Program-made: the position numbers and the translations under genes | The notes under the pieces: generated by a model | The model's input: only the letters and a program-made list of their open reading frames with translations | Database searches by the model: none | Told to the model about the DNA's origin: nothing | Part shown: positions 1 to 10,507 of the stretch, in pieces | Position numbering within the stretch: the first letter of the stretch is position 1 | Layout: each line of letters starts with the position of its first letter | Source of the DNA: a virus | Virus genome (UHGV): UHGV-0194914 | Reading direction: 5' to 3' (one strand) | DNA: 10,507 nt

Positions 1-1
1 C

Positions 2-1426
2 GATGGGAAAAATTACCTAATGTTAGCACTGGTGATGGTTGGCAGTGCGCTGGTGATCGCCTTAGGGTTAGGTAAGCTGTTTGGCTGGGATATTGGCCTG
101 ACGGCCGGTATGTTAGCAGGCTCTATGACGTCGACACCGGTTCTGGTCGGTGCTGGCGATACACTGCGTCATTCCGGCATGGAAAGCAGGCAGCTCTCAC
201 TGGCACTGGATAATCTGAGCCTCGGGTATGCCTTAACCTATTTAATCGGTCTGGTGAGTTTGATTGTTGGTGCGCGTTACTTGCCGAAATTGCAGCATCA
301 GGACTTACAGACCAGCGCCCAGCAAATCGCCCGCGAACGTGGCCTGGACACTGATGCCAACCGTAAGGTTTATTTACCGGTGATCCGCGCCTATCGCGTC
401 GGCCCGGAACTGGTGGCCTGGACCGACGGCAAAAATCTGCGTGAACTGGGTATTTATCGACAAACCGGCTGCTACATTGAACGTATTCGACGTAACGGGA
501 TTCTGGCAAATCCAGACGGTGATGCCGTGCTACAAATGGGCGATGAAATAGCGTTGGTAGGCTATCCCGACGCCCATGCCCGACTCGATCCCAGCTTCCG
601 TAACGGTAAAGAAGTTTTCGATCGTGACCTTCTCGACATGCGTATCGTCACTGAAGAAGTGGTCGTTAAAAACCATAACGCTGTAGGTAAACGTCTCGCA
701 CAACTGAAGTTGACCGATCACGGTTGCTTCCTTAACCGCGTCATTCGTAGCCAGATTGAGATGCCGATAGATGACAACGTCGTGCTTAACAAAGGTGACG
801 TTTTACAAGTCAGCGGCGATGCCCGCCGCGTAAAAACCATCGCCGATCGCATCGGCTTTATCTCGATTCACAGCCAGGTCACTGACCTGCTGGCATTCTG
901 CGCCTTCTTTGTTATTGGGCTGATGATCGGGATGATCACCTTCCAGTTCAGCACATTCAGTTTCGGCATGGGGAACGCTGCCGGGTTGTTATTCGCCGGA
1001 ATTATGCTGGGCTTTATGCGTGCTAACCACCCGACCTTCGGTTACATTCCGCAGGGTGCATTAAGCATGGTGAAAGAGTTCGGCTTGATGGTGTTTATGG
1101 CAGGCGTTGGTCTGAGCGCCGGTAGCGGTATTAATAACGGCCTGGGCGCGATTGGCGGTCAGATGTTGATTGCCGGATTGATTGTCAGTCTGGTGCCCGT
1201 GGTTATCTGTTTCTTGTTCGGTGCTTATGTATTGCGAATGAACCGCGCGCTGTTGTTCGGCGCAATGATGGGCGCACGTACCTGCGCGCCGGCAATGGAG
1301 ATCATCAGTGATACAGCTCGCAGTAACATCCCGGCGCTGGGCTATGCGGGCACCTATGCAATCGCCAACGTCCTGCTGACGCTGGCAGGGACAATCATCG
1401 TCATGGTATGGCCAGGATTAGGATAA
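2..1426 (+). CDS. ybjL: Putative transport protein YbjL (AAE-family transporter with two central TrkA-C/RCK_C-like soluble domains); 5'-partial, as the reading frame is open from the window start
   Basis: Long ORF (track 20..1426) whose frame stays open back to base 2 (DGKNY precedes the first Met). Hydrophobic membrane segments at both ends flank a soluble middle region with a duplicated motif (..[21 protein letters not shown].. / ..[15 protein letters not shown]..). Matches enterobacterial YbjL from memory; no search run. Confidence 0.88.
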
Positions 1427-1538
1427 AACTGAAGTTGCCCTGAAAATGAAATTTTTTTGCACAACCGCAGAACTTTTCCGCAGGGCATCAGTCTTAATTA
1501 GTGCCACTGCTTTTCTTTGATGTCCCCATTTTGTGGAG

Positions 1539-1583
1539 CCCATCAACCCCGCCATTTCGGTTCAAGGTTGATGGGTTTTTTGT
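1539..1583 (+). terminator. Candidate rho-independent terminator downstream of ybjL
   Basis: Perfect 10-bp inverted repeat cccatcaacc (1539-1548) / ggttgatggg (1566-1575) with a 17-nt loop, followed directly by tttttt (1576-1581). The T-run is on the + strand, so it would terminate ybjL-direction transcripts. Confidence 0.5.
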
Positions 1584-1661
1584 TGCCTGAAATTTAAGCT
1601 GTTTAAATTCATGATGTTAGAAACACTGTTTTTTAATGATGGCGACAAAATGGCGGCAGCG

Positions 1662-1880
1662 TCAAAGAGAGAGCGCCACCTGTCCTGATTTCATTGGATG
1701 CGGCTGAACCGGATTTGACTCTTTTGGCGTTGCAATCGAACGAACAAAAGTTTCATGGGTAACAAAAGTATGGCTGCAGTTAATGTTCTGGCACTGGTTG
1801 TAACGCTCTTTGGTCAATGAAGATACCTGAAAACTGCTGCGAGTATGGGCGGCACTTCCACACAGTGGGCAAATCATCAT
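1662..1880 (-). CDS. ogr: Ogr-type zinc-finger late-gene transcription activator (P2 Ogr / 186 B family)
   Basis: ORF 1662..1913; the likely start is Met12 (MMICPLCGSAAH..). It carries a CxxC..(x)..CxxxxC zinc-binding pattern (CPLCG ... CQNINC) and is ~72 aa, matching P2 Ogr (MFHCPLCQHAAH..CQNVNC) from memory. It sits immediately downstream of D, as in P2. Confidence 0.82.
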   Translation of the reverse strand: MMICPLCGSAAHTRSSFQVSSLTKERYNQCQNINCSHTFVTHETFVRSIATPKESNPVQPHPMKSGQVALSL

Positions 1881-1970
1881 TTTTCGAGTTCTCCCCATTT
1901 TTGCTAAATTCACAATAATGATACCGCATTATTCCATTTTGCAAACTTAAAAGTTCTCCATTGCGAAGAA

Positions 1971-3071
1971 TCATTCCATTTCGAAATCATCAATCCTCAC
2001 TTCAAGCTCCAGACTGGTTGTAAAACCGTTATCGGGGCTGACGGTATGCGTCAGAGTCGTAATGGTCCATTCCGCATCATCTATCGGCTGTTTAAAGCCA
2101 CTGACTTTCACTGGCATTTCCGTGTAGAGATCTGCCCGACCTTCTGCCAGTTGTAGCGAGAATGACGCAACGCCGCGTTGCAGGCGTTCCCACTGCATTT
2201 TCGCCGCCCGTTCGGCGTTGCTCCGGTTGGCATAGGTGCGATTAAGTACCAGCACGTTTTCATCTGTACCCACCAGGTAATCGCCCTGCTTCGCTTCCGG
2301 CTCTTTCTTCTGCTTCTTAGTCCTGCGCTTACGCTTCACCGTGGTACTTTCTTTCTTCGCAGGTTCGCGGGTATGCAACCAGCTGGCAATTACGCCCGTG
2401 TAGGCTCCGCGATCTGCCAGGGTAAAGCGGTGACTGTCGCCGTCCTTGCGTGTGATAGTGATCACTGGCAGTGGTTTACCAGTGGCGTTTTTGCCCTGCC
2501 CCTGCCGGATGAATAACAGATTGCCATTTTTCACCGACGCGATGGCACCGTACTGTCGCGCCAGCCGCATCAGAAAACTGCCGTCACTCTCATTAGTCTG
2601 GTCTATATGCTCCACGGGTTTATCTGACAGGTCTTTACCCAGTGCCATCTTCAGCTTGTGCCGCGCGGCTATTTCCTTCACCACTTCCCCGACGGTGGTC
2701 TTATGCCACGATTTTTCACGGCGGGTATTCAACGTTTCCCGAAAATCAGCACTTCGCGCCCGGATAGTCAGGCGGTCCGGTGCGCCAGTGTGTTCAATCT
2801 CGTCCACTGTGAATGCCCCTTTAGGGAAAAGCGGCTGCCCCTTCCAGCCCAGCGCCAGCGTAATGACCGCACCACGGCGCGGCAGCACGATTTTTCCGTC
2901 AGCGTCGTCCAGCTCCAGATCAAGCTGGTCCGCTTCAAAGCCCCGGTTATCCGTCAGCGTCAAACTCATCAGGCGGTTATCCAGCACAGTGGTGATATCC
3001 CTGCCCTCAATACTGATGCTGAATGCGGGAGTTTTGTTGCCTTTGTTAAGCAGTTCAGAGCTGAAATTCAC
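1971..3071 (-). CDS. Phage tail protein D (P2 gpD, late control gene D family)
   Basis: 366-aa ORF with a lysine-rich internal linker (KRKRRTKKQKKEPEAK) and the gpD-like N-terminal motif (..TPAFSISIEGRDITT..). Its start overlaps the stop of the upstream U gene, and it follows U as in P2. Confidence 0.85.
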   Translation of the reverse strand: MNFSSELLNKGNKTPAFSISIEGRDITTVLDNRLMSLTLTDNRGFEADQLDLELDDADGKIVLPRRGAVITLALGWKGQPLFPKGAFTVDEIEHTGAPDRLTIRARSADFRETLNTRREKSWHKTTVGEVVKEIAARHKLKMALGKDLSDKPVEHIDQTNESDGSFLMRLARQYGAIASVKNGNLLFIRQGQGKNATGKPLPVITITRKDGDSHRFTLADRGAYTGVIASWLHTREPAKKESTTVKRKRRTKKQKKEPEAKQGDYLVGTDENVLVLNRTYANRSNAERAAKMQWERLQRGVASFSLQLAEGRADLYTEMPVKVSGFKQPIDDAEWTITTLTHTVSPDNGFTTSLELEVRIDDFEME

Positions 3072-3553
3072 GACAGCAGCCCTCCCACCGTTTTACTGAT
3101 ATCGCTTAAGGCAGACGTTGCCGTGTCCTGCAGATTATTCAGTTGCGCACTGAGATCACCGAACATATCGGACAGGGATTCATCCACTCGTTTGAGCGAC
3201 AGGGTGAACTCAATCCGGCGCGGCATACCGTCGCGGAAAAACTCCGTTTTAGTCTGATTCAGTCCCTCAATCACATACATGCCGTAAATCGTGCCGCTGC
3301 CTTCAATCAGGGGCCATGCTTTCCCCTGTTCTGCCATCTGCTCCAGTGCCAGCAACGACAGCCTGCCGCCTGTTATCTCCGGCATAAGAACACCGGAAAG
3401 CGTCAGCATGTCGTTTTCCGGTCCCAGAAACTGCGTGGACGGACGTCGGTTTACCCGACTGTTTGCCGCATGTCGCCAGCTGCGTTGATACTGCAGTTCC
3501 TGATACGGAACGGTGCGCAGCATAAACACGTACAATCCCAGCACCATCATCAT
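3068..3553 (-). CDS. Phage tail protein U (P2 gpU family)
   Basis: 161-aa ORF, a size typical of gpU, lying between the tape-measure remnant and D. Stop/start overlap with neighbours on both sides. Confidence 0.8.
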   Translation of the reverse strand: MMMVLGLYVFMLRTVPYQELQYQRSWRHAANSRVNRRPSTQFLGPENDMLTLSGVLMPEITGGRLSLLALEQMAEQGKAWPLIEGSGTIYGMYVIEGLNQTKTEFFRDGMPRRIEFTLSLKRVDESLSDMFGDLSAQLNNLQDTATSALSDISKTVGGLLS

Positions 3554-4479
3554 GCGTCGTATCCCCCCTGATCGCTGTAGTTACTCCTGGCTTTTGCCTT
3601 CAGCCTGCGTTCACGTTCATCAAGCTGGCGTGCCACCTCCCGCGCAATATCCTGCGCACTTTGTCCTGGCTGCGTCTGAATGATGATCTGCATCGGTGCC
3701 TCAATCCGTTGAACGGGCGGCACAGTGGCTGCGCGACTCACAATTGCTTCTCCACCTTTCGCGGGAAGTGCCAAAGGGTGCAACGGTGGAAGCTCTGCTG
3801 GCGCGGCAGCAACGCCCATCATTCCGGCAACAACGGCAGCCAGTGCAGCTGTATTTCTCCGGCTGGTCACATTTGCCGGGCCGTTAACAATTTCCGGCCC
3901 GTTTTCACCGACGATGCCAAACTGCCCGCGCGGGATATACCCTCCGCTGTCATACATCCCCGCAAAGCCATATCCCCATGATGGAAAACCACCCGATGGC
4001 ATCATCACTTTACCGTCTGCATTCACCGTCGCAGGTTGCTGACGCGTCACGCTTTCCGGCAGTTTTGCCTTTGCGGCCTCTTTACTGACAATGCCGAGCT
4101 TCTCCAGCAACCAGGAAACGCCGGATTTCAGGGAGTCCAGCGGATGCATGACCATATTCAGCCCTTCCGCCAGTGCCTCCCCGAATCGCCGCCCCATTGC
4201 CGCTGCACTCTGCAGTTCGGCAGAGGTCGACTTAACGGGCGTCAGCAGATCAGTAAACCAGCCCCACAGCGCCTGTACTTTGTCGCCAATCCACTGGAAC
4301 ACGGGCTTAAGCGGTTCGAATGCTGCACTGACGGGACCTGCCGCCGCTTTGAATCCTTCCACCACGCCACCAAGAAATGCGGTGATGGGTTGCCAGTATT
4401 TCCAGACAACCAGCGCCACGCCCGCCAGTGCAGTAACCACAAGACCTATCGGACTGAGCAGAGCACCTATGGCAACAGA
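3550..4479 (-). pseudogene. Tail tape-measure protein (P2 gpT family), C-terminal ~300 codons only; N-terminal ~60% missing
   Basis: ORF 3550..4440 begins at a GTG, and the frame stays open upstream to ~4584 with no ATG. The hydrophobic segment ([25 protein letters not shown]) and Ala/Gly-rich C-terminus are typical of tape-measure proteins. At ~296-310 aa it is far shorter than a P2-type gpT (~800 aa), and sheath, tube and E genes are absent between G and this remnant. Confidence 0.7.
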
Positions 4480-4597
4480 TGATGAAACGAAACTGTTACT
4501 GGCATGGAAAAAATATCGCGTGCTATTGATGCGTATTAATACTTTAACAGCACTCGATATTGAATGGCCTACGCCTCCGGCAGTTCAGGCCAGATGA
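4468..4597 (+). pseudogene. Inverted C-terminal fragment of a second tail-fibre assembly (Tfa) gene, convergent with G
   Basis: The last ~42 codons of + ORF 4091..4597 read [42 protein letters not shown], matching the conserved Tfa C-terminal motif ([22 protein letters not shown]) from memory. Upstream codons in the same frame show no Tfa-like character. Its stop (4595-4597) lies inside the last codons of G on the opposite strand. Confidence 0.5.
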
Positions 4598-5180
4598 CAT
4601 CCGGCGCGGTGCTGGTATCTGTTGCCGTCACCGCGTCAATGTAATCCAGCACAGCGTTAAGTCGGGTGTTTTCTGGCTGCGTCAGCTTCCGCCCGGCCTG
4701 CAATTTCAGTTGAATCAGACTGATGGAAGCCATTGCAGTATCAATCAGCGACTGGCGTTGTGCTTCTGCTGCATCTACTGCGGCGCTATGCTGTGCATCG
4801 GTATCCGTCACCCATTTCTCACCATCCCATTTATCGTATGGTGTTAACGGGGCGATAGTGGTTGTATTATCAGGGTAATCACCCGGAGCTGTGATTTCTT
4901 TTGATTCTCCTGTTTCGGTGCTAAAGACGATTTCACCGCGATGGTCTGGCACATATTCCCATGAGTTAAAATCTGCAGAACGGCAGATTGCATAACCAGC
5001 CTTATGTGTAACTGGTGCATCTAAACAAGAACATGCCGGGATACCGACGCCAACCGCAAGATATTCAGTTGATATGGAAATATATTCCCGCGTTTCTCCG
5101 TTGTAGTTGTAAACGGTAATGAAGCCAGCCTCTGTGGCAAATCCGTTTTCATCCAAAGTGATTTTTTTTGTGGTCATCAT
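4569..5180 (-). CDS. Tail fibre assembly protein (P2 gpG / Tfa family)
   Basis: 203-aa ORF immediately downstream of tail fibre H with a 4-bp overlap. The C-terminus (..[22 protein letters not shown]) carries the Tfa signature. Confidence 0.8.
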
Positions 5181-6694
5181 GCTGCCCTTACAATGTAGTT
5201 AAATGCAATGTTACGTGGCCTTGTTTCTGCTGATGTTCTTGCACTCCTGGATAAATCAAGTGTCACACCATAGTAACTAAATGCATTACCAGTTGATGGA
5301 GCGGCATATTTAACCCCAGAACTAGAACCAACATTAAAAACTCCAGATGCTGAGGAAGCTGACCCCATAGTGTTATCAATCAGAGAACCCGTAACATTTT
5401 GCATAGCGTCAAGTTGTTCGCTTAATAAAGCGCGTCCACTATCAACATCACGCCCGTCATCCCAGCCACGAATAAATTCACCTCGTAAATCAGGCAATTT
5501 ATTTGTCGGATAAGCCTTTGCCAGTTCCGGGTATTCTTCAGCAGAAAAAACCGCACCGTTGCATTTCAGCCAGCCTGTTGGAGGTGTCTCAGAAGGCCAC
5601 GGAACAGGCGCACCAACAGGTAATGCAGAACCTTCTCCCAAACCAAGGTATGTGAGAAGACCAGCTACATCTTTTCCACTCAAATTGGTAAGCGTATTGT
5701 CCAGCGGTTGTTTACCTGCCAGCGCATTAAGCATTGTCGTGGCAAAGTTCGGATCATTCCCCAGTGCCGCCGCCAGTTCGTTCAGTGTATCCAGTGCAGC
5801 AGGTGCAGAACCCACCATTCCTGCAATCGCCGATTTCACAAAAGCCGTAGTGGCAATCTGTGTATTGTTGACCGACTGCGCCGCCGTGGGGGCTGTTGGC
5901 GTTCCGGTGAGTGCCGGACTCGACAACGGTGCTTTTAGTGCCAGCGCATTGTTAATGGTGGTACTGAAATTCGGATCATTGTTAATGGCTGCGGCTATTT
6001 CTTTCAGCGTGTCCAGCGTGGCTGGCGCACCATTAATAAGGGCCGTCAGTGCCGCCTGTACAAACGCAGTGGTCGCAACCTGCGTGGTATTATTCCCCGC
6101 CGCTGGCGTTGGCGCTTTGGGGGTTCCGGTAAATGTCGGGCTGGCTTTTGGCGCGTACTGTGAATGAGGGTCCTGTGCAGCAAGATGTTTTGCCATCAGG
6201 TCATCCACGTACACCTTCAGCTCCAGTACCTTGTTATCCACATACTTGCGGGTTGCCAGCACTACAGCAGGGTCGATTTTCAGGGTGATATTGTCCGTAC
6301 TGCTGGTAATCAGCACCATGCGCACGGTCTGGGTGCGCCCGCTGCCTTCAGCCAGTTGCGGCTTATAGCTTTCCGGGCAGTTGCCCACGGCAATCAATGC
6401 CCCGGACTCATCAAACAGGCCCACTTCACGTATCCACCAACCGCCCTCGTTTTCAGGGATCACCTGTTCAGCAATAATCTGGCTGCTATTCTGCGGGTCG
6501 ATATAAAGCATATTCAGCGCAGCCCGGCGTTTCTCATTTACCAGTGCCGTCTGCTTTGCGTCCGGCGTTGGCAATACTCCGCCGCCATCGCCCACCGCCA
6601 TATGGGTAATTTTTAGCGGCACACCGAGCGCGGCGGCGCTGGCAAGTTTCGCCGCGCCAATATCCGTCAGCAGGGTATAAAATTTTGTGCTCAT
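5177..6694 (-). CDS. Tail fibre protein (P2 gpH family N-terminus; tandem fibre repeats; C-terminal phage tail-collar-type receptor-binding domain)
   Basis: 505-aa ORF. The N-terminus (MSTKFYTLLTDIGAAKLA..MAVGDGGG..AESYKP.LAEGSGR) matches the conserved gpH baseplate-attachment region. Two ~74-aa tandem repeats occupy the middle, and the C-terminus carries the motif PVPWPSETPPTGWLKCNGAVFSAEEYPELAKAY..LPDLRGEFIRG typical of tail-collar domains. Confidence 0.85.
   Translation of the reverse strand: MSTKFYTLLTDIGAAKLASAAALGVPLKITHMAVGDGGGVLPTPDAKQTALVNEKRRAALNMLYIDPQNSSQIIAEQVIPENEGGWWIREVGLFDESGALIAVGNCPESYKPQLAEGSGRTQTVRMVLITSSTDNITLKIDPAVVLATRKYVDNKVLELKVYVDDLMAKHLAAQDPHSQYAPKASPTFTGTPKAPTPAAGNNTTQVATTAFVQAALTALINGAPATLDTLKEIAAAINNDPNFSTTINNALALKAPLSSPALTGTPTAPTAAQSVNNTQIATTAFVKSAIAGMVGSAPAALDTLNELAAALGNDPNFATTMLNALAGKQPLDNTLTNLSGKDVAGLLTYLGLGEGSALPVGAPVPWPSETPPTGWLKCNGAVFSAEEYPELAKAYPTNKLPDLRGEFIRGWDDGRDVDSGRALLSEQLDAMQNVTGSLIDNTMGSASSASGVFNVGSSSGVKYAAPSTGNAFSYYGVTLDLSRSARTSAETRPRNIAFNYIVRAA
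5705..6161. repeat. Intragenic tandem direct repeat, two copies with ~222-bp period, inside the tail fibre gene
   Basis: The motif gccagcgcatt recurs at 5718 and 5940 and ggatcatt at 5751 and 5973, both offset by 222 bp. The encoded peptide units are ..NNTTQVATTAFVQAALTALINGAPATLDTLKEIAAAINNDPNFSTTINNALALKAP and ..NNTQIATTAFVKSAIAGMVGSAPAALDTLNELAAALGNDPNFATTMLNALAGKQP. Confidence 0.75.
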
Positions 6695-7296
6695 GGATTC
6701 ACTCTCATTGTGTCAATAACATGGACCGCCCCGCCTTCATGCGCGGTGCCACCGGAAATAATCGTTTCGTTGATATACGGATAGATCGTGATTTCTTCGC
6801 CAAGATAGCTGGCGGCTCCCACCCAATGCGGGCCGCTGGTCTGCAGATTGATGGACATGCCGATCATGTGGCGGCTACATGGTTTGGCATCGCTTATCAG
6901 TCGCTCAAGTTCCAGATAGGTATCTTCAGTGATGCCCTGGTCCTGCACGCCGATATCCAGGCGAAACGTGCCCGGTGCCTCTCCGGTCTGCCACCACTCA
7001 ATAATGCGGATCAGAAAGCCGAACGGCTCCACCACCCGCCGCACGGCACTGGTGGTCCCTTTATGCTGATGAATATAAAAAGCATCCTTCACCACCTGGC
7101 GCTTGACGCTTTCTGTCCAGCCCTCGTCCCAGCGATCCACAGAGAACGCCCAGGCGAGATAAGGCAGGAAACTGACCGGACAGGTTGCCGGATTCCACAA
7201 GTCACGAAGCGGCACCTGCAGATCAGAAATCCCGCTGCAGGTTTGCGCCAGTCGGCGCTCCAGTGGTGTTGAACCCGGTGGCAGCAGACTATTCAT
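6691..7296 (-). CDS. Baseplate assembly protein I (P2 gpI family)
   Basis: 201-aa ORF between J and H with overlapping stop/start junctions. Contains gpI-like conserved stretches (LWNP.TCP...LP.LAWAFSVDRWDE.W, GTFRLDIGV, AKP.SRH.IGMSI). Confidence 0.8.
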   Translation of the reverse strand: MNSLLPPGSTPLERRLAQTCSGISDLQVPLRDLWNPATCPVSFLPYLAWAFSVDRWDEGWTESVKRQVVKDAFYIHQHKGTTSAVRRVVEPFGFLIRIIEWWQTGEAPGTFRLDIGVQDQGITEDTYLELERLISDAKPCSRHMIGMSINLQTSGPHWVGAASYLGEEITIYPYINETIISGGTAHEGGAVHVIDTMRVNP

Positions 7297-7963
7297 CCGT
7301 TCCTCCGTTGGTTACGCTCCACTGCGTACATGATGCCGCCTGTGTTTTGTTCAGGACCACATCCGCCAGAGGAGAAGCCAGCTCCACACGCTGCACCCCC
7401 TCAACATGCAGGGCGGCAAAGATGGCGCTACGGCGAATATCCCGACCAAGACGCGTCTGACTGGCGATGTACTTCTGCAGGCTGGCTTTTGCCGCTGCCA
7501 TTACCGGCTCTGCTTCCGGTCCAGGATAGAGAAAAATGGTGGCTTCCACGCGATACGGGATGATTTCTGCGCTGCGAACCGTAAGACGGTCAGCCACCGG
7601 GCGGACGTTCTCACTGTTCAGAGCTTTTTCCACCACGTCCAGCAGGTCTTTTTCTGCGGTTCCATCGCCTTCGCGGCTAAGGACAGTCAGCACCACCTCT
7701 GCAGGTGCCGGGCTGGTTGCACTGGCATCCGCCACCCGACCGTCGGCGCTTCGGGCATGAAATTCATAAGCTGCAGTTGGCCCCGCAACAGAAAGCCCTT
7801 CAAAGGCTGCAGGCACACGCAGGCGTAACGCTTCATCGCTTTCCATCACAGCTGCAACGGACGGCACAGCGTCATTATCAGCAGGCGTCACCGTCAGGCG
7901 TTTCACGTTGTAGTTGGCAGCGAGCTGGTCAAGATCGCTGCCCATCGCGTATCCAGCCCCTGA
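7289..7963 (-). pseudogene. Baseplate assembly protein J (P2 gpJ family), N-terminally truncated by ~80 codons
   Basis: ORF 7289..7945 (218 aa), with the frame open a further 5 codons upstream to 7960 before an in-frame stop at 7964-7966. The sequence (..DLDQLAANYNVKRLTVTPADN..FEGLSVAG..YEFHARSADGRVAD..YLYPGPE..LGRDIRRSAIFAALHVEGVQRVELASPLADVVLN) aligns with the C-terminal ~220 residues of a ~300-aa gpJ from memory. Confidence 0.75.
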
Positions 7964-8280
7964 TTAAACACACCTTTTACATACACCCAGCGCGGCAACT
8001 GTCGGCACGCATCCGCCCAGCGCCGCTGGTTGAGCAATTTCACCAACGTGGAACTGCAGGCATTGCCCGTTCCCACGTTGAAGGCAAACGACACCACCGC
8101 GTCATACACCTTCTGCGGCGGCTGTTGCTTCACACACCTTTCCAGCACCCGCTCCACACGTAGCACGTTGGAGATCAGCCCTTCTGCTGCCTGTCGTTCC
8201 GTAATGGTTTTGCCGGGAATGACGCCCGACGTATTACCAATGCCGTCGGTCCAGACAAACGGTGACGGATAAGGCGTCCA
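7903..8280 (-). pseudogene. Phage lysozyme (GH24, T4-lysozyme/P22 gp19-type endolysin) lacking its N-terminal region, including the expected catalytic Glu
   Basis: Minus-strand frame open from 8280 down to the stop at 7903. It encodes ..VWTDGIGNTSGVIPGKTITERQAAEGL..VYDAVVSFAFNVGTGNACSSTLVKLLNQRRWADACRQLPRWVYVKG.., which fits the GH24 pattern (TIGxGHT.. / YDALVSFxFNxGxGAFxxSTLLRKLN..W / RW.YAGGK). There is an in-frame stop at 8281-8283 and no start codon before the conserved core. Confidence 0.7.
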
Positions 8281-8387
8281 TCAGCCAACATGTCATTGAT
8301 GGTATCGATGGACAGTCCTGTCAGCTCGCTATAGCGTTCAATAGTCACATGAGGCGTGGTAAGAGTGATTGAAATGTTAGGTCTCAT
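8272..8387 (-). pseudogene. Cox/Apl-type excisionase and switch regulator, N-terminal ~38 codons (HTH) only; the ORF continues out of frame over lysozyme DNA
   Basis: ORF 8175..8387 begins MRPNISITLTTPHVTIERYSELTGLSIDTINDMLADGRL. The segment SELTGLSIDTINDMLADGRL aligns position-for-position with the P2 Cox HTH (AKLIGKSTGAVRRMIDKGKL, recalled from memory). Residues after ~38 are encoded by the same DNA that in another frame gives the lysozyme core, so they are probably not native. The gene is divergent from cI, as in P2/186. Confidence 0.5.
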
Positions 8388-8512
8388 GATGCAACATTCC
8401 TCGTTTAATGATGATTAATCAGGACGAATACGGATCGTTTGTATTTTGTGAACACCATAAACATACGATCGCACTGTGAAATCGTCAAGATAAAAGTTCA
8501 CTTGGAGTGACC
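8388..8512. promoter_or_regulatory. Lysis-lysogeny switch region between cox' and cI, with a candidate sigma70 promoter for the cox direction and candidate operator repeats
   Basis: On the minus strand, TTGACG (complement of 8483-8488), a 17-nt spacer and TATGTT (complement of 8460-8465) form a plausible -35/-10 pair near the cI start, consistent with face-to-face promoters as in 186/P2. A GTGAAC / GTTCAC inverted repeat lies at 8448-8453 and 8496-8501. GATCG motifs occur at 8433-8437 and 8467-8471. GGAG at 8504-8507 precedes the cI ATG at 8513. Confidence 0.35.
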
Positions 8513-9082
8513 ATGAATTTGGAGAAAGGCGGACGAGGCGCTATAGAGCGCATGGTAGAAGCTTATGGATTCAAAACTCGACAGGCGTTGTGCGATCATT
8601 TAGGAATCTCTAAAAGTACACTCGCTACACGCTACATGCGTGACTCATTCCCAGCAGAATGGGTAATCCAGTGCGCCCTTGAAACGGGCACCTCGCTTAA
8701 TTGGCTCACAACTGGACATGGTTCAAAGCAAACTTCAGGTAATACAAATACGATGGAAGTTGCTAAATATGTATTATCTGATGGTGCCTTGCGTGAAGAC
8801 GGTTTTTATATTTTTGATAAGGGATTTCTACCCTCTACGTTTAAAAAACCTTTTGTCATCACAGATAACAATTCTGAATTTATTTGTGATAAAGAATTTG
8901 ATGATATACGTGATGGTAAATGGGTAATAAGTATTGATGGCGAAATAACAATCCGCGACATTACTCGTTTACCCGGTGGAAGAATCTTCGTTGAAGGTGG
9001 AAACAGATCCTTCGAGTGCAAGATAGAAGATGTTGAAATAATTGGAAAAATTATAAGTTTAACAATTAAGTACGTTAGGTAA
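8513..9082 (+). CDS. cI: Phage CI-type immunity repressor (186 CI family: N-terminal HTH, C-terminal oligomerisation domain)
   Basis: ORF 8507..9082; the ATG at 8513 preceded by GGAG is the likelier start than the GTG at 8507. The N-terminus (..IERMVEAYGFKTRQALCDHLGISKSTLATRYMRDSFPAEWVIQCALETGTSLNWLTTG) is an HTH of the phage CI-repressor type. Its ~190-aa size and C-terminal motifs (..GKWVISIDGEITIRDITRLPGGRIFVEGGNRSFEC..) match 186 CI from memory, not the ~99-aa P2 C. Confidence 0.8.
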   Translation: MNLEKGGRGAIERMVEAYGFKTRQALCDHLGISKSTLATRYMRDSFPAEWVIQCALETGTSLNWLTTGHGSKQTSGNTNTMEVAKYVLSDGALREDGFYIFDKGFLPSTFKKPFVITDNNSEFICDKEFDDIRDGKWVISIDGEITIRDITRLPGGRIFVEGGNRSFECKIEDVEIIGKIISLTIKYVR

Positions 9083-9097
9083 TACCGGGAGGAAACT

Positions 9098-9289
9098 ATG
9101 CTTGGTAAGGTATTTTTTGTGGTTTTATCATGCTCTTTGTTATTAAACCCACTAACTACCTATGCTAAAAATTATCCTTGTTCTGGGAAAAAGGGAGGTG
9201 TCTCTCACTGTACCTCCGATGGAAAGTTCGTTTGCAATGATGGAACTATTAGTAAATCAAAAAAAATCTGTACTAAAAACTCGCGATAA
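9098..9289 (+). CDS. Small secreted Cys-rich basic peptide (63-aa precursor; predicted Sec signal peptide, ~40-aa mature peptide with 4 Cys); function unknown, a moron-like insertion between cI and int
   Basis: Strong SD (GGAGG, 9087-9091) sits 6 nt before the ATG at 9098 and only 15 nt after the cI stop. The N-terminus [23 protein letters not shown] has n-, h- and c-regions with a TYA-type cleavage site. The mature part [40 protein letters not shown] is Lys-rich with C-x9-C-x7-C-x11-C spacing. The region is markedly AT-rich compared with the tail genes. Confidence 0.55.
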
Positions 9290-9475
9290 TTTTTGCTTTT
9301 ATATCTGCGCCTAATATAACAATGAGCCGCAGGCTAACCGCAAAAGTCACATACTCACATAGCAAAAAATAGCCAACTTCATTATGGCTTCAGTGAGATG
9401 TATGGTCGCAAGATTTCATACATTGACACTGGTTATACATACAGTAAAAATGCTCTCTATTGGAGGGCATTTTTT

Positions 9476-10507
9476 ATGGCAGTACGAAAACTCACCACAG
9501 GAAAATGGCTTTGCGAATGTTACCCCGCCGGACGTAGTGGGCGTCGTGTGCGTAAACAATTCGCCACCAAAAGCGAAGCACTGGCTTTTGAGCGTCACAC
9601 GATGGAAGAAACCGAAGCAAAGCCCTGGCTGGGCGAATCAGTAGATCGTCGAACCCTGAAAGACGTGGTTGAGCTATGGTTCAAACTACATGGTAAATCT
9701 CTGACTGCTGGGCAGCATGTCTATGACAAATTGCTGCTGATGGTTGACGCTCTGGGCAATCCCCTTGCAACCGATCTCACATCTAAAATGTTTGCCCATT
9801 ATCGAGATAAACGACTGACAGGTGAGATCTACTTCAGCGAGAAATGGAAGAAAGGGGCCAGCCCGGTCACCATTAACCTGGAGCAAAGCTATCTAAGTAG
9901 TGTTTTTAGCGAACTATCCCGCCTGGGCGAATGGTCGTATCCAAACCCACTGGAGAACATGCGAAAATTCACCATCGCAGAAAAAGAGATGGCATGGCTT
10001 ACCCATGAGCAGATTGTTGAACTGCTGGATGATTGCAAACGTCAGGACCCAATTCTGGCACTGGTAGTCAAGATATGCTTAAGCACAGGCGCACGCTGGC
10101 GAGAAGCAATAAACCTTACCCGATCACAGGTGACCAAATACCGAATTACCTTTGTAAGAACGAAGGGGAAGAAAAACAGAAGCATCCCTATCAGTAAAGA
10201 GCTTTATGAAGAGATCATGGCGCTTGATGGGTTCAATTTCTTCACAGACTGCTATTTTCAATTTTTATCCGTGATGGAAAAAACGTCTATCGTGCTCCCT
10301 CGCGGTCAACTTACACACGTTCTGCGTCATACGTTTGCGGCGCATTTCATGATGTCGGGTGGAAACATCCTTGCTTTGCAAAAAATCCTCGGACATCACG
10401 ACATAAAAATGACTATGCGTTATGCTCATCTATCACCTGATCACTTAGAGACAGCTCTTCGTTTCAATCCACTAGCAACTTTGGATGTTACTAAATCAGA
10501 TTCTTAA
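9476..10507 (+). CDS. int: Tyrosine site-specific integrase (P2 Int family)
   Basis: ORF 9398..10507; the start is placed at the ATG at 9476 (MAVRKLTTGKWLCECYPAGRSGRRVRKQFATKSEALAFE..), which aligns with the P2 Int N-terminus (MAIKKLDDGRYEVDIRPTGRNGKRIRRKFDKKSEAVAFE..) and follows GGAGGG at 9462-9467. Catalytic-box motifs are present (..LSTGARWREA.., ..LTHVLRHTFAAHFMMSGGNILALQKILGHHDIKMTMRYAHL..). The stop is at 10505-10507. Confidence 0.88.
   Translation: MAVRKLTTGKWLCECYPAGRSGRRVRKQFATKSEALAFERHTMEETEAKPWLGESVDRRTLKDVVELWFKLHGKSLTAGQHVYDKLLLMVDALGNPLATDLTSKMFAHYRDKRLTGEIYFSEKWKKGASPVTINLEQSYLSSVFSELSRLGEWSYPNPLENMRKFTIAEKEMAWLTHEQIVELLDDCKRQDPILALVVKICLSTGARWREAINLTRSQVTKYRITFVRTKGKKNRSIPISKELYEEIMALDGFNFFTDCYFQFLSVMEKTSIVLPRGQLTHVLRHTFAAHFMMSGGNILALQKILGHHDIKMTMRYAHLSPDHLETALRFNPLATLDVTKSDS

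Follow-up and report, generated by a model that had tools for sequence, protein, structure and literature searches.

A 42-codon tail-fibre assembly gene fragment in a cryptic P2-like prophage of Escherichia coli, very probably a relic of a Pin-type invertible segment

A puzzling 42-aa 'tail fiber assembly protein' gene call lies beside a truncated tape-measure gene and runs tail to tail into an intact gene of the same family. The question is what this short copy represents and how it came to adjoin the tape-measure gene. The locus was analysed in a window of 10,507 nucleotides (UHGV virus genome UHGV-0194914). An initial annotation, made from the letters alone, had likened the arrangement to the centre of an invertible tail-fibre segment of the Mu G / P1 C / e14 type. 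Following comparison with related prophages, the fragment at 4469-4597 is very probably what is left, without function, of an invertible tail-fibre segment of the Pin type (Din-family serine invertase), cut by a 5,771-bp deletion in a P2-like prophage. The relic belongs to a long-known kind of system and is an ordinary decay product; it explains the gene call and has little import beyond annotation.

The window is a piece of the E. coli chromosome carrying a degraded P2-like prophage, located between rybB/ybjL and rcdA. All features are collected in Table 1. Relative to fuller relatives, further internal deletion junctions were found at 7950/7951 and 8256/8257. Because the sheath, tube and E genes and most of T are lost, and two more deletion junctions are present, the prophage is cryptic.

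Table 1. Features of the window, in order of position (L003, L004 and L005, related prophages described in the text).
Feature	Position	Strand	Remarks
ybjL, 3′ part	20-1426	+	
RybB sRNA gene	1506-1584	+	Rfam RF00110, 105 bits; between ybjL and the ogr end of the prophage
ogr	1662-1913	-	prophage gene
D	1971-3071	-	prophage gene
U	3068-3553	-	prophage gene
Tape-measure (gpT) remnant	3550-4469	-	colinear with full-length T of L004 and L005
Deletion junction	4468-4469	.	TA (2 nt) common to both parental sequences; base-by-base comparison with L004 flanks
tfa' relic	4469-4597	+	codons 109-150 plus stop, conserved C-terminal module only; Caudo_TAP match; L003/L004 identity
Convergent overlap of tfa and tfa' 3′ ends, 29 nt	4569-4597	both	conserved centre of invertible segment
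Tail-fibre assembly gene G/tfa, intact (gpG / TfaE type, 202-203 aa)	4569-5180	-	Pfam Caudo_TAP
Tail-fibre gene H, 505 aa	5177-6694	-	Pfam Phage_tail_fib and Collar; colinear with L004 H
Orphan pix-type crossover site, 26 bp, TTCTCCCAAACCAAGGTATGTGAGAA	5633-5658	+	inside H; identical to L004 site
I	6691-7296	-	prophage gene
J remnant, then lysozyme remnant	after I	-	
CI-type repressor, ydcA-like gene, integrase	beyond lysozyme remnant	+	

The plus-strand end had been read as the C-terminus of a second Tfa of which some 42 codons survive, and both points were borne out: the fragment measures exactly 42 codons plus the stop, and the residues encoded by 4472-4594 (41 aa) match Pfam PF02413 (Caudo_TAP) at profile positions 95-131 of 131 (E=2.1e-12). 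With 47.7 bits against a cut-off of 22.1, the fragment passes the curated threshold of the family. It is listed in public gene calls as a 42-aa Caudo_TAP ORF. At the nucleotide level, 129 of 129 positions are identical to the last 42 codons and stop of a 150-aa tfa' of L003 and L004, two complete E. coli genomes in which tfa' is an annotated tail-fibre assembly gene inverted against tfa; accordingly, 42/42 residues equal residues 109-150 of the L004 product. G matches the whole Caudo_TAP profile (E=1.5e-32) and shares 98% amino acid identity with L004 tfa. When the fragment, G, tfa' and the reference invertase were scanned against NCBIfam, none of them reached a curated cut-off.

A complete Tfa, with an N-terminal fibre-binding and a C-terminal domain, is not present in the fragment, which covers only profile positions 95-131/131 and residues 109-150/150. 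In Tfa proteins, a variable N-terminal domain binds the fibre and a conserved C-terminal domain serves trimerisation (PMC9608196). The 42 residues that survive are those of the conserved C-terminal helical module, and the fibre-binding N-terminal domain has been lost. The ATG at 4469 is an internal codon of tfa' (Met109), and no Shine-Dalgarno-like sequence precedes it (ACCTATCGGACTGAGCAGAGCACCT upstream). No plus-strand promoter-like site was detected in 4000-5300 by promoter scanning, and the combined terminator and promoter scan of the same interval returned nothing exceeding shuffled expectation; a weak terminator-like hairpin at 4601-4615 does not rise above chance level. Judging from the absent Shine-Dalgarno sequence and promoter, the relic is probably without function. 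A longer plus-strand ORF of 168 aa (4091-4597) is chimeric, being antisense to T over 4091-4469 and then running in frame into the relic. Because its family signal is confined to its last 37 residues, this ORF is almost certainly not a gene.

The stop of G at 4569 on the minus strand and the plus-strand stop at 4597 had been taken to overlap by about 30 nt. An ORF check gave 29 nt, and the peptides quoted for the two ends were correct. In L001, L003, L004, L005 and in e14 of K-12 the annotated genes likewise overlap by 29 nt, and the sequence of the overlap is identical in all of them. Since it is found in e14 and in intact relatives, the overlap is normal for the module: it forms the conserved middle of invertible fibre segments of the Pin type and was not produced by the deletion. 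As a separate observation, the homology of HK97 and HK106, which have no second tfa, and of several other modules to the window is lost at ~4556/4557, 13 nt past the G stop, and the e14 tfaP and L005 tfa' cassettes part ways immediately before the last ~20 codons. The conserved region that encodes the Tfa C-terminus has the look of a mosaic boundary used repeatedly in cassette exchange.

Among known systems, the e14 P-segment of K-12 with its invertase PinE (stfP-tfaP >< tfaE-stfE, pinE) bears out the comparison made at the outset. Its chaperone genes lie tail to tail with the 29-nt overlap and identical centre sequence, ~62 nt surrounding the overlap show no difference from the window, the tfaE-type chaperone shows ~93% nucleotide identity, and the crossover motif TTCTCCCAAACCAA(G/C)GT is common to both. 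The differences are equally clear. Upstream of the last ~20 codons the tfa' cassette of the window is unlike tfaP, and e14 is a different type of prophage, called lambdoid in the cited literature, whereas the window is P2-like. Moreover, e14 has retained both sites and pinE and still inverts (PMC4272514), while the window has one site and no invertase.

In phages Mu (G segment, Gin) and P1 (C segment, Cin), alternative fibre C-termini and their cognate convergent assembly genes are located on a segment that is inverted by a serine invertase. The likeness of these to the ancestral module of the window is one of logic and not of sequence comparison; they are functional systems, and their site and cassette sequences differ from those of the window. 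The position had also been equated with the accessory Z/fun locus of P2. The slot is indeed the same, between G and the pF promoter/FI, and holds fun(Z) in P2; in the lineage of the window, however, it held an inversion module, and no Fun(Z) homology was found in the window (tblastn, best E=0.11). Conversely, the 365-nt spacer after G in canonical P2 contains no inverted tfa relic.

An intact inverted cassette, which the initial annotation had proposed to look for in P2-like prophages, was found in two of them, with invertase-H'c-tfa' inverted against tfa-H between G and FI. In the first, the complete P2-like prophage of NZ_CP182383 (L004), the genes run D, U, T (3,078 nt), E, E', FII, FI, a 188-aa recombinase, H'c, tfa' (+), tfa (-), H, I, J, W, V and onwards, where H'c is a fibre C-terminal fragment without an N-terminus of its own. 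The second, in NZ_CM147848 (L005), occupies the rybB/ybjL-rcdA site just as in the window and is the same prophage, with a full tail cluster and an equivalent module. The recombinases of both show 86-87% identity to PinE. In L004, the arms of a 26-27 bp inverted repeat lie at 7331-7357, between the recombinase gene and H'c, and at 9163-9189, inside H; the motif pair TTCTCCCAAACCAA(G/C)GT likewise flanks the e14 P-segment and the modules of L001, L003 and L005. The P2-like modules, including that of EPEC E2348/69, have the gene order and position between G and FI in common with the window, which is 96-99% identical over H, tfa and the 3′ end of tfa'; they differ in that the window lacks 5,771 bp and is unable to invert. 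Inversion in P2-like prophages of EPEC and in e14 has been shown experimentally (PMC4272514), and the modules of the window's relatives presumably invert as well.

Alignment with L004 placed the breakpoint at base level. Window positions 2243-4469 align without gaps to L004 1-2227, and 4468-7951 align without gaps to L004 7999-11482 with 96.2% identity. The match to T is perfect through 4469 and that to tfa' begins, equally perfect, at 4468, giving a breakpoint at 4469/4470. The tape-measure remnant had been placed immediately beyond the fragment, and T homology does adjoin it directly. The junction stands; the T remnant ends at 4469 and not at 4440, which is only the GTG start of a mechanical ORF with a 296-aa product. 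Relative to L004, the window is without L004 2228-7998, from mid-T to tfa' codon 108. On the tail side the 5′ 2,158 nt of T (its 5′ 70%), E/E', FII, FI and the intergenic pF promoter region are lost, which agrees with the earlier reading that sheath, tube, E and the 5′ part of T are missing and was confirmed against both L004 and L005. What remains of T is the 3′ 920 nt (C-terminal ~306 codons) of the 3,078-nt gene. On the fibre side the losses are the invertase gene, the invertase-proximal crossover site, H'c and tfa' codons 1-108 (72% of tfa'). Because the breakpoints are unlike the crossover site and the sole pix-type site is intact in H, the deletion appears to be the result of illegitimate, microhomology-type recombination and not of a site-specific event. 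It offers a clean case of prophage decay through microhomology-mediated deletion, and the exact breakpoint is now set for one of the three deletions that turned the rybB/ybjL P2-like prophage into a cryptic remnant.

The invertase and the alternative fibre C-terminus had been described as gone. In tblastn searches of the window, all matches had E>0.6: neither an invertase (L004 invertase as query, best E=0.67) nor H'c (best E=1.9) was detected. Overlooked until now was a remnant of the switch inside H. A crossover-site scan of the window gave one match, with 0 expected by chance, at 5633-5658; its partner beside the invertase gene is deleted, and no second site with up to three mismatches occurs in the window. 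The part of H lying 3′ of the site, 5177-5632, is the exchangeable C-terminal cassette. An invertible segment is accordingly not present as such: no serine invertase is adjacent, only one 26-bp site remains, and there is one full set of cassettes (Hc and tfa), with just 42 codons of tfa' and no H'c. Descent from such a segment is evident from 99% identity to the intact module over 4470-5180 and from the identical crossover site and overlap centre. A switch left with one site and with neither invertase nor alternative cassette cannot be expected to operate; on sequence grounds it appears dead, with H-tfa locked in one orientation, and the orientation of the segment is the same in all four assemblies that carry the junction. 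In principle, the orphan pix-type site in H could still be a substrate if a Pin-family invertase of another prophage (e.g. e14) and a second site share the cell.

The history that we favour runs as follows. In the intact phage, the invertase gene has the sheath gene FI on one side and the fibre genes on the other, and two inverted 26-bp crossover sites, one inside H and one beside the invertase gene, bound a segment of ~1.86 kb. This segment holds the exchangeable fibre C-termini Hc and H'c, each with its own chaperone gene (tfa and tfa'), tail to tail. Flipping it would swap the fibre tip and chaperone joined to the constant part of H, and host range would change. A single illegitimate deletion of 5,771 bp, sealed at the 2-nt TA microhomology, would then have left the 42 C-terminal tfa' codons, the orphan site in H and a fibre fixed in one orientation.

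The junction was searched for in public data by lookup of the junction-specific 296-aa T' product. It was recovered from four separately assembled samples (ERZ28657546, SRR7124805, SRR16555209 and ERZ28576562), whose copies match the window with 100% identity over stretches of up to 10,440 nt, including the called 42-aa Caudo_TAP ORF. Because it is identical in four independent assemblies, the junction is not an assembly artefact; the four copies look clonal. None of 5,426 complete E. coli genomes has the junction in one piece, and a scan for exact matches to its 38-nt sequence gave 0 hits in GTDB species-representative genomes. The window itself is a mosaic: T/U/D are closest to L002 and L005 (98-99%) and tfa'/tfa are closest to L003 and L004 (99%). 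L001 and L002, of the same prophage lineage, carry different deletions in the same region.

Several other explanations were weighed against the preferred one. The plus-strand frame could be a chance ORF or an antisense shadow cast by the T remnant, to which the 168-aa ORF is indeed antisense over 4091-4469, or the ordinary 3′ UTR of G. The first is contradicted by T homology ending at 4469, by the nucleotide identity of 4469-4597 to tfa' and by the Caudo_TAP match (E=2e-12), the second by canonical P2, which is without an inverted tfa relic after G, and by HK97, without a second tfa, whose homology ends at ~4556. Both of these objections, foreseen in the initial annotation, fail, and the reading is refuted. 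Nor can the junction itself be credited to an assembly chimera or to the invertase acting by site-specific deletion at pseudo-sites, and we attach next to no probability to either origin. The window seemingly derives from metagenome-type assemblies, which would favour a chimera, but this is refuted by the recurrence of the junction, with 100% identity, in four samples that were assembled separately. Deletion between misoriented sites is an occasional activity of serine invertases; here, however, the endpoints do not resemble the 26-bp site, and the only match, with three mismatches allowed, is the intact site in H. Invertase-mediated deletion was therefore rejected, neither breakpoint being like a crossover site.

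A more serious competitor to a single deletion is a history of two or more steps, in which an L001-like deletion from T to the 5′ end of the invertase gene was followed by a loss of ~1.2 kb comprising the rest of the invertase gene, H'c and the 5′ part of tfa'. L001 has the layout T' (1,194 nt)-invertase' (first 249 nt)-H'c-tfa'-tfa at the same chromosomal site as the window, which, relative to L001, is without only L001 7071-8302; moreover, the one T breakpoint and different right ends of L001 and L002 point to serial or independent decay in the lineage. Against this, the tfa'/tfa segment of the window has 85% identity to L001 versus 99% to L003 and L004, so that L001 itself is not the ancestor, and an intermediate with the cassette type of the window was not found. 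A stepwise course is therefore considered unlikely. We infer one step, the single 5,771-bp deletion being the most parsimonious history. Much less probable still is that expression of the 42-codon ORF starting at 4469 gives a free-standing Tfa C-terminal module, e.g. one that is dominant-negative for the Tfa chaperones of superinfecting phages. The ORF has an ATG start and appears among the gene calls of public assemblies, the conserved trimerisation part is common to many Tfa proteins (PMC9608196), and the locus is unchanged across several samples. Yet the ATG is merely an internal codon of tfa', with neither a Shine-Dalgarno-like sequence upstream nor a plus-strand promoter-like site in 4000-5300; the 100% identity of the four copies over up to 10.4 kb indicates that persistence reflects clonality and not selection, and the junction is missing from the 5,426 complete genomes. 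The further step, that translation yields a free Tfa trimerisation module hampering fibre assembly of superinfecting Caudo_TAP phages, as a domesticated anti-phage decoy, is even harder to credit.

With the relic of an invertible segment retained as the preferred reading, some observations on neighbouring and related loci remain to be recorded. The tape-measure breakpoint, at L005 ~6230-6235, is common to L001 (~7331-7336) and L002 (~7331-7335), with an overlap of ~5 nt in each, and the partners differ: in L001, T is joined at invertase codon ~83 and in L002, T is joined into tfa. A left end held in common while the right ends differ may point to nested secondary deletions or to a local hotspot. 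Among public contigs with the same 296-aa T' ORF, T' is fused to the 3′ end of gpO in L009, L013 and L015 and to the portal gene in L010, in each case a head gene; their T breakpoints lie ~21 nt 3′ and ~12 nt 5′ of that of the window. These four are independent large deletions in related P2-like prophages. A T-breakpoint hotspot, as the ~35-nt cluster formed by these contigs might be read, was rejected as ascertainment, the lookup favouring deletions that leave the same 296-aa ORF.

At the chromosomal flank, the rybB-rcdA interval is occupied by the P2-like prophage, the right end of which abuts the 3′ side of rybB; this suggests an attachment site at or beside the RybB sRNA gene. The other two internal junctions of the window each have a 2-nt overlap in the alignment pair. 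At 7950/7951, the 5′ part of J is joined to the lysozyme gene, with L004 11483-14534 or L005 15126-19737 absent; at 8256/8257, the lysozyme remnant is joined to the region upstream of CI, with L005 20046-20792 absent. A SIR2-family gene of L005 (16391-17911), inserted between the baseplate gene V and a virion morphogenesis gene, lies in a stretch that is deleted in the window, and is probably an anti-phage defence moron.

Follow-up and report, generated by a model that had tools for sequence, protein, structure and literature searches.

We analysed a 10,507-nucleotide stretch of DNA (UHGV virus genome UHGV-0194914, hereafter the window) that carries a remnant of a prophage inserted at the sRNA gene rybB of Escherichia coli. 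The remnant descends from a P2/186-type member of the Peduoviridae and is no longer a complete prophage: between the 14-bp att cores, 9.7 kb are left of ~35 kb, ~72% having been lost through three internal deletions whose junctions are named J1, J2, and J3. The complete syntenic P2 gene set, Q P O N M L X Y K ... V W J I H G FI FII E T U D ogr and int C cox B A, is absent, and what is left, ogr, D, U, T′, G, H, I, J′, lys′, cox′, CI, and int, stands in the P2 order. The window ends with the integrase stop codon, and the att core AACAAAAAACCCAT is found at both prophage ends in a carrier locus (L004, second copy at 7060–7073, adjoining rcdA) and as a single copy in K-12. Both att cores are intact, with arms 98–99.5% identical to those of the intact prophage; the duplicated core beside a tyrosine integrase that characterizes a Peduoviridae prophage is thus present. 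Taken together, int, CI, the switch region, and the att cores with their arms are 98–99.8% identical to the intact prophage. The features are listed in Table 1.

Table 1. Coordinates of the features in the window, with the evidence for each.
Feature	Position	Strand	Evidence
ybjL	20..1426	plus	ORF list, gene calls
sRNA gene rybB, full length	1506..1584	plus	Rfam RF00110, 105 bits
ogr-proximal 14-bp att core (AACAAAAAACCCAT on minus strand), equal to the rybB 3′ end (terminator)	1571..1584		core comparison
ogr	1913..1662	minus	ORF list, Pfam, gene calls
D	3071..1971	minus	ORF list, Pfam, gene calls
U	3553..3068	minus	ORF list, Pfam, gene calls
Tape-measure T, last 920 nt	ORF 4440..3550	minus	ORF list, Pfam, gene calls
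J3, reversed tail-fibre-assembly fragment::last 920 nt of T	4469..4470	minus	comparison, BLAST
Tail-fibre assembly G	5180..4569	minus	ORF list, Pfam, gene calls
Tail fibre H	6694..5177	minus	ORF list, Pfam, gene calls
I	7296..6691	minus	ORF list, Pfam, gene calls
Baseplate J, 3′ 663 nt, first 82 codons gone	7289..7949 (ORF 7945..7289)	minus	PF04865 profile positions 112–254/255
J2, lysozyme nt 427::J codon 83, shared TA, out of frame	7950..7951	minus	three-way comparison, segment ends
GH24 endolysin internal fragment, nt 120–427/474, residues 41–142/157	7950..8257	minus	308/308 identity to 4LV2017 endolysin, PF00959, protein alignment
70-aa fusion ORF: Cox residues 1–44 and 26 residues from out-of-frame lysozyme DNA, then TGA	8175..8387	minus	ORF list, alignment, singleton cluster
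J1, deletion junction	8256..8257	minus	three-way comparison, BLAST segment ends, alignment
5′ part of Cox/Apl-like excisionase-repressor gene, codons 1–44/73, including predicted HTH	8256..8387	minus	PHROG 575, identity to intact protein
TGA in lysozyme frame, in cox-derived DNA upstream of J1	8281..8283	minus	translation
Divergent CI/cox-like switch region, intact	8388..8506		99.7% identity to intact prophage
186-type CI repressor, intact	8507..9082	plus	PF07022, PF16452
63-aa YdcA-family ORF	9098..9289	plus	contig gene calls PF27300; phrog_6000, function unknown
Tyrosine integrase, intact, 343 aa as called in relatives	9476..10507	plus	PF24624, PF00589; 99.8% identity to L011

The two other scars lie to the left of J1. 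The loss at J2 amounts to ~5.5 kb when compared with the near-intact prophage of E. coli CFSAN064035 (lysB/C, R, S, cargo, V, W, and the start of J) and to 4.6 kb when compared with that of E. coli 52F4; the J fragment aligns by BLAST with positions 17773..18435 of the J gene of reference locus L012, which spans 17773..18681. At J3, T is joined to part of another tail-fibre-assembly gene (42 aa, Caudo_TAP, 4470–4597, plus strand), and the deletion took the sheath, the tube, E/E′, and two thirds of T. Even with a working cox, the element would not be viable because of the lysozyme::J and G′::T deletions, to which the sequence-only reading described below made no reference, and the remnant is incapable of replication, packaging, lysis, and tail assembly. 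A separate zone of divergence lies at 4755–6230, comprising the C-terminal part of H and G, which matches the reference prophage at 79% or not at all, with flanks 99% identical; it is the usual mosaic exchange of host-range modules. At its N-terminus, the YdcA-like ORF between CI and int has a hydrophobic signal-like segment; intact relatives conserve this ORF, which is likely a moron.

The gene fragments on either side of J1

A base-by-base three-way comparison of the window with an apl reference (L011) and two lysozyme references (L002 and L011), together with the ends of the BLAST segments, places the break between the cox-like and the lysozyme genes at 8256/8257 on the minus strand. The match to the cox-like gene runs up to ...CACCGTTTG and the match to the lysozyme gene starts at TGTCTGGACC..., so that the two genes have a 2-bp microhomology, TG (8257–8256), in common, which is the end of codon 44 (TTG) in the former and nt 120–121 in the latter. 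The two parental reading frames are joined out of frame. On the lysozyme side, window 8257..7950 is identical at 308 of 308 positions to the interior of the endolysin gene of Klebsiella phage 4LV2017 (nt 120–427 of 474, megablast), and on the other side, window 8256..9440 is 99.7% identical (BLAST) to the apl-CI region of the CFSAN064035 prophage. A reading made from the letters of the window alone, without database searches (the sequence-only reading), had placed the junction at 8255–8295; this range contains the real break, which lies 24 nt away from the ~8280 at which the lysozyme core had been thought to begin. The same reading had suggested looking for microhomology by nucleotide comparison with an intact relative, which yielded the 2-bp TG, and aligning both frames with family profiles, which identified PHROG 575 for the Cox-like frame and PF00959 for the lysozyme frame. 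A terminator-like hairpin at 8283..8263, next to the break, is attributable to chance, with one consensus match against 0.4 expected.

The cox-like gene is the first of the early lytic operon, divergent from CI-int, as it is in the intact relatives and in coliphage 186. The Cox/Apl-like HTH predicted for the first ~38 codons from 8387 was right as to the family, PHROG 575 (“Cox-like excisionase and repressor”), into which 186 Apl also falls, and short as to the extent, the Cox part being 44 codons long. The 70-aa ORF matches this 71-position profile with its residues 1–46 only (E 3.8e-18), while the intact 73-aa relative covers positions 1–68 of 71 (E 6e-31); the window ORF is thus a truncated rather than a full-length member, in which the last ~25 profile positions are absent. 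Its Cox residues 1–44 are 100% identical to the intact 73-aa protein (P0056), a form present on at least 1000 contigs. In a search of 5.8 billion proteins, all 606 relatives of the 70-aa ORF align with its first 63% only, and no homologue of its 26-residue C-terminal tail was found. The fusion protein forms a singleton cluster (P0001), its tail being unique from residue 45 on. That it might be a complete, conserved small protein, which the sequence-only reading had named as the alternative, is thus contradicted, its relatives matching the first 44 residues only. No Pfam model matches the Cox-like protein, intact or truncated, and PHROGs are needed to place it; a PDB sequence search with it returned a designed repeat protein and a chance match only, and P2 Cox was not recovered. 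AlphaFold2 in single-sequence mode modelled the intact Cox-like protein with a mean pLDDT of 51.7, too poor for a fold search or an estimate of fold loss, and the available homologues are nearly identical, so that a deeper alignment for structure prediction could not be built.

The lysozyme frame, read from 8280 downward, matches Pfam PF00959 (Phage_lysozyme) with an E value of 2.3e-30 over profile positions 10–122 of 125, and also PHROG 7 (endolysin). The GH24 core reported from ~8280 in another frame is borne out by this match, with the correction that the real lysozyme DNA starts at 8257: the first eight residues in the PF00959 alignment are fortuitous cox-derived sequence, the “WTPYPSPF” that follows the TGA being out-of-frame cox DNA with a chance likeness to the lysozyme “QPYQCSAG.” The in-frame stop reported ahead of the lysozyme frame was found by translation, as given in Table 1. 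T4-type and SAR endolysins of the GH24 family share the catalytic motif Glu-8aa-Asp/Cys-5aa-Thr. In the full-length relatives of the window lysozyme, it reads E28-8aa-C37-5aa-T43 (157-aa numbering) and follows an N-terminal hydrophobic segment. The fragment spans V41 to D142: neither the start codon nor the hydrophobic segment is left, the motif has lost its Glu and Cys, and the last 15 codons are gone, in agreement with the earlier statement that the N-terminal catalytic region is missing. Neither the whole ORF nor the catalytic motif of a GH24 enzyme is therefore found in the window. An ORF of 84–87 aa within this DNA has also been called as a “lysozyme” gene.

Extent of the deletion and comparison with known prophages

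In the near-intact prophage of E. coli CFSAN064035, which occupies the same site (rcdA-rybB-ybjL), the breakpoints of J1 are 14,283 bp apart, as calculated from positions 20251 and 34533 of locus L011 with the shared TG allowed for. The remaining codons of the cox-like gene and the 5′ end of the lysozyme gene fall into this interval, and so do cII, fil, DUF5347, DUF2732, a TraR/DksA-like gene, and dam; replication endonuclease A, a DinI-like gene, cos, and the portal, terminase, scaffold, and capsid genes; and the genes for the terminase small subunit, L, X, and the holin. The same gene order separates the two breakpoints by ~15.5 kb in the isolated Klebsiella phage 4LV2017 and by ~15 kb (across cos) in phage 186. 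The view that replication, cos, capsid/terminase, and holin genes normally lie between cox and lysozyme, stated in the sequence-only reading, is borne out by the CFSAN064035 prophage, and this distance upholds the very large deletion that had been deduced from it, by which a P2-type prophage had its cox/apl gene fused to internal GH24 lysozyme sequence. We found no intact relative in which the lysozyme gene adjoins cox.

P2-like prophages have been documented at the rybB gene in the E. coli strains W, B (REL606/BL21), and Crooks (Archer et al. 2011, PMC3032704). These “Rybb” prophages share with the window the site (rybB, between rcdA and ybjL) and the phage type, and the window segment between cox and CI matches the BL21(DE3) immunity region at 98.4% identity; unlike them, the window copy lacks ~72% of the prophage through its three internal deletions. 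An immunity region of the window type is present in 539 of 5,426 (~10%) complete E. coli genomes. Coliphage 186 (Eganvirus; int-cI-apl-cII-fil) has the same divergent CI/Cox-Apl layout, and its gene order is that of the intact relatives. The two CI repressors have both Pfam domains in common, with 32% identity over 175 aa, whereas the Cox-like protein (73 aa) and 186 Apl (87 aa) give a BLAST match of 20 residues only, the GH24 endolysin is unrelated to 186 P and P2 K, and 186 integrates at ileY rather than rybB. Phage 4LV2017 (Elveevirus, Peduoviridae), whose endolysin gene is 100% identical to the 308-nt fragment, has a Cox-like protein with 85% identity to the intact 73-aa form; unlike the window, it is a complete 33.5-kb phage in which cox and the endolysin gene are ~15.5 kb apart. 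The ogr-D′ element at cyaR of K-12, a cryptic P2 remnant (PMC3032704, Table 2), is likewise of P2 type, reduced to a few genes by deletion and fixed in the chromosome; it keeps only ogr and part of D, whereas the window keeps int, CI, both att cores, and about eight tail genes.

Occurrence, origin, and consequences of the junction

An exact-protein look-up found the 70-aa product encoded on 12 contigs. Seven loci, from seven samples (ENA, JGI, Logan), were read; all share one set of neighbours and match the window at 100% identity throughout the overlap. The carrier contigs reach 279 kb, with normal E. coli flanks (dacC...rcdA-[remnant]-rybB-ybjL...nfsA), and K-12 shows the empty site. None of the three junctions, J1 included, occurs in the 5,426 complete E. 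coli genomes, and exact-match scans with the 43-nt J1 sequence found it neither in GTDB species representatives nor in IMG/VR viral contigs or JGI metagenome contigs; either the carrier lineage is rare or the scanned collections do not index it. By their absence from the complete genomes, the three exact junctions become convenient markers of the E. coli lineage that carries them.

This distribution bears on whether J1 exists in nature at all. A chimeric misassembly of metagenomic reads from two places of the prophage would accord with the absence of J1 from the complete genomes and the three scans and with the 100% identity of the window to metagenome-derived contigs. However, the junction and its flanks recur on the 12 contigs, which come from different sources and assemblers (ENA, JGI, Logan SRA assemblies), the seven loci read stem from as many samples, on contigs that are long and normally flanked, and a repeat-induced error is not credible because only 2 bp are common at the break; we regard an artefact as exceedingly improbable. 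It is very unlikely, though slightly less so, that the 70-aa ORF is a functional small regulator kept by selection, acting in repression of a lysogenic promoter, modulation of immunity, or control of a satellite phage. Its residues 1–44, with the predicted HTH, are those of the intact protein, the upstream switch region and a pR-like promoter (8488..8460, minus strand, from a promoter scan) are intact, and so are the neighbouring CI and int. Yet its 26 C-terminal residues come from out-of-frame lysozyme DNA and have no homologue, the last ~25 positions of the Cox-like profile are absent, half a protein is unlikely to keep the cooperative binding of Apl or the protomer contacts of P2 Cox (PMC7498355), and CI would hold pR repressed. 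All known copies are identical, so that the fusion ORF gives no sign of selection.

A further possibility, which alters the history of the feature and not its nature, is that J1 arose in two or more nested steps, for instance by an early-region::lysozyme deletion followed by a short second one; in the sequence, a single 14.3-kb event and such a series would look alike. The remnant clearly underwent several deletions, and the prophage found at this chromosomal site in E. coli 52F4 has a fil::lysozyme junction, with the lysozyme break ~30 nt upstream of that in the window. Against this, no intermediate with the alleles of the window was found, and we consider such a stepwise origin unlikely. Strain 52F4 itself was rejected as the direct ancestor, its lysozyme fragment being 95.5% identical to that of the window, against 100% for other alleles.

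We take J1 to be the scar of a ~14.3-kb deletion in an E. coli rybB-site prophage of 186/P2 type, a product of ordinary prophage decay, with a probability of roughly 0.93; no observation speaks against the deletion as such. The deletion, probably an illegitimate, microhomology-level event inside the Peduoviridae prophage, fused codon 44 of the Cox/Apl-like gene out of frame with the GH24 endolysin gene, from nt 120 on, through the shared TG. Lost with it were the remainder of cox together with cII and fil, the replication genes, cos, the portal/terminase/capsid genes, the holin gene, and the 5′ quarter of the endolysin gene. Only 2–3 bp are shared at each of the three junctions, which points to illegitimate rather than homologous or site-specific recombination behind all of them.

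We infer that both fused genes are dead pseudogene fragments. P2 Cox is required for excision. Apl is the excisionase of 186, and such recombination directionality factors act as cooperatively binding multimers and promote prophage excision (PMC7498355). Both 186 Apl and P2 Cox have excisionase and repressor activity and bind tandem repeats both at att and in the pR–pL interval, Apl with high cooperativity, and the structure of crystallized P2 Cox displays extensive contacts between neighbouring protomers (PMC7498355). Judged by these relatives, a Cox protein cut at residue 44 of 73 is unlikely to be able to support excision. Its N-terminus may retain some residual DNA binding, which is conceivable because the predicted HTH is kept and an intact pR-like promoter stands in front of it. 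With the complete recombination directionality factor missing, the remnant is plausibly no longer excisable by the intact integrase, as the sequence-only reading had proposed, and hence would be fixed in the chromosome of its lineage.

For annotation, the 70-aa “Regulatory protein” and 84–87-aa “lysozyme” ORFs should be labelled as pseudogene fragments of a defective prophage, and counts of viruses or inducible prophages should leave the element out. The fusion ORF is found in nr as DAJ81454.1, “MAG TPA: Regulatory protein [Caudoviricetes sp.]”; under this entry, what is left of a prophage in a chromosome figures as a piece of a viral genome. The element belongs to the known P2/186-like prophages of the rybB site, has lost much of its DNA by deletion, and is of little significance beyond annotation. 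It offers a clean, base-resolved case of prophage decay via 2-bp-microhomology deletions, which spared the integrase, the repressor, and both att sites and removed the excision factor and the replication, packaging, and lysis functions.

Other remnants show related breaks. In E. coli O19:H7 730V1 (L010, 5930–6010), a remnant at the same locus has T cut within 1 bp of the break in the window, and T is joined there to H, at the equivalent of window 5511, and not to the G′ fragment. A Mu-like inversion crossover at window 5511 was considered as the cause of the shared T break and dismissed, as there is no likeness to the annotated site of 186. The fil::lysozyme junction of 52F4 (L001, 6905–7367) is independent of J1 at the same rybB site, and strain 01G17CRGN001 has another junction, in which the lysozyme gene adjoins W/J. 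The few strains examined contain several junctions in the endolysin gene: cox::lys and lys::J in the window, fil::lys in 52F4, and lysozyme-to-W/J in 01G17CRGN001. It is a tentative and rather doubtful suggestion that deletions in rybB-site P2-like prophages end in this gene more often than expected by chance; if they did, the endolysin breakpoints could stem from selection that favours removal of the lysis cassette with retention of CI-int and the tail-fibre genes or, alternatively, from a local recombination hot spot.

What the first reader, a model, noticed from the sequence alone, without database searches (positions are those of the whole stretch)
9083..9475. Small secreted Cys-rich basic peptide gene coupled to the immunity repressor
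A 63-codon ORF with a strong SD starts 15 nt after the cI stop, with no intervening terminator before int, so it should be co-expressed with CI in the lysogenic state. It encodes a Sec signal peptide followed by a ~40-aa very basic mature peptide with four cysteines (two likely disulfides). Its AT-richness differs sharply from the surrounding phage genes, and P2 and 186 have cI/C adjacent to int with no gene between. Genes co-transcribed with a prophage repressor are classically lysogenic-conversion or superinfection-exclusion factors, and small periplasmic or outer-membrane proteins such as Cor and Llp block receptors. This peptide could be a receptor-blocking exclusion factor or a periplasmic toxin or effector. 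I recognise no named family for it.
Basis: partly seen in the sequence, partly recalled or inferred. Interest (0 to 1): 0.62.

Follow-up and report, generated by a model that had tools for sequence, protein, structure and literature searches.

The report
YdcA-family periplasmic moron after prophage cI
The small gene is real and strongly conserved, but it belongs to the already catalogued YdcA family of small exported proteins, whose function is unknown and which many unrelated prophages carry as an add-on gene.

Summary
The ORF (9098-9289, 63 aa) is real. It has a GGGAGG Shine-Dalgarno 5 nt upstream and starts 15 nt after the cI stop. It encodes a signal-peptide-like N-terminus and a 40-aa mature peptide with four Cys (pI 9.6, net charge about +7).

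It is not an orphan. It passes NCBIfam NF007463 (YdcA/PRK10040) and matches PHROG 6000, and close homologues carry Pfam PF27300 (YdcA). PGAP names it "YdcA family protein". The 393-bp region occurs in 590 of 5426 complete E. coli genomes.

In the 27 core codons, synonymous sites are saturated (pS about 0.87) while pN is about 0.03.

A ydcA gene follows cI in four diverged P2/186/HP-like lineages. It also occurs in lambdoid, Acinetobacter and Moraxella phages, on plasmids and in core chromosomes.

Two reader claims fail:
- A strong hairpin plus U-tract (9446-9475) lies just before int.
- The AT-rich block starts inside cI.

Function is unknown. My leads are rare fusions of the domain to four nuclease classes and probable homology to Legionella Dot/Icm Dis2. 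I therefore favour a basic periplasmic polyanion/DNA-binding adaptor expressed in lysogens, possibly hindering DNA entry. This is low-confidence inference. Receptor blocking in the manner of Cor/Llp is not supported.

The parts
8175..8387 (-). Cox-like excisionase/repressor gene, divergent from cI
   Evidence: PHROG 575 'Cox-like excisionase and repressor', E 3.8e-18. Weak match to TIGR01764 excisionase.
8513..9082 (+). 186/HP1-type CI immunity repressor. The ATG at 8513 has GGAG 6 nt upstream; the mechanical ORF begins at GTG 8507.
   Evidence: Pfam Phage_CI_repr 2.8e-33 and Phage_CI_C 1.1e-28. The N-terminal 62 aa are 100% identical to cI of prophage L172 while the C-terminal domain has diverged. 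GC drops from 0.47 to 0.34 within the gene.
9087..9092 (+). Shine-Dalgarno GGGAGG for the small ORF, 5 nt before its ATG
   Evidence: Read directly from the sequence.
9098..9166 (+). Signal-peptide-like region (residues 1-23, [23 protein letters not shown]). Predicted signal peptidase I cut after TYA.
   Evidence: Hydrophobic core and -3/-1 rule. This region is variable across the family apart from the conserved alanine at -1. AlphaFold2 models residues 3-15 as a helix. 251 of 263 family proteins have a hydrophobic run before the domain. E. coli YdcA is described as carrying a signal sequence and being predicted periplasmic.
9167..9289 (+). Mature YdcA domain (40 aa, [40 protein letters not shown]) plus stop codon
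   Evidence: NCBIfam NF007463, 116.1 bits against a cut-off of 93. PHROG 6000, 4.6e-34. Invariant motif [17 protein letters not shown]. pN 0.03 against pS 0.87. AlphaFold2 pLDDT 87-91 in the core.
9289..9347 (+). Imperfect hairpin just after the ORF stop, with no U-tract. Significance uncertain.
   Evidence: dG -14.4 kcal/mol, z -2.5. This ~105-nt stretch (9282-9386) stands where the related prophage L172 carries a KAP NTPase gene.
9418..9451 (+). Conserved box upstream of int: ACATTGAC-ACTG...ACAGT-AAAAAT. It reads as a promoter-like TTGACA-17-AAAAAT and contains an inverted repeat.
   Evidence: Promoter scan, 10 of 12 matches. The box is invariant across 4 lineages whose Int proteins are only about 48% identical.
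9446..9475 (+). 13-bp hairpin (AAAAAUGCUCUCU-AUU-GGAGGGCAUUUUU) plus U-tract. It looks like an intrinsic terminator, and its right arm contains the int SD (9462-9467).
   Evidence: dG -17.5 kcal/mol, z -6.3, 0 of 200 shuffles fold as well. The same architecture with a different sequence precedes int in L172, Yersinia L088 and Klebsiella phage 4LV2017. The simple terminator scan missed it.
9476..10507 (+). P2/186-type tyrosine integrase
   Evidence: Pfam Int_N 2.7e-32 and Phage_integrase 3.9e-22. PHROG 1.

Best explanation
Shown:
- The ORF is a member of the YdcA family (PF27300 / PRK10040). This is a small protein with a variable Sec-type signal peptide and an extremely conserved, basic, four-cysteine domain of about 36 aa.
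- It is carried as an accessory gene (moron) directly behind the 186-type cI repressor of a deletion-riddled P2-like prophage next to ybjL.

Inferred from anatomy:
- It is translated from its own strong SD on the cI (lysogenic) transcript, so it is made whenever CI is made.
- That transcript is probably terminated or attenuated at the hairpin plus U-tract just before int. This would make cI-ydcA a two-gene unit and leave int to its own conserved upstream element.
- The peptide is exported, cut after TYA and oxidised to two disulfides in the periplasm.

Inferred mechanism (low confidence, about 0.3):
- The basic domain is a small periplasmic adaptor that binds a universal polyanion, most likely DNA.
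- In a lysogen it would hinder entry of foreign DNA (superinfecting phage, possibly other incoming DNA) through the periplasm.
For: Family membership:
- NF007463 scores 116 bits against a cut-off of 93, and PHROG 6000 matches at 4.6e-34.
- The PF27300 tag is on the 97%-identical cluster representative and is named YdcA.
- PGAP uses the name 'YdcA family protein'.

Coding status and constraint:
- pS is about 0.87 against pN about 0.03 in the core.
- There are 445 family representatives at 50% identity.

Export:
- The sequence features fit a signal peptide, and the N-terminus varies across the family except for the conserved alanine at -1.
- The literature describes E. coli YdcA as having a signal sequence and being predicted periplasmic.

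Linkage to cI:
- The spacer is 15 nt with an SD, and no + strand terminator lies between cI and the ORF.
- In HP2 the cI stop overlaps the ydcA ATG (TAATG).
- cI-ydcA adjacency recurs in lineages whose CI proteins are only 26-38% identical.

Hairpin before int.

Polyanion/DNA lead:
- The domain's net charge averages +3.4, and 96% of 233 distinct domains are positive.
- The domain is fused N-terminally to SNase, Endonuclease_NS and PLDc_2 nuclease-type domains, and to an HNH-like domain (the HNH match is below the Pfam cut-off).
- It is often fused to the PBCV basic adaptor domain.

Defence-like setting:
- The related prophage L172 carries a PADLOC candidate defence gene (PDC-S20 KAP NTPase) right after ydcA in the same slot.
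- There is a published precedent for a periplasmic effector that arrests phage DNA entry electrostatically (HXS system, PMC13128918).
Against: - No experiment links any YdcA protein to DNA binding or phage exclusion.
- The nuclease fusions are rare: 6 of 149 listed representatives, in clusters of 1-3 metagenomic sequences. They could equally mean a localisation or anchoring module.
- The only solved relative, Dis2, is a peripheral structural subunit of a secretion machine near the outer membrane. It is not known to bind DNA, and its deletion has no phenotype.
- Many family members are core chromosomal genes with no phage nearby.
- E. coli K-12 ydcA is linked instead to acid and 3-hydroxypropionate tolerance.
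- The ORF has no PADLOC hit.
- No signal-peptide predictor, transcript data or proteomics were available.
- The hairpin's terminator activity is inferred from structure only.
Confidence: 0.55

Rival explanations
1. Host-fitness (lysogenic conversion) factor for envelope stress. The prophage copy would act like chromosomal YdcA and help the cell tolerate acid or organic-acid or other envelope stress. It would have no role against incoming DNA or phages.
For: - Deleting E. coli W ydcA makes cells sensitive to 300 mM 3-hydroxypropionate, and ydcA is reported to be acid-induced through YdcI (PMC7642389).
- Many homologues are core chromosomal genes away from mobile elements.
- Providencia variants carry long Lys/Asp/Ala-rich hydrophilic repeats after the domain.
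Against: - The window protein is only about 57% identical to K-12 YdcA (loci L133/L134).
- The stress phenotype is a single observation with no mechanism.
- This reading explains neither the repeated capture by unrelated phages in lysogeny-expressed or moron slots nor the nuclease fusions.
Confidence: 0.25
2. Dis2-like structural adaptor. The domain would dock onto an outer-membrane-associated protein machine (secretin, pilus or type IV secretion apparatus, or a porin complex) from the periplasmic side. That would change the machine's assembly or its availability as a phage receptor.
For: - The YdcA profile hits Legionella Dis2 (Lpg0823), a subunit of the Dot/Icm outer-membrane cap, at E 3.6e-4.
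- Dis2 is the top Foldseek hit, with probability 0.97 and 38% identity.
- A Dis2-like protein carries the PF27300 tag, and hhalign gives E 6e-5.
- Dis2 lies near the outer membrane and is built of two such lobes.
- One family member is fused to a type VI secretion VasL domain.
Against: - Removing Dis2 leaves the Dot/Icm machine intact and functional.
- No partner machine is encoded near the gene in the window.
Confidence: 0.1
3. Receptor-specific superinfection-exclusion protein of the Cor/Llp type. It would block the outer-membrane receptor used by this phage or its competitors.
For: Its position in the lysogenic operon and its export to the envelope fit the general pattern of exclusion genes (review PMC11436027).
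Against: - There is no conserved lipobox. Cys12 in 'VLSC' is absent from most homologues.
- It shows no similarity to any exclusion family in Pfam, PHROGs or PADLOC.
- The mature sequence is nearly identical in phages of five genera with different tails and hosts, and in non-phage chromosomal genes. That is incompatible with a receptor-specific, co-evolving blocker.
Confidence: 0.05
4. Secreted toxin or antimicrobial peptide (bacteriocin-like) aimed at competitors, or a periplasmic toxin.
For: It is small, cationic and disulfide-rich.
Against: - No immunity, export or processing genes are adjacent.
- It has an ordinary Sec-type leader rather than a bacteriocin leader.
- It is carried stably as a single gene in core chromosomes and in 590 E. 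coli genomes.
- Its strong conservation is unlike that of arms-race toxins.
Confidence: 0.03

Closest known systems
E. coli K-12 YdcA (b1419) and the YdcA family (Pfam PF27300, NCBIfam PRK10040/NF007462-4, PHROG 6000)
   Same: Same architecture: a signal peptide followed by the four-Cys basic domain with the PCSGxKGG...FxCxDGxxSxSK..C motif. The ORF passes the NF007463 cut-off. PGAP already uses this name for the gene.
   Different: - The window copy is prophage-borne and placed in the cI operon, whereas K-12 ydcA is a stand-alone chromosomal gene beside rydC.
- The two are only about 57% identical, with a different leader.
- The family has no established function.
Legionella pneumophila Dis2 (Lpg0823), subunit of the Dot/Icm type IVB secretion outer-membrane cap (PDB 7MUC/7MUD)
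   Same: Each Dis2 lobe shows the same Cys/Gly pattern (C-x-K-M-G-G-I-x-x-C ... V-C-N-x-G-x-x-S). Like YdcA it has a signal peptide, and its disulfides are seen directly in the cryo-EM map. It is the best sequence-profile hit and the best fold hit in the PDB.
   Different: - Dis2 has two lobes and five disulfides, and it is built into a 13-fold secretion machine.
- The window protein is a single free lobe with no secretion system nearby.
- Statistical support is moderate (E 3.6e-4 with the leader included, 0.038 for the domain alone).
Phage P1 Sim, and the HXS effector HxsA (periplasmic blocks to phage DNA entry)
   Same: These are works-like analogies only. Both are exported, processed periplasmic proteins that stop infection after adsorption, at the DNA-entry step. 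HxsA is proposed to engage incoming DNA electrostatically (PMC13128918). The account of Sim is from my own knowledge.
   Different: - tblastn of the ORF against all phage records did not return P1, so there is no sequence relationship.
- HxsA needs radical-SAM maturation and has a peptidoglycan-binding domain.
- Nothing comparable has been shown for YdcA.
Cor (phi80/N15) and Llp (T5) receptor-blocking lipoproteins
   Same: They are small envelope proteins made by (pro)phages that protect the cell from superinfection.
   Different: - Cor and Llp are lipoproteins specific for FhuA.
- YdcA proteins lack a conserved lipobox, are not similar in sequence, and are conserved far beyond any single receptor system.
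Accessory genes in the cI-int slot of other Peduoviridae (HP2 orf1, Klebsiella phage 4LV2017 gp02, the KAP NTPase of prophage L172) and 186 orf69 downstream of int
   Same: They occupy the same variable cargo position in the lysogenic operon.
   Different: The proteins are unrelated to YdcA. The KAP NTPase is a PADLOC defence candidate (PDC-S20); the others have no known function.

Membership tests
YdcA family (NCBIfam NF007463 / PRK10040.1-2) | Whole-protein score above the curated cut-off (93 bits) | tested here: met
   116.1 bits, E 4.2e-34, covering residues 5-63 against profile positions 1-58 of 58.
YdcA family (Pfam PF27300) | Match to the Pfam YdcA model | tested here: inconclusive
   The local Pfam copy lacks PF27300, and one search found no family. 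The 97%-identical cluster representative P0001 and nearly all homologues carry the precomputed PF27300 tag, which is named YdcA. The window's exact sequence belongs to that cluster.
YdcA family | Conserved four-Cys motif PCSGxKGG-x3-C ... F-x-C-x-DG-x2-S-x-SK-x2-C | tested here: met
   All invariant columns of alignment A1 are present in the window protein: P27, C28, S29, G30, K31, K32, G33, G34, C38, F44, C46, D48, G49, S52, S54, K55, C58.
YdcA family | N-terminal Sec signal peptide and periplasmic location | tested here: inconclusive
   The sequence features fit: a hydrophobic core with mean Kyte-Doolittle 2.86, T-Y-A at -3 to -1, and a conserved alanine at -1. No SignalP/LipoP was run and there are no localisation data. 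The literature only predicts a periplasmic location for YdcA.
PHROG 6000 (phage protein family, unknown function) | Significant match to the family profile over its full length | tested here: met
   E 4.6e-34, residues 3-59 against profile positions 1-56 of 56.
Dis2 (Lpg0823) of the Dot/Icm T4SS | Sequence and fold similarity to a Dis2 lobe | tested here: inconclusive
   - Supporting: hmmsearch E 3.6e-4; Foldseek rank 1-2 with probability 0.97 but E 0.13; hhalign E 6e-5 at 64% probability; PF27300 tag on the Dis2-like protein P0334.
Dis2 (Lpg0823) of the Dot/Icm T4SS | Two tandem lobes with five disulfides, encoded in a genome with a Dot/Icm system | tested here: not met
   The window protein has a single lobe with four domain cysteines. 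The window contains no secretion-system genes.
Cor / Llp receptor-blocking exclusion lipoproteins | Lipoprotein signal (lipobox with invariant Cys) and sequence similarity to Cor or Llp | tested here: not met
   'VLSC' at residues 9-12 is not conserved in homologues. No Pfam, PHROG or PADLOC family of exclusion proteins matched.
Known anti-phage defence systems (PADLOC-DB 2.0) | Match to any defence-system protein model | tested here: not met
   The ORF matches 0 families. By contrast, the neighbouring KAP NTPase in the related prophage L172 hits PDC-S20 at 1.3e-171.
Lysogenic-operon moron (functional class, not a sequence family) | Co-transcribed with the repressor in the prophage state | not testable with these tools
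   Only anatomy is available: same strand, a 15-nt gap, its own SD, and no terminator between cI and the ORF. In HP2 the cI stop and ydcA start overlap. Transcript mapping is needed.

The most novel reading that the evidence does not exclude
YdcA-domain proteins would be a widespread, unrecognised class of tiny disulfide-locked periplasmic DNA- or polyanion-binding modules. Temperate phages of many kinds would repeatedly capture them and express them from immunity or moron slots to gate foreign DNA entry (superinfecting phage, perhaps transformation or conjugation). The supposedly Legionella-specific T4SS subunit Dis2 would be a duplicated member of the same fold.
Probability: 0.15. Interest if true: 0.7.

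Novelty: already known. Interest (0 to 1): 0.38.

Why it matters
As a sequence object this is ordinary. The exact protein is in public databases on more than 1000 contigs and is already named as a YdcA family protein.

Three things keep it from being dull:
- The family has no known function, yet its 36-residue core is almost frozen across Alpha-, Beta- and Gammaproteobacteria.
- At least four unrelated phage architectures have picked the gene up in positions expressed or tolerated in lysogens.
- This study gives three testable leads that I did not see in the papers I read: fusion of the domain to several nuclease classes, probable homology to the Dot/Icm subunit Dis2 (described in the literature as lacking homologues), and a tight cI-ydcA unit bounded by a conserved hairpin in front of int.

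If the DNA-gatekeeping idea held, it would add a very small, easily synthesised protein to the short list of defences that act at DNA entry.

Tried and rejected
- Local Pfam scan of the ORF: only a sub-threshold GULLO2 hit. The local copy lacks PF27300.
- Megablast of the cI-ORF region against phage genomes: only the int-upstream 83 bp matched, in Klebsiella phages.
- Foldseek against viral structures (BFVD): nothing below E 1.
- The AlphaFold database library was not available.
- Rfam on 8000-10507: no RNA family. No tRNA in the window.
- PADLOC on the ORF, HP2 orf1 and Klebsiella phage 4LV2017 gp02: no hits.
- A domain-only profile search of the protein database returned only single-domain proteins in its top 120, so it gave no census of fusions.
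- Weak TerY_C 'metal-binding' matches (E about 0.09) and LDL-receptor class A matches (E 0.02-0.06) were judged to reflect Cys-rich composition and were not pursued.
- The lipoprotein reading of 'VLSC' was rejected because the Cys is not conserved.
- The overlapping 50-aa ORF at 9162-9314 was rejected as a by-product of the real frame.
- The UniRef name 'Conjugal transfer protein' for the cluster was not traced. Plasmid hits are mostly Acinetobacter and Rhizobium hypothetical proteins with no evident transfer context.

Full report
**What is in the window**

The window starts with the host gene ybjL (20-1426), named from matching E. coli genomes. A P2-like prophage with large internal deletions follows. 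On the minus strand it carries ogr, D, U, a truncated tape-measure gene, a tail-fibre assembly gene, H, I, a truncated J, a lysozyme fragment and a Cox-like gene. On the plus strand it carries cI (8513-9082), the small ORF (9098-9289) and int (9476-10507). In complete E. coli genomes the same stretch spans 16-21 kb rather than 10.5 kb, so this copy is a remnant.

**Checking the observation**

The ORF, its coordinates, the 15-nt gap after the cI stop and the GGGAGG Shine-Dalgarno 5 nt before the ATG are all as described.
- The first 23 residues have a lysine-containing start, a 12-residue hydrophobic core (mean Kyte-Doolittle 2.86) and T-Y-A at positions -3 to -1.
- The remaining 40 residues contain four cysteines, nine K/R against two D/E, pI 9.64 and charge +6.8.
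- P2 and 186 have nothing between repressor and integrase.

Three points need correction.
1. The AT-rich block is not the ORF alone. GC is 0.349 in the ORF, 0.337 in the C-terminal half of cI and 0.371 in the spacer. It is 0.471 in the N-terminal half of cI, 0.464 in int and 0.536 in the tail genes.
2. There is a terminator-like element before int (described below).
3. The protein belongs to a named family.

**It is a real gene under very strong constraint**

I compared the 27 core codons with copies from other prophages: E. coli L172, Yersinia, HP2, Acinetobacter and a lambdoid phage. Synonymous sites are saturated (pS about 0.87) while nonsynonymous change is minimal (pN 0.03-0.15). Across the family the leader varies freely apart from an alanine at -1. 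The mature domain keeps an invariant P-C-S-G-K-K-G-G ... C ... F-x-C-x-D-G ... S-x-S-K ... C pattern.

**Family identity**

- The protein scores 116.1 bits on NCBIfam NF007463 (PRK10040.1-2; cut-off 93) and 4.6e-34 on PHROG 6000.
- Its exact sequence sits in a 355-member cluster seen on more than 1000 contigs.
- The cluster representative and almost all homologues carry Pfam PF27300, named YdcA.
- RefSeq annotation calls the gene 'YdcA family protein' in several E. coli genomes.
- The 393-bp region of the finding is present at 80% coverage or more in 590 of 5426 complete E. coli genomes.
- An exhaustive profile search found 445 representatives at 50% identity. A motif scan found relatives in at least 227 species-level genomes of Alpha-, Beta- and Gammaproteobacteria.

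E. coli K-12 YdcA is described as a 57-aa protein of unknown function with a signal sequence and a predicted periplasmic location. In E. coli W, deleting ydcA gave sensitivity to 3-hydroxypropionate, and ydcA is reported to be acid-induced through YdcI.

**Where the gene sits in other elements**

They do not, but the arrangement recurs.

| Lineage | Arrangement |
|---|---|
| Window type (all 80 IMG/VR loci retrieved) | cox-cI-ydcA-int |
| Second E. coli lineage (L172) | cI-ydcA-KAP NTPase-int |
| Yersinia prophages (L088, L089, L100) | cI-ydcA-int |
| Haemophilus phages HP2 and S2 | unannotated 60-aa homologue whose ATG overlaps the cI stop (TAATG), then orf1 and int |

The CI proteins of these lineages are only 26-38% identical, except that the window and L172 are 71% identical. 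The Int proteins are 48-65% identical, except 95.6% between the window and L172.

Window cI and L172 cI share a 100% identical N-terminal DNA-binding domain but a diverged C-terminal domain. Their ydcA copies are saturated at synonymous sites. The cI C-terminal domain and ydcA therefore form a mosaic, AT-rich block.

Elsewhere the gene appears in several other settings:
- on the opposite strand between Q and the lysis genes of lambdoid prophages;
- in a moron cluster between the tail-tube and tape-measure genes of Acinetobacter prophages, always followed by a DUF4236 gene;
- in the late region of Moraxella phages;
- on Acinetobacter and Rhizobium plasmids;
- as a plain chromosomal gene between housekeeping genes.

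Most of the 80 species-level genome loci show no cI or int nearby.

**Expression anatomy**

No + strand terminator lies between cI and the ORF. Together with the SD, this makes co-expression with CI the natural reading. That is inference; I have no transcript data.

Downstream, a 13-bp hairpin (9446-9474) followed by a U-run ends one base before the int ATG. Its energy is -17.5 kcal/mol, z is -6.3, and none of 200 shuffles folds as well. Its right arm contains the int SD.

The simple scan missed this hairpin, probably because the stem can extend into the A and U runs. A hairpin of the same shape but different sequence precedes int in L172, in Yersinia and in Klebsiella phage 4LV2017 (where there is one compensatory change). 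An invariant ACATTGAC-ACTG...ACAGT box with a promoter-like TTGACA-17-AAAAAT lies upstream of it.

My reading is that the lysogenic transcript is stopped or silenced for int at this point, and that int depends on its own element. This makes cI-ydcA a compact unit.

**Leads to function**

Structure and Dis2:
- AlphaFold2 models of the full protein and of the mature domain are confident in the core (pLDDT 87-91) and show a short beta-hairpin.
- The only solved relative is Legionella Dis2 (Lpg0823), a subunit of the Dot/Icm outer-membrane cap.
- In favour: profile E 3.6e-4; Foldseek ranks 1-2 with probability 0.97 and 38% identity; hhalign E 6e-5; and a Dis2-like protein carrying the PF27300 tag.

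Domain fusions:
- Among 149 listed family representatives, the domain is fused behind the leader to SNase (P0121), Endonuclease_NS (P0173, P0197, P0205) and PLDc_2 (P0193). It is also fused to an HNH-like domain (P0220), although that match is below the Pfam cut-off.
- It is also fused to a VasL domain, to Lys-rich repeats, to tandem copies of itself and, in about ten cases, to the PBCV basic adaptor domain.
- These nuclease fusions are rare, occurring in clusters of 1-3 metagenomic sequences.

Charge and neighbourhood:
- The domain is almost always cationic: mean +3.4, with 96% of 233 distinct domains positive.
- In L172 the gene is followed in the same slot by a PADLOC defence candidate, PDC-S20.

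**Most likely mechanism and rivals**

I am confident of the following: this is a YdcA-family, exported, disulfide-bonded small protein carried as a moron in the cI unit of a decaying P2-like prophage.

My preferred mechanism is that the basic domain binds a universal polyanion, most likely DNA, in the periplasm and thereby hampers entry of foreign DNA. It rests on the nuclease fusions, the charge, the repeated capture by prophages and a published precedent for electrostatic arrest of phage DNA in the periplasm (HXS system). I give this step about 0.3.

The rivals are:
- A stress-tolerance role like that of chromosomal YdcA. It is supported by one phenotype and by the many core-genome copies.
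- A Dis2-like docking role on an outer-membrane machine.
I consider this unlikely because there is no conserved lipobox and the mature sequence is nearly the same in phages of five genera and in non-phage genes.
- A toxin or antimicrobial peptide. I consider this unlikely because no immunity or export genes accompany the gene and it is stably carried as a single gene.

**Verdict**

Interest is modest. The function is unknown, conservation is extreme, and the leads found here (nuclease fusions, the Dis2 link, the cI-ydcA unit and the conserved int hairpin) are cheap to test.

Noticed in passing
window 9418-9475; also L172 7555-7611, L088 2520-2585, L164 2505-2559: A conserved control region lies in front of int. 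It has an invariant ACATTGAC-ACTG...ACAGT box (promoter-like TTGACA-17-AAAAAT). A hairpin plus U-tract follows, and the hairpin buries the int Shine-Dalgarno. The hairpin sequence differs between lineages but its shape is kept. This suggests int is uncoupled from the cI transcript.
   Followed up: partly
window 8513-9082 compared with L172 5414-5977: The cI gene is mosaic. The first 62 residues (the DNA-binding domain) are 100% identical to those of a second E. coli prophage lineage, while the C-terminal domain is only about 55% identical. GC falls from 0.47 to 0.34 at about position 8750.
   Followed up: partly
L172 6198-7529 (E. coli prophage related to the window): A 443-aa KAP-family NTPase sits between ydcA and int. 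It matches the PADLOC candidate defence system PDC-S20 at E 1.3e-171. In the window about 105 nt of unrelated sequence (9282-9386) stands in its place.
   Followed up: partly
L001 2920-3102 (Haemophilus phage HP2, NC_003315, complement of about 2486-2668); same position in phage S2: An unannotated 60-aa YdcA homologue lies directly after cI, and its ATG overlaps the cI stop codon. The reference annotations list no gene there.
   Followed up: yes
PDB 7MUC/7MUD chain AN; proteins P0334 and P0335: Legionella Dot/Icm subunit Dis2 (Lpg0823) is described in the literature as species-specific and without homologues or structural neighbours. It appears to be a tandem duplication of the YdcA domain.
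   Followed up: partly
proteins P0121, P0173, P0197, P0205, P0193, P0220; P0056-P0062 and many Beta- and Alphaproteobacterial loci (e.g. L129, L125): The YdcA domain is fused to SNase, Endonuclease_NS and PLD-type nuclease domains, and to an HNH-like domain whose match is below the Pfam cut-off. In about 105-aa proteins it is fused to a C-terminal PBCV basic adaptor domain (CxC...GPRGGxYC...GxKxY).
   Followed up: partly
window 1662-8166: The prophage is a deletion remnant beside ybjL. The tape-measure, J and lysozyme genes are truncated, and head, replication and lysis genes are missing. Yet cox, cI, ydcA and int are intact. No complete E. coli genome in the collection holds the window as one contiguous piece.
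   Followed up: partly
L167-L171 (Acinetobacter baumannii prophages), around 6001-6600: In these prophages the ydcA gene is always followed within 9-90 nt by a DUF4236 gene. The pair sits inside a variable cluster of small accessory genes between the tail-tube and tape-measure genes.
   Followed up: no
window 9289-9347: An imperfect 59-nt hairpin starts at the ORF stop codon (-14.4 kcal/mol, z -2.5) and has no U-tract. Its role is unknown.
   Followed up: no
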